The position numbers and the translations under genes were made by a program. Below the pieces are notes generated by a model, which saw only the letters and a program-made list of their open reading frames with translations, did no database searches and was not told the origin of the DNA. A DNA stretch of 64,000 nucleotides, from the NCBI GenBank assembly GCA_964534625.1, contig CAZHRF010000009.1:1-64000 (forward strand). Reading direction: 5' to 3'. Shown here piece after piece: positions 1 to 64,000 of this stretch. Position 1 is the stretch's first letter. The number at the start of each line of letters is the position of its first letter. The DNA is from an uncultured archaeon (GTDB lineage Archaea; Asgardarchaeota; Heimdallarchaeia; Heimdallarchaeales; Heimdallarchaeaceae).

Positions 1-83
1 TTCAACCCACAACTACACACAAACACGCCGACCCGTATGTCTTCGTTTTTTTCTGTTTCTGCTGGTTTTGTTTCAGTTGTCAT
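1..83 (-). CDS. hdrA: Heterodisulfide reductase subunit A-like protein, 5' end (runs off window)
   Basis: Not in ORF track. The minus strand reads MTTETKPAETEKNEDIRVGVFVCSCGL, matching the HdrA N-terminal RIGV(F/Y)VCxCG motif. Its ATG overlaps the TGA of the upstream polyferredoxin (ATGA coupling). Confidence 0.8.
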   Translation of the reverse strand, partial: MTTETKPAETEKNEDIRVGVFVCSCGL

Positions 84-1006
84 TTTATGTTCCCCGTATA
101 TTCTTCTAGTTCTGGTATTTTATTCACAAAGTCGCGTATTTTCTTCATTGATTTTGCATTTTCATCAACATTTATCTTCTCTTCGCCTAATAGTTTTCCA
201 ACAACCGATGTCCAAGCAGCTGAAAAACCAGTATTTTGGTCAACCAATATTCTATTTCGTTTAATCGTGATAGCATCTTCTGGACATGCTGTTGCACACG
301 CTCCACATAGCACACATACTTCCGTATCAATTCGTACGTGTTTTCCATCTCTTTCTATAACATTTATTGGACAGGACCATACACACTCTTCACATCGCTC
401 AGGACACTTTTCTTCATTAACGACAAGATTTCCCGTAAACAATCTTTTGATGGGTGTTTCATTAATTTCTTTTAACTCTGGTAAAATAGGTAAACTTTGA
501 TAGGTTTCGAGTAAAATATCTGCCTCATCATCAACAAAAATGTTTAAGCAACCAGAGGGACAGAAAGGAACACAAAGACCACACAGAACACATTTATCAT
601 GGTGAACTTCGATCTTGGGTTCAGTACCACGTGTTCCTCGTTCAACGCTTACTGCATCTTTCGGACATACAGTATGAGAAACATCACAACGAAAACATAT
701 TTCTTTATCAAGAATTAACCGTACACTATTTACATATAATTTTTTATTGATTTGGATTTCATTTGATTCTTTTTTTTGAGTTGTGTTTTGTAAATAATTG
801 TATCTCTCTTTTACTCGGTTGGTTGCATTCTCGACGTATTTAATCTTGGAAAGCTGACGTGCAAGTTTTTTGTCTTTAATGGTATCCGAAATAAATGTTA
901 AGATTGTTTCTTTTTGAGAAGAAAAACCCTTATCATTTAAGTTTTCTAACTTATTAAGGAGTTCTTTATATAGTTCTTCATTAAAACTCAATGGTAAAAA
1001 CCTCAT
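80..1006 (-). CDS. Polyferredoxin (FwdF/MvhB-like 4Fe-4S protein) with N-terminal helical extension
   Basis: Four ferredoxin-type Cys motifs (CFRCDVSHTVCP, CVLCGLCVPFCP, CPERCEECVWSCP, CVLCGACATACP); coupled to hdrA. Confidence 0.8.
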   Translation of the reverse strand: MRFLPLSFNEELYKELLNKLENLNDKGFSSQKETILTFISDTIKDKKLARQLSKIKYVENATNRVKERYNYLQNTTQKKESNEIQINKKLYVNSVRLILDKEICFRCDVSHTVCPKDAVSVERGTRGTEPKIEVHHDKCVLCGLCVPFCPSGCLNIFVDDEADILLETYQSLPILPELKEINETPIKRLFTGNLVVNEEKCPERCEECVWSCPINVIERDGKHVRIDTEVCVLCGACATACPEDAITIKRNRILVDQNTGFSAAWTSVVGKLLGEEKINVDENAKSMKKIRDFVNKIPELEEYTGNIK

Positions 1007-1526
1007 TTTTATAGTATTTAAATTGTTTTTTTACGAATTTAAACATAATATTGCTCATTTAAGTAAATAAATTACTTGGTGTAAATTGCAAATTACACTT
1101 TCGTTGAACTGCAATGTTACAATTAATAAGTATTACTCTATGAATTTCTAATACAAAAAAGACCCCCGTATCCTTTTGTAAAACTAATATTAACTAATTT
1201 TTAGTCTTTAAAATTTTGCGTTTAAAACTTTGAAAGAGCCGTTTTTCTCATCTTTTCACCTTATTTATTACGGAATTATACACGCACTCATTATTTTAAT
1301 GTTTATCCGTTTTAATTAAATCTAGTTGTTCTTTTTTTCCTTCATTTTTCTTCCTTATTCGTTAGTATTTCCGAATTAACGTAAAAATCAAAGACTTTAT
1401 CGGTTTTCAACTCATGTTTGCCTATTAAATTGCTGAAATCATAGCTGCAGAACATTATTTTGGAAGTACTATTCGTTAGATAAATAATTATATACTATTA
1501 CTTATATCAGTTCAACTGATAACTAT

Positions 1527-2063
1527 ATGGATGAAATTGAATTAAAAGGATACTTTTTACCTAGTGAATTAGATAGATGTCAAGAAGTAATCTGTTCTAT
1601 CAAGAAACAAATTTCTAAAAACTGGATCCATGTACAGATTGAGGATACGTTTTATGATTTGAATAATCAATTAAGAACTAAAGGTATAACACTTCGTCAT
1701 AGGGCAATCGGTGATGAGCATTATTTGACCTACAAAGGTTCAATAGACAAATCAACAGGATATAAAATTAGAGATGAAGTTGAACTGCAAGTTTTAAATA
1801 ATGGCGATTTAATTAAAGAATTTTTAATTAAATTAGGTTACACAATTTATCAAGTGATTACCAAAGTTCGAGAATATGCTAGGTATAACCATGTTTTGAT
1901 AACGATCGATTATTTTCCTGAGATGGGTACAATCATTGAATTGGAGGGTTCTAAGACTAAAATAGAAGAAACGATTCACTCTTTACATCTTTGTCGAAAA
2001 CGTTTTCAACCCTTGTCTTATAATGATGTAAGGCAAATTTATGCGCACTCTAAGTCTATTTGA
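1527..2063 (+). CDS. cyaB: CYTH-domain protein / class IV adenylate cyclase
   Basis: N-terminal EIELK, plus LRHR, LTYKG, RDEVE, KVRE and IELEG motifs typical of CYTH triphosphate-tunnel enzymes. Confidence 0.85.
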   Translation: MDEIELKGYFLPSELDRCQEVICSIKKQISKNWIHVQIEDTFYDLNNQLRTKGITLRHRAIGDEHYLTYKGSIDKSTGYKIRDEVELQVLNNGDLIKEFLIKLGYTIYQVITKVREYARYNHVLITIDYFPEMGTIIELEGSKTKIEETIHSLHLCRKRFQPLSYNDVRQIYAHSKSI

Positions 2064-2155
2064 ATTATAACCCGCCTTGAAAAAATTACCTTCGACTAAA
2101 AATTAATTAACCAGTAGTTTATTATTCATATAACAACTCTTAAGAGGTTTTTTCT

Positions 2156-3979
2156 TTGAAAGCAATAATTCATATTGATGAAACGTTGAATATAAAGGCT
2201 GATGCAAAGGGAATTGTTTCCTCAACTGAATCAAATGGTAAAGTTAGTATTAAAAATCCTTCAAAACAAACAACTATGTGGGGGATTGATCTTAAAGCAG
2301 AATTGGAATCTGATGTCTTAGATTTTCAAGATGAAACTGTTGAATATATTCAAGCTGAGAATGAATATGTGAAAGCGTATAATACTGACGTAAAACCCCA
2401 AATAGTTATTGATGAAAAAGTTGATACAAATTATGATGGTGATAAAATCAATCCTAACAATAAGGATCTAGTTTTTGACACCGATCAAAGTTTGGCTTTC
2501 CAGATTACATTAACTAATAACTATAATTTTGACTTAAAAAATTTAAAAGTTGAGAAATATTTCCCTAATGACATAAGTGAAATACGAGCTATTGATCCCT
2601 ATTCCGGAGAAGTAACTATTCTACCTGAAGATTCGTTGGCTGTTTGGAAGCTCAATGAATTAAAAGCAGGAAAGGCTGCAACATTAATAATTAGTGTCAA
2701 AAGCCATCCTACGGAGGTACAACCGTATAATACTGGTAAAATAATATTTACTTGTGAAGCTTCTAATAAACTTAGTAGTTTATCACCGGAAATTCATGGT
2801 GAGGCAGATAATATTGACTTGGGAATTGAGGTTTCTGAATCAAATGTTCCAAATCAATGGAATATTAACTTTGGATTGAGAAACAATAGCGAATTCGAGA
2901 TATATCTAGAAAATGTTAAAATTGAGGTTGATGGAGAAGACAGATATAATGAAAAACCAGAAACTGAACTTGATGCTAACATTGACGAGACGGTTTGGAA
3001 CAAAACCATAGTCGTTGAAAGTAATCAGTATCCAGAGGTAACCAAATCTTTTCGCTATTTTGTCATGTATGATATTCCAGAATATTCTCGTATTAACTAT
3101 AAAAAAGATAATGATCTTATTTATGTAACAAAAGTTGGCGTTACAAAAGCATATGAACCTCCAAATGTAAGAACACATGCAGTAGCTGATCTGGTTGGTA
3201 CAATAGACATAACTAATACTGGAACCAGTAATATTGGAAGAATAGAAATTGATGATACGATTCCGCCATATGTTGAAATAGAAAAGATCTTTTCAGAATC
3301 CCCTGAGCAGAATATTGAAATTCATTGTAAACAACTCTATCAAGAGGATGATAAAAAACAAGTTGAAGAAGAAAGAGAAAAAGCGACATTTGAACGTCTA
3401 GAAGAAGGCGAAGATGAAGAAGAAGTTACAACTGAAGAAATAGTTGAATGCGAAGATGTTACAAAATCACGTCTGTATAATTACGTTATTGAAAATATTA
3501 ACATCGAACCTGGACAATTGCTAAAAATTAAAACTGCAGGAATAGCCAACAAACCTAAAAAAGACGGAGAACATCCGGGTCCTGCAAAAATTAGAGCATA
3601 CGCCCCAAATCCCACAATACCTTATGAGACAAAAGCTAAAATGGATGGTAAGGAACCTTTCTTATTCGTTGAATTTAAACAGAGATCGTTTTCAGTAACA
3701 TCAGTATTTAAGAAAATAAGTCCTGGTGAGACAGAAATATCTATTCCTGTTAAAAATACGGGAGACGTACCTCTAGATAATGTCCTGGTAACACAACCAA
3801 TATTCAATGCGGAATATTCAAGTCATATACCTCCAACAGTTGATGTAAAAGTGGAAAATAGCCAAGCAAAATGTCATATAAAGAGGATAAATGTTGGTGA
3901 AAAAGTAGAAATTGTTCTTACTGTAAGATCTGATGGTCCTCTACGTCAACAACAAGCAACTATCAAAATAGAAGATTAG
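2156..3979 (+). CDS. Acidic beta-sandwich repeat protein (DUF11-like / mu-homology-like), function unknown
   Basis: TTG start with GAGG upstream; repeated 'I.ITNxG..L.NV.V.D.(I/F)P' Ig-like motifs; acidic insert; no signal peptide or TM segment. Confidence 0.55.
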   Translation: MKAIIHIDETLNIKADAKGIVSSTESNGKVSIKNPSKQTTMWGIDLKAELESDVLDFQDETVEYIQAENEYVKAYNTDVKPQIVIDEKVDTNYDGDKINPNNKDLVFDTDQSLAFQITLTNNYNFDLKNLKVEKYFPNDISEIRAIDPYSGEVTILPEDSLAVWKLNELKAGKAATLIISVKSHPTEVQPYNTGKIIFTCEASNKLSSLSPEIHGEADNIDLGIEVSESNVPNQWNINFGLRNNSEFEIYLENVKIEVDGEDRYNEKPETELDANIDETVWNKTIVVESNQYPEVTKSFRYFVMYDIPEYSRINYKKDNDLIYVTKVGVTKAYEPPNVRTHAVADLVGTIDITNTGTSNIGRIEIDDTIPPYVEIEKIFSESPEQNIEIHCKQLYQEDDKKQVEEEREKATFERLEEGEDEEEVTTEEIVECEDVTKSRLYNYVIENINIEPGQLLKIKTAGIANKPKKDGEHPGPAKIRAYAPNPTIPYETKAKMDGKEPFLFVEFKQRSFSVTSVFKKISPGETEISIPVKNTGDVPLDNVLVTQPIFNAEYSSHIPPTVDVKVENSQAKCHIKRINVGEKVEIVLTVRSDGPLRQQQATIKIED

Positions 3980-4000
3980 TTTTTCTATTTTTTTTTTTTA
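3980..4000 (+). terminator. Oligo-T archaeal terminator
   Basis: TTTTTCTATTTTTTTTTTTT directly after the stop codon. Confidence 0.5.
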
Positions 4001-4132
4001 CTTTCCATCAAATATCTATCATACCGCATCATAGACCAAACCGGTTCTAATTTTAGAGTAGCAAATTTTTGGGTACTAAAAGTATAATTTAATTAACAAT
4101 AAACTAGACATTAAATTAGAGAGAAGACCATA

Positions 4133-5122
4133 ATGGATAAAGAAGATAATATGAATAATTTTGGTGAGAGAGCATTTCTTTCAACCATTTCAGATCTCGT
4201 AGATAGTACCTTGCTTGAATTTAATGAAGATGCTTCTGTTTTTGAACTACCTGATAGTCAATTACTTGTAATAAATGCGGATATGCTTGTTAATGACACA
4301 GATGTTTTACCCAACATGAGTTATAAAGATGTAGGAAAAAAGGCAGTAGTGATGGCAGTAAGTGATATTGTCAGTAAAGGTGCAAAACCTGCTTTTGCTT
4401 TATCTAGTATTGGTTTTCCAAAACACTTGGAAATTACTTGTGGTCAATCAATTATAAAAGGTTTTAGAGATAAATGTCACCAATACAATATGTTATTTCT
4501 CGGTGGTGATTTAAATGAAAGTTGTGATATAATTATTGATTCAATTGCCATTGGATTCTGTCAAAAACATCAGTTACTGTCACGAAGGGGAATTTGTGAC
4601 GGAGATGTGCTCTATACCTCACCAAAATACGGTTTAACTACGTTGGGTTTTAAAATTCTTCTAGAACAAATGTGTTCTGTTCCTGAGTATTTAAAAAAAT
4701 TAGCATTAACTGCAGTATATCAACCAGAAGCAAGGCTTGATTTATTATCTTATTTGTGTCAATTACCAATAAGGGCTTCCATGGACTGTTCTGATGGATT
4801 ATATAGAAGTTTGAAAGATTTAACGGAAATTAATCACTTAGGTTTCAAACTAACAAATCTTCCTTTAGCACCTGAGATCAAGACGACAGATATAAATGAC
4901 CTAAACCCATTATCTCTCGCTTTAAATGGTGGTGAAGAGTTTGAATTGTTATTAGCAGTACCTGAGAGACAAAAAACCCTTTGTGATAAACTGATAAACA
5001 GGTACAAATTAGATCTAACTAATATTGGTATGTTTTCTAAGGCCGTTGAATCAATAATTATTGAGGATCCAAATTATTCTTCTTATGATTTTGAAGCGAC
5101 AGGATTCAATCATTTTTCGTGA
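4133..5122 (+). CDS. thiL: Thiamine-monophosphate kinase
   Basis: GE..F, EDASV, DMLV, SDIVSKGAKP, LGGD, DCSDGL, GGEEFEL, GFNHF motifs. Confidence 0.92.
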   Translation: MDKEDNMNNFGERAFLSTISDLVDSTLLEFNEDASVFELPDSQLLVINADMLVNDTDVLPNMSYKDVGKKAVVMAVSDIVSKGAKPAFALSSIGFPKHLEITCGQSIIKGFRDKCHQYNMLFLGGDLNESCDIIIDSIAIGFCQKHQLLSRRGICDGDVLYTSPKYGLTTLGFKILLEQMCSVPEYLKKLALTAVYQPEARLDLLSYLCQLPIRASMDCSDGLYRSLKDLTEINHLGFKLTNLPLAPEIKTTDINDLNPLSLALNGGEEFELLLAVPERQKTLCDKLINRYKLDLTNIGMFSKAVESIIIEDPNYSSYDFEATGFNHFS

Positions 5123-5180
5123 ATTGATCTATTAAAAAGAATACTTAATAAATCAAGTTACAAAGTATAACTGAACAAAT

Positions 5181-6437
5181 ATGTCCAGCATAAATGATGT
5201 TAAAAGCAGAGAAGTAATAGACTCTAGAGGAAACCCTACTGTAGAGGTTGAAATTTTTACGAAAAGTGGCAACTTTGGGAGAGCTATAGTCCCTTCTGGT
5301 GCTTCAACAGGTGAGCATGAAGCATTAGAATTAAGGGATAAAGACAAATCTCGTTTTAGAGGAAAAGGAGTATTAAAGGCAATAAATAACATAAGAGAAC
5401 ATATTGCTCCAAATATAATGGGAATGGATGTTACAGATCAAGAAGCAATTGACAATTTAATGTTAGACTTGGATGCAACAGAGAACAAATCAAAACTAGG
5501 CGCAAATGCCATGTTAGGGGTGTCAATGGCGGTTTGTAAGACTGCTGCGGATTTCTTAAATGTACCCCTTTTTAAATATCTGAACAAGGATGCCTATATT
5601 ATCCCCGTTCCAATGTTTAATGTTATAAATGGTGGAGAACACGCAGGAGGAAAATTAAGAATTCAAGAATTTATGTTGATACCTCATGGTTTTCAAAATT
5701 ACAAACAAGCTTTGAGAGCTGGTTGTGAAATCTATCATTATTTGAAAGATAATCTAAAACAGTTTGGTCCTTCAGCAACAAATGTTGGTGATGAAGGGGG
5801 TTTTGGTAGTCCTGTTGATACATCGGTTGAAGCTTTGGATATTTTAGTACAATCTATCGAAAATGCTGGTTATAAACCAAATAAAGAAATATCTATTGGT
5901 TTAGATGCTGCTGCGTCTGAGTTTTTCAAGGATAAGTTGTATCATTTAGATGGAAAAAATCTTACTGGTTCTGAACTTGTAGACTTTTATGTGCACTTAG
6001 TAGAAAAATATCCCATCATTTCCATTGAAGACCCTTTTTATGAAAATGATTTTGACTCTTTCTCTGAATTATTATCCGAACTACCAAAACTGTCTATTGT
6101 TGCTGATGATCTTACTGTTACTAATCCAAAGAGAATAAAGATGGCTATAGAAAATAAAGCAGCGAATTACTTACTGCTCAAAGTTAATCAAATTGGTACT
6201 TTGACAGAAGCCATGAATGCAGCGAAACTAGCAAGAAAAAATGAGTGGGGAATCAATGTTTCCCATAGAAGTGGAGAAACAGAAGATACGTTTATAGCTG
6301 ATCTATCTGTTGCTTTAAGTGCAGAACGAATTAAAACCGGTGCTCCTGCAAGGGGAGAGAGAACAGCTAAATATAATCAATTGTTAAGAATTGAAGAACA
6401 ACTTGGTGAAAAAGCAGAATACAGAGGAAATAAGTAA
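5181..6437 (+). CDS. eno: Enolase
   Basis: REVIDSRGNPTVEVE, VPSGASTG, GDEGGF, KVNQIGT, SHRSGETED, KYNQLLRIEE. Confidence 0.99.
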   Translation: MSSINDVKSREVIDSRGNPTVEVEIFTKSGNFGRAIVPSGASTGEHEALELRDKDKSRFRGKGVLKAINNIREHIAPNIMGMDVTDQEAIDNLMLDLDATENKSKLGANAMLGVSMAVCKTAADFLNVPLFKYLNKDAYIIPVPMFNVINGGEHAGGKLRIQEFMLIPHGFQNYKQALRAGCEIYHYLKDNLKQFGPSATNVGDEGGFGSPVDTSVEALDILVQSIENAGYKPNKEISIGLDAAASEFFKDKLYHLDGKNLTGSELVDFYVHLVEKYPIISIEDPFYENDFDSFSELLSELPKLSIVADDLTVTNPKRIKMAIENKAANYLLLKVNQIGTLTEAMNAAKLARKNEWGINVSHRSGETEDTFIADLSVALSAERIKTGAPARGERTAKYNQLLRIEEQLGEKAEYRGNK

Positions 6438-6569
6438 CTCAGTTTTTGTTCTTTTATCTTTTTTTCATGAACTTCAAAGTTCATCTCAGTTGTCATTTTC
6501 TCCTTATGCTAACCATACTTAGCTGATCATATTTTTGTTAGGTAAGAGAACTCTAAGGTTCATGTTTTT

Positions 6570-6983
6570 TTAGAATTTATAATTCACAACATAACCTTCA
6601 GATTCTAAGTAATCTTTATAATTTGTAAGTATAGTTTTTCTAATTTTTGAACTTAGTTCTTGTTCGGGTTGTTCAATTATTATATCACCTAAGGCAGCAA
6701 TAAACAATCCTATTATTTGATCAAAAGCCTTCATTCTGTCATCCGCATGCATAAAACGGAATGAATTGATTGGTTTAACGGTCATTTTTTCCCATTCTCG
6801 AGCTGATACAACAAGAACGGTATGAATAATCTGGTTGTTTATGCCATCAATTGATTCTAAAATAACTTTTTCAAGAGTATCCAATACTTCTGTCTTACTT
6901 TTATCAAATATAATCTTACGTAATGAAATCTTGAGCGAGTTAACTTTAGTTTCATCAAGAGTAAAATTAACTTGCACTTTCAT
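6570..6983 (-). CDS. Hypothetical protein
   Basis: 137-aa ORF with genome-typical composition; no recognised motif. Confidence 0.6.
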   Translation of the reverse strand: MKVQVNFTLDETKVNSLKISLRKIIFDKSKTEVLDTLEKVILESIDGINNQIIHTVLVVSAREWEKMTVKPINSFRFMHADDRMKAFDQIIGLFIAALGDIIIEQPEQELSSKIRKTILTNYKDYLESEGYVVNYKF

Positions 6984-7114
6984 TATTTACACATAGTCAT
7001 GTACTTTATTAAAGTTGTCTCAATGGGTATTCTTACTTAAGAAAATCGCTGGTATGTCTCATTCATCATGATTCCCAAAGTGTTTATTGCCTCTGATCGC
7101 TCGCCAAGGGCTCG

Positions 7115-7163
7115 ACTTGTGAAAAATACATATTTTCACAAGTTCATAGGGAAGCGTTATATA
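7115..7163 (+). promoter_or_regulatory. 11-bp inverted repeat followed by a TATA box
   Basis: ACTTGTGAAAA-N7-TTTTCACAAGT at 7115-7143, then TTATATA at ~7157-7163, about 25 nt before ATG 7186. Confidence 0.5.
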
Positions 7164-7170
7164 GGCAGCC

Positions 7171-8109
<939 letters not shown>

Positions 8110-8171
8110 TAAAAGAAGCCAAAAATCAAAAGATTTAAAATAAAAATTACGCGAGTTAGAAACGGTTAATA

Positions 8172-8591
8172 ATGTCAACAAGAGCAGAAAGATTCAGATA
8201 TCGAGGACATTCATTAGAAGAGCTACAAGACTTATCAATTGATGAAGTAGCTCAGTTATTACCTGCAAGAAGAAGAAGGAATTTAATGCGTGCAGGTTTT
8301 TGGACACATAGACGTAAAATTGTTCTCGAAAAATTAAGAAGATCTGCAGAAGCAGCAAAAGAAGGAGAAAGAATCGTTGTAAAAACACATGAAAGATCAT
8401 TTCCGGTTATTCCAGAAGTGATAGGAGCTTTCGTTGCTGTTCATAATGGTAGTGTATTTACAGAGTTCAAAATAATACCTGATATGTTAGGTCATACCAT
8501 AGGCGAATTTGCTCCAAGTACTAAAATTGTTAGACATGGGGCTCCAGGTATTGGTGCAACTCGTTCATCTCTATATGTACCTTTGAAATGA
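8172..8591 (+). CDS. rps19p: 30S ribosomal protein uS19 (S19P/S15e)
   Basis: FRYRG.SLEEL, VKTH.R, HNG, GHTIGEFA, GIGATRSSLYVPLK. Confidence 0.97.
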   Translation: MSTRAERFRYRGHSLEELQDLSIDEVAQLLPARRRRNLMRAGFWTHRRKIVLEKLRRSAEAAKEGERIVVKTHERSFPVIPEVIGAFVAVHNGSVFTEFKIIPDMLGHTIGEFAPSTKIVRHGAPGIGATRSSLYVPLK

Positions 8592-8696
8592 TTAAAAAAA
8601 ATTCTTTTGATTTTTTTACATTCAAACTATTTTCACCTGTTTTTTCTTAATCTATTTTAAAAAATAAATCTGAGCATAATTTTAAAAGCAAGTTCT

Positions 8697-9095
8697 ATGT
8701 TAAGATATTTAATTATGAACCCTCCAAAAGAAGATGACTTATTAGAGCATCCCAGAGAATCAAAAGCTTTCAAAAGACTAGAACAAAAACTAGGCGTGGA
8801 TACGCTCTGGTTGTGGATATTAAAACTTCTAAAAGAAGAACCTAGATATGCTTATGAGTTAAAGGATTTACTGGATGAACGATTCAATCTGTCTCCAGCG
8901 ACTGTAACAATATATACCGTATTATACTTATTGGAACGAGAAAATATTGTTGAAAGAGTAGAACAATCCGGACCTGGAATAAGAATTGACAGAAAATATT
9001 ATGGAGTTACAGACTTAGGAAATAGGATTTATCAAGAAGCAGGAAAATACCTAATTGAAATTCAACAAAAACTCTTTTTAGAAGCTGATGAATAA
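8697..9095 (+). CDS. PadR-family transcriptional regulator
   Basis: LWLWILKLL.EEPRYAYEL, TIYTVLYLLE, RKYYGVTDLG. Confidence 0.9.
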   Translation: MLRYLIMNPPKEDDLLEHPRESKAFKRLEQKLGVDTLWLWILKLLKEEPRYAYELKDLLDERFNLSPATVTIYTVLYLLERENIVERVEQSGPGIRIDRKYYGVTDLGNRIYQEAGKYLIEIQQKLFLEADE

Positions 9096-9212
9096 TCTTA
9101 TTAGCTTTTCTAAATAGACCGATTTTTTTCTAACTTCTAAATAAGCAAGTCAATTGTAAATACATTTAAAAATATATACTGAAACCTTTTCCTATATGAA
9201 GGTGATAAGTTA

Positions 9213-9491
9213 ATGCCTAAGAAAAGAAAGTCAGGGGGAAGAACCAAAGGAAAGCGTGGACAAGCTAAAATGGTTCAATGTTCGGCATGTGGAAGCATGG
9301 TTCCCCGAGACAAGGCAAAGAAATATACGACTTTTTCAAGTGGTATAGATTATAGATTGGCACAAGAAATCAAAGCAGATGGTGGATATATACCAAGAAA
9401 GAAAAAAGTAGCCTATTATTGCATATCCTGTGCAATTCATAAAGGCAAAGTAAATATACGTAGCAAAAATAAAAGAAGAAGAAAGAGATAA
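9213..9491 (+). CDS. rps26e: 30S ribosomal protein eS26
   Basis: MPKKRKSGGR, VQCSACG..VPRDKAKK, YCISCAIH zinc motif. Confidence 0.96.
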   Translation: MPKKRKSGGRTKGKRGQAKMVQCSACGSMVPRDKAKKYTTFSSGIDYRLAQEIKADGGYIPRKKKVAYYCISCAIHKGKVNIRSKNKRRRKR

Positions 9492-9513
9492 GTTTATTTA
9501 ATCTATTCATCTG

Positions 9514-10443
9514 TTATCTTACTCTTTTATCTTTATTTCTCTCTATTTTTTTATTATTAAGCAATTCAGCTATCGCTTTTGGGGTAGATCTGATATCAAT
9601 GGATGTGTCTTTTTCATTAAAATACAACTTCGTCTGAGAATCTATTGTAAATTTGGCAAGAGATGATAAGTTCAGAAGAGGTTGAAGGTTGATTTTTTGA
9701 AATTTATTATCATCTAGTGTTAATTGAGATAATTTAGAGCAATGTTGGAGTGGATTCAGATCTATGGTACTTAATTTGTTGTTTCCTAAGAAAAGATACA
9801 TTAAGTGTTTTGTTTTACTTAGTGAAGATAAATCTATCTGTCTCAAACTATTACCATATAAAGAAAGTGTTTTAAGATTAATACATCCTTTCAGTGGTTT
9901 CAAATTGATTGTTTTAAAACAGTTCTGATTAAGTGATAATAATTGTAATTTTTTAAGATCACCTAGTGGTTCTAAATTAATGTTTGAAAGACTATTTTCG
10001 CCTATTGAAAGTTTTTCCAATCCATGGCACTCTTTTAATGGTTTAAGCTGTATTCTTGTTATTTTATTTTGATTTAAAGAGAATACTTTCAAATTTCTAC
10101 AAGTCTTTAGAGGATCTAGGTCTATTTTTTCTATCTCGTTATTAAATAAGCCAAGGACCGCTATTTTTGAGTTTCTTAAAGGATTTAAATCCACTTTACG
10201 AATTTTGTTTCCTCCTAAATGTAAGTGTTTTAATTTCTTACAATTAGAAAGTGGATCAAGTTCAATATTCTCTAGCTGATTGTGAAGGAGATATAAACGC
10301 TCTAAACTGGTACACTCCTGTAAATTTGATAAATTAATATATTTTATATTTTTGTTATTTATCGTTATTACTTTAACAGTATGTTTGAATGTAAGTAATT
10401 GTTCATTTCCTCTTGCATCAACTGTTTCAATAGTTGTTTTCAT
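9514..10443 (-). CDS. Leucine-rich repeat protein (22-aa repeats)
   Basis: About 10-11 repeats of L..L.L..N.L..IDL.PL..C.. Confidence 0.92.
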   Translation of the reverse strand: MKTTIETVDARGNEQLLTFKHTVKVITINNKNIKYINLSNLQECTSLERLYLLHNQLENIELDPLSNCKKLKHLHLGGNKIRKVDLNPLRNSKIAVLGLFNNEIEKIDLDPLKTCRNLKVFSLNQNKITRIQLKPLKECHGLEKLSIGENSLSNINLEPLGDLKKLQLLSLNQNCFKTINLKPLKGCINLKTLSLYGNSLRQIDLSSLSKTKHLMYLFLGNNKLSTIDLNPLQHCSKLSQLTLDDNKFQKINLQPLLNLSSLAKFTIDSQTKLYFNEKDTSIDIRSTPKAIAELLNNKKIERNKDKRVR

Positions 10444-10521
10444 AGTTTTCTTTGTCTCTTAAAATATCAGTAATAATAAGACTTTTTTTCTTTTTCACTA
10501 AGTCTAAAATAGTGTCAAGTA

Positions 10522-11097
10522 ATGTCAATTGAAATTGCTTTTATAATTGTTACACCCACAGTGAGAACAACAGCAATACGTGGTTTGAAAGAATATTCTA
10601 GTGGGAAAGAACGAATAGATGTCATATCTAGGTGCCTCCTGAATTTAAGTAGATGGAAAAAAAGATTAGATGCACGTTTTGTCTTATATTTTTATCTTTC
10701 TAATCCAGAAGAGCTACAAACCCTTTTGATACCACTCTATAAACTAAACCAGAATTTAAAAAGTGAGGCTGAATCATTAAAGTATTTGTTAGATATAATA
10801 GAAACGGATAAAACAGAATATTTGAGGAAAGAGTCTTTTCTAAACTTGGTATCAGAAAAAGCACAGAATTCACACATTTATTATCTAGATCCTCGTGGAA
10901 AAGAAATGGAATATGAGTGTTTTTCTTTGAATGAGCAGGATTTATGTTTTATTTTAGGAAGTCAAGAAGATCTCTCCAAAGAACAAGAGAAAATTGTAGA
11001 CAACGTTTCATTTAACAAATTAAGTTTGGGAAAAAAAGAGTACCTAGCTTCACATGTAATTACAGTTGTATGTCATCTTTTATCAAAGCATCATTAA
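10522..11097 (+). CDS. trmY: tRNA (pseudouridine54-N1)-methyltransferase-like SPOUT protein
   Basis: RIDVISRCL, YYLDPRG, FILGSQEDL, SLG...YLASHVIT. Confidence 0.8.
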   Translation: MSIEIAFIIVTPTVRTTAIRGLKEYSSGKERIDVISRCLLNLSRWKKRLDARFVLYFYLSNPEELQTLLIPLYKLNQNLKSEAESLKYLLDIIETDKTEYLRKESFLNLVSEKAQNSHIYYLDPRGKEMEYECFSLNEQDLCFILGSQEDLSKEQEKIVDNVSFNKLSLGKKEYLASHVITVVCHLLSKHH

Positions 11098-11105
11098 CTG
11101 GATAA

Positions 11106-11249
11106 TTAGTATATACTCATTTTTTTATTCTCGTGAATTGCTTTAAGTGAATCTGATATCTGTCTTAGATATAAATCAATTTTTTCTTCATCTTGTATGA
11201 TCTTATATTCTAAAATTGTTAATTCCTCTTTCATATTTTTTCTACTCAT
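11106..11249 (-). CDS. Small hypothetical protein (47 aa)
   Basis: Below the ORF-track cutoff: MSRKNMKEELTILEYKIIQDEEKIDLYLRQISDSLKAIHENKKMSIY; AAGGTAA SD-like sequence upstream. Confidence 0.45.
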   Translation of the reverse strand: MSRKNMKEELTILEYKIIQDEEKIDLYLRQISDSLKAIHENKKMSIY

Positions 11250-11413
11250 CTCTCTCAATTACCTTTTTTTATTTTTAATAGTATCAAATACACCAATCTA
11301 TTTAAGAACTCTCAAAAATTTCTACTTTAATATCTATAAGAATAAGCTAGCTAAGAAAGATAGAGGGTAAATAGAGAAAGTAAACTGTTTAAATAATAAA
11401 CCCATTAGCTTCA

Positions 11414-11923
11414 TTAATCACTTTTATTAATAAATGCTTTACCAATCTTTTTAGCCCAGATGGTAATCTTATCCCAATTACGATTATCTAGTTCAGTACC
11501 TTTTAGACGTCTAATAATTCCTTTAATATTCCATTTTTTTACGCTGCTACCAAATACTTCACTAGTTATCGGTTTCACCAACGGATAATTTTGTAATGTT
11601 TTTGTTATATATTCATCATGGACTTCTCTATATTTGTTCTTTTCTATCTTACGCCTTGAACTGACAAAAACAGCGACATTTTTTGTCCTAAAATCATTAA
11701 GATAGAAAAACTCCAATGCTTTTTTTGACCAATTGCCCATTGTAATGTCAGACCCTACGACAACATTATTATATGGCGAAATATCCGGTTCAGTATCCAT
11801 TTTAAGATTATGCATACTAACTTCAAGCTTAAATTCCCCCTCAAGAACTTGTGTTATATATTTTGCTATCTCTTTTGAAGAACCATTTTTAGTAGCGTAT
11901 GCAATGAGTGTCTTGTTATCCAT
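11414..11923 (-). CDS. Flavodoxin-domain protein (HemG-like)
   Basis: LIAYATKNGSSKEIA, VVVGS, DNRNWDKI..WA. Confidence 0.85.
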   Translation of the reverse strand: MDNKTLIAYATKNGSSKEIAKYITQVLEGEFKLEVSMHNLKMDTEPDISPYNNVVVGSDITMGNWSKKALEFFYLNDFRTKNVAVFVSSRRKIEKNKYREVHDEYITKTLQNYPLVKPITSEVFGSSVKKWNIKGIIRRLKGTELDNRNWDKITIWAKKIGKAFINKSD

Positions 11924-12020
11924 ACGTAAAAAGTGTTTTACTAGTATATATATTTAGTTGCTGATAGAATGGGTAAATCAATATGTGTTCTATGCTAACT
12001 GAAATTATCTCTCTCCCCAA

Positions 12021-12458
12021 TTATTCTTTAAGTCCTATTACGTCATTTTTTTCATCAACAACAAAAGTTCCTTTGCTGGTATCCAATACTACAAATTCAT
12101 TCTTCCAAGGATCTTGTATTACTGCACATTTTCCAATAGCAATGTCAAATGGTCCTGTAAGAATTTTTCCTCCTGCCTCTTCTATTCGTTTAATGGCTTC
12201 AGATACAGAATTCACTTTAAAATCAACTTCAAGGGGCATACTTTCAGTATGCATAACTATCTCGGTAACAGTTCCAGGAATTTCAAGCCCAATTGCTGTA
12301 TCTGTCTTCCAGATGATTGGCAAACCTAGTTTATCGTGATAAAAATCAATTCCTTCCTGTAAATCATTAACAGATAAACGAATGCAATCGACCTTTGTGA
12401 ATAGTGGTTTTATATTTGAGGCTTTATTCATTGTTAATGGAAAATTTTCCATTACCAA
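12021..12458 (-). CDS. VOC/glyoxalase family protein
   Basis: VDCIRLSVNDL....FY...LG, GPFDIAIGKCAVIQDPWKN. Confidence 0.9.
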   Translation of the reverse strand: MVMENFPLTMNKASNIKPLFTKVDCIRLSVNDLQEGIDFYHDKLGLPIIWKTDTAIGLEIPGTVTEIVMHTESMPLEVDFKVNSVSEAIKRIEEAGGKILTGPFDIAIGKCAVIQDPWKNEFVVLDTSKGTFVVDEKNDVIGLKE

Positions 12459-12804
12459 TAAAAACGTATCTTTTATTAAACCAGTAAAAGAATTGAAAAA
12501 CCCTGTTCCATGACCTTTCGTGTTCTTTCTTTACCCTTGGCACTTACAAAAAGTGTCCTATCCAAGAAGGAGACCCTTCTTGGAACCAACTATATTAGAA
12601 CAAATGGAAATAATTTGAGGATTATCTCTCTTCTAATAAGGTCTTAGATATTATAAATTATTGGATAAACATTTGTTATGAAGATTTTAATGAAAAACTA
12701 TTTTTCTTCTTTTCATTTTTCACGCAAGTGTTTCATAATTATATATCACATACTATATGCTATGCATCATGAACTAAAAAGACTGATTCTCAAGTAAAAA
12801 CCCA

Positions 12805-13188
12805 TTAACAATGCCTTTTACTTTCTTTTATTGTTTTTTGTTGTTCCCTTTTCTCCGATTTATCGATGGCAAAAACAAGATCTGAACGTTCCATTAGGAA
12901 GATATTGGCTTTACATTCTCCATATGCTCTTGCAGATTGTTCAATTCTATTTGCTATGATGATTACAGCAGAGATATTAGTGTCTGGAATAAAAGTCAAT
13001 ACTCGATCTATCGTCTCTTTCTCAACCTCCTCCCATTGGTCGAAAATCCACACGCCTACTAAACCATTCTCCTCTAACACGAGTGTTGAATCAATGTCAC
13101 TTCGACCTTTAACTTTCGATAAATCATAAGAAATTTTTCCAAATCTCTCCAAAAAAGACATTGATAGTTCTAGTAGGTCTTCAGTCAT
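12805..13188 (-). CDS. Mrr-like restriction-endonuclease-fold protein, probably degenerate
   Basis: VKGRSDID, V....IDR, AVIIIANRIEQSARAY..K.NIFL follow the Mrr_cat layout; no clear (E/Q)xK motif. Confidence 0.55.
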   Translation of the reverse strand: MTEDLLELSMSFLERFGKISYDLSKVKGRSDIDSTLVLEENGLVGVWIFDQWEEVEKETIDRVLTFIPDTNISAVIIIANRIEQSARAYGECKANIFLMERSDLVFAIDKSEKREQQKTIKESKRHC

Positions 13189-13472
13189 ATGTAAAAATAT
13201 TGTTACTTTAGAGTTATTAAATGATTCGGATGAACTAGTTAAATCACAGAAAAATAGGGTAGATAGAAGAATACTTGTTTTTACTTCTATTTTGGTAAGT
13301 GTTTCATCCCCTATTTACATTAAACTAGGAACGAAACGGAGAAACGGCTAGATAAGGAAAATAAGCAAGAATAAACAAAACTCACCTTTTATGAAACATA
13401 CCACCAACAGTTCTCCCTTCAACTGACTCCTAGGGATGAAAAACGTACCTATTTTGAATGATAATAAAAAAA

Positions 13473-14816
13473 TTAGAGGAAACCTTTTTCTTTGAGTATA
13501 TCCTCAAGTGTAGGTTTTCCTATTTCTTGTAGCTCGTATTTAACACGAATTATATCCTTATTTACCTTAATTAGCCTTGTAATGTCGATGGGTGTAGCAG
13601 AAACGACTATATCACATTCTGTAGTATTAATTGTTTCTTCAAGATCTTTGAGTTGTTTTTCGAAATATCCCATAGCAGGAAGTAATGTACCAATTTCAGG
13701 ATATTTTTCGAAGGTCTCTTTCAAGCTTCCTACTAAATATGGGCGGGGGTCAACTAATTCTTTGGCTCCATATCTTTGAGCAGCTACTATTCCTGCACCA
13801 TACTTCATCTCACCATGAGTAAGAGTTGGACCATCTTCGATAACTAAAACTTTCTTTCCCTTTATTTTGTTTGGTTCATCTACAAAGAGAGGAGAGGCTG
13901 CTTCAATAATTATTGCATTCGGATTAAGCTCTCGTGTCACTTCTTCTACCTTTAATACATCCTTATAATCTGCAGTATCAACCTTATTGACTACCACAAC
14001 ATCAGCTAATCTTAGTGTTGTTTCGCCGGGGTAGTATCTTTTTCCATGGTCGGCACGATGAGGATCAACTACCACAATATTCAGAGTGTTCTCTGTTGAG
14101 GTATAAAATGCGAAATCATTATTTCCACCATCCCAATGAACTATATCTGTTTCTTGTTCTGCTTCATCTAAAATTGCTTTATAGTCAACACCAGCATAAA
14201 TGACGAGACCTAGATCAATGTAGGGCTCATATTCCTCACGTTCTTCAATAGTACATTCATGCTTGTCTAGATCATCATAACTAGCAAATCTTTGCACTGC
14301 TTGTTTTGCGAGGTCTCCATAAGGCATAGGATGTCGAATGGATACTACTTTCTTACCTGCTTCACTTAGTATCTTTGCAATTTTTCTTGAGGTCTGAGAC
14401 TTACCACAGCCTGTTCTTACCGCACAAACAGTTATGACTGGTTTTTCAGTTTTAATCATAGTGTTTTTTGTACCAAGCATTGAAAAATCTGCACCAGCGG
14501 CATTTACTAGTGCTCCTTTATGCATAACATATTCATGAGTTACATCTGAATAAGAAAAAACAACCTCATCAATATCAAGTTTCTTGATAAGTTCAGGTAA
14601 CTCTTTCTCATCATAAATTGGAATACCTTCGGGGTATAAATCTCCAGCTAATTCTGCAGGATATTTACGCCCAACGATATCGGGAATTTGTGTTGCTGTA
14701 AAAGCTACAACTTCATATTTTTCATTGTTACGAAAGAATGTATTGAAGTTATGAAAATCTCTACCAGCTGCACCTTGTATAATTACACGTCTTCTATTCT
14801 TTGACATCATAATCAC
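13473..14816 (-). CDS. Cyclic 2,3-diphosphoglycerate synthetase family / COG2403 GTPase
   Basis: GAAGRDFHNFN, AVRTGCGKSQTSR, RHPMPYGDL, WDGGNND, EDGPTLTHGEM. Confidence 0.9.
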   Translation of the reverse strand: MIMMSKNRRRVIIQGAAGRDFHNFNTFFRNNEKYEVVAFTATQIPDIVGRKYPAELAGDLYPEGIPIYDEKELPELIKKLDIDEVVFSYSDVTHEYVMHKGALVNAAGADFSMLGTKNTMIKTEKPVITVCAVRTGCGKSQTSRKIAKILSEAGKKVVSIRHPMPYGDLAKQAVQRFASYDDLDKHECTIEEREEYEPYIDLGLVIYAGVDYKAILDEAEQETDIVHWDGGNNDFAFYTSTENTLNIVVVDPHRADHGKRYYPGETTLRLADVVVVNKVDTADYKDVLKVEEVTRELNPNAIIIEAASPLFVDEPNKIKGKKVLVIEDGPTLTHGEMKYGAGIVAAQRYGAKELVDPRPYLVGSLKETFEKYPEIGTLLPAMGYFEKQLKDLEETINTTECDIVVSATPIDITRLIKVNKDIIRVKYELQEIGKPTLEDILKEKGFL

Positions 14817-15007
14817 ATCTCGATAAAGAGTCTAGGTTGAACTCTTTGAGCACTTTTAAAAAATTTCCGATTAGAACTTTCCTTTTAACATCTAAATTGA
14901 TTTTAACTGGATTATATCCTAATAGAATCAGCTTGGGGGGATAATTTAAATTAATTATATTTTTTGTTTTAATACGAAAAATTGAGCGCTAAAAGGCATA
15001 AGATTCC

Positions 15008-15772
15008 TTATATTCGTGTTTTTTTAATCCTTAAAAGATAATTAGCAAAATCATTAAAGGTATCAGCTCTTATCATGGGTTTTAGAGTTTTCGATTTCCA
15101 TTCCTTGTCTGTTGGACAAATAATGCACGTTTTAATTCCTAATCTCTCTGCACCAATGATGTCCGCTTTATATGAATCTCCAATCATTAATGTTTGGCTG
15201 GGATTGGTTTGAACTTTCTGTATTGCATGCAAAAACATGGCTTTTTCAGGTTTTGGTGAACCAATTGATTCACTCGTGACAAATCCCTCTATTATCTCTA
15301 GAAGTTTATTTTTGATTATTCTTCGTTCTTGTACAAAATGGATCCCATTTGTGACAATAAATAGTTTAAAACCCGACTCTTTTAGTTCTTTTAAATTTTG
15401 CATTGTTCTATTATTGATTTCTGTTTTTTTGATTAAAAATTCCAAATAGATCTGATCCATTTTTTCTGCTATTTCATTAATATTATAAAGTTCGATAAGT
15501 TTTTGGAACCTAGTGTTTCTTAGTTCTTTTAATCCTATAAGATTCTTTTCAAACATTCCCCACAGCTCATCATTAATGGTTTTATAATGCAATTTTGCTT
15601 TTTTCCAAGATGTTCTAGGGATACCTTTTTCTTGGAATAATTGCCTTAAAGCCATTTTTGAGGTTTCTTCATAATCTACAAGTGTTCCATCAAAATCTAG
15701 TAACAAGGTGGTAATTTGATTTAATTTATTTTGAACTTCGAGCTCTGTATAAGGGGAAACTATCTCTAGCAA
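15008..15772 (-). CDS. HAD-superfamily hydrolase (YjjG-like nucleotidase)
   Basis: DFDGTL, VTNG, KP...F, IGDSYKADIIGA. Confidence 0.9.
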   Translation of the reverse strand: MLEIVSPYTELEVQNKLNQITTLLLDFDGTLVDYEETSKMALRQLFQEKGIPRTSWKKAKLHYKTINDELWGMFEKNLIGLKELRNTRFQKLIELYNINEIAEKMDQIYLEFLIKKTEINNRTMQNLKELKESGFKLFIVTNGIHFVQERRIIKNKLLEIIEGFVTSESIGSPKPEKAMFLHAIQKVQTNPSQTLMIGDSYKADIIGAERLGIKTCIICPTDKEWKSKTLKPMIRADTFNDFANYLLRIKKTRI

Positions 15773-15776
15773 TTAT

Positions 15777-16007
15777 TTAAACCTCCATTTGGGGCTTTTT
15801 TTCACTCTTCTCTGGTATTTTTTTTAAAACTCTAGTAAGAGAAAGATACACTTGTAGAATTATTAATATAGTTACTATTCCTAAAATTAGTTCATTTGAT
15901 TTATTTAGAAACAGTACAAAAATAAGCACTATTATAACTGGGTCAAAAACTAGTGCAAGTATAATCAATTCCTTTTTCACAGTGATACGACTATCTTCAT
16001 CTTTCAT
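15777..16007 (-). CDS. Small two-TM membrane protein
   Basis: Two hydrophobic helices; directly upstream of and co-oriented with the HAD gene. Confidence 0.65.
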   Translation of the reverse strand: MKDEDSRITVKKELIILALVFDPVIIVLIFVLFLNKSNELILGIVTILIILQVYLSLTRVLKKIPEKSEKKPQMEV

Positions 16008-16099
16008 GGTTCTTCTCTCTGGTGTTGTATTTTTGTTTCATATTTTCATTTTCAATTTATTAATGATTCTTTTCTGCATGAATTTATTATATTTTTTAC

Positions 16100-16145
16100 C
16101 TTGCCTAGCCAGAATGCCCACTCACTTGGGGGTGGAGTAGTTCAT
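16100..16145 (+). mobile_element. Minimal IS200/IS605-type end relic (single hairpin)
   Basis: TTAC|CTTGCCTAGCCA-GAAT-GC-CCACTC-ACTTGG-GGGTGG-AGTAGTTCAT; same GTAGTTCAT terminus as the two ~395-bp elements. Confidence 0.6.
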
Positions 16146-16214
16146 GTATTTAGAGATTTAATTTTTTAGGGAAACCTTTTTTTAGAGTCGATATTTAAAA
16201 TAAAGGATTATAAA

Positions 16215-18092
16215 ATGGAAACAAATACCGCAAAAAGCATGTTTAATAATAAAACTAGAGGGAGCTGGAAAAGCGTTGTTTTAGCGAATCATTTGGGCGA
16301 AAGTGCAAAAATAAAGTACCCAAGTTTTTCTCCTACTGGACAAAAGCTTTCTTTCATACGAAGGTTTGATGGGGAGGATCACCTCTGGCTTTTTTCAATA
16401 GAAAAAGAGGAACTAACTTTGTTGTCGCAAGTTACCAAAGGAAACGGATTAAAAGGCACAGCTTTATACGGAGATGGACTATATACTTGGCGATACAACT
16501 CACAAAAAGAGTTACTCGTATGTTGTGATGATGATCTTAAAATTCTAAATGTATTAACAGGTGAAATGAAAAAGTTATATCCTTTTGCTATTGGTGCAAG
16601 TCAACCTGTTGAGTCAAATAGGGAAATTGCAAGCACAGTAACACCAAATAATACATGCATGCGTGTTGTTAATCTCTCTGAAAACAATGCTCAATGGCCT
16701 GTTCCTCTTCCTCCTAAAACAGACTTTGCTATTAATTCTACATTTTCAAGGAATGGTGATTGGTTAGCTTGGCATGCATGGGACTTTCCTAATATGGCTT
16801 GGGACACAAGTTTTATTGTTACTTACTCGAAAAATGATCCAAATGCACCGTACAATTATAAAGAACCTGGTGTTAGTATGGCACAACCGAATTTTTCACC
16901 TGTGGACGATGTTCTTGCTTTCTTAAGTGACAAAAAAGGCTGGTTAAACCTCTGGTATCTCCCAGACCCAATGTCATATCCTGAACCCCTCGTGTTAGAA
17001 GAAGCTGAACACGGCTTTCCTGTTTGGAGTGCCGGACAAAAAACATTTGATTGGTTACCAGATGCAAAACATATCATCTATATTAGAAATAGAAAGGCTG
17101 AAACAGAACTCGTAATGGTAAACACTTTAACTAAAGAAACACAAGTTCTTGATTTCCCGTCTGGTGTATATGAACATATTGATGTTCATCCAATAAAAAA
17201 CAAGGCGGTTGTAATATATTCATCGCCAAAGATTCCTCAAAAGCTGATGTTATTGGATCTCGATAAGAATACATATGGTGATATTTTGCAAGGTCCAGTT
17301 GCATTTCCAACCCAAGATTTTGTTGAACCCATTCACATAAGTTTTCCAACAAAGGATGGAGAGAATGCACATGCACTTCTATGGGTTAAAGAGAGAGAAG
17401 ATGCAGAAAATGCTCCCGTAATAGTTAGTATTCATGGTGGTCCAACATCTCAATCCAAAATGGGTTGGAATCCAAAAGCACAATTTTTTGCAATGCGAGG
17501 ATATGTATATGCAGAGTTAAATCATAGGGGGAGTACAGGCTATGGTCGAGAATATATTCAAAAACTAACGGGAAATTGGGGAGTAGTAGATGCAGCTGAT
17601 TCATATTATTTATTGCGATATCTAGAAAAAAGAGGAATGGTGGATAGTTCTCGTTCTGCAATAATTGGTGGTAGTGCAGGAGGTTATAATGTGCTACAGA
17701 CTTTGATCAATTATCCTGATTCATATTCTTGTGGGATTAATTTATATGGTGTAACCGATTTATTCCATCTTGCAGATATGACGCATTATTTTGAGTCTCA
17801 TTATTTAGATAAATTAGTAGGTTCATTACCGGAAGAATCTGAAAAATATAAAACACGTTCTCCTATTTATAATTTAGATGAACTGAAAACGCCTTTATTG
17901 GTTCTTCAAGGAGCTAAAGACAAAGTAGTGCCTAAAGAACAATCGGATATGCTAGTTGATTCACTAAAGAAAAAAGGAGTAGCTGTTGAGTATCATGTAT
18001 ATCCTAATGAAGGTCATGGCTTCAAAAAACGACAAACTGTTACTGATAGCTATGAACGAATGTTGCGATTTTTAAGAAAAGAACTAATATAG
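16215..18092 (+). CDS. S9 family peptidase (acylaminoacyl/dipeptidyl peptidase)
   Basis: Propeller region plus IHGGP, RGSTGYG, GGSAGG (catalytic Ser), QGAKD.VVP, EGHGF. Confidence 0.95.
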   Translation: METNTAKSMFNNKTRGSWKSVVLANHLGESAKIKYPSFSPTGQKLSFIRRFDGEDHLWLFSIEKEELTLLSQVTKGNGLKGTALYGDGLYTWRYNSQKELLVCCDDDLKILNVLTGEMKKLYPFAIGASQPVESNREIASTVTPNNTCMRVVNLSENNAQWPVPLPPKTDFAINSTFSRNGDWLAWHAWDFPNMAWDTSFIVTYSKNDPNAPYNYKEPGVSMAQPNFSPVDDVLAFLSDKKGWLNLWYLPDPMSYPEPLVLEEAEHGFPVWSAGQKTFDWLPDAKHIIYIRNRKAETELVMVNTLTKETQVLDFPSGVYEHIDVHPIKNKAVVIYSSPKIPQKLMLLDLDKNTYGDILQGPVAFPTQDFVEPIHISFPTKDGENAHALLWVKEREDAENAPVIVSIHGGPTSQSKMGWNPKAQFFAMRGYVYAELNHRGSTGYGREYIQKLTGNWGVVDAADSYYLLRYLEKRGMVDSSRSAIIGGSAGGYNVLQTLINYPDSYSCGINLYGVTDLFHLADMTHYFESHYLDKLVGSLPEESEKYKTRSPIYNLDELKTPLLVLQGAKDKVVPKEQSDMLVDSLKKKGVAVEYHVYPNEGHGFKKRQTVTDSYERMLRFLRKELI

Positions 18093-18206
18093 ATGTGATT
18101 CTAATAATAATTTGCGATGAAATAGTTTTTTTATATTTTTTTCATACATACTAATATTAATAATGTAAATGAGATTAAATGATAATAGATACCTGAGGTC
18201 AATCTT

Positions 18207-19121
18207 ATGTCTCAAGAAATTAGTTCAATAATAAAGGAGTATTCAGATAAAATATATGGATTCTTTTTAGGGGACAAGAAGGGTAATCTCCTAAAAGAAG
18301 AAATATTTACATCTGAGTATTGCTCTCCAATGGTGCTAAAAAACATTACAAAAGCATTGTGTTCATTTGCTACAGAGACAAATATTTCTGATTATGGGAC
18401 AATAACATTATCAAAATCTAAAGTCTCATTTTCACGATTTGGAGATATTGTTTATGTCCTTAATCACAATATTGAGAAAAAAGAAATAACAAAAGATTTC
18501 TTGAGGGATTTAGCTACATTTTTCGAGGAACGTTCAAAGGCAAAATTTTTTGCAAGTTCAAATACGGAATTGTTCTCGGGAGCTTCAGCAATATTTAGAA
18601 AAATTGTTCCTGATTTATTCAATCCTGTCTTTGAATACATTAAGAGAGCTGAAGAAGAAAAAGAAAAACAAAAAGAATTTGAAGAACAAAAAAAGAAAAA
18701 AGCTAAAGAAACAAAAAAGGTAGAATTAGATGAAAACCAAGAAAAAACGATCAAAAAACTATTTAAAAGCCTCAGAACCAGTTTTAAAGATATTGAACAT
18801 GTTGTACTTATGAAGAAAAAAGAAGAAAAAGTGAAACTATTTTATGATGAAGGAGAATTAACAAAAGGATTAGTGAATGAAACTGTGAGAGTAATTAATA
18901 AGTATAGAAGTGAAGTAGTAGAATTGCTTAAGGATGAAGATATAGCAAGAAATATTATTGAACTTACAGAAGATTACCAATTAGTATTTACGGATGTTGA
19001 TGGACAGCATTTCCTTTATATTATAGCAAAAAAAACATTAGATCTGGTTATAATGAGTTCAATATTTATTAGGATAGCAAATAGAATATCTGATGAATTA
19101 AAAAGAATTAAAGAGGAGTAA
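18207..19121 (+). CDS. Hypothetical protein with two roadblock/longin-like domains and a charged linker
   Basis: GFFLGDKKGNLL...ALCSFA pattern, then an E/K-rich linker, then a second similar alpha/beta domain (FLYIIAKK..DL.IM). Confidence 0.45.
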   Translation: MSQEISSIIKEYSDKIYGFFLGDKKGNLLKEEIFTSEYCSPMVLKNITKALCSFATETNISDYGTITLSKSKVSFSRFGDIVYVLNHNIEKKEITKDFLRDLATFFEERSKAKFFASSNTELFSGASAIFRKIVPDLFNPVFEYIKRAEEEKEKQKEFEEQKKKKAKETKKVELDENQEKTIKKLFKSLRTSFKDIEHVVLMKKKEEKVKLFYDEGELTKGLVNETVRVINKYRSEVVELLKDEDIARNIIELTEDYQLVFTDVDGQHFLYIIAKKTLDLVIMSSIFIRIANRISDELKRIKEE

Positions 19122-19130
19122 ATAAAAAGA

Positions 19131-20210
19131 CTATTGAGGTTTTAATGGTTTTATTTCTGTTTTAGAGACTTTTTGATGAAACAAGTAACTTTTCCATTCA
19201 TTTTTACAGCTACAAGATATTGGTTGCATTAAATATTTTACCTTCTGAGAAATTGTAAAATTCTTTAAGGCCTCACTCACTAATTTGTCACATGTACCAC
19301 AGTTATGAGCCCCTCGCTCTTTTCCTGCTGCTACAGGTTCACAAATAACACGGAGATCAGGATGGGCCTGTTTGAGTTCCTTACACACATGTAAAAGAGA
19401 CCATAACCATGGGGGTCGATAATTTCCTTCTTCAAAAAGTGTAGAAAGAAGAGTACCTCTATGGATACTAATAGAATTAATAGAAATAGTATCGATACCC
19501 AACTCAACAATTTTTTTAACACTAGTAAAAATGTCAATAATTGCATCATATTCAGAAATGAAAAGTGGTTTGAAAATAAGATAGGCCTTGATATTAGCCC
19601 CTGAAGATAATACAGCAGAAGCGGCTTGAGCAAAGTCTTCCCAAAAGAATCCTTTGTTGATAGAGTCACGTAAAATGTTGTTATTTGCACTTTCTAATCC
19701 GATGGCTATCTCAACAACTGACGGGTCAAGAAATTGAAAAATCTTGTTGAGGATATCTTTATTCACATATTCGGGACGTGATTCTAAAACAATTTCTTGA
19801 ATCTGTGGATAGAGAGAGAGTTTTTCTATTAAAGTGAGAAGAACATGTTCGGGAACTTCTTTTGGATCTAAAATACTACCACTAGTAAAGAGCTTAACAG
19901 AAAGGATTTGATCTTCAGTAAGTTTCTCTTTAAGATGCAGCTTAAATTGGTCTATCATTTCATCAAAATTAGTCTGCTTGGGATTATCATATAAGTAACC
20001 GCAGAATGAACATCCTCCGCTCCCAGATAAAGCCCAAGAACATCCACGTGTGGGGAGGATGAATACAAGGGCTTTTGCAGCCTTAGAGCGTAAACGGTGG
20101 TCTTCAATCCACGAGATAACTTTTTTAGAATGTGAACGAGAAGATAAAGAGGACTTGCGTATCTCATTTAATATTTGTCGTAAAATAGTATTAGATTTTG
20201 ATGTCATCAA
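19131..20210 (-). CDS. Archaeosine biosynthesis radical SAM protein RaSEA
   Basis: TRGCSWA....GGCSFCGY, KLFTSGS, ESRPEYV, AIGLES, INKG, YRPPWLWS, RGAHNCG.CD; abuts arcS. Confidence 0.92.
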   Translation of the reverse strand: MMTSKSNTILRQILNEIRKSSLSSRSHSKKVISWIEDHRLRSKAAKALVFILPTRGCSWALSGSGGCSFCGYLYDNPKQTNFDEMIDQFKLHLKEKLTEDQILSVKLFTSGSILDPKEVPEHVLLTLIEKLSLYPQIQEIVLESRPEYVNKDILNKIFQFLDPSVVEIAIGLESANNNILRDSINKGFFWEDFAQAASAVLSSGANIKAYLIFKPLFISEYDAIIDIFTSVKKIVELGIDTISINSISIHRGTLLSTLFEEGNYRPPWLWSLLHVCKELKQAHPDLRVICEPVAAGKERGAHNCGTCDKLVSEALKNFTISQKVKYLMQPISCSCKNEWKSYLFHQKVSKTEIKPLKPQ

Positions 20211-29438: not shown

Positions 29439-30221
29439 TCATTTTCCAAATCTTCTGTTTCGTTGTTGATACGTTCTTACTGCTCTCCAAAAGTCTATCT
29501 TCCTGAATAAAGGCCAGTAGGCATCAGCAAAATAATACTCTGCATAGGCAGATTGCCAGAGTAAAAAGCCAGATAAACGTTCTTCCCCTGATGTTCTAAT
29601 TATTAAATCCGGATCAGGTATTCCGTTTGTGTACATATGTTCATTTACGAGATCTTCGTTTACTTCATTTGATGAAATTTCTCCTCTTTCAATCTTTTTA
29701 GATATGTCTTTCATAGCATCAACGATTTCTGCTCTACCACCATAAGCCATACATATGTTTAATAGGTATTTGTCATACCCTTTTGTTGCTTCTTCAGTTT
29801 TTTTAATCTCTTCTTGAACAGATTCTGGTAACATGCTAAGTCTTCCCAGCACTTTAACTCTAAGTTTGTTTTCGTGGGTTCTTGAATCTTTTCTTATTCC
29901 TACCATTTTCTCTTCAGCTAATTTCATAATCAAATTTACTTGTTCTTCATCTCGATCAAAGTTTTCAGTTGAAAAAACCCAACAAGTAACAATCTCAACA
30001 CCAAGATCCCAACACCATCCTAGAACCTCTTCTAGTTTTCTTGCGCCTATATCATATCCATCTTTATAATCTAGTCCTAATTTTTTACTACCTCTTCTAT
30101 TTCCATCCAATATTATCCCAATGTGTCTTGGTATGATGTTATCTTTGATATCTTCATGTAATTTTTTCTCATATAATTTATAAACAAAATTAGGAATAAA
30201 CCATTTCATTGTTATCTGCAT
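29439..30221 (-). CDS. uppS: cis-prenyltransferase (undecaprenyl/dolichyl diphosphate synthase)
   Basis: HIGIILDGNRR, FSTENF.R, YGGR.EI, DPDLIIRTSGEERLSGFLLWQ, RRFGK. Confidence 0.97.
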   Translation of the reverse strand: MQITMKWFIPNFVYKLYEKKLHEDIKDNIIPRHIGIILDGNRRGSKKLGLDYKDGYDIGARKLEEVLGWCWDLGVEIVTCWVFSTENFDRDEEQVNLIMKLAEEKMVGIRKDSRTHENKLRVKVLGRLSMLPESVQEEIKKTEEATKGYDKYLLNICMAYGGRAEIVDAMKDISKKIERGEISSNEVNEDLVNEHMYTNGIPDPDLIIRTSGEERLSGFLLWQSAYAEYYFADAYWPLFRKIDFWRAVRTYQQRNRRFGK

Positions 30222-30302
30222 TTCAAAAAATCTGGAGTTTTTTTAAATGTAGCTATTTAAGGAAAGAAATATTGAAATGCAAAACAATAAGCCACTTAAA
30301 TA

Positions 30303-31208
30303 CTAAATTAAACCTTGTTGAACTAACAATCTAAATTCGTTTATACTCAGATTTTCTCCTTGTTTGTATTTTTCATAGCATGTTTTTGCTTTTTTATCTA
30401 ATTTTTTCTGAATATTTTCTTCACGTTCAGCTCTCGATTCTTGTTTAATCTCTTTTAGTATTTCTCTTTTTTCTTTAATTAATTCAAGCTTAGAGATAAA
30501 TTCTTGATGGTATTTATCTCCTAAATTTTTTGCTTCAATGAATTCTTGATGATATTTATTTGCAATTTTTCGCAGATTGTTTACTTCTTGGAAATTTTGC
30601 ATCATTAGTTTATGATTAACTTGAGACTCTTTAGCTGTTTCAACAATCTTGAGATTGGTGTTCTTAATACTCTTTTCATACTCTTTGATTTGAATATATA
30701 ACTGACTTTGCTCTTCTAAGGCTTTCAATTCTTCAGCTATACTCATCAATTCATACGAAAGATTTTCAATATTTTGCATTATATCTTTTTCTTTTTCTGA
30801 AGTCATAACACTAGTTTGAAGTGTCCACTCTAAATTTTTTATTTGATCGGCAAGGTTTTTCTGTCTATTTTTTTTCTTATTTTGATCTCGAAAATCGACA
30901 TGCAGGTTACTCTCATTATTGAGATTTTCTTCTTTAACCTCTTTTTTCTCTTCTTGGATTTCTTCTCTACTTTCTTTTAGTTTTTGAACCTTTTCATTCA
31001 ATTGATCCCTTTTTTCCTGAAAAGTTTTTGCTTTTTCAATATATTCACTAATTTTTTCATTTAACTCGTTTCTTTTAATTAGTGCTTCTTTAGAACGAGT
31101 ATTCTGTTCGTCTCGTTTTGCTTTGAGTGTATTTATCTCCTCTTGGAGTTTTCCTAGTCTTACAATTAGTTCTTCAACGTTTTGTTGATCCGTCATAACA
31201 TCAACCAA
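30303..31208 (-). CDS. Archaeal coiled-coil protein (COG1340-like)
   Basis: Heptad-rich; RDE.N repeats, LEWTLQT, H..M, C-terminal GE.LS..E. Confidence 0.75.
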   Translation of the reverse strand: MVDVMTDQQNVEELIVRLGKLQEEINTLKAKRDEQNTRSKEALIKRNELNEKISEYIEKAKTFQEKRDQLNEKVQKLKESREEIQEEKKEVKEENLNNESNLHVDFRDQNKKKNRQKNLADQIKNLEWTLQTSVMTSEKEKDIMQNIENLSYELMSIAEELKALEEQSQLYIQIKEYEKSIKNTNLKIVETAKESQVNHKLMMQNFQEVNNLRKIANKYHQEFIEAKNLGDKYHQEFISKLELIKEKREILKEIKQESRAEREENIQKKLDKKAKTCYEKYKQGENLSINEFRLLVQQGLI

Positions 31209-31374
31209 TCTCTGTCAATCTCGAGAAAAATTTCTCCTTTTTAGGATTTTCGTCAGATGAGTTTATTTAATTTAATTAATAAAAAATTGACTCTAAACTA
31301 ATGATAGAAATAAGTAAGCCATAAATAGAATTAAAATGTTAAATAAATAGAATTAAAGGACTAAATATTACTTT

Positions 31375-31764
31375 TTAAGATAATAACTGTTCAATATCTT
31401 TGGCTTTTCTGGCCATATCCAAGAAAACAAGCCCTAGTTTTGCTTCTTTCCTAGCACTAACTGTAAGTACTGCGTTCGGACCAGCAGCTGTTGTGATGAT
31501 ATAACCATATTGTCCTTCTATGAATATTTTTTCTAACTCTCCTCTGGCCATCTCTTGAGCTACTCTTTCACCTAATGATAGCATTGCGGCAGTCATTGCA
31601 GCTAATCGCGCTTCTTCAATTTCTTCGGGTAGAACAGAAGCAATAGGTAAGCCCTCAATAGAGACAATTGCGGCACTTTCAATTTCAGGAACTTTTATTT
31701 TTAAATCTGATAATGTTGTCTTTAATTCGGTTGTTTTATTTTCAAATGTTACTCCAAACGCCAT
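31375..31764 (-). CDS. Roadblock/LC7 domain protein
   Basis: AAIVSIEGLPIAS, AAMTAAMLSLGER, KLGLVFLDM. Confidence 0.93.
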   Translation of the reverse strand: MAFGVTFENKTTELKTTLSDLKIKVPEIESAAIVSIEGLPIASVLPEEIEEARLAAMTAAMLSLGERVAQEMARGELEKIFIEGQYGYIITTAAGPNAVLTVSARKEAKLGLVFLDMARKAKDIEQLLS

Positions 31765-32173
31765 TTTTGTTTACCTGCCTTTATATTACAGAACCACTAT
31801 AATTGAGATATAATTATATCTATATAATATTCTCGTTTATATTTTTAAGTTTACTTGGTGAGGCAATTTATAAAGATTTATATTCTCTTGATATTTTAAT
31901 ACAACGTTATACAACGTTTTAAGTACGAGTAGGTAAGAAAAAAGATTTTATTGATACTACGATTCTTCCATCAAGTAAAATATTATTCAACATTTTTCAT
32001 CTGTTTGATATTTTTATAGAAAAACGAGGGGAACATGTAAATTAACACCTAATTTTTATTTCTAATAAGCGAGAAAATTAATGGAATTGTTTTTATTGAC
32101 CTGGAAAAGACTTTCAATAAGAAGTCTAGTAAAAACACCATAAAAGACAAAATTTTTAATAAGTTTAATTCTG

Positions 32174-32365
32174 ATGAATTTAAGTAAAATGAAAGCACGT
32201 GATAGATTATACTTAGTTATTTCCCTTTCCATTGGTATTCTCTTCTTAATCCTAGCTATCGTACAAAATCAATTTGACGTATTAGGTGAAATTGCAGAGT
32301 TTACAGAGGAAGAGATAAAACAATTTATTGATGTATATATACATGGATTTCCTCATCCGTGGTAG
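32174..32365 (+). CDS. Small single-TM protein upstream of the Fe-S membrane protein
   Basis: One hydrophobic helix; co-oriented, 23 bp from the next gene. Confidence 0.6.
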   Translation: MNLSKMKARDRLYLVISLSIGILFLILAIVQNQFDVLGEIAEFTEEEIKQFIDVYIHGFPHPW

Positions 32366-32388
32366 ATAAAACTAAAGAGTGATTAATA

Positions 32389-33321
32389 ATGGCTTCAAAA
32401 CAAAAAGAAAGTACTACTATTAAAAACGTATTAAGGCCAATTGTAAACCATCGCATCCGTATTGTCCGATTAATTGTACAAATAATTATGTTTACATTAT
32501 TGAATGGTTTAATGTTTGGATTATCAAGAACCCAATTTCTCTTGCCAATACAATTCCCGACTGGAGGACCCTTTACTACGGTTTGGTCAGCATTTGATGC
32601 ACTCCAATATACGATATCAATTTTTATGGTTCCATATTTAGCAATATCCATTTTTGCATTATTTGGGGCAGTAGTTGGTAAAACAACTTGTGGATGGGTC
32701 TGTCCTTTTGGATTATTTCAAGATCTTTTCATATACATGCCTACAAAAAAGAAAAAAGTATCTAAACCTACTAATAAAGGCATGAAAAATTTTGCTTGGA
32801 CTTTTGTAATTATATCTGTTATAGTTTCAATAATAGTTGGAGTATCATTTAATAGAGCTGGTGAAAGTGCAAAAGAAGCATTTGGAATATGGAAGGATAT
32901 GCCGTTTAGTGTGTTTGATCCATCATCAACCTTGTTTGCATCAATTTTCTATTATTTAAGATGGGGTATTCAAAGTGCCACTTTTGGAGCTGAACTTGGA
33001 GAATGGAAATTTATTTTTTGGTTTAGATTGTTCCTTTTCCTCATTACATTGATATTAATAACTATATTCCCCCGAGCATATTGTAGATGGTTCTGTCCTA
33101 CTGGCGCTTTGTTGGGTATATTTAGTCGTTTTAGTTTAATAGGCTTAAAAAGAAACCCAAATAGATGTCCCAGCGGATGTGATGAGTGTGAGCGAGCATG
33201 CCCTACTCAAGTCCCGATTCTTTCATATGGAAAAGAAGTAGCAGACTCTGCTTGTATAAATTGTGGAGAATGTATTGATGCTTGTCCAGAAAAAGCGTTA
33301 AAAATTACTTTGAGAATATAA
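32389..33321 (+). CDS. NapH/MauN-like 4Fe-4S membrane protein
   Basis: CGWVCPFG and CRWFCPTG motifs, TM helices, C-terminal two-ferredoxin domain. Confidence 0.88.
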   Translation: MASKQKESTTIKNVLRPIVNHRIRIVRLIVQIIMFTLLNGLMFGLSRTQFLLPIQFPTGGPFTTVWSAFDALQYTISIFMVPYLAISIFALFGAVVGKTTCGWVCPFGLFQDLFIYMPTKKKKVSKPTNKGMKNFAWTFVIISVIVSIIVGVSFNRAGESAKEAFGIWKDMPFSVFDPSSTLFASIFYYLRWGIQSATFGAELGEWKFIFWFRLFLFLITLILITIFPRAYCRWFCPTGALLGIFSRFSLIGLKRNPNRCPSGCDECERACPTQVPILSYGKEVADSACINCGECIDACPEKALKITLRI

Positions 33322-33408
33322 TTGAGATTACAAAACAGTTCATCTTTTATTCTTTTCTCGAGATGAAAAAAGCTAACTCTGGTATGGATAAACCCTCACC
33401 AGGGAGGT

Positions 33409-34671
33409 TTATCTCTCTTTAGATTGTTTTTCAAATATACAAATATATCTAGAGATTGTGTTATGGCTACGTCCTATCTCAACGGGTAATGATTCATTAA
33501 ATAACATGGACTTTTTTATGATGTTTAAATCCAAATCCCGTGCAATCTTGTCATAATCTGTTGTTAAAATAATCTCGCTCGAATATCTATAAAGAGGAAA
33601 GATTATTATGATTCTACCCTTGTTTTTCAAATGTTTAATACATTGCCCTAAGACTTCAGTATAAAGGAGTTCAAGTTCTTTCATGATTTTATTGCCTTCG
33701 TCTATAGCAGGGAGTTCCTTAACAAAAGGTCCGAGATAAGGTTCCGTTACAATAGCATCGATGAGGGGAAGATTAAGCGCAGATAGAAAACGCGAATCTT
33801 GTTTATACAATTGCCAAACTAGTTTTTTTTGTTTTTCTGGGGGGTAAGCTATTTCTAGGTTCTCTTCTGAAGCTTGAATACATTTATAGTCACTGTCAAT
33901 ACCAATGGCATTTATACGTTGGTCTAACGCAGATAGGAGGATAGTTCCTGTACCACAGAAAGGATCTAATAAGGTGCCAAATTGGTGTACTTTTGCTAGA
34001 TACACTAGAGTTCGTGCCATTTTAAGTGATGTTCCATGGGTGAAAAAGCGTTTTGGTCTCTTTTTATCTCGTTCAATGTCATCAAACGGGTTTGTAACCC
34101 ACTTTGTGTAGCCTACTATGAGTTTGGATTTTACTATAAAACAAACTAATTCGACACCTCTATTTGGCATATTCTCTTTATAATATTCATAAGGTGATAA
34201 TTCCATGGATACTTTTGATTTGGGTTTTCTTTTGGGTAAAAGCTTAATATTCAAATAATAATCATGCTTTAATTGATGTATTGTAGAGCGGATTTGAGAA
34301 CCCACGTGTATTCTTTTTTTTGTTGAACCTGTATTAATATCAAGTGAAACTTTGATAGAATATCTTTTATCAATGGAAGAGTCTTTTAATAATATCAACA
34401 GGTTGTCATAAATCAATTTTTTCCAATTTTCGACTTTTTCTAACTCTTCTTCAAATAACACTTCTCCCATTTTTACCAGACTGCCCGTCATACTTAACTC
34501 TCTCTCTATCTTTGAAGAATGATTTTTATCAGAGTCTACAAAGAGATAATCAGTCCATTCTAATGTTTTAATATCGGTCTGGTTAAGACGCTCAAACAAG
34601 GTGGAAAGTTCCAATTTGGACAAAGACCGGTTGTATCCTATTTTAAAGAAGAAATTGAAAATCATGTGCAT
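33409..34671 (-). CDS. Trm11/TrmG10-like tRNA guanine-N2 methyltransferase
   Basis: KMARTLV.L, LLDPFCGTGTIL, IVTEPYLGP. Confidence 0.75.
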   Translation of the reverse strand: MHMIFNFFFKIGYNRSLSKLELSTLFERLNQTDIKTLEWTDYLFVDSDKNHSSKIERELSMTGSLVKMGEVLFEEELEKVENWKKLIYDNLLILLKDSSIDKRYSIKVSLDINTGSTKKRIHVGSQIRSTIHQLKHDYYLNIKLLPKRKPKSKVSMELSPYEYYKENMPNRGVELVCFIVKSKLIVGYTKWVTNPFDDIERDKKRPKRFFTHGTSLKMARTLVYLAKVHQFGTLLDPFCGTGTILLSALDQRINAIGIDSDYKCIQASEENLEIAYPPEKQKKLVWQLYKQDSRFLSALNLPLIDAIVTEPYLGPFVKELPAIDEGNKIMKELELLYTEVLGQCIKHLKNKGRIIIIFPLYRYSSEIILTTDYDKIARDLDLNIIKKSMLFNESLPVEIGRSHNTISRYICIFEKQSKER

Positions 34672-34676
34672 AACCT

Positions 34677-35708
34677 TCAGTTAAAAAATGCATCTAAACT
34701 TTTCTGTTTAAGCGAAGAGTCTAATCCTTTTTTAGCATTTTTCAAAGTATTAATAATTCTATCTTCTTGAAAGCCTCTTTCTTCACAGAGAAACTCCATC
34801 ACTCCATCAATATTAATAGATGAAAAATTAAGTTTATAATTATCAATAATCTTCGGATTGAGAAAAATTGATCTAATTATCTCTATGTCCACATCAAATT
34901 CTATGTCTTTTTCTTTTATTATTTTTTCAAGAGTATTATATTTTTGAATATATTTGTAAGCAGTTTTAGGACCAATTCCTTTGATTCCGTCATTATAATC
35001 GGTGCCTATAAGAATACACATGTCTATTAGCTGCTCTCTAGTAATTCCTAATGCATTCATTAATTCATCATAATTATACTGTTCTACATTTATTGTGATA
35101 TATTTATTTGAGTTAGGTAATTTTCTCCTTCCCGATAAAGTTAAATTGCGTATTAAAATCGGAGCGCCAAATAAGAGACTGTCATAATCTTGGGAAGAAC
35201 AAGCCCAAACATCATTTTTTTTAGCCATATAAGCTGCTTGTGCTTCACCTTCTTGCGGGGCTTGGACAATAGGGATCCCTAATAGGGAAAGTAGTCGTTT
35301 ACTATCTGCAACAATATCCTCTGTTATGACGCTAGTCCTTTGAGCAAGACTCCTTACTCGTTCCATATCTCCTACTTTACGAGCTTTTTCCATCTCTTTT
35401 CTTGCTTCTTTTTTGATTTGTTTTCTTCTCTTTATTTCTTCACGTTTTTCTTCAGGTGGAACACCATCAAAGACGTAAACAAGTTGAATACCCCGTTGAA
35501 GTAAATTTGCATTTCTATAAAGTAAACCTGAAAGATGACTGGTTATTCTCCCTTCAGAATCGGTAAGCAAAGACCCATCATAACCGCGAATGGAAGCTAA
35601 AAATTGATACATGACATTATATGCATCTAAAGAGAGTTTCTTTCTGCTTAAAGAATCCAAATCAATCGGTGTTCCTTCAAATAAGTCCTTTAAATTTTTA
35701 ACACCCAA
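34677..35708 (-). CDS. fen: Flap endonuclease 1 (TTG start)
   Basis: GVKNL, DAYN.MYQFL, TSHLSG, VFDG, EGEAQAA, SQDYD, GTDY, GIGPKTA; C-terminal PIP box QKSLDAFF. Confidence 0.97.
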   Translation of the reverse strand: MGVKNLKDLFEGTPIDLDSLSRKKLSLDAYNVMYQFLASIRGYDGSLLTDSEGRITSHLSGLLYRNANLLQRGIQLVYVFDGVPPEEKREEIKRRKQIKKEARKEMEKARKVGDMERVRSLAQRTSVITEDIVADSKRLLSLLGIPIVQAPQEGEAQAAYMAKKNDVWACSSQDYDSLLFGAPILIRNLTLSGRRKLPNSNKYITINVEQYNYDELMNALGITREQLIDMCILIGTDYNDGIKGIGPKTAYKYIQKYNTLEKIIKEKDIEFDVDIEIIRSIFLNPKIIDNYKLNFSSINIDGVMEFLCEERGFQEDRIINTLKNAKKGLDSSLKQKSLDAFFN

Positions 35709-35760
35709 TATAGTGCACCCAGTGATAGTCAAATAGAATGATTAAAAAGGTTATCACTTT

Positions 35761-36438
35761 TTATTCGAACTCACCAGTTAAAGGTACAAAAGCTACACCC
35801 ATTTTACTTTCAGAATGTGTTTTCCCTTCTTCATCCTTTTTCAGCAGTATCAAATCTTGGAAGAAAGTTTTCTTAATAGGGATGACTAATCTCCCTCCTT
35901 TTTTTAATTGAGGAATAATGGGGTCGGGAACTTTTTTAGCAGAACATGCAAATGAGATAATATCATAGGGTGCTTCTTCTTTGTACCCCCACCCTCCATC
36001 AGATTGGATAAAGGTAACACGATCTAGGTATCCTGCTTTCTGTAAGTTGTTTTTAGCGAATTCTATTAGTTCTGGAACGATTTCTACGCCATAAACATGA
36101 CCGGGATTTTCTACTCCTTCTGGTGCTACCATCTCTGCATACATTGCCGCATTATATCCAGAACCCAAACCAATTTCTAATACAGTATCGCCTACTTTTG
36201 GGTCTGTACAGTCGGGTGAGAGATAAAATAAGACCATATGGATGGCGCTAATTGTTTGGCCTCCTGGTATGGGGAGAGGTGTGTCTCTGTATGCCATCTC
36301 TTTTTGTGAAGGATGAACAAATTCTTCTCTTGGAACTTTGAGAAAAGCTTCCTCCATTCTTTTGGTTAAAGTGAAATTATGTTTTTTAATTCTAGATATT
36401 ACTTTTCTTTTTGTAGGATAAATTTCATCTGATGACAT
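35761..36438 (-). CDS. pcm: Protein-L-isoaspartate O-methyltransferase
   Basis: VPREEF, AY.D.PLPI..GQTISA, VLEIG.GSGYNAA, APYD, FVPL.G. Confidence 0.95.
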   Translation of the reverse strand: MSSDEIYPTKRKVISRIKKHNFTLTKRMEEAFLKVPREEFVHPSQKEMAYRDTPLPIPGGQTISAIHMVLFYLSPDCTDPKVGDTVLEIGLGSGYNAAMYAEMVAPEGVENPGHVYGVEIVPELIEFAKNNLQKAGYLDRVTFIQSDGGWGYKEEAPYDIISFACSAKKVPDPIIPQLKKGGRLVIPIKKTFFQDLILLKKDEEGKTHSESKMGVAFVPLTGEFE

Positions 36439-36499
36439 GATGTTAAATAAAATATATATAAAGAAGTTAATTAAACTTATGTTGTACAAATATTAAAAG

Positions 36500-36952
36500 G
36501 TGCATTTAATGCAAATTCATGAATTTCAGGTAAGTGGTCATCCAAATATTACAGCAACGCATAAATCAACTTTAGAATTTACTAAAGAAAATAATGTAAC
36601 ACTAAGGGGAGACTGTATCTTGGGTGTTAGTGCAACTACTAGCTTATATGATCTCCCCGAAGAGATGAAACAAGCAATACAAAAAGGGAATGAGATGGAA
36701 GTTGAGTTGTTAATTGACGGTGAGAAAATAGTAATAAAGGGAAGGGGTCATAAGAACCTGCTATTATCAAATAAACAGGCGATGGTCATAAGAAAAAGTG
36801 AGTTTACATGTCCCAGAACATTAATGATAGATGCTGATGCTGCAGCTAAAGATATTCCCAACAGTGTTTTAGCTAAAATGAAAAATCCCAATAAAACTAT
36901 GATAATCAAAATTTATGTGTTAGATTCAACACAAACATCTACACAAGCATGA
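36500..36952 (+). CDS. DUF371 domain protein
   Basis: GHPNITATHKSTLEFTKE, RGDCILGV, VIRKS.F...RTL.I.AD.AA.D. Confidence 0.9.
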   Translation: MHLMQIHEFQVSGHPNITATHKSTLEFTKENNVTLRGDCILGVSATTSLYDLPEEMKQAIQKGNEMEVELLIDGEKIVIKGRGHKNLLLSNKQAMVIRKSEFTCPRTLMIDADAAAKDIPNSVLAKMKNPNKTMIIKIYVLDSTQTSTQA

Positions 36953-37986
36953 ATTTCATAAGGTGCACTAGTGCGAATTTTTTGAAAATTAAGTAGCTTT
37001 TTGATTTTCCATCCATTCTCTGCCATTTTAGGTTCTAATATATCCAGTAGGTGTTTTTTAGGATTTTCAGCGGGTACAAATTGATAAAAATGTAGAACAG
37101 AATGTTTTTTAAACAAAGAACAAGCTACATCAACAAAATTATCCGAATGACCAGGTAAGTTCATTAAAACTCTGTCTGCTTTTGGTATTTTCTGCACAAC
37201 AGAACGACAGTCACCCAAAATAGGATTTATGTGTCCCTTCAGCTTATTTAATTGAAGAGATCGATTAAGACATTTAATAGCATGGCGATTAATATCAATT
37301 GCATAGATAGTACTATAGTGTTCTGCAGCTATATGAAGCGGAAAAGATCCCACCCCTGTAAATAAATCTACAATTTTTTCGTTGGATCCTACCAAATTGG
37401 ATATTCTATGGTGTTCATAAGACAGTCTTGGGCTAAAATAAGTTTTACAAACATCAACAAATATTCTCACATCATATTCTTTATGAATCGTTTGACACTT
37501 TTTTTTGCCCGCAAGAAATTCAAGTTCTCTGATTCTAAGCTGTCCAGTAACTGGTGATGCTTTGCGATAAACAGTTTTTATAGATGGAAAAAGTTCTAAG
37601 ATACTCTGTCCAATCAATTTTTGATGGGATAACAATTCATCAGGAATATCAATAACAACTATATCCCCTATTGTGTCAAATGATTTGGGAATAAATGCGT
37701 GTAAGGAACTATCAAGGTGTTCGAGTAAAACTTCTTCTAAACTATTGGGTGCTCTTTTTTTTATTTCAAAATTACACGTATCAATTTTGTAAGAGAAATT
37801 ATAAGAAAAAGAGGAAAGGAGGGTCATAAGTTTATCATACGAGATGTTAACAGGAATAGTAATATGCGTTTCAGTACGCGAAAACTTTAATGTCGTATCA
37901 ATAACATTATGAAATATTAACCACTGCCTCATTTTCTCTGTGTTATGTATGTGAACACAAATACCAATAGATGTAGTAGACCTCAC
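36913..37986 (-). CDS. trm5: tRNA (guanine37-N1)-methyltransferase Trm5/Taw2 family
   Basis: FDTIGDI, T.HKE, YFSPRL..E, DLFTGVGSF, MNLP. Confidence 0.88.
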   Translation of the reverse strand: MRSTTSIGICVHIHNTEKMRQWLIFHNVIDTTLKFSRTETHITIPVNISYDKLMTLLSSFSYNFSYKIDTCNFEIKKRAPNSLEEVLLEHLDSSLHAFIPKSFDTIGDIVVIDIPDELLSHQKLIGQSILELFPSIKTVYRKASPVTGQLRIRELEFLAGKKKCQTIHKEYDVRIFVDVCKTYFSPRLSYEHHRISNLVGSNEKIVDLFTGVGSFPLHIAAEHYSTIYAIDINRHAIKCLNRSLQLNKLKGHINPILGDCRSVVQKIPKADRVLMNLPGHSDNFVDVACSLFKKHSVLHFYQFVPAENPKKHLLDILEPKMAENGWKIKKLLNFQKIRTSAPYEIHACVDVCVESNT

Positions 37987-38062
37987 GAGCTATACCAAAA
38001 TAATAATATTATTAAGGATTATCGTATAAATAGAGCAGAAGCAAAAAAGAATAAAAGTAGGT

Positions 38063-38995
38063 ATGTCAGTGAAGCCAGTAAAAGCAGTAATACTCTTAGA
38101 AAAAGATGGGTCATGTAAATTCTATAGGGTTTATAATGAGAATTGGAACGAAGAAAAAAGACTGGGAATAGTAAGCTATGTAACAGCCATCACCTCAATG
38201 TTTACAGAAATGGGCGATGACATACCAAAAAGGATCGTTCTAGAAAAAAATGAGGTGATATGTGAGGAAAAAAATGGAAAGATAATTGCAGTTATTATAG
38301 ATAAAAGAAACGGAGAACATTTGGTACAAAATACTGTAGACTTATTTGAAGAAATGTTTGAGGGAACAAAAGAATTAGAAGATACATTTATACTTAATCA
38401 AGAAAACAAAGAGGAAGAGAAAAATAGCATCAAAGAGTTCTCAAGGAAATTAAATTTAATAATAAACAAAAGAACAAATCAAGGTGAGGAGAGGAAACCA
38501 AAAGAGAGGAAAATGATGCTAAAAAAAGATGTTCCTATAATGATTCAAGATGTGGATATTTTAATTATGACAGATTCAGGACAACCACTATTCATAATGA
38601 AAACATCTATATTACCATTTGATTCGGTGTTGGTAACAGCATTCATCGCAGCAATTATGGATGTTGGAGAACAATACAGAATTGGACAAGTAAGGATAAT
38701 AGAGGGAGAAAAAGTCAAAATGATTATTGAAAAAAATAAGAAAATAATAACTCTGATAATAAAAGAGAAGAAACTTGACAGGGGAGAAGACCTAATTAAA
38801 TTATCAAGGATTATATTATCAATGACAGAACAATGGATAGAAGAACAAGGATTAAAAGAAGAAGAATTGCAAGAGATGGTTGAAGGAAGAAACAAACTAG
38901 AAGAAATGATAAAAATGCTGATAGAAACAGAAACATGGGAAAAACATGAAATGAGAGAGAGAGAAAGAGAGATTCTAATAAGTACATATATATGA
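38063..38995 (+). CDS. Tandem longin-like domain protein
   Basis: Two copies of the pattern hhhh..G..hh....L(V)T(A/S)F(I/V).AI..h....h..I. Confidence 0.6.
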   Translation: MSVKPVKAVILLEKDGSCKFYRVYNENWNEEKRLGIVSYVTAITSMFTEMGDDIPKRIVLEKNEVICEEKNGKIIAVIIDKRNGEHLVQNTVDLFEEMFEGTKELEDTFILNQENKEEEKNSIKEFSRKLNLIINKRTNQGEERKPKERKMMLKKDVPIMIQDVDILIMTDSGQPLFIMKTSILPFDSVLVTAFIAAIMDVGEQYRIGQVRIIEGEKVKMIIEKNKKIITLIIKEKKLDRGEDLIKLSRIILSMTEQWIEEQGLKEEELQEMVEGRNKLEEMIKMLIETETWEKHEMREREREILISTYI

Positions 38996-39095
38996 TATTT
39001 AATCATAACCGGTATAGCATCTATTAGGTTTAATGAATATAATATACTATTTGTTATTCTTGAGATAGTTACTGTGAAACAAGATAGATTTTATG

Positions 39096-39112
39096 GTTTC
39101 CAAATTGGAAAC
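39096..39112. promoter_or_regulatory. Palindrome GTTTCCAA-A-TTGGAAAC upstream of tRNA-Lys(CUU)
   Basis: Perfect 8-bp arms; related GTTACTGTGAAAC at 39068-39080. Confidence 0.45.
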
Positions 39113-39232
39113 AAAGATGAACACATTTTAAAAAACACTTATATATAAAAAAGATTTTGAAAGATGGAATCATGATTCTAATAGTAAAATTTTTATGAGA
39201 GCAATAAAAGAGAGAACAGAACAAGCTTAATT

Positions 39233-39335
39233 GGGCTAGTAGCTCAGCTAGGTAGAGCAACGGACTCTTAAGTAAGCAAAAAGAACTTGTGGAGTAATCC
39301 GTCGGTCGCCGGTTCAAATCCGGCCTAGCTCGCCA
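39233..39335 (+). tRNA. tRNA-Lys(CUU) with a 26-nt intron at position 37/38 (39271-39296), CCA encoded
   Basis: GGGCTAG/CTAGCTC acceptor stem; ACGGA-CT-CTT-A[intron]A-TCCGT; BHB motif formed by a CTCT/GGAG helix with two TAA bulges. Confidence 0.95.
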
Positions 39336-39397
39336 TCTTTTGTTCTTTTTATTTGATATACGTTAAAATTCATATAGTTATATTTTATTTATTAGTT

Positions 39398-40102
39398 ATG
39401 ACTACTAAAAAGCTAAATATTGTTATTACGGGTGGGTCAAGTGGTATAGGTGAGGCCATTGCCCTTGAGATGGCTCCTGATGATCATACCTTTTATCTAA
39501 TAGGACGAGACGAGGCGCGTTTAAAAGATGTTTGTTCTCGTGTTGAACTTGCAGGGTCAAGATGTTTTTTTGGTGTTGGTGATGTTAGCAACCCAGAACA
39601 TGTTGACAGTTTATTTTCTGATATTCAATCTAAACTTGGTTTTGTGAATGTACTCGTTGCAAATGCTGGTGTAGGTTATTTTGGTTTTCTTGAAGATATG
39701 TCAATTGATCAATATGATGAACAATTTAATACTAATGTCCGAGGAGTATTTCTTTGGCTTAAGAAAGTTTTACCGAACATGAAAAAAGCAAACACCGGTC
39801 AAATCATTGTTACTTCGTCTAATTTGGGCTTAAACACTTCTGCACGAACAGGTATATACTCTGCTACTAAACATGCTATTCAAGCTATGGTTAGTTGCTT
39901 GCGCGATGAACTTAAAGGCACTAGTGTTAAAGCCGCTACCATAAACCCGGGTTCTGTGGACACTCCTTGGTTTAATGGAAAGGATGTCGATCGTTCTAAA
40001 ATGCTCTCCCCCTCAGATGTTTCACGTGTTGTCCGTTTAATCATTACACAAAGTGAAACGAGTAATATTGAACATATTCTTTTGTTACCTAGTAAGGGAT
40101 AA
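39398..40102 (+). CDS. SDR family oxidoreductase
   Basis: TGGSSGIG, NAGVG, YSATKHA, PGSVDT. Confidence 0.95.
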   Translation: MTTKKLNIVITGGSSGIGEAIALEMAPDDHTFYLIGRDEARLKDVCSRVELAGSRCFFGVGDVSNPEHVDSLFSDIQSKLGFVNVLVANAGVGYFGFLEDMSIDQYDEQFNTNVRGVFLWLKKVLPNMKKANTGQIIVTSSNLGLNTSARTGIYSATKHAIQAMVSCLRDELKGTSVKAATINPGSVDTPWFNGKDVDRSKMLSPSDVSRVVRLIITQSETSNIEHILLLPSKG

Positions 40103-40125
40103 ACAGTCTATTTTCCTCTCCTTTT

Positions 40126-40692
40126 TTACATGTCATACAGTTTTTTCAAGATTACCTCTCTTGATAAAGTTTGAAACGCTCGTTTTACACCTATCCCCTC
40201 TGTTGCTATTGTCTCATACGTGGGTGTTGCTGGTGAAAAATCCAGAGCATCTAAGAGATCTCTTTTATCCATTGCATCAGGAACATCTCTTTTATTTAAT
40301 GCCAGAACGAGTGGTATGTCTCCCCCAATTTTTTCTCCCAACTCTTTTCTCAATTCATCTGCTGACTCTACATTATCTGCTAACATCTCTCTTGATGAAT
40401 CTGCAACAAAAAGTAGTCCGTCCACGCCTTTCAATACCAATGATCGTTGATGTCTATGTCTTCTTTGCCCCGCTACTGTATAAATATCAAGTATAACGCT
40501 TGATGTTGCCATAAAAGGACTAAAATCAAAATATATTGTTCTACCCGAAGGATCTTCAATTGAATTCATCCCACCTTTTTTTATGCCTGTTACATCGCTA
40601 TGCAATCTTCTTAATAATGTTGTTTTACCAGCTAAGCTTGGTCCTACGAATACAATTTTGAAATGCATTTTTCCTGAAGCATCTTTCCGCAT
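40126..40692 (-). CDS. MglA-like small GTPase
   Basis: KIVFVGPSLAGKTT, RTIYFDF, YTVAGQ, VLKGVDG..FVADS, NKRD, A..GIGV...F. Confidence 0.9.
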   Translation of the reverse strand: MRKDASGKMHFKIVFVGPSLAGKTTLLRRLHSDVTGIKKGGMNSIEDPSGRTIYFDFSPFMATSSVILDIYTVAGQRRHRHQRSLVLKGVDGLLFVADSSREMLADNVESADELRKELGEKIGGDIPLVLALNKRDVPDAMDKRDLLDALDFSPATPTYETIATEGIGVKRAFQTLSREVILKKLYDM

Positions 40693-40768
40693 TTTGATTC
40701 ATTCCTTTATTTATACTTAGGTCAATTGGTGGAGAGTATTATTCATTCGTTTCTCATTTGTCTGTTTT

Positions 40769-41068
40769 TTATTTTTTATCTCTTAAGACAATCAAGACAT
40801 AGTCATTTTCTGGTGCCACTAAAATTTCACCTTTTTCTGTATCGAGTGTGAAAAAGTTTAGGTAACCTTCTTCTAGTTCTGTCACAACAGCTTTGGCACG
40901 ACCGACTAAGGACGCAACTAAAGCAGAGACATTTTCACGCATTTCAGTACTTAGATTCTCCGTACTAGAAATGGGGAGCCCATCATTACTGGCGATTATT
41001 ACACCGCGCACGTCTTTGTGAGTAGAAAGACTTTCCAAAGTTTCTTCAAAGTGTTTTTGGGATATCAT
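40769..41068 (-). CDS. Roadblock/LC7 (MglB-like) protein
   Basis: VRGVIIASNDGLPISS, SALVASL; directly upstream of the MglA-like gene. Confidence 0.9.
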   Translation of the reverse strand: MISQKHFEETLESLSTHKDVRGVIIASNDGLPISSTENLSTEMRENVSALVASLVGRAKAVVTELEEGYLNFFTLDTEKGEILVAPENDYVLIVLRDKK

Positions 41069-41290
41069 AAAAACAACCCTTTGTAATATTTATTGTTAAC
41101 TATTATTAATATATTATTCTATATTAACACCTTTTACTTCTCGCTTATACTTTTAAAAACTTGCGATAGTGTTATTTATAGTCTTTTTTCTCAAAAAACG
41201 TTTTTCATTGAAGCTATTTTAGCGTCTCTTTCCTAAGCTTAGATTATAAAGATTTTAATACTCTTTTTTTTTTACCTTATTAGGATAGTT

Positions 41291-42505
41291 ATGACGGAAT
41301 TAATAGCCCTAGAAGATTGTTATGAGTGGTATAATGAGAAAATCAACTCATATGTTTCCAAACCACGAAGTAAAGCTAAAAGTCGCATTGAAGACATAGA
41401 AGAGAAAATAGAAGATGTTTTGGAAACAGCAAAACGCTTTGATTATTCCGATAAGAAGGATCCATCTGTTTATGAAAATTATGCCACAACTATTTATGAG
41501 AAAACAGTAAAAAAATTTGAAGATTTAAAACGCCCTGAAAACATTACTTATAATACACTAGATAGATATTATGATGATTGTAATAATACTATTAACTCAT
41601 ATATTGATGTATTATCAAAATATCTCTCTTGGTTAAAAAGAGATCGATCATTTAAAAACAGAGTTAAATCTTTAGACAGAGCCCTTGGGAAATTACGTAA
41701 AGAAGTTTATAACTTCAATACTGATACACTTGTTAATTACTCAGAGTACAAAAAATATGAGGATGTAGCTATAAATATTAAACGTTTAAGTGAATTAATC
41801 GAGAGAAAAAAAGAATTAATTAAACAAATTAACTCTCATTCTGATAAAATTGAAAAATTCAATCAAATGATTGAAGAGAAAGAAGAAAATCTTAACGAGT
41901 TAGTAGAACACCCGGGATTTAATCAATTAGAAGAAAATGAAAGAAAACTTAATGCTATAAAATTAGCTTTAACTGATGAAATTAGTGATATCAAAAAGCT
42001 TGCTAATAAAGTACTAAAAGCTGAAGACAATAATAATATAGAACTTGAATATTATGACCGTGATGTCTATAAATCACTAATAAAGGAACCTTTAGAATAT
42101 TTAATTTCCCAACCTGAAGGTTATAACAGTTTAAAATTAGCTTTGAACAACTTGAAGAAATTTAGTGAGGATCCAACTGTTCAATTAAAAAAGGACAAGT
42201 TGGAACGCGCGTTTGAAAGTATTGATGAAATATTAGAGGATAGTCTCTTAGAATGGCAAAAAGATTCACAATTCATTACTAAACAAAGTAAAGCAATTAA
42301 CGATAAATTTGAAGAAATGAATATTCACAGACAAATCCAACAACTTAAAGAAAAAATTAGGAATTTAAAAATAGACAGGGATCGTTTGACTATTATAGAG
42401 AGGAGAGAACTAAACGAGGTAGAGGAAGAAATTAAAGAATTAAACGCCTCAATTGAAGAACAAACCGCTAAGTTATTGGATATAGAAATAGAGTTGCAAT
42501 TTTAA
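41291..42505 (+). CDS. Long helical coiled-coil protein, function unknown
   Basis: E/K-rich heptads throughout; no catalytic motif. Confidence 0.7.
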   Translation: MTELIALEDCYEWYNEKINSYVSKPRSKAKSRIEDIEEKIEDVLETAKRFDYSDKKDPSVYENYATTIYEKTVKKFEDLKRPENITYNTLDRYYDDCNNTINSYIDVLSKYLSWLKRDRSFKNRVKSLDRALGKLRKEVYNFNTDTLVNYSEYKKYEDVAINIKRLSELIERKKELIKQINSHSDKIEKFNQMIEEKEENLNELVEHPGFNQLEENERKLNAIKLALTDEISDIKKLANKVLKAEDNNNIELEYYDRDVYKSLIKEPLEYLISQPEGYNSLKLALNNLKKFSEDPTVQLKKDKLERAFESIDEILEDSLLEWQKDSQFITKQSKAINDKFEEMNIHRQIQQLKEKIRNLKIDRDRLTIIERRELNEVEEEIKELNASIEEQTAKLLDIEIELQF

Positions 42506-42657
42506 AACCATATTTTAATACAAAACAGCTGATCAGAACTAAAATGGTTCACGTGAAAAATGTAATGGTTTTATGTATTTATTTTTGTATTCAAACCAGT
42601 TTTATCAGTTTCATTCCAATATCATAAAACATTTAAACAGTATATACCATCTCTTTA

Positions 42658-42927
42658 ATGATGAACGAAAGCGGAACATGGAAAGTAACCCCCCTTAAGT
42701 CATGTATCCTTAGTATTCTTGAAAGAAGAGGCGGAGTCATTATGGAAAGTGATCTTTCCATGCCTTTACATGAGTTGTATGGTCAATTTTCTGAACAAGA
42801 GCTCAATAAGGCATTATTAATATTAGAAAATCAAGGATTGATACATATAACTTGGAGTTCTAAAACTAAACGTAAAATTCAATTAATGACAAATGAAATG
42901 GACTTCTTGGCTGTCGGTGAGGACTAA
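42658..42927 (+). CDS. Small winged-helix protein
   Basis: ELNKALLILENQGLIHIT wHTH-like segment; upstream of cdc48. Confidence 0.7.
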   Translation: MMNESGTWKVTPLKSCILSILERRGGVIMESDLSMPLHELYGQFSEQELNKALLILENQGLIHITWSSKTKRKIQLMTNEMDFLAVGED

Positions 42928-43139
42928 CTTTCATAATTTTACTGTGGTCTTGTCACTTGAAACAGAAATCACATGTGAAATTTTATATAATTGTAAGTTC
43001 ATTGATGCATGTAATTTTCTGATATTATCATAAAAATTCTGTTTATTTAACGTACTAAAATTCCTTCAATAAACAAAGAATTATAAATTGTTCTGAATTA
43101 TAACAATATAGTAAAAATATAGTCTCTATAGGGATAATA

Positions 43140-45326
43140 ATGTCTGATAAAGAAATAAATTTGCGTGTTGCAGAAAGTAAACAACGAGATGTAGGTAGAG
43201 GCAAAGTACGTTTAGATAGTATGGCAATGTCTAAGATTGGTGTTTCGACTGGTGATATTGTAGAAATTGAGGGAAAACGCACAACAACAGCTGTAGCCTG
43301 GCCTTCCTACCCGGAAGATTTGAAAAAAGATATTATACGTATGGATGGTGTTGTTCGAAGAAATGCTGGTGTCTCCCTTGGAGACAAAGTTACAATAAGA
43401 AAAGCAAAAGTCAGTGTGGCTAGACAAATAAATCTGGCTCCCGAACAAATGTCTGTTAATATTGATTTTAGTTTTGAAAACTTTGTGAAGCGCAAACTTC
43501 TTGGGCAACCTTTATCACGCAAAGATACTGTATTAATCCCCATATTGGGTCGAGCTATACCCTTCTCTGTTGTAAGCACGGTTCCATCTGGTATTGTGGT
43601 TGTAACTGAAGCAACTCAACTTAAGGTTTCTGATAAACCTATGTCTGAAGGTGAAAAAGCTAGCCCAACGGTGAGTTATGAGGATATAGGGGGATTGCAT
43701 CAAGAGATACTAAAAATTAGAGAGATGGTAGAATTACCGTTAAAGTTTCCGCAATTGTTTGAAAAATTAGGTATAGACCCACCAAAGGGCGTTCTTTTAC
43801 ATGGTCCTCCTGGGTGTGGTAAAACTCTAATTGCACGGGCTGTGGCATCAGAATCAGCAGCTCACTTTATTGTTCTTAATGGTCCTGAAATAATGAGTAA
43901 GTTTTATGGTGAATCTGAACAAAGGTTACGTGGTCTGTTTAAAGACGCTGAAGATAATGCACCTTCAATTGTTTTTATTGATGAGATAGACGCAATTGCC
44001 CCAAAACGTGAGGATGTAACGGGAGAAGTGGAAAGACGTGTTGTAGCTCAGTTACTAGCTCTTATGGATGGTTTGGTTTCTAGAGGGCAAGTTATTGTCA
44101 TAGGCGCCAGCAATAGACCTAATGCCATAGATCCTGCCTTAAGACGTCCGGGTCGTTTTGACAGAGAAATTGAGATTCATGTTCCAGATAGAGATAGTAG
44201 AGAAGAAATACTCCTTATACATACACGAGGCATGCCCTTATCTCCAAATGTAGATCTCAAAACATTATCTGATGTGACTCATGGTTATGTGGGTGCTGAT
44301 CTAGAAGCATTGTGTAGAGAAGCAGCGATGAAAACTTTGCGCCGTGTTTTACCTAAAGTAGATTTTAGGGAAGAAACCATACCAACAGAAGTATTGGATA
44401 AATTAGAAGTTATTCATGATGACTTTTTACAAGCACTAAAAGAAATCACACCGACAGCTGTAAGAGAAGTATTTATCGAATCACCCAATGTACCTTGGAC
44501 AAGTGTTGGTGGTTTAGATGATGTTGTAAACCGAATTATAGAGGCTATCGAGTGGCCACTAAAAAATCCAGACGCGTTCAAGCGCATAGGTATTAGCCCT
44601 CCAAGAGGTATATTGTTATATGGCCCTCCTGGTTGTGGTAAAACATTAATTGCACGAGCAGTGGCAACAGAAAGCGAAGCAAATTTTATTAGTGTTAAAG
44701 GACCAGAAATTCTTTCTAAATGGGTTGGCGAAAGCGAAAAAGCTATTCGAGAGGTGTTTAGAAAAGCACGTTTAGCCGCACCTTCTATTGTCTTTTTTGA
44801 TGAAATGGATTCCCTAACCCCATTGAGAGGAAGAAGCACAGATAGCAATGTAACAGAACGGGTCATAAGTCAATTACTTACCGAATTAGATGGCCTTGAG
44901 GAATTAAAGGATATAGTAGTTTTAGCAGCAACAAACCGTCCAGATATTGTAGATCCAGCTCTTCTTAGACCGGGTAGATTCGATAGATTGATTTATGTAA
45001 ATCCTCCAACTCTAAAAGGAAGAGAAGAAATATTCAAAATATACACAAAAACAATGCCCCTTGAATCTAATATTAGTATTAAGGAATTGGCAATCGACAC
45101 TGACGGTTTTGTAGGAAGCGATATAGAGGCTTTGTGTCGAGAAGCAGGAATGACAGCTTTAAGAGCGGATTTTAATACTCCACAAGTTAAAATGTCTCAT
45201 TTCAAAGAAGCATTGAAAGATATTCATCCAACTGTTACACCTGATATGGTCAAATATTTTGATAGCATCTCTGAGAGATTTAAGAGACGAAGTCAAATGA
45301 GCACACCAAAGATAGGTTTTTCATAA
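43140..45326 (+). CDS. cdc48: CDC48/VCP (VAT) AAA+ ATPase
   Basis: N domain (DVGRG.VR.D) plus two AAA modules (GPPGCGKT x2, FIDEID/FFDEMD, RPGRFDR x2). Confidence 0.98.
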
Positions 45327-45534
45327 GCTCCTTTTTCTTTCTTTATCTAATTTAAGAGACAAAACGATCAAACCTAATCTAGTTTTTGGTGAGAATACTT
45401 ATTACGTCCATTATTGGGGGATGGGTGGCACTTCAATACAGAAATTAATCCATAATTAAGTTATTCTTTAGTACAATGGAAATATTTTATATAGTTAGAA
45501 AATACACTAGTTAGAGTGCATAAAAAGGTGGTTA

Positions 45535-46377
45535 TTGTTGGTTGATTTTTATATTATTGAGAAGAGGAATATGGAAGTCCTTTGTTTATTCCCTATCGAT
45601 CAGCAAATACACTCACAAAATGAGAAACGTGAAGATTACATTGATTTTGTTCTGGAATTTCAAAAAAGAGCAATGGAGCGGTATAAAACAATCGCTACAT
45701 CTATAGAATTTTCCGATTTTACTGTAATTTTTGCAGAGAAGTATGATTTCATTTTTTTGTTAATAAGCAATGATGAGGAGGGACTTGAAATAGATTATTC
45801 GTTGTTGGACTTTTTCAAAAACATGTTCTTAACTGCTTTTGAAATAAAAAATAAACGAGCATCGAGAGAACTTCTGAAGGAATTAACTGAAAAAAAACCT
45901 TTCTTAAATTCAGCCTCTTTGAGTGAGAATTTAATGATCAACCAGATTGTAGATATGCATGTACATGAAGTAGATAAAAAAAACTTATTTGAATGCTTCC
46001 AAAATTTATTAGTGTCTTTGTGGAGGGGGATTCTTGTTTATGTAGAATCGGCGTTTCCAGTAAGATATAGACAATTAATACATAAAATTAAAACTTTCAT
46101 CGAGTATGAACTTGCTTCACTTCAAGGCTTGCTGAACCTGTCCGAAGAAGGACTTACTTTTAATGAAGACAAATTAGTAGAAAAAATTTTGATAAATGTT
46201 AAAAAAGAATGCATTATGCTATTTGACTTTGTTATATCAACTCTAAAAGAAGAATTTGGAGATGATTTAAGTCGAACGATAGTATCGCATGATTTACCTT
46301 TAACTGTAAAAAATGAGTGGAATAGAATGGAAAGTTTAAATCTATTGAAAGAAATAATTAATATAGCTTGGAGTTAA
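45535..46377 (+). CDS. Hypothetical protein with N-terminal longin-like domain
   Basis: FYIIEK....LCLF ... SIEF.DFTVIF.EK..FIFLLIS pattern; GGTG SD before TTG; 5 bp from the Rab-like gene. Confidence 0.5.
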   Translation: MLVDFYIIEKRNMEVLCLFPIDQQIHSQNEKREDYIDFVLEFQKRAMERYKTIATSIEFSDFTVIFAEKYDFIFLLISNDEEGLEIDYSLLDFFKNMFLTAFEIKNKRASRELLKELTEKKPFLNSASLSENLMINQIVDMHVHEVDKKNLFECFQNLLVSLWRGILVYVESAFPVRYRQLIHKIKTFIEYELASLQGLLNLSEEGLTFNEDKLVEKILINVKKECIMLFDFVISTLKEEFGDDLSRTIVSHDLPLTVKNEWNRMESLNLLKEIINIAWS

Positions 46378-46382
46378 AATAA

Positions 46383-46970
46383 ATGGAACAAATACACAAA
46401 ATAGTGAGTATTGGTAATGCTTTTGTTGGTAAAACCTCATTGGCACGTCGTTATGTTATGGACACTTTTAGCGTTAATTATATACCTACGATGGGAACTA
46501 GTTGGTATACAAAAACTGTCCATTTGACTCCTGCCAATCTAAATGAAAATTTGACGAAGGATTTTTATGTAGATCCTATGGATGTACGTTTAAGTCTGTG
46601 GGATACTGGTGGTCAAGAGTTATTTAGCTATTTACGACCAAAGTATTATGATGGAGCTAAAGTAGCTATTATCGTTTTTGATATAACCAATAGTAATACC
46701 TTTGAAGATGTTGATCTATGGCATGCAGAACTTAATGAACATTGTCCAGATATCCCAATAATTCTATGCGGTAACAAATATGACTTGAAAAATGCTCGAG
46801 CCTTTCCCCGTGAAGAGGCAGAGAATTATTCAAAAATTCATAATTTTGACTATATAGAAACATCTGCTTTATCCTCTTATAACGTTGATTTATTATTTAA
46901 ACACGCCTGTCGGCTTTCAATTCAAAAAAGTATGAATGTTTTAGAATTTAAGACTGGTCTAATCGTTTAA
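46383..46970 (+). CDS. Rab-like Ras-superfamily small GTPase
   Basis: GNAFVGKTS, Y.PT.G, WDTGGQE.F..LRP.YY.GA, GNKYD, ETSA. Confidence 0.93.
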   Translation: MEQIHKIVSIGNAFVGKTSLARRYVMDTFSVNYIPTMGTSWYTKTVHLTPANLNENLTKDFYVDPMDVRLSLWDTGGQELFSYLRPKYYDGAKVAIIVFDITNSNTFEDVDLWHAELNEHCPDIPIILCGNKYDLKNARAFPREEAENYSKIHNFDYIETSALSSYNVDLLFKHACRLSIQKSMNVLEFKTGLIV

Positions 46971-47040
46971 ATTGGTTAAATTGCTGTTATGGTGTCGAAT
47001 AAACATAAGTTTAATTAGTATTTATAATTATAGTCAAAAC

Positions 47041-48222
47041 ATGAGTACAGACAATGAAATTTCTTATCTAAGTACTACATTTATATCAACTCAAGCTGAT
47101 GAACCTTTAACTAAAGCTATAGAACGTTTTAGTAAAAATGTTCGTGAAATATTAGTTTTTGATGAACAAGGAACTTTCTTGGGTTACGTAACTAAAGCTC
47201 GCTTAGTAAAAGAATCAAGATTAGCACCTAACTCAAAAGTGGTCAACTATATTTCTAGAGTTCCAACTGTTCCTGTTGATATTTCTTTGAGTGATGCTGC
47301 ACGTTCAATCCTTTCTGGGAAACATCGGTCTATACCCGTTGAAAAAAATGGTAAAATTATTGGCATTTTTAGGGATGTTGATATTTTATTACATAGTGAA
47401 AATGTATTTAAAAATAAAACAGTCGAAGATCTGATGTCGCCCAATCCTATTAGAATTGAACCAGATACTACCATTGCCCAATACATAGCATTATGCAGAA
47501 ATAACAATATAACCAGAGCCCCGGTAACGGATGTTGATAATAAACTGGTAGGTATTATTAGTCCTCATGATATTACCGATTTAGTATTAACGAGATTTCC
47601 TGGTCAGACTTTAGGTGACAGAGGTGGTACTCAACATAATGTTCTTGCTACAAAAGTTAATACGTTGATGACAACAAATGTTTTGACGTGTAAACCAGAC
47701 GAAAATGTTATTGAGGCAATCAAAATCCTGAGGGACGCTGATCATAAGGCTTTAATTGTTGTAGATGATGATATACATCCAATAGGCATTTTAACAACTA
47801 CTGATTTACTAGAATCTGCCAGTGTTCCCCCCAAAACGAAAGGTTATTATGTACGTGTAATTGGCGATATAGATGATGAGGATATAGATGATGTGGTAGA
47901 TCTAGGAATGGATTTAGTTAAAAAATACGCTAGCACTATTGGGACTTCTGGTCAATTATATATCCATTTCAAAGCATATGAAAAACAAAAATTTAGAGGT
48001 TATGTTTCATACCAAGTCAAAATGCGTATAGTGACAAATAAAGGCCATACCTATATATCAAAATCTGAAGGCTATGGTCTGTTTGGTGCTCTCAATCTGG
48101 CAAAAGATAGACTCGAGAGAGCCATTGTAAGTAGTAGTGAACTAGCAATTGAACAACGAGAATCACGCGGTAGTCAAAGATATCTCCTAGAAGAAATAGC
48201 AGAATTAGAAGAATTAGAATAA
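47041..48222 (+). CDS. Four-CBS protein with C-terminal HPF/RaiA-like domain (Hib/Dri-type ribosome hibernation factor)
   Basis: Four CBS motifs, then YQVKMRIVTNKG..YISKSEGYGLFGALNLAKDRLERAI, resembling the HPF C-terminal strand and helix. Confidence 0.75.
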   Translation: MSTDNEISYLSTTFISTQADEPLTKAIERFSKNVREILVFDEQGTFLGYVTKARLVKESRLAPNSKVVNYISRVPTVPVDISLSDAARSILSGKHRSIPVEKNGKIIGIFRDVDILLHSENVFKNKTVEDLMSPNPIRIEPDTTIAQYIALCRNNNITRAPVTDVDNKLVGIISPHDITDLVLTRFPGQTLGDRGGTQHNVLATKVNTLMTTNVLTCKPDENVIEAIKILRDADHKALIVVDDDIHPIGILTTTDLLESASVPPKTKGYYVRVIGDIDDEDIDDVVDLGMDLVKKYASTIGTSGQLYIHFKAYEKQKFRGYVSYQVKMRIVTNKGHTYISKSEGYGLFGALNLAKDRLERAIVSSSELAIEQRESRGSQRYLLEEIAELEELE

Positions 48223-48363
48223 TTATTGCTCTCTTTTCTTTTGTCTTATAATCTCAATTTTTTTCTTCATATTTTTTGTGTGTTTTTAATCTCTATTCTT
48301 TTTGTTATACTCATATAGAGACATTCCGATGCATTTTTAAAACATCAAAGAAACATTATTTTA

Positions 48364-49416
48364 ATGTCTTCTAGCAATCAAGATAAAAAAAATGATTTTG
48401 ATTTCTTATTGAATGAAGTTATTGAACCAGGTTATTGTATAAGTTGTGGGGGATGTGAAGCCGTTTGTCCTATTTATGTGATTTCAATTGTTGATGACAA
48501 ACCAGAACTTGTTGGAACATGTATCCCTTGTGGTGCATGTGTTGATATTTGTTTAAGGATTAAACAAAGAGAAGAACAAAAAGAGTATGTTGAAGGAGAT
48601 TTGGGCTCAATCTTACGTGTATATAAGGGTAGAACTAAATCTGAATATATAGCAAAAGTAGCACAAAACGGAGGTTTTGTTACAACTCTACTTAGTGTCG
48701 CCTTTGAAGGGCAGTTAATTGATGCCGCAGTATTAACAGGTAAAACAAAAAATCCTCTTTCCCCTACACCAACATTTGCTTTAGATGTAGAAACAATAAT
48801 TAGATCTTCGGGATCAAAATATACCCTTAGTTATGTTCTTAAAAAAATGTATGCTGTTAAGAACTCAGATAAGAACAAAGTTGCAGTAGTTGGATTACCT
48901 TGTCACTTAGAAACTCTTACTAATATGATGGATGAGAAATTGCTTGGTACTGATGTAAGAGTAAAGTATAAAATCGGTTTATTCTGTATGGGCAGTTATA
49001 ACAAACCTAAGTTTGAAGAAGTGATTAAAGAGAAATTAGGTGTAGACCTATTATCGATACACAAAATAGATTGTGCTAGAGGTAAATTCTTTTTTGAAAC
49101 AAAAGAAGGAACAAAAGAAGCAAAAATTGCTGATTTTAATAAAAACGCAAAAGCAGAGGGATGTAAATACTGTAAAGATTTCACAGCTGTTTTCAGTGAT
49201 ATATCGGTGGGCAATGTTGGAGTTGAGGATAATGAAAATATTGTTATCGTTAGAACAGAAACCGGACAAAATTTATTAGACCTTGTGATAGATAAGGATA
49301 TTTTTGATTTCATAGAAGTTCCCGAAGAGGAATGGAATGAAGTTTTAGCTGGCGCAATAAGATTAGACAAGATTAAAAAGAAAAGTGCAAAAGACCTCCC
49401 AGAACTAAATAGATGA
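48364..49416 (+). CDS. F420 hydrogenase/dehydrogenase beta subunit (FrhB/FpoF-like) with N-terminal ferredoxin
   Basis: CISCGGCEAVCP, CIPCGAC...C, AQNGG.VT.LL, GSKY, VGLPC, IGLFC, C..C.DF....SDISVG. Confidence 0.9.
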   Translation: MSSSNQDKKNDFDFLLNEVIEPGYCISCGGCEAVCPIYVISIVDDKPELVGTCIPCGACVDICLRIKQREEQKEYVEGDLGSILRVYKGRTKSEYIAKVAQNGGFVTTLLSVAFEGQLIDAAVLTGKTKNPLSPTPTFALDVETIIRSSGSKYTLSYVLKKMYAVKNSDKNKVAVVGLPCHLETLTNMMDEKLLGTDVRVKYKIGLFCMGSYNKPKFEEVIKEKLGVDLLSIHKIDCARGKFFFETKEGTKEAKIADFNKNAKAEGCKYCKDFTAVFSDISVGNVGVEDNENIVIVRTETGQNLLDLVIDKDIFDFIEVPEEEWNEVLAGAIRLDKIKKKSAKDLPELNR

Positions 49417-50180
49417 GGTGTAATTTGATGATGGGAAATATAACCATTATCCCTCTCCGCTTGCCTATTGTCAAAAAGGATGATAAATTAAGTCAATTAA
49501 TCATAAAAAGTATAGAAAAACATTCTTTGATTATTGAGGATAATGACATTTTTGTTATAGCTCATACTATAATTTCAAGAATCGAAGGAAAAGAGTATAA
49601 TCTCTCTAAAATTGATCCCTCTCCCTTTGCTGAAGTTCTGGCTCGAAAAACTAACAAAGATCCTTGTCTGGTTGAATTAATTTTAAGAGAATCCTTAAGT
49701 GTGCTTAAAGTGAAGAATAACAACATAATTACAAAAACAAAACATGGTTGGATCTGTGCCAATTCGGCAGTTGATCAGTCTAATTCGAAACCTGGTCATG
49801 CCATAACTTTACCTGTTGATTCAAATGAATCTGCTAAACAGATTGGTCAAATTCTTACGAATAACTATTCTAAAAATATTTCGGTGTTGATTTCTGATAC
49901 TCAAGGTCGGGCATTACGACGTGGAGCAGTGAATGTTGCAATTGGAGCGTATAATTTTTCTGTTATAGACGATGCAAGAAAGCGTAGGGATATATTTGGA
50001 TATCCTTTGAAATCAACTATAATCGGATTGGCTGATGAAGTATGTGCTGCTGCAGAGTTGGTGATGGGGCAAGCTGATGAAAAGGCACCTGTTGTGTTGA
50101 TAAAAGGTTTTAAACAACGGAGTTGTGTGACAAGTATAGACGAACTTCAATATATTGATGAGAAACGGTTATTTCGATAG
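49413..50180 (+). CDS. cofE: Coenzyme F420-0:L-glutamate ligase
   Basis: LP.V...D.L, CANSAVDQSN, ISDTQGR..RRG...VAIG, ADE...AAELVMGQ..E..PVVLIKG. Confidence 0.93.
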   Translation: MRCNLMMGNITIIPLRLPIVKKDDKLSQLIIKSIEKHSLIIEDNDIFVIAHTIISRIEGKEYNLSKIDPSPFAEVLARKTNKDPCLVELILRESLSVLKVKNNNIITKTKHGWICANSAVDQSNSKPGHAITLPVDSNESAKQIGQILTNNYSKNISVLISDTQGRALRRGAVNVAIGAYNFSVIDDARKRRDIFGYPLKSTIIGLADEVCAAAELVMGQADEKAPVVLIKGFKQRSCVTSIDELQYIDEKRLFR

Positions 50181-50317
50181 GTTATTGAGTGAACACTTAC
50201 TTTAAATAGTAACGTCTAATTATTAAATTATATGAAGAACAACTTATGGTCTACTAGCCAAATCATAAGTCATAAAAAGATGATTATTAGCTTACATCTT
50301 GGGAATGAGGTGTTTAT

Positions 50318-51040
50318 TTGTTTAAAGGTTTAAGAAAATCTCCCTCTGAAAAAGCGAATGAATTACTTGGAAAAGCAAAACTTTCAGCACAAAAAGGAAA
50401 CTATAAAGAAGCACATGAATTTGCAAATAAAGCAGCTGAGATCTTTAAAGATGAAGTAAAAGATCGAAAAAAAGTAGATTTTGCAAAAGCTCTTGTTTAT
50501 GAGTACAAAGGAGAGTTATCAATTAAAAAAGATAAAGCACGAGAAGCAGCAAACTTTCTTGGTCGAGCAGGGGGTTTTTATCAACGTTTGAATATGACCT
50601 TAGAACTTGAGAGAGTGTATCTCAGACAAGCTCAAATTCTTAGAATTATAGCTAAAAGGTTTATGAAGGATAGACAATTTTTAGATGCTGCGTCATTTTT
50701 TGAACAAGCTGCTATGTGTTATATGAAGCTTAAAATGAATTCAGAAGCCATAGACTGTAAAGCAAAATCTTATGTTTCAAGGGCAGCTGCAGAGCAGTCG
50801 ATTTCTGGGAGAAAAGTTTATTTGAAAAAAGCTGTAGAATTAATAGGTGAAAAAGGATCAGACGAACCAGTAATTAAGGGTCATTTAGCATATTATAATG
50901 CACTATTTAATGAAGTAGAAAAACCAGAAAAGGCATTAAGATTTTATGCTGAAGCGTTACAATATTATCAAGTTGGAACATTACAATCAAGAATCGATGA
51001 AATTAAAAAGAAAATTGGTGAGCTGACTAAAGATATTTAG
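50318..51040 (+). CDS. TPR-like helical repeat protein (alpha-SNAP-like)
   Basis: GAGGTG SD plus TTG; repeats EA...A.KAA.IF, EAA.F..RAG..Y, DAA.FFEQAA.CY, EKAL..Y.EA..YY. Confidence 0.6.
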   Translation: MFKGLRKSPSEKANELLGKAKLSAQKGNYKEAHEFANKAAEIFKDEVKDRKKVDFAKALVYEYKGELSIKKDKAREAANFLGRAGGFYQRLNMTLELERVYLRQAQILRIIAKRFMKDRQFLDAASFFEQAAMCYMKLKMNSEAIDCKAKSYVSRAAAEQSISGRKVYLKKAVELIGEKGSDEPVIKGHLAYYNALFNEVEKPEKALRFYAEALQYYQVGTLQSRIDEIKKKIGELTKDI

Positions 51041-51193
51041 AACTTTTAGCAATTTGAAGAAGACTAGTATGTTCAAATAATGAAAGACATAGTTTTGTTT
51101 CCTTTTTCCTCTATTACTTGTCATGAATAAACTGGGATTTCTTATTTCGCAATAGTTAAATAGTTGTTCGTTATATTTGCAAATAGTGATTAT

Positions 51194-51460
51194 ATGGTTA
51201 GTATATGGCAAGCATTAAAAGTGACACTAATATTCATATTTTTCGGATTAATACCCTTTATAGTATTCATATTTGCTGTAATAACAATTCAACAAATAAT
51301 GACCGTGGATGTAAGTGATGGCGTTTCCTTATCAATACCTGTTGATAGTGTAGGTGGATTTTTGGGTTTTTCTGTCCTTGCTATTATTAGTGCATTGATT
51401 TTTTTCATGGGATTATTTAAGGGAATAGGAGATATAACTGAAGCAGCATTAATTGAGTAA
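51194..51460 (+). CDS. Small two-TM membrane protein
   Basis: GTGA SD before ATG (MVSIWQA); two hydrophobic helices. Confidence 0.65.
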   Translation: MVSIWQALKVTLIFIFFGLIPFIVFIFAVITIQQIMTVDVSDGVSLSIPVDSVGGFLGFSVLAIISALIFFMGLFKGIGDITEAALIE

Positions 51461-51708
51461 AATAATTATTCAAATTTAATTATTTTATATTTTTTTACGC
51501 AGAGCTCTTAAACGACAGCTGTTGTTCTTTTTCTTATTTTTATTCAAAATTTTGAATTAATTTGCTAACACTTATTAATATGTATAGTCAAAAATTATGT
51601 GATACTTTCACAATGAAGGAAATATGTATACCAGTAAATTTTTACCGTAAATACAAAACTATCACAATATTGTGAATATGTCATTGAACAAGTTGAGAGG
51701 TATTTATC

Positions 51709-53376
51709 ATGCATACTTTAAACTCATCAAAAAAAAATATTGAGAACATTTTTGATGAAGATAAACCTATATCCCACATTATTTTTTCACGTAAGACAGG
51801 GATTGTTGTTTCCTTTCTTTTGGTTCTATACCTCTTAAAAATACTGTATATACAAAACCTAAGTACGTATAGTAATTTATCCATTTTTCCAATATTTGTC
51901 ATACTATCTTCTTTTTTAGGACTATTATTGACTATCACGTCTCTTTTTTTATTTTTTTATCTATCCAAAACATCCGTAGAATGGCTTATCCTAAAGAAGA
52001 CTTTTTTAATGATCTTTTTGTTAGGTTTTTTAGGCGCTTATTTAGCACTTCTTATGCAAGCTAGGTTTTTATTTGTAGTTCTGAATGTTAGTTTTATCAA
52101 CCAGCTGCTAGGATTGTCTGATTCATTATCTTGGGGGTTCGAAATTGTTTTTTATACTGGATTTGTTCCTATTATTGAAGAATTCACCAAAATTTTTCCG
52201 TTGTTAATCCTCTGGAAAAATTATTGTCGGATTAAATATAAGGAAAAGGAAGTAAGATCATGGTTGGTTCCAACTCAAAGAATGTTCATTTTATACGGAG
52301 GACTTTTTGGTGCATGGTTTGATTTATTAGAGCAATTTCTTGTTTTTTCAAGAAATTATGACATAACTAATCCTTATTCTTCAACCATTAGTTTCCTTGT
52401 AGAAAGGCGCACTCTCTACCCTCTTCATAGCAGTTTGTCAATGTTGGTTGCTTTTGGGATAGGTTATGTTTTTGTAAGAAGAAATAGCTTATCTGATAAC
52501 AAAAAAAGGATGATCTTCCTAATACCATTTACTATCGCTGTTTTATTCCATGCATGGTGGAATTATAATGTCTTCACTAAAAATAGGGTTTTAAGCAATC
52601 AGTCTTTCGTAATCTTAGGTTATATATCTATATTGCTCTTTGTTTTTATGCTCTGTTGGTTACTATTCAAAAAACCAGTTATATGTGCTCATTGTTACTC
52701 TGAACATAAAAAATATCCTTGTCAAGATATATCTTATACCGAGGTTCAGCAAATACAAGCCAAAAAATTATCAGCTGGTATTGAAAAGGAATTAATGAAA
52801 TGTCCTGTCTGTAACACACGTAACTTTGATGGTACTGTTTGTTCAAGTTGTTGGTCTTATCCTAAACTTCAATGTAATAATTGTAATCAAGTTATACCTG
52901 CTTACATGAATTTATGCTGGGCATGTGGTAAGGAAACAACTAGTTTATATGATAAAATGGTGATGACCGCACCTCCTGTTCATGTAACGCTCTCTGTTGT
53001 AATAACAAGGTTGTTAACAATAACCATATTGACTGGTTTCTTATTAAGCTTAACAGATTTTGAAAGTACAATATCCGCTATGGGGTCTTCTATTTTCTAT
53101 CTTCTGATATTGGTTTCTTTTTCTATCACAGTTATATGGTATGGCATTGAAAAACAAAAAGTTAAATCAATGATCTTATCAATATCTATTGCAACAATTT
53201 TTACTCTTACTTTAATAACAACAGGATTATACACGATATTTCTAGGCGTTATATTGGTTTTAGCAAACAATTTTTATACTGGTTTTTTAGGAATTATAAT
53301 AACTGGGATTATGTTTTGTGTTTGTATAAAATTTCTTAAGGCATCAATGAGGGGCGCGAGATTAATTCTTGAGTAG
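51709..53376 (+). CDS. PrsW-family intramembrane metalloprotease fused to zinc ribbons and extra TM helices
   Basis: PIIEEFTK, F...E, H, HAWWN motifs; five CxxC pairs. Confidence 0.8.
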   Translation: MHTLNSSKKNIENIFDEDKPISHIIFSRKTGIVVSFLLVLYLLKILYIQNLSTYSNLSIFPIFVILSSFLGLLLTITSLFLFFYLSKTSVEWLILKKTFLMIFLLGFLGAYLALLMQARFLFVVLNVSFINQLLGLSDSLSWGFEIVFYTGFVPIIEEFTKIFPLLILWKNYCRIKYKEKEVRSWLVPTQRMFILYGGLFGAWFDLLEQFLVFSRNYDITNPYSSTISFLVERRTLYPLHSSLSMLVAFGIGYVFVRRNSLSDNKKRMIFLIPFTIAVLFHAWWNYNVFTKNRVLSNQSFVILGYISILLFVFMLCWLLFKKPVICAHCYSEHKKYPCQDISYTEVQQIQAKKLSAGIEKELMKCPVCNTRNFDGTVCSSCWSYPKLQCNNCNQVIPAYMNLCWACGKETTSLYDKMVMTAPPVHVTLSVVITRLLTITILTGFLLSLTDFESTISAMGSSIFYLLILVSFSITVIWYGIEKQKVKSMILSISIATIFTLTLITTGLYTIFLGVILVLANNFYTGFLGIIITGIMFCVCIKFLKASMRGARLILE

Positions 53377-53384
53377 ATGATATA

Positions 53385-54380
53385 ATGATTGTTAAAACTC
53401 GTAATAAACAAAACTGGTTTCAAAGATTGAAAAACCAAATAAAGCTCTTTATTCAAAGGGAATATTTAAAACATTTTAAGAATCGTGGGACTAGAGAATA
53501 TACTCACAATCTTTTATTACGTTCTTCAATTTATTTTTGCATTACTTATGGGCTTATAATTCTTCTTAGTTATATTATATTATTTAGTCCTAGTGAAACA
53601 AATCCTCTCTTTAATTTCTTTGGAGGCGATATAATGAATCTCATTTGGTCACCAGATCAGATCTTTTTATTACCATTTTATTTCTCTTTTAGTGTTGAGG
53701 ACATGTTTAATATGATCAACACTATGATCTTTACGATCCTGTTTCCTAATTTTATCGCTGGTGTTTTTTGTGGCATCATGTGGGGAGACGAGTCTCAGGA
53801 TGTGGTTCTAACGAGCCCTCTCATTTCTAGTCTGCTGTTTGTCTTTATTGGTTTCACTCAATATATCGTTGGAATGATTATATCTTTTGGGTCAAACCTA
53901 CTTTTTGTGTCTATGTATGTTATGCTATTGCTTACTTGGTGCTTACTTTTTACTGTTTTTAGCTTGACAAGTGGATTTTTAGGTAGTATAACCGGAAAAA
54001 GTTTAACAAATTTCATTACATCAAGAAAAGGATCAAAAATTGCATATTCTGCACTCATGCTTCCTGAAATGCCTCTTACGGTAAAAACAATTTTTGATAG
54101 AGTTGAAATTAAAAATCAATTATTATCCCAATCTGGAAAATCTATGACAATGGTTTCCTTAAATCGAAGAATAGAACAAACTTTTAATCAAAAAAGAAAC
54201 GAAAGTATTTGTCCTTATTTTGTTGACAATAAATGTTCCTATTTGGGATATTTAACTGCAGGACATCGTCTTCAAATATGTAAAAGTACTACTTGGCGTT
54301 TTTGTAGGGTATATGCTTTTATTGTGCAAGGGTCAAAAATAATGGAAAAAGCAAACAGGGGTGATTCAAATGTCCAATAA
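53385..54380 (+). CDS. Membrane protein with C-terminal Cys cluster
   Basis: About 5 TM segments; CPYF....C...C.....W..C..Y. Confidence 0.7.
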   Translation: MIVKTRNKQNWFQRLKNQIKLFIQREYLKHFKNRGTREYTHNLLLRSSIYFCITYGLIILLSYIILFSPSETNPLFNFFGGDIMNLIWSPDQIFLLPFYFSFSVEDMFNMINTMIFTILFPNFIAGVFCGIMWGDESQDVVLTSPLISSLLFVFIGFTQYIVGMIISFGSNLLFVSMYVMLLLTWCLLFTVFSLTSGFLGSITGKSLTNFITSRKGSKIAYSALMLPEMPLTVKTIFDRVEIKNQLLSQSGKSMTMVSLNRRIEQTFNQKRNESICPYFVDNKCSYLGYLTAGHRLQICKSTTWRFCRVYAFIVQGSKIMEKANRGDSNVQ

Positions 54381-55158
54381 CAAGAATTCAATACCAATAT
54401 GGAAAATTATTCTACTTGTAGCTTGTGTTGTAATTTTTGTTGTAAGTAACAGTAATCAAGAAACTTATGTAAGCATTGATGATATCACCCAATCAACATT
54501 AGAGATTGTAACCAGAACAACCCAAGAAACAGATTACACGCCACCTACAACAGAAACTCCCTTTTCTCCTCCCCCGACTCCTACTGGGATAACCTCTCCT
54601 ACCGTAACCCCTGGTTCAGGTTCACTTTTACCAGAGAATCTTATTCCTTTATTCATAGTTTTCATGCTTATTCTGCTTATTCTCTTTCTGTTTGTACGGC
54701 GGAAAAAAGAATCAGACAAGTACGCTGGATTAGTAAGAAAAAATTTGCTTGATACAGAGACACAAATGAAACGAGAAAAATTCACAAGAGAGCTAAAATC
54801 GCTTGTAACTGTATTGTTTGAATATCTAGAAAGAAACAGATATTGTGAGGGGATTATTTTTGGTTTTCATAATCTTGATGTAAATATGCGAAAGATTTTG
54901 GGAAAAAAAAGAGACTTAAATCTCACCCCAAAAGAATTCGCAGAATCACTTGATCTTCCAGATATTATTATTCATTTAAAGGAAATAACGGAAATATTCT
55001 ATCGTGCAAGGTATAAACAAGAAGAGATGAAAGAACAAGACCTAGCTCAATTCATTGAAGAATTTAAGACGATGAGAGAAAAAAGTCAAAGTTCGAGTGA
55101 TATCAGTATTATAGACTACAAAGAAGATAATGCAGAAGAGGAGATTAGAAATGATTAA
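54370..55158 (+). CDS. DUF4129-like membrane protein with Pro/Thr linker
   Basis: Signal/TM segment, PT-rich linker, TM, LTPKEFA...ITEIFYRARY. Confidence 0.75.
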   Translation: MSNNKNSIPIWKIILLVACVVIFVVSNSNQETYVSIDDITQSTLEIVTRTTQETDYTPPTTETPFSPPPTPTGITSPTVTPGSGSLLPENLIPLFIVFMLILLILFLFVRRKKESDKYAGLVRKNLLDTETQMKREKFTRELKSLVTVLFEYLERNRYCEGIIFGFHNLDVNMRKILGKKRDLNLTPKEFAESLDLPDIIIHLKEITEIFYRARYKQEEMKEQDLAQFIEEFKTMREKSQSSSDISIIDYKEDNAEEEIRND

Positions 55159-56458
55159 AAAATTAACAATGCTTTTTCATCCCAGATATTCCCCCGTATT
55201 TAAAACAATAATTCAAACACTTTTCATTCTTATTGTGGCCATCTTACCATTGACTATTAATCTTATTATTAATCCCCCGCCCTATACAATTACAAGCCAA
55301 GAAGAAAGTGGATATTCTGCTTTTAATAATAGGCTGCAAGAATCAGGATTCAACACAACTAGAACACTATTGGCTTTAGATCCCATCTTGACCCTACCTC
55401 CTGGTTCCCTTTTAATAATCTCTGGGATCTCTAAACGTTATAGTGATGCAGAGTTACTTATGCTTGATAGTTTTGTTTCCACGGGTGGTGTCTTGTTTAT
55501 AATCGCAGATTCTTATTATTCAGCTAGGATTGCTTCGTATTTTGGGGTTTATGTATCAAACGCAATAATACTAGAAACCAACCCCAATATGACAGTTAAG
55601 TCGCCAGACACCATTTTGTTACCGTCTCCACCACTACTTCCAAATAGTTCTTTATGTATGATTCGCCCAAAAGAAATTACGGGCTCATCTATGCAACTAA
55701 CGAGTGAATTTAGTTTAACAACGTCTAGTACTGCATTTCTTGATGTAGATGGTGATGGGATATGGACCGAGGGTAGAGATGAGTGGACACCAAAAAAAAG
55801 AGTTGTAGGTGCCATATATTCTTTTAAAGATCCTCAACGTTTAGGTAAACTGGTTGTACTGACAAGTTCTAGTTTTCTAACAAATGATCTGTATTATAAA
55901 GGATATTCCAATATCAATTTAACAATTACCCTCTTTAACCAATTTTTTTCTCGAGGTGATACGATCATCTGTTTCGAGGAAAGTCATAAGGGGTGGCCGA
56001 TTACGTCAACTGATGGGTTTATTAATCAAGGGTATGGATATATAATTTATTTATCACGGACTAAATTTTTTATTTTAAGCATAATTCTTTTAGTGATTGT
56101 TATTTTTATTATTACACCAAGATTCAATTTACTTTTTCAGCAATCTAATACATATAAACAGTTTTTACAAGATAAAATATGGAATAGAGAGCGAGCGCTT
56201 TATGACACATTTGCTGTAACTGTTCAACCAACCGTAGAAGAATCTACATTATCCACACTCTACTTCCAATGGGAGCTTCTTGGAGACCAAATATATAATG
56301 AACTATTAAAGAAAAAATTGGGGTATATACCCACGAAAATTATATCTGATGATGAAATAGAAAAATATCGAAGCATATTACAACAAAGGATAGATCATTC
56401 AACTTTTATGATGTTATTTGAAGAGTTAGAAAAAATTCAAAGCAGGAGACAGATATAA
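55151..56458 (+). CDS. DUF4350-like membrane-anchored protein
   Basis: GYSAF...L, FVSTGG.LFII.D, GKLVVL.SSSFLTND, IICFEESH, flanked by TM segments. Confidence 0.7.
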   Translation: MIKKLTMLFHPRYSPVFKTIIQTLFILIVAILPLTINLIINPPPYTITSQEESGYSAFNNRLQESGFNTTRTLLALDPILTLPPGSLLIISGISKRYSDAELLMLDSFVSTGGVLFIIADSYYSARIASYFGVYVSNAIILETNPNMTVKSPDTILLPSPPLLPNSSLCMIRPKEITGSSMQLTSEFSLTTSSTAFLDVDGDGIWTEGRDEWTPKKRVVGAIYSFKDPQRLGKLVVLTSSSFLTNDLYYKGYSNINLTITLFNQFFSRGDTIICFEESHKGWPITSTDGFINQGYGYIIYLSRTKFFILSIILLVIVIFIITPRFNLLFQQSNTYKQFLQDKIWNRERALYDTFAVTVQPTVEESTLSTLYFQWELLGDQIYNELLKKKLGYIPTKIISDDEIEKYRSILQQRIDHSTFMMLFEELEKIQSRRQI

Positions 56459-57400
56459 ATGGATATAGAAAAAGGTAAAACCATATTTGAACGAATTATG
56501 AAAGAGATGAGAAAAAGGATTGTAGGGAACGATTCGGTAATTGAATTGCTCTTTGCAACTATGTTGGCAAACGGACACGTGTTACTTGAAGGTGTTCCTG
56601 GAATTGCAAAAACGTTGATGGCAAGTACTCTTGCGGAAGTAATTGATGCAAACTTTAAACGAATCCAGTATACACCTGATATGTTACCGGCAGATATAAC
56701 TGGTGGTCTAGTACTCGATCGAAAGATAAATGAGTTCAAGTTTATGCGTGGACCTCTTTTTACTAATATTTTATTGGCGGATGAAATTAATCGAACCCCA
56801 CCAAAAACTCAAGCTGCCCTTCTAGAGGCCATGCAAGAAAGACAAGTATCAATAGGTACTCAGACTTATACTTTACCAAATCCTTTTTTTGTGATAGCTA
56901 CACAAAATCCAATAGAAAGTACTGGTGTTTATCCTTTACCTGAGGCACAAATTGACCGTTTTCTTGTTAAAATACCTGTATTTCATCCCAGTTTGGATGA
57001 TGAAATAATAATGCTGAAAATGAAACGAGAAAAGATGTTTGCAGATGTAAATAAGGTGGTTGATGTTCAAACAATCTTACACCTTAGGCAGTTAATTGAA
57101 AAGGAAATTGTGGTTAGCGACCAGATTTTAGAATATATTGCAAAACTAGTCAATGCCACACGTGATGTACCTTCGCTTTCTTTAGGTGCTAGTCCACGTG
57201 GTTCTATAGCTTTGCTTAATCTTAGTCGTTCTATAGCTGCAATTAGAGGTAGAAATTATGTTGAACCAGATGATATTAAAGACATTTTCTATCCAATAAT
57301 GAATCATAGGCTTATCTTATCTCCTGATGCGGAAATTGAACAAATTAGGATAGAAGAAATAATATCTACTATTTTAACAAAAGTTGAAGTTGTAATTTAA
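56459..57400 (+). CDS. moxR: MoxR-family AAA+ ATPase
   Basis: GHVLLEGVPGIAKT, RIQYTPDMLPADITG, DEINRTPPKTQAALLEAMQERQV, ATQNP, GASPR. Confidence 0.97.
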   Translation: MDIEKGKTIFERIMKEMRKRIVGNDSVIELLFATMLANGHVLLEGVPGIAKTLMASTLAEVIDANFKRIQYTPDMLPADITGGLVLDRKINEFKFMRGPLFTNILLADEINRTPPKTQAALLEAMQERQVSIGTQTYTLPNPFFVIATQNPIESTGVYPLPEAQIDRFLVKIPVFHPSLDDEIIMLKMKREKMFADVNKVVDVQTILHLRQLIEKEIVVSDQILEYIAKLVNATRDVPSLSLGASPRGSIALLNLSRSIAAIRGRNYVEPDDIKDIFYPIMNHRLILSPDAEIEQIRIEEIISTILTKVEVVI

Positions 57401-57409
57401 GGTGCAAAC

Positions 57410-58774
57410 ATGGAAGAGCGGAATTTTAAGTTAACAAGACTGGGAAAGTCTATATTATTAGTAAGTACTCTCCTTCTTATTACTGGGTTGTTAATAGAAA
57501 ATTATTTTTTGGTAATACCTGGTAGTATTTTATTTATTCTTCTCTGTTCAACTTTCTTTAATTACTTCTATTTTCATTCAGTGGCACTTACTGTTAAAAT
57601 TAAGCTATCAAAGGAATATATACGAAATAGGGCATTACTAGCTGTTGTAGTTAATATTACAAATCCAAGTGATAGATCTATCATTATTAAAGCAAAATTG
57701 AATTGTTCGTATCATTTTATTCCAATAGATACTCCTAATACAATTCATTGTACTGTGACGCCTAATTCAACCATAAAAAAAGGGTGGTATTTACTTGCTT
57801 CAAGAAGAGGTAATGCATTAGTTGGACCAATTACTGTTTCTTATGGTTTGTTTCAAACTCTATTTGTAAATGAAATAATAATAGGAACAGAGCAGAGAAT
57901 TAAGATTTTACCTATGAGACCAAGAATACAAGTACCTTGGAAAACAAAAAAAGATCTCTTATTGAAAATGGTAAACGAATTTGCACAAAGGATTAAAGGT
58001 CAAGGTGATGAATTTTTTGCATTACGTGATTATCAACCAGGAGATGAGTTTAGGCATATCGCTTGGTATGCCACAGCAAAACGTGGGGATTTGATAACAA
58101 AAGAGTTTGAAGATTTGAAAAATCTTCATTTTTTGATTTATCTTGATCTCGGAAGCACAATGTTTGGTCCTAAATTTGATTGTGCGTTATCTTCTATTGT
58201 AGAGCTCACTAACTTAATTAAAGGAACGAGTCATGATCTCGCGGTTATTGCCTACTCCTCGACCGTAAAACGGTTTATTGTCCCACAAGTGGGTATTAAT
58301 GAATTAAAACTAATGCTAAATCTTTATGACTTAGAACCATCGGGAGTAAGTAGCAATTTTTTTGAAGCGGTAAAGTTTACCCAAACACAGAAATTATACC
58401 ATTCAATTGCAATAATCTTTTCAGATTTGGATGGGGATATCCTTAGGAAAGTAAATGGTTTGCAGTATCTATCTAATATGGATAGCAGAATAATCTTTGT
58501 TAATTTTGCAACATCTGATTTTAATATATTAGCTTCTGAAAATTATAAAAATATGACCCAGTTTAAAGACTATGATGATGTATTAAATATAATATTTCCG
58601 AGCTTAGTTGAAGATGAGTATTCTAGGCGAAAAAAGGAAATAAAACGAATATTAAGCCCAATTGGCGGCGATTATGTTGAAATTAATGGGTATGATGATA
58701 ATATAATACTAGCGTTATATAGATTGATGAAAAAATATGTTCATGTGCCAAGAATAGTAAAAAGAAAAGTGTGA
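57410..58774 (+). CDS. DUF58 (vWA-like) domain protein
   Basis: G.GDEFFALRDYQPGDEFRHIAWYATAKRG.L.TKEFE, LD..STM, IIFSD. Confidence 0.92.
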   Translation: MEERNFKLTRLGKSILLVSTLLLITGLLIENYFLVIPGSILFILLCSTFFNYFYFHSVALTVKIKLSKEYIRNRALLAVVVNITNPSDRSIIIKAKLNCSYHFIPIDTPNTIHCTVTPNSTIKKGWYLLASRRGNALVGPITVSYGLFQTLFVNEIIIGTEQRIKILPMRPRIQVPWKTKKDLLLKMVNEFAQRIKGQGDEFFALRDYQPGDEFRHIAWYATAKRGDLITKEFEDLKNLHFLIYLDLGSTMFGPKFDCALSSIVELTNLIKGTSHDLAVIAYSSTVKRFIVPQVGINELKLMLNLYDLEPSGVSSNFFEAVKFTQTQKLYHSIAIIFSDLDGDILRKVNGLQYLSNMDSRIIFVNFATSDFNILASENYKNMTQFKDYDDVLNIIFPSLVEDEYSRRKKEIKRILSPIGGDYVEINGYDDNIILALYRLMKKYVHVPRIVKRKV

Positions 58775-58778
58775 TGAG

Positions 58779-59600
58779 ATGAGAATAACAGATACAGGAT
58801 TTGAGACAGATTGGGATAAGGAAACTTTGTTACCAAAAGGAGCAAAAATTCTTTTATTTTTTCATCATTGTTTTTCTATACTTGCTCTAGCCTTGATCAT
58901 ATACCAAAGTGCTATAAGTCTTAATATATTATTGTTCACCTTGTGGTTAATAATTGCTTTAGTAATGGTTTTCATTGATATATTAAGTGGTCAAGAAATA
59001 AAACTGGAAAATGAAGTGGGTATAGGAGTCTTAATTGTTTTTGGAGCGGGCATATCAGTTATTATAGCGAATGCTGATTCTATGTTCTTTGTTGCATTGT
59101 TAGAGAGAATAGAATTACTAGTTATCCAAATCTTTTCTGGTTTATTCTTGTCGTTTAGACTTATCATTGCATTCTACTATAACGAGATATTTTCTAATCG
59201 CTATTCAGTAATAAAAGCAAAAAGTTCCTATTCTAGAGAACAGCTTGAATTATACAAAATGAATTTATATGAAACAGACTTTGAATTTGATCATAGTTCA
59301 ATGAATATTCAAATCGGATATTGGTTGCGTTTATCAAAACCATTGATTTGGTCTTCATTATTATTGGCATTTTTTACCTCTCTTGGTGTTCTTTATGCCC
59401 TTCTTATTTATCTAATGACACCTGAAACTGCTTTGGCACAGTTTGCTCCAAGACCCGCTTTGATTATTCTAACATTGTTGTTGTCTATATTACTATTCAG
59501 AATAATAAAAACGCTACCTGAAATTGAGAATCGTTATAAAAAAGAAAGGGAGGAAGTAAACCAAAGAAATGAAATCGCTAGAGAAGATTCCTCTTTTTAG
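58779..59600 (+). CDS. Multi-TM membrane protein
   Basis: About 6 hydrophobic helices; last gene of the operon. Confidence 0.7.
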   Translation: MRITDTGFETDWDKETLLPKGAKILLFFHHCFSILALALIIYQSAISLNILLFTLWLIIALVMVFIDILSGQEIKLENEVGIGVLIVFGAGISVIIANADSMFFVALLERIELLVIQIFSGLFLSFRLIIAFYYNEIFSNRYSVIKAKSSYSREQLELYKMNLYETDFEFDHSSMNIQIGYWLRLSKPLIWSSLLLAFFTSLGVLYALLIYLMTPETALAQFAPRPALIILTLLLSILLFRIIKTLPEIENRYKKEREEVNQRNEIAREDSSF

Positions 59601-59763
59601 ATGTGAGTCAATTTTTTGACAAATTGTTTTTTTCTTTATTATCATATATCAGTTACTATCAAAACTCATCCTAATTCTGACAGAACAGACGTCTAGCTGC
59701 GTTTACTATGACATCTCTTTTTACTAGTCTATCTTCTTGAAAGCCCTGTCCTTGGGGGTGGGG

Positions 59764-59895
59764 ATGAAAAGAAGAAAAACGATACCAAGTTTAAACATAC
59801 AACCATTTTGTAAGTATGATGTCTTTGTGTACGTGTTTTGGTACCATCTCGAAAACCAAGAGTGGTACGAGACAAAAAGAAAAAGATGGAAGTAG
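59764..59895 (+). CDS. Putative 43-aa micro-ORF inside element B
   Basis: MKRRKTIPSLNIQPFCKYDVFVYVFWYHLENQEWYETKRKRWK; homolog of 22450-22575. Confidence 0.45.
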   Translation: MKRRKTIPSLNIQPFCKYDVFVYVFWYHLENQEWYETKRKRWK

Positions 59896-60002
59896 AAGAT
59901 AGGGGGTACACATTAAACAATAATAATGGGTATACGTATCTACCTAAGTAAGGGTATTGAGGACTTCCGATGTAGAGTCGATACATTGTGTGTACTAGAA
60001 CT

Positions 60003-60120
60003 ATGTACTGTCGGGACGACAGGAACTATAGACGACGCTTGTGAGGAAGAAGTAAGCCCTCATTTTGAGGCTACTTCGTTGAAGCAAGAAACCATCTGCC
60101 TTTAGGCAGTGGTAGTTCAT
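60003..60120 (+). ncRNA. TnpB omega/reRNA-like scaffold (copy B)
   Basis: Homologous to 22220-22340, with conserved hairpins GAAGTA..CCTCA-TTT-TGAGG.TACTTC and CCA.CTGCCT-T-TAGGCAG-TGG. Confidence 0.65.
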
Positions 60121-60813
60121 TCATTCATCCTTTTTTTCTTTTAACTCTTCTAAAGTCAACTCTTTTCCACAAGACTTGTCTCCTTCTGGACAATAACCAA
60201 AGAATTCACAGAATGCACCTGTTTCTTTAAATAATGTCGGGGCAACTTTCCTTACTTCTTTTAACATTTTGATTGCTAGCGTACGTATCTCTTTCTGAGC
60301 TCGTGTGCATATCCTTCTAGCAAAAAATTCAATTAGGGCATGTGCGTTCATAGATAAAATTAGTTGAGTTGATGTGGCATTGGGAAGTATGTAACGGGCA
60401 TCTTCTTTAGGAATATTGTTATTAATCATTTTTTGATAAAAATTGAATAATGCCTCTGAAATGTTTTTATATTCGTCGTAAAAATCAGAATTTTTTATTT
60501 TATCAGGTATAACCACCTTAAAGTTTTCTGCGTTAACGTATCTTTGTGATTGTTGAGAAAAACTCGCAATTCTTTTTCTAACCAATTGATGACTACATAC
60601 GCGGCTAATTCCTGAGATATAAAAGACAAAACTATTATGTTCAATGATTGATAAGTGACCCGATTTTATTATTTTTTGAAGATATTCAGAACTTTTTCTA
60701 TTTGCATTGTTTTTTATATCCTTTAAAAACTGATCTCCTGAATAACATATCACTCCTGCCATTTTAGCTATTAATTCGCTTTCTTCAGGATAAGAGATTA
60801 GATGAACTTCCAT
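60121..60813 (-). CDS. thyX: FAD-dependent thymidylate synthase
   Basis: GHLSIIEH, GISRVCSHQLVRKRIASFSQQSQRYV, EDARYILPNA, R.C.RAQ.EIR. Confidence 0.95.
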   Translation of the reverse strand: MEVHLISYPEESELIAKMAGVICYSGDQFLKDIKNNANRKSSEYLQKIIKSGHLSIIEHNSFVFYISGISRVCSHQLVRKRIASFSQQSQRYVNAENFKVVIPDKIKNSDFYDEYKNISEALFNFYQKMINNNIPKEDARYILPNATSTQLILSMNAHALIEFFARRICTRAQKEIRTLAIKMLKEVRKVAPTLFKETGAFCEFFGYCPEGDKSCGKELTLEELKEKKDE

Positions 60814-61041
60814 ATTTATTAACTCTTTTAGTATTGTATATTAATCAACCCCGAATGCATTATAAAAACGTATAGAAAAAAAGCAAACTCTAAGAGTGAG
60901 TTAAATTGATATATTTTAGACATCTATATATATGAGAAGTCTCATTCTAAAAGTAGCAAAAAACTTTAAATCATGTGCATTATAATACAATAATAAGCGT
61001 TTGATTATTGTCATAATAATAAACAAGAATGAGGAACATAG

Positions 61042-64000
61042 ATGTCTGATAAACAATCTGGAAAAAGACTTAAAGAAGGGGTAAAATTAAAAACCCGTAA
61101 AGGTATATCGCCCAAACCTGCAATGGTTGAAAAAAAGAGAAAAATTAAAACATCTAAATCGAAAAAACGACCTGTAACGGGCGTGGAAGACCCAAATAAA
61201 ATAAAACGGAAAAATATTATTTTGTCTTCAATTTTTACCGTACTATTGATTGCTGTTATTATTGAATTGTACGTTTATGAATATATACTTCTCCCATTTT
61301 CGGACTTTGCAATGCTTATAATAGAACCGGTTATTCTTACTGCCCTTATTCTAGCTATATTGTTTTCGTTTGAAACTTATAAAACAGAGTTTACACCTAC
61401 CATATTAAGAATATTGCTTACCATAGGAACTTTAATAGTGTTCTTTCCTATAACTCTATATAAACGCCATACGCGCCATAATGTGTGGAGGATATTTTTT
61501 ACTGGATTTACAATTGTGACTTTATTAATGTCCTTTTTCAGTCCCTATATAGGTTTATTCGGAAAAAGAAGATCTTTGATTGGTGGTCCTGGAGAGGATT
61601 TGTATGACGTGGATACTAGTGCTCTATCTGCAGAATTTAATATTAATATAAATATAAACGCAAGTGAATTAAAAGACTTTTTAGACCAATTATTAAATAA
61701 CGCATCCCTTTTAGATCAAGTTACATTAGAATCAAGTGTTGCGAATGTAACTCTAGCTGGTGAGGATATTGGTAACTATCTTTATCGGTACGAAGTATAT
61801 GATGAATATGAGGATGAAGACTGGGAGTTTGTGGCTTCAAGTAATGCCCTTACAACGAGAATTCCTGAGAATCAGAAGGGATCACCAGAAGCTGAGAACC
61901 AGACAAAATTAGGCATCTCTCAAACTGTTTATTCGGCAACTAGTTCTCTAGAGACCTCTCTTCTATCTACTTGGTCTTCTTACTATTTACCCCATATTGA
62001 TATCCCACAGAATCTAGATGCAAATTTACTCGATTTAAATGGCACCCAAAAAGCAAAAAAGGGTTCGACTGATATCAGTTACAATACAAGAGATGAGTTT
62101 GTACTTAGCAGTACAATTTCAACAAATGACATGTTTTCTCCTTTCCAAGGTACATATTATTATGAAACACATTTCATCGGTGATCAAGATTATGAACCAA
62201 TAATATCCAATGCTTTAGATTTTGATTATTATAGTACTTCCATTCAAAATACTATTATCAATGATTATGCACTATTTCTACAAACACCAGATGATTATGA
62301 AAATAGATCGCCATATGTAAAAACATTTGCAGATGAAATTGAAACTTTATTGACTGAAGATGCAACAGTATATCAAGCTATAACTAGCGTTATAAATAGA
62401 GTACTAATGAAGGGAGAACCCACAAGTAAAAGTGAAGAGGGCGATGGAGCAAATAATTTAGCCGCACCAGATGGTGAGGGTTCATTTACGGATTATATCG
62501 CTTTAACAGTGATGGCCTTAAGATTACTTGGTATCCCAGCTAGACCTGTATTGGGATTTGCAATAGGTGAGCCTGATTCTAATGATGATGGCGATTATCA
62601 AGCGTTAAAAATAAAGCACATGTATATGTGGGTTGAAGCTTTAGTGCCTTATGATGATGGCGGCGATATAAAATATATTTGGGGACAATTTCAAGTGGGA
62701 CCCTATGTTACATCGAATTATGAATATGTCTATTGTGATAACACGATGTATTCTTCATATGATATTGCTTTAACTATTTATGAAAATAGTCCTGGAGATG
62801 TACAAACACAAAATATTGAGGGACAAGATGTTTATTTGTTGGATTATGGTATAAATTATACTGTTCAAGCAACAACCACACAAGGCAATGAGAGTGTAGA
62901 AGGGACTATGTTGACTTTTGAGTCCTTTACAACTAGTACTGTAGAAAACACCCAAGACCCAACAACTTTGATAGGTAATGGGGTAGAAATCGGTGTTGGG
63001 AGTGCAAGATCTGATTCTTCAGGCCATGCTATCGTTTATCATGTGTTCAATTCTTCATTTGAAACATTAAACTTGGCAGATCCTTCTAGTACCTCCTATG
63101 TTATATTTGCATATACGGGATTAAGTTATGATGTTGCTCCAATTGCAATATTTCCGAAGGGATATCTTACTGATGTTAGTTTCAATGCAAGTAAACAAAG
63201 CTTACCTGATCCAAATAATCCTCTTGAAACCTATGATTATTATCTTATTCAAAAAGATTGGCGTTATTCTATGAGCACATTTGTATATGAAGATGAAACA
63301 GAAACTACTCCTTTAACCAATCGAAGTATAACGTTTTATTTATTAACTTCAAATGAATTGCAACAGGTCCAAGCGGGAACCTTAACTGATTTCAGTCAGT
63401 TAAATTCAATTGGTTCCACACTAACCGATAATCAAGGAAATGCAACAATAACCAACTTTCATGAAGGAAGTGATGCGTTTGGAGATCTTTCAATCAATAC
63501 TGGATATGCTGTTGCAGCTAGCTATGGAGCGAACTATAGTGCATCGCCAATAATTTATTTAGATGCTTTACAATCAATTATCAATATTAATACTACCTCG
63601 TACAGTTATGGGTCGCCTGGATATTTCTTCCAAGATATAACTGTTACTTTACAAATGGCACCCCCAGATGGAACTGTAGAACCCCTGCCCGATGTGGATG
63701 TAAAACTTTGGATGATCCCTTTGGAGTTTTATGAGGAATATGGTACTTCTTCATTTGAAACAGCTGACGAGTACATATCTTATTTGAAAGGATTAGATCA
63801 ATGGAATATAAACAATTTTGTAAATGGAACCACTAATGAATTTGGTGTGTTTAACCATATTTATCAAACTAATTTTGATGACTATGGGGTGGGTAATTTT
63901 AAAATTGTTACATTTTATAAAGATAGATGGAACGGTTCGGAGACTATAAGCATAAGCTCGGGACCTGCAAGTTTTTCTATCAATGAATCTGAAGAGGTTG
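61042..64000 (+). CDS. Large membrane-anchored protein with transglutaminase-like domain (partial, runs off window)
   Basis: Not in ORF track because there is no stop in the window. Basic N-terminus, ~4 TM, GSFTDY...MALRLLGIPARPVLGF...YMWVEA, then an acidic S/T/N-rich extracellular region. Confidence 0.85.
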   Translation, partial: MSDKQSGKRLKEGVKLKTRKGISPKPAMVEKKRKIKTSKSKKRPVTGVEDPNKIKRKNIILSSIFTVLLIAVIIELYVYEYILLPFSDFAMLIIEPVILTALILAILFSFETYKTEFTPTILRILLTIGTLIVFFPITLYKRHTRHNVWRIFFTGFTIVTLLMSFFSPYIGLFGKRRSLIGGPGEDLYDVDTSALSAEFNINININASELKDFLDQLLNNASLLDQVTLESSVANVTLAGEDIGNYLYRYEVYDEYEDEDWEFVASSNALTTRIPENQKGSPEAENQTKLGISQTVYSATSSLETSLLSTWSSYYLPHIDIPQNLDANLLDLNGTQKAKKGSTDISYNTRDEFVLSSTISTNDMFSPFQGTYYYETHFIGDQDYEPIISNALDFDYYSTSIQNTIINDYALFLQTPDDYENRSPYVKTFADEIETLLTEDATVYQAITSVINRVLMKGEPTSKSEEGDGANNLAAPDGEGSFTDYIALTVMALRLLGIPARPVLGFAIGEPDSNDDGDYQALKIKHMYMWVEALVPYDDGGDIKYIWGQFQVGPYVTSNYEYVYCDNTMYSSYDIALTIYENSPGDVQTQNIEGQDVYLLDYGINYTVQATTTQGNESVEGTMLTFESFTTSTVENTQDPTTLIGNGVEIGVGSARSDSSGHAIVYHVFNSSFETLNLADPSSTSYVIFAYTGLSYDVAPIAIFPKGYLTDVSFNASKQSLPDPNNPLETYDYYLIQKDWRYSMSTFVYEDETETTPLTNRSITFYLLTSNELQQVQAGTLTDFSQLNSIGSTLTDNQGNATITNFHEGSDAFGDLSINTGYAVAASYGANYSASPIIYLDALQSIININTTSYSYGSPGYFFQDITVTLQMAPPDGTVEPLPDVDVKLWMIPLEFYEEYGTSSFETADEYISYLKGLDQWNINNFVNGTTNEFGVFNHIYQTNFDDYGVGNFKIVTFYKDRWNGSETISISSGPASFSINESEEV

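Follow-up and report, generated by a model that had tools for sequence, protein, structure and literature searches.

The window, by which we mean the whole 64,000-nt stretch of Asgard archaeal DNA analysed here, contains two related mini-elements, copy B on the plus strand and copy A on the minus strand, and their features are listed in Table 1. Upon alignment, the two copies were found to be colinear with 78.9% identity over 393 columns (E 1e-87), as expected from the original prediction of diverged homologs of 396 and 393 bp. Copy A lies between a tRNA-Lys gene and an ArcS-like ORF. Copy B is followed by thyX (60121-60813, minus strand), and its predicted guide is antisense to the stop codon and 3' end of this gene. 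The left hairpins, the positions of the TATA-like boxes and the right ends were also found in both copies as predicted, and the right terminus GTAGTTCAT is common to them. The AAAG noted before the left hairpin of copy B was confirmed (element positions 16-19); copy A has AATA in its place. No Rfam family matched copy A or copy B. The middle of copy B can also be folded into a long hairpin, which we rejected because copy A does not keep it and it shows no compensatory change.

Two other features of the window were observed. A tRNA gene at 39233-39332 (+), which was matched by Rfam and missed by ARAGORN, contains an insertion of ~28 nt in the anticodon loop that is probably an archaeal intron. 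A long ORF with N-terminal hydrophobic segments, at 61044-64000 (+), is open past the end of the window and, being open-ended, does not appear in the ORF list.

Table 1. Positions of the two elements, their parts and their flanking motifs in the window.
Feature	Position	Strand	Description
Copy B	59725-60120	+	396-bp non-autonomous IS605/IS1341-group element (PATE)
Copy B target motif, predicted TnpB TAM	59720-59724	+	TTTAC, outside the element
Copy B left end	59740-59763	+	DNA guide AAAG (59740-59743); subterminal hairpin (59744-59763)
Copy B TATA-like box	59790-59797	+	TTTAAACA; predicted; parental tnpB promoter position
Copy B middle	59815-59968	+	Decayed, serially deleted tnpB coding relic
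Copy B middle, best tnpB block	59838-59867	+	Encodes TISKTKSG
Copy B homology to tnpB 3' tail and right end	59969-60120	+	84-90% to the parents on contigs C4 and C16
Copy B omega-RNA scaffold	60006-60120	+	115 nt; zero broken pairs
Copy B scaffold stem 1	60008-60022	+	Scaffold also has stems 2, 3a, 3b and 4
Copy B pseudoknot		+	Stem-1 loop pairs with terminal GUUC
Copy B right end	60088-60120	+	Guide GAAA (60088-60091); hairpin (60092-60112) with TTTA loop
Copy B right cleavage motif	60117-60120	+	TCAT; related elements have GAAT with TCAA
Copy B predicted guide	60121-60136	+	16 nt of flanking host DNA; length inferred from ISDra2 (PMC10097598)
Copy A	22220-22612	-	393 bp; most divergent member (75-80% to the others)
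Copy A target motif	22613-22617	-	TTTAC
Copy A left end	22577-22598	-	Degenerate guide AATA (22595-22598); hairpin (22577-22594)
Copy A TATA-like box	22548-22555	-	TTTAAATA; predicted
Copy A scaffold and right end	22220-22336	-	1-nt deletion in stem 2; mismatches in right-end hairpin
Copy A predicted guide	22204-22219	-	Flanking host DNA

The family in the source genome and its transposition anatomy

A genome-wide search of the source assembly (3.37 Mb in 120 contigs, 89.8% complete), which had been proposed as a check of copy number, revealed 11 complete copies of 389-399 bp. Two further copies are truncated at the 5' end, and six contig ends carry a right-end fragment. The complete copies are preceded by TTTAT (8/11) or TTTAC (3/11), and thus by TTTAY in all cases, so that the predicted insertion after TTAC is correct for both window copies but not for most of the family. 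Similarly, a TATA-like box was present at both predicted sites in the window, but the canonical TTTAAA[CT]A was found in just three of the 11 copies, and seven carry the parental TTTTAGCA. The flanks of the 11 copies are unrelated to each other, and each insertion has a different predicted guide, in agreement with the original prediction. The copies on contigs C38, C33, C19 and C15 are 97.7-99.7% identical, which, judging from this similarity, indicates recent spread.

The family shows several traits of PATEs, namely subterminal IS605-related hairpins, the absence of a transposase ORF and a fixed target motif, and it is present in multiple copies. The copies are not classical MITEs, as terminal inverted repeats and target-site duplications are absent. 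A full TnpB ORF is also absent, and just a TnpB-tail frame of 57-62 codons is open in most copies (8/11); this frame is probably inherited, and in copy B it is a 59-codon frame (MGIR...ETICL, 59926-60105, +) that continues the TnpB C-terminal tail. At least 16 terminal-only PATEs of ~47 bp, in which one hairpin serves both ends and no scaffold is present, were found in the same genome on C2, C3, C7, C8, C15, C21, C25, C27, C30, C31, C32, C38, C41, C42 and C76. These forms match the 52-bp core-deleted PATEs of Haloquadratum, and such terminal-only PATEs can form in place (PMC3119063). In two cases, copy B and the copy on C3 (G000:C3:46003), the element directly abuts the stop codon of a gene that converges on it (window 60121-60123 for thyX), so that both guides are antisense to mRNA 3' ends; this abutment is not general across copies. 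In a DNA search of 40 relatives we found no full-length copy and right-end matches in two genomes, and exact-pattern scans of metagenome contigs for the element middle gave no match. In the nearest relative, the contig stops ~30 nt short of copy A, with the empty-site region beyond the contig end.

In IS608, the tetranucleotides of the DNA guides match the cleavage motifs base by base. Across the source genome, TTAT was found with AAAA 20 times and TTAC with AAAG four times on the left, with a few exceptions, while on the right GAAA is accompanied by TCAT in the source genome and GAAT by TCAA in nine of 10 related elements. Copy A and a few other copies deviate from this DNA-guide rule. Covariation of guide and target has been described for Y1 TnpA substrates (PMC10055086). 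In silico removal of the C15 copy restored a 283-aa ORF, which ends five bases past the joint, and no duplication was seen. No tnpA was found in the 89.8% complete source assembly; genomes of the same family contain autonomous tnpA-tnpB elements with homologous ends. Because of the end anatomy and the guide/target covariation, the mini-elements would be expected to move as single-stranded DNA, by peel-and-paste, with a Y1 TnpA acting in trans.

Origin from tnpB elements and the omega-RNA scaffold

Matching ends flank tnpB elements on C30, C16, C7, C4 and several contig ends, and the ends of the mini-elements are 76-96% identical to those of these resident elements. The parents share with the mini-elements element positions 1-85, which represent the parental left end and spacer, and positions 245/276-396. 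Over positions 245-396 the identity to the parental tnpB 3' tail plus right end is 84-90%, in agreement with the tnpB-3'-tail region noted originally. The TATA-like box occupies the same position as in the parents, 49 nt upstream of the tnpB ATG, and is therefore regarded as an inherited tnpB promoter region. The part between, originally described as a conserved middle, is in fact a tnpB coding relic without covariation. It aligns colinearly with the tnpB coding sequence better than 200 shuffles, although the signal is largely that of one block (positions 114-143, which match the internal tnpB block TISKTKSG at 96%). RNAalifold revealed almost no compensatory change in the middle, and its double changes are concentrated in the left end, stem 1 and the right end. 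As judged from homology, the family was shown to consist of PATEs, derived from a resident tnpB-only (IS1341-type) element of the IS605 group that lost internal sequence in successive deletions. The tails and left ends of the mini-elements are mosaics of parental variants, a pattern that indicates recombination among family members. The C38, C33, C19 and C15 copies carry a C30-type stem 1 on a C16-type tail, and the C3 copy has a C16-type left end.

For 10 tnpB elements that are intact in other genomes, the tails were aligned with the ISDra2 architecture (PMC10097598) imposed. In this alignment 94.9% was paired, compared with 29-47% in slid controls. The pseudoknot was fully paired, and 14 of 30 pairs showed double changes. 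Because the 10 elements are related to each other and helped to set the register, the pairing figure is given as support and carries no P value. A pseudoknot of UGAA with UUCA was superseded by the ISDra2 register (PMC10097598). A covariance model built exclusively from intact tnpB elements outside the source genome gave scores of 73.6 bits for copy B and 57.9 bits for copy A, of 61-71 bits for the resident tnpB parents and of 90-94 bits for the youngest mini-elements. In most copies of the source genome, stems 1 and 2 are separated by an extra 6 nt relative to ISDra2. At the level of conserved pairing and parental alignment, the mini-elements were shown to retain a structurally intact omega-RNA scaffold and the tnpB promoter position. 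The structural part of the predicted guide-RNA cassette, a scaffold retained in non-autonomous IS605-group elements, was therefore upheld.

The predicted functional RNA of ~300 nt was not, as the scaffold is 115 nt long and ISDra2 precursors are 5'-trimmed to ~130 nt (PMC10097598). The functional unit would be the 115-nt scaffold (60006-60120 in copy B) with ~16 nt of flank; as happens in ISDra2, the leader, here the ~185 nt upstream, would be trimmed away. By geometry alone, the guide corresponds to the 3' flank beside a TAM-adjacent donor joint. The scaffold shares with the ISDra2 reRNA (PMC10097598) the length of ~115 nt, stem 1, stems 2, 3a and 3b, a pseudoknot to the terminal UUC, a stem 4 with a UUUA loop and the flank-derived guide. 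In contrast, ISDra2 has TnpA and TnpB in cis and the TAM TTGAT.

Scaffold retention and independent mini-elements in relatives

The scaffold may have been kept without a selected RNA function. In such a passive PATE, with the same origin and TnpA mobility, the scaffold would hitch-hike by the right end, and the family would have been amplified because its ends are good TnpA substrates. Within the source genome, we counted 5 private changes at paired sites of the mini-elements where 9.9 were expected (P 0.07); without the parental-allele filter the count was 8, with 9.9 expected (P 0.34). Diversity excluding copy A was 0.110 in the scaffold and 0.061 in the middle. Selection on the scaffold over the junk middle was thus not significant in this family, as hitch-hiking would predict. 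Every compensatory variant of the mini-elements also occurs in tnpB-bearing parents; since the ends are parental mosaics as well, inheritance or recombination can explain these variants. Passive retention is further favoured by tail homology that begins ~37 nt upstream of the scaffold, by the ~150 nt of junk kept, by the varied sizes of the deletion products, some of which lack stem 1 or the scaffold, by the mosaic tails and left ends, by the broken helper genes described below and by the C-terminal coding remnants known in PATEs (HqIRS71, PMC3119063). It is opposed by the fact that, terminal-only forms aside, the sole amplified derivative has a complete scaffold.

The covariance model search also revealed independent protein-less elements elsewhere in the order, in the genomes G002 and G029. 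G002 contains, near a contig end (L104, G002:C137), a single 227-nt element after TTTAC with a left end, a TTTAAATA box and a full omega-RNA scaffold. G029 contains ~50 copies with a median length of 167 nt after TTAAC (e.g. L114:1421-1585 and L122:1421-1585), which consist of a left end, a short AT-rich spacer and an 85-nt scaffold without stem 3b, the upstream deletion stopping at the 5' edge of the scaffold. In one locus, L187 (G029:C210:9770-10080), the mini-element left end and spacer are joined to a scaffold with a long stem 3b, and by this arrangement it looks like an intermediate form. The G029 scaffold naturally lacks stem 3b, like the engineered ISDra2 variant Trim2, and deletion of stem 3b improves ISDra2 activity (PMC10097598).

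As an ascertainment control, G029 was searched by the left end alone, and all further copies with the mini-element spacer and enough sequence (9/9) had kept the scaffold. Among 44 copies in G029, scaffold singletons numbered 11 against 22.8 expected from the left end and spacer (P 0.005; P 0.04 against the spacer alone), in a sample in which copies are not independent and left ends may recombine. This difference is suggestive of scaffold conservation beyond that of the left end and spacer. The convergence in G029 raises the odds of selection for a working guide RNA in such mini-elements, and as a candidate for a standalone omega-RNA under selection the G029 family is clearer than that of the window. 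Passive hitch-hiking fits less well with an outcome that was repeated independently, with deletion up to the scaffold 5' edge and subsequent loss of just the dispensable stem 3b. Mainly because of this evidence from G029, we consider that selfish retention of the elements, set out below, is likelier than pure hitch-hiking, which is a realistic but lesser possibility. A Y1 TnpA gene (on C71) and numerous fragments of tnpB are likewise present in G029. Two of its mini-elements, L139 and L151 (on C220 and C111), have an identical 20-nt 3' flank, which may reflect duplication, flank capture or an assembly artefact.

TnpB partner, guide targets and possible role of the mini-elements

The RuvC D-E-D residues of the parent TnpB are intact, in the motifs IIAVDMS, VIIEDL and HDRDTNA. 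TldRs, by contrast, are RNA-guided repressors without nuclease activity; they are not known to have transposon ends, and their guides are fixed and directed at promoters. Since all RuvC acidic residues are kept, the parent TnpB is not a TldR, and the proposed TldR-like partner was not supported; a TnpB-type guide scaffold is common to TldR systems and the mini-elements, but the other TldR traits are not seen here. Among the cognate tnpB copies of the source genome, that on C30 has one frameshift, that on C16 has a stop and a frameshift, and those on C7, C4, C27 and C31 are deleted. No intact cognate tnpB was found in the 89.8% complete assembly; however, four 5' parts and one 3' part stay open as far as the contig edge, so the assembly may have missed an intact gene. 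Asgard MAGs supplied the closest TnpB homologs, and the TnpB of a genome of the same family clusters with a Ca. Heimdallarchaeota protein, which supports the Asgard assignment indirectly. An intact 425-aa TnpB-like ORF on C42 was rejected as a partner, as it was unmatched by the cognate-type query and has neither a scaffold hit nor a matching right end. This ORF (L007, from about 7112) represents another TnpB type, and a fragment of like type lies on C19.

According to the original prediction, the insertions would form a dispersed guide repertoire for a TnpB or TldR-like protein; in its strongest reading, this repertoire would be domesticated and serve to defend the host or to regulate its genes. 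In favour of it, no two copies have the same guide, a promoter-like box is present in each, action in trans is known for standalone omega-RNAs (PMC10691335), and the guides of copy B and the C3 copy (2/11) start exactly at a convergent stop codon. However, 28 guides searched against the source genome gave no TTTAY-adjacent match better than random 20-mers, and four guides had no exact TAM-plus-guide match in viral contigs. In addition, the cognate TnpB is not catalytically dead in its residues and the genes assembled for it are either pseudogenes or cut, no full-length copy of the element was found in the 40 relatives, and the guides are host flanks. We therefore consider a functional repertoire very improbable, and equally so a host-retained guide bank that would program a TnpB in trans, for defence or regulation, against targets outside the assembly and the searched viral collection. 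By construction, each guide matches just its own empty donor joint, and the donor joint is the known target of IS605 TnpB.

The copies could also persist by acting in cis on their neighbours, by promoter read-through from copy A into the ArcS-like ORF or by antisense RNA from copy B against thyX. Copy A ends 11 nt before this same-strand ORF, and copy B adjoins the thyX stop. However, neighbouring genes show no fixed orientation or distance from one copy to the next, TTTAY is tolerated at T-rich intergenic sites, and cross-species conservation was not found; a cis effect is the least probable of the explanations considered.

The explanation that we favour, with a little more than even confidence, is that the mini-elements are selfish and borrow TnpA and TnpB in trans for their own retention. 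If the element is transcribed, a precursor of ~300 nt would be trimmed to ~130 nt, and, as expected from IS605 biology, the trimmed RNA would load a nuclease-active cognate TnpB made elsewhere. The loaded TnpB would cut the empty donor joint of the element, TTTAY plus the 3' flank, and repair from the sister chromosome would then restore the insertion. The benefit would be to the element and not to the host. As every helper gene in the assembly is either broken or cut, it may also belong to the past. Selfish retention is weakened by the non-canonical box in 7/11 copies and by the terminal-only PATEs without scaffold.

Similar elements are known from other organisms. The PATEs of Haloquadratum walsbyi (PMC3119063) likewise have near-terminal hairpins, a 4-5-nt target motif and neither terminal inverted repeats nor target duplication, are too short for a transposase, and form a homogeneous expanded family with terminal-only forms of ~50 bp; one of them, HqIRS71, retains the tnpB C-terminal region. 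Unlike these, the present family has an Asgard host, a complete ISDra2-type scaffold shown in the tail and the parental promoter position. The PATE-like ISGst mini-elements of Geobacillus stearothermophilus (PMC10055086) are also protein-less IS200/IS605 elements, often encode omega-RNAs that depend on TnpB in trans, their TAM/TEM covary with the DNA guides, and the guide points at the donor joint. In that species the mini-elements occur beside intact TnpA and TnpB, and the parental elements were shown to be active, whereas the helpers in our source genome are broken or unassembled and known from sequence alone. The standalone omega-RNAs of OMEGA systems (PMC10691335) are also mobilised, effector-less and found in genomes with effector loci; they were shown to work in trans, whereas we infer this for the mini-elements.

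PATEs often encode omega-RNAs that require TnpB in trans (Meers 2023, PMC10055086), and the role of standalone omega-RNAs has been described as unknown (PMC10691335). As PATE-encoded and standalone trans-acting omega-RNAs had already been described (PMC10055086, PMC10691335), the novelty originally claimed did not hold, and the family is a new example of a described kind of element and no new class of system. This family, and more clearly that of G029, provides population-level material on selection for guide RNA in protein-less IS605 elements. The question for such families is whether TnpB is parasitised for the element's own retention. In addition, the 85-nt scaffold of G029 is a natural counterpart of ISDra2 Trim2 and a candidate compact TnpB guide.
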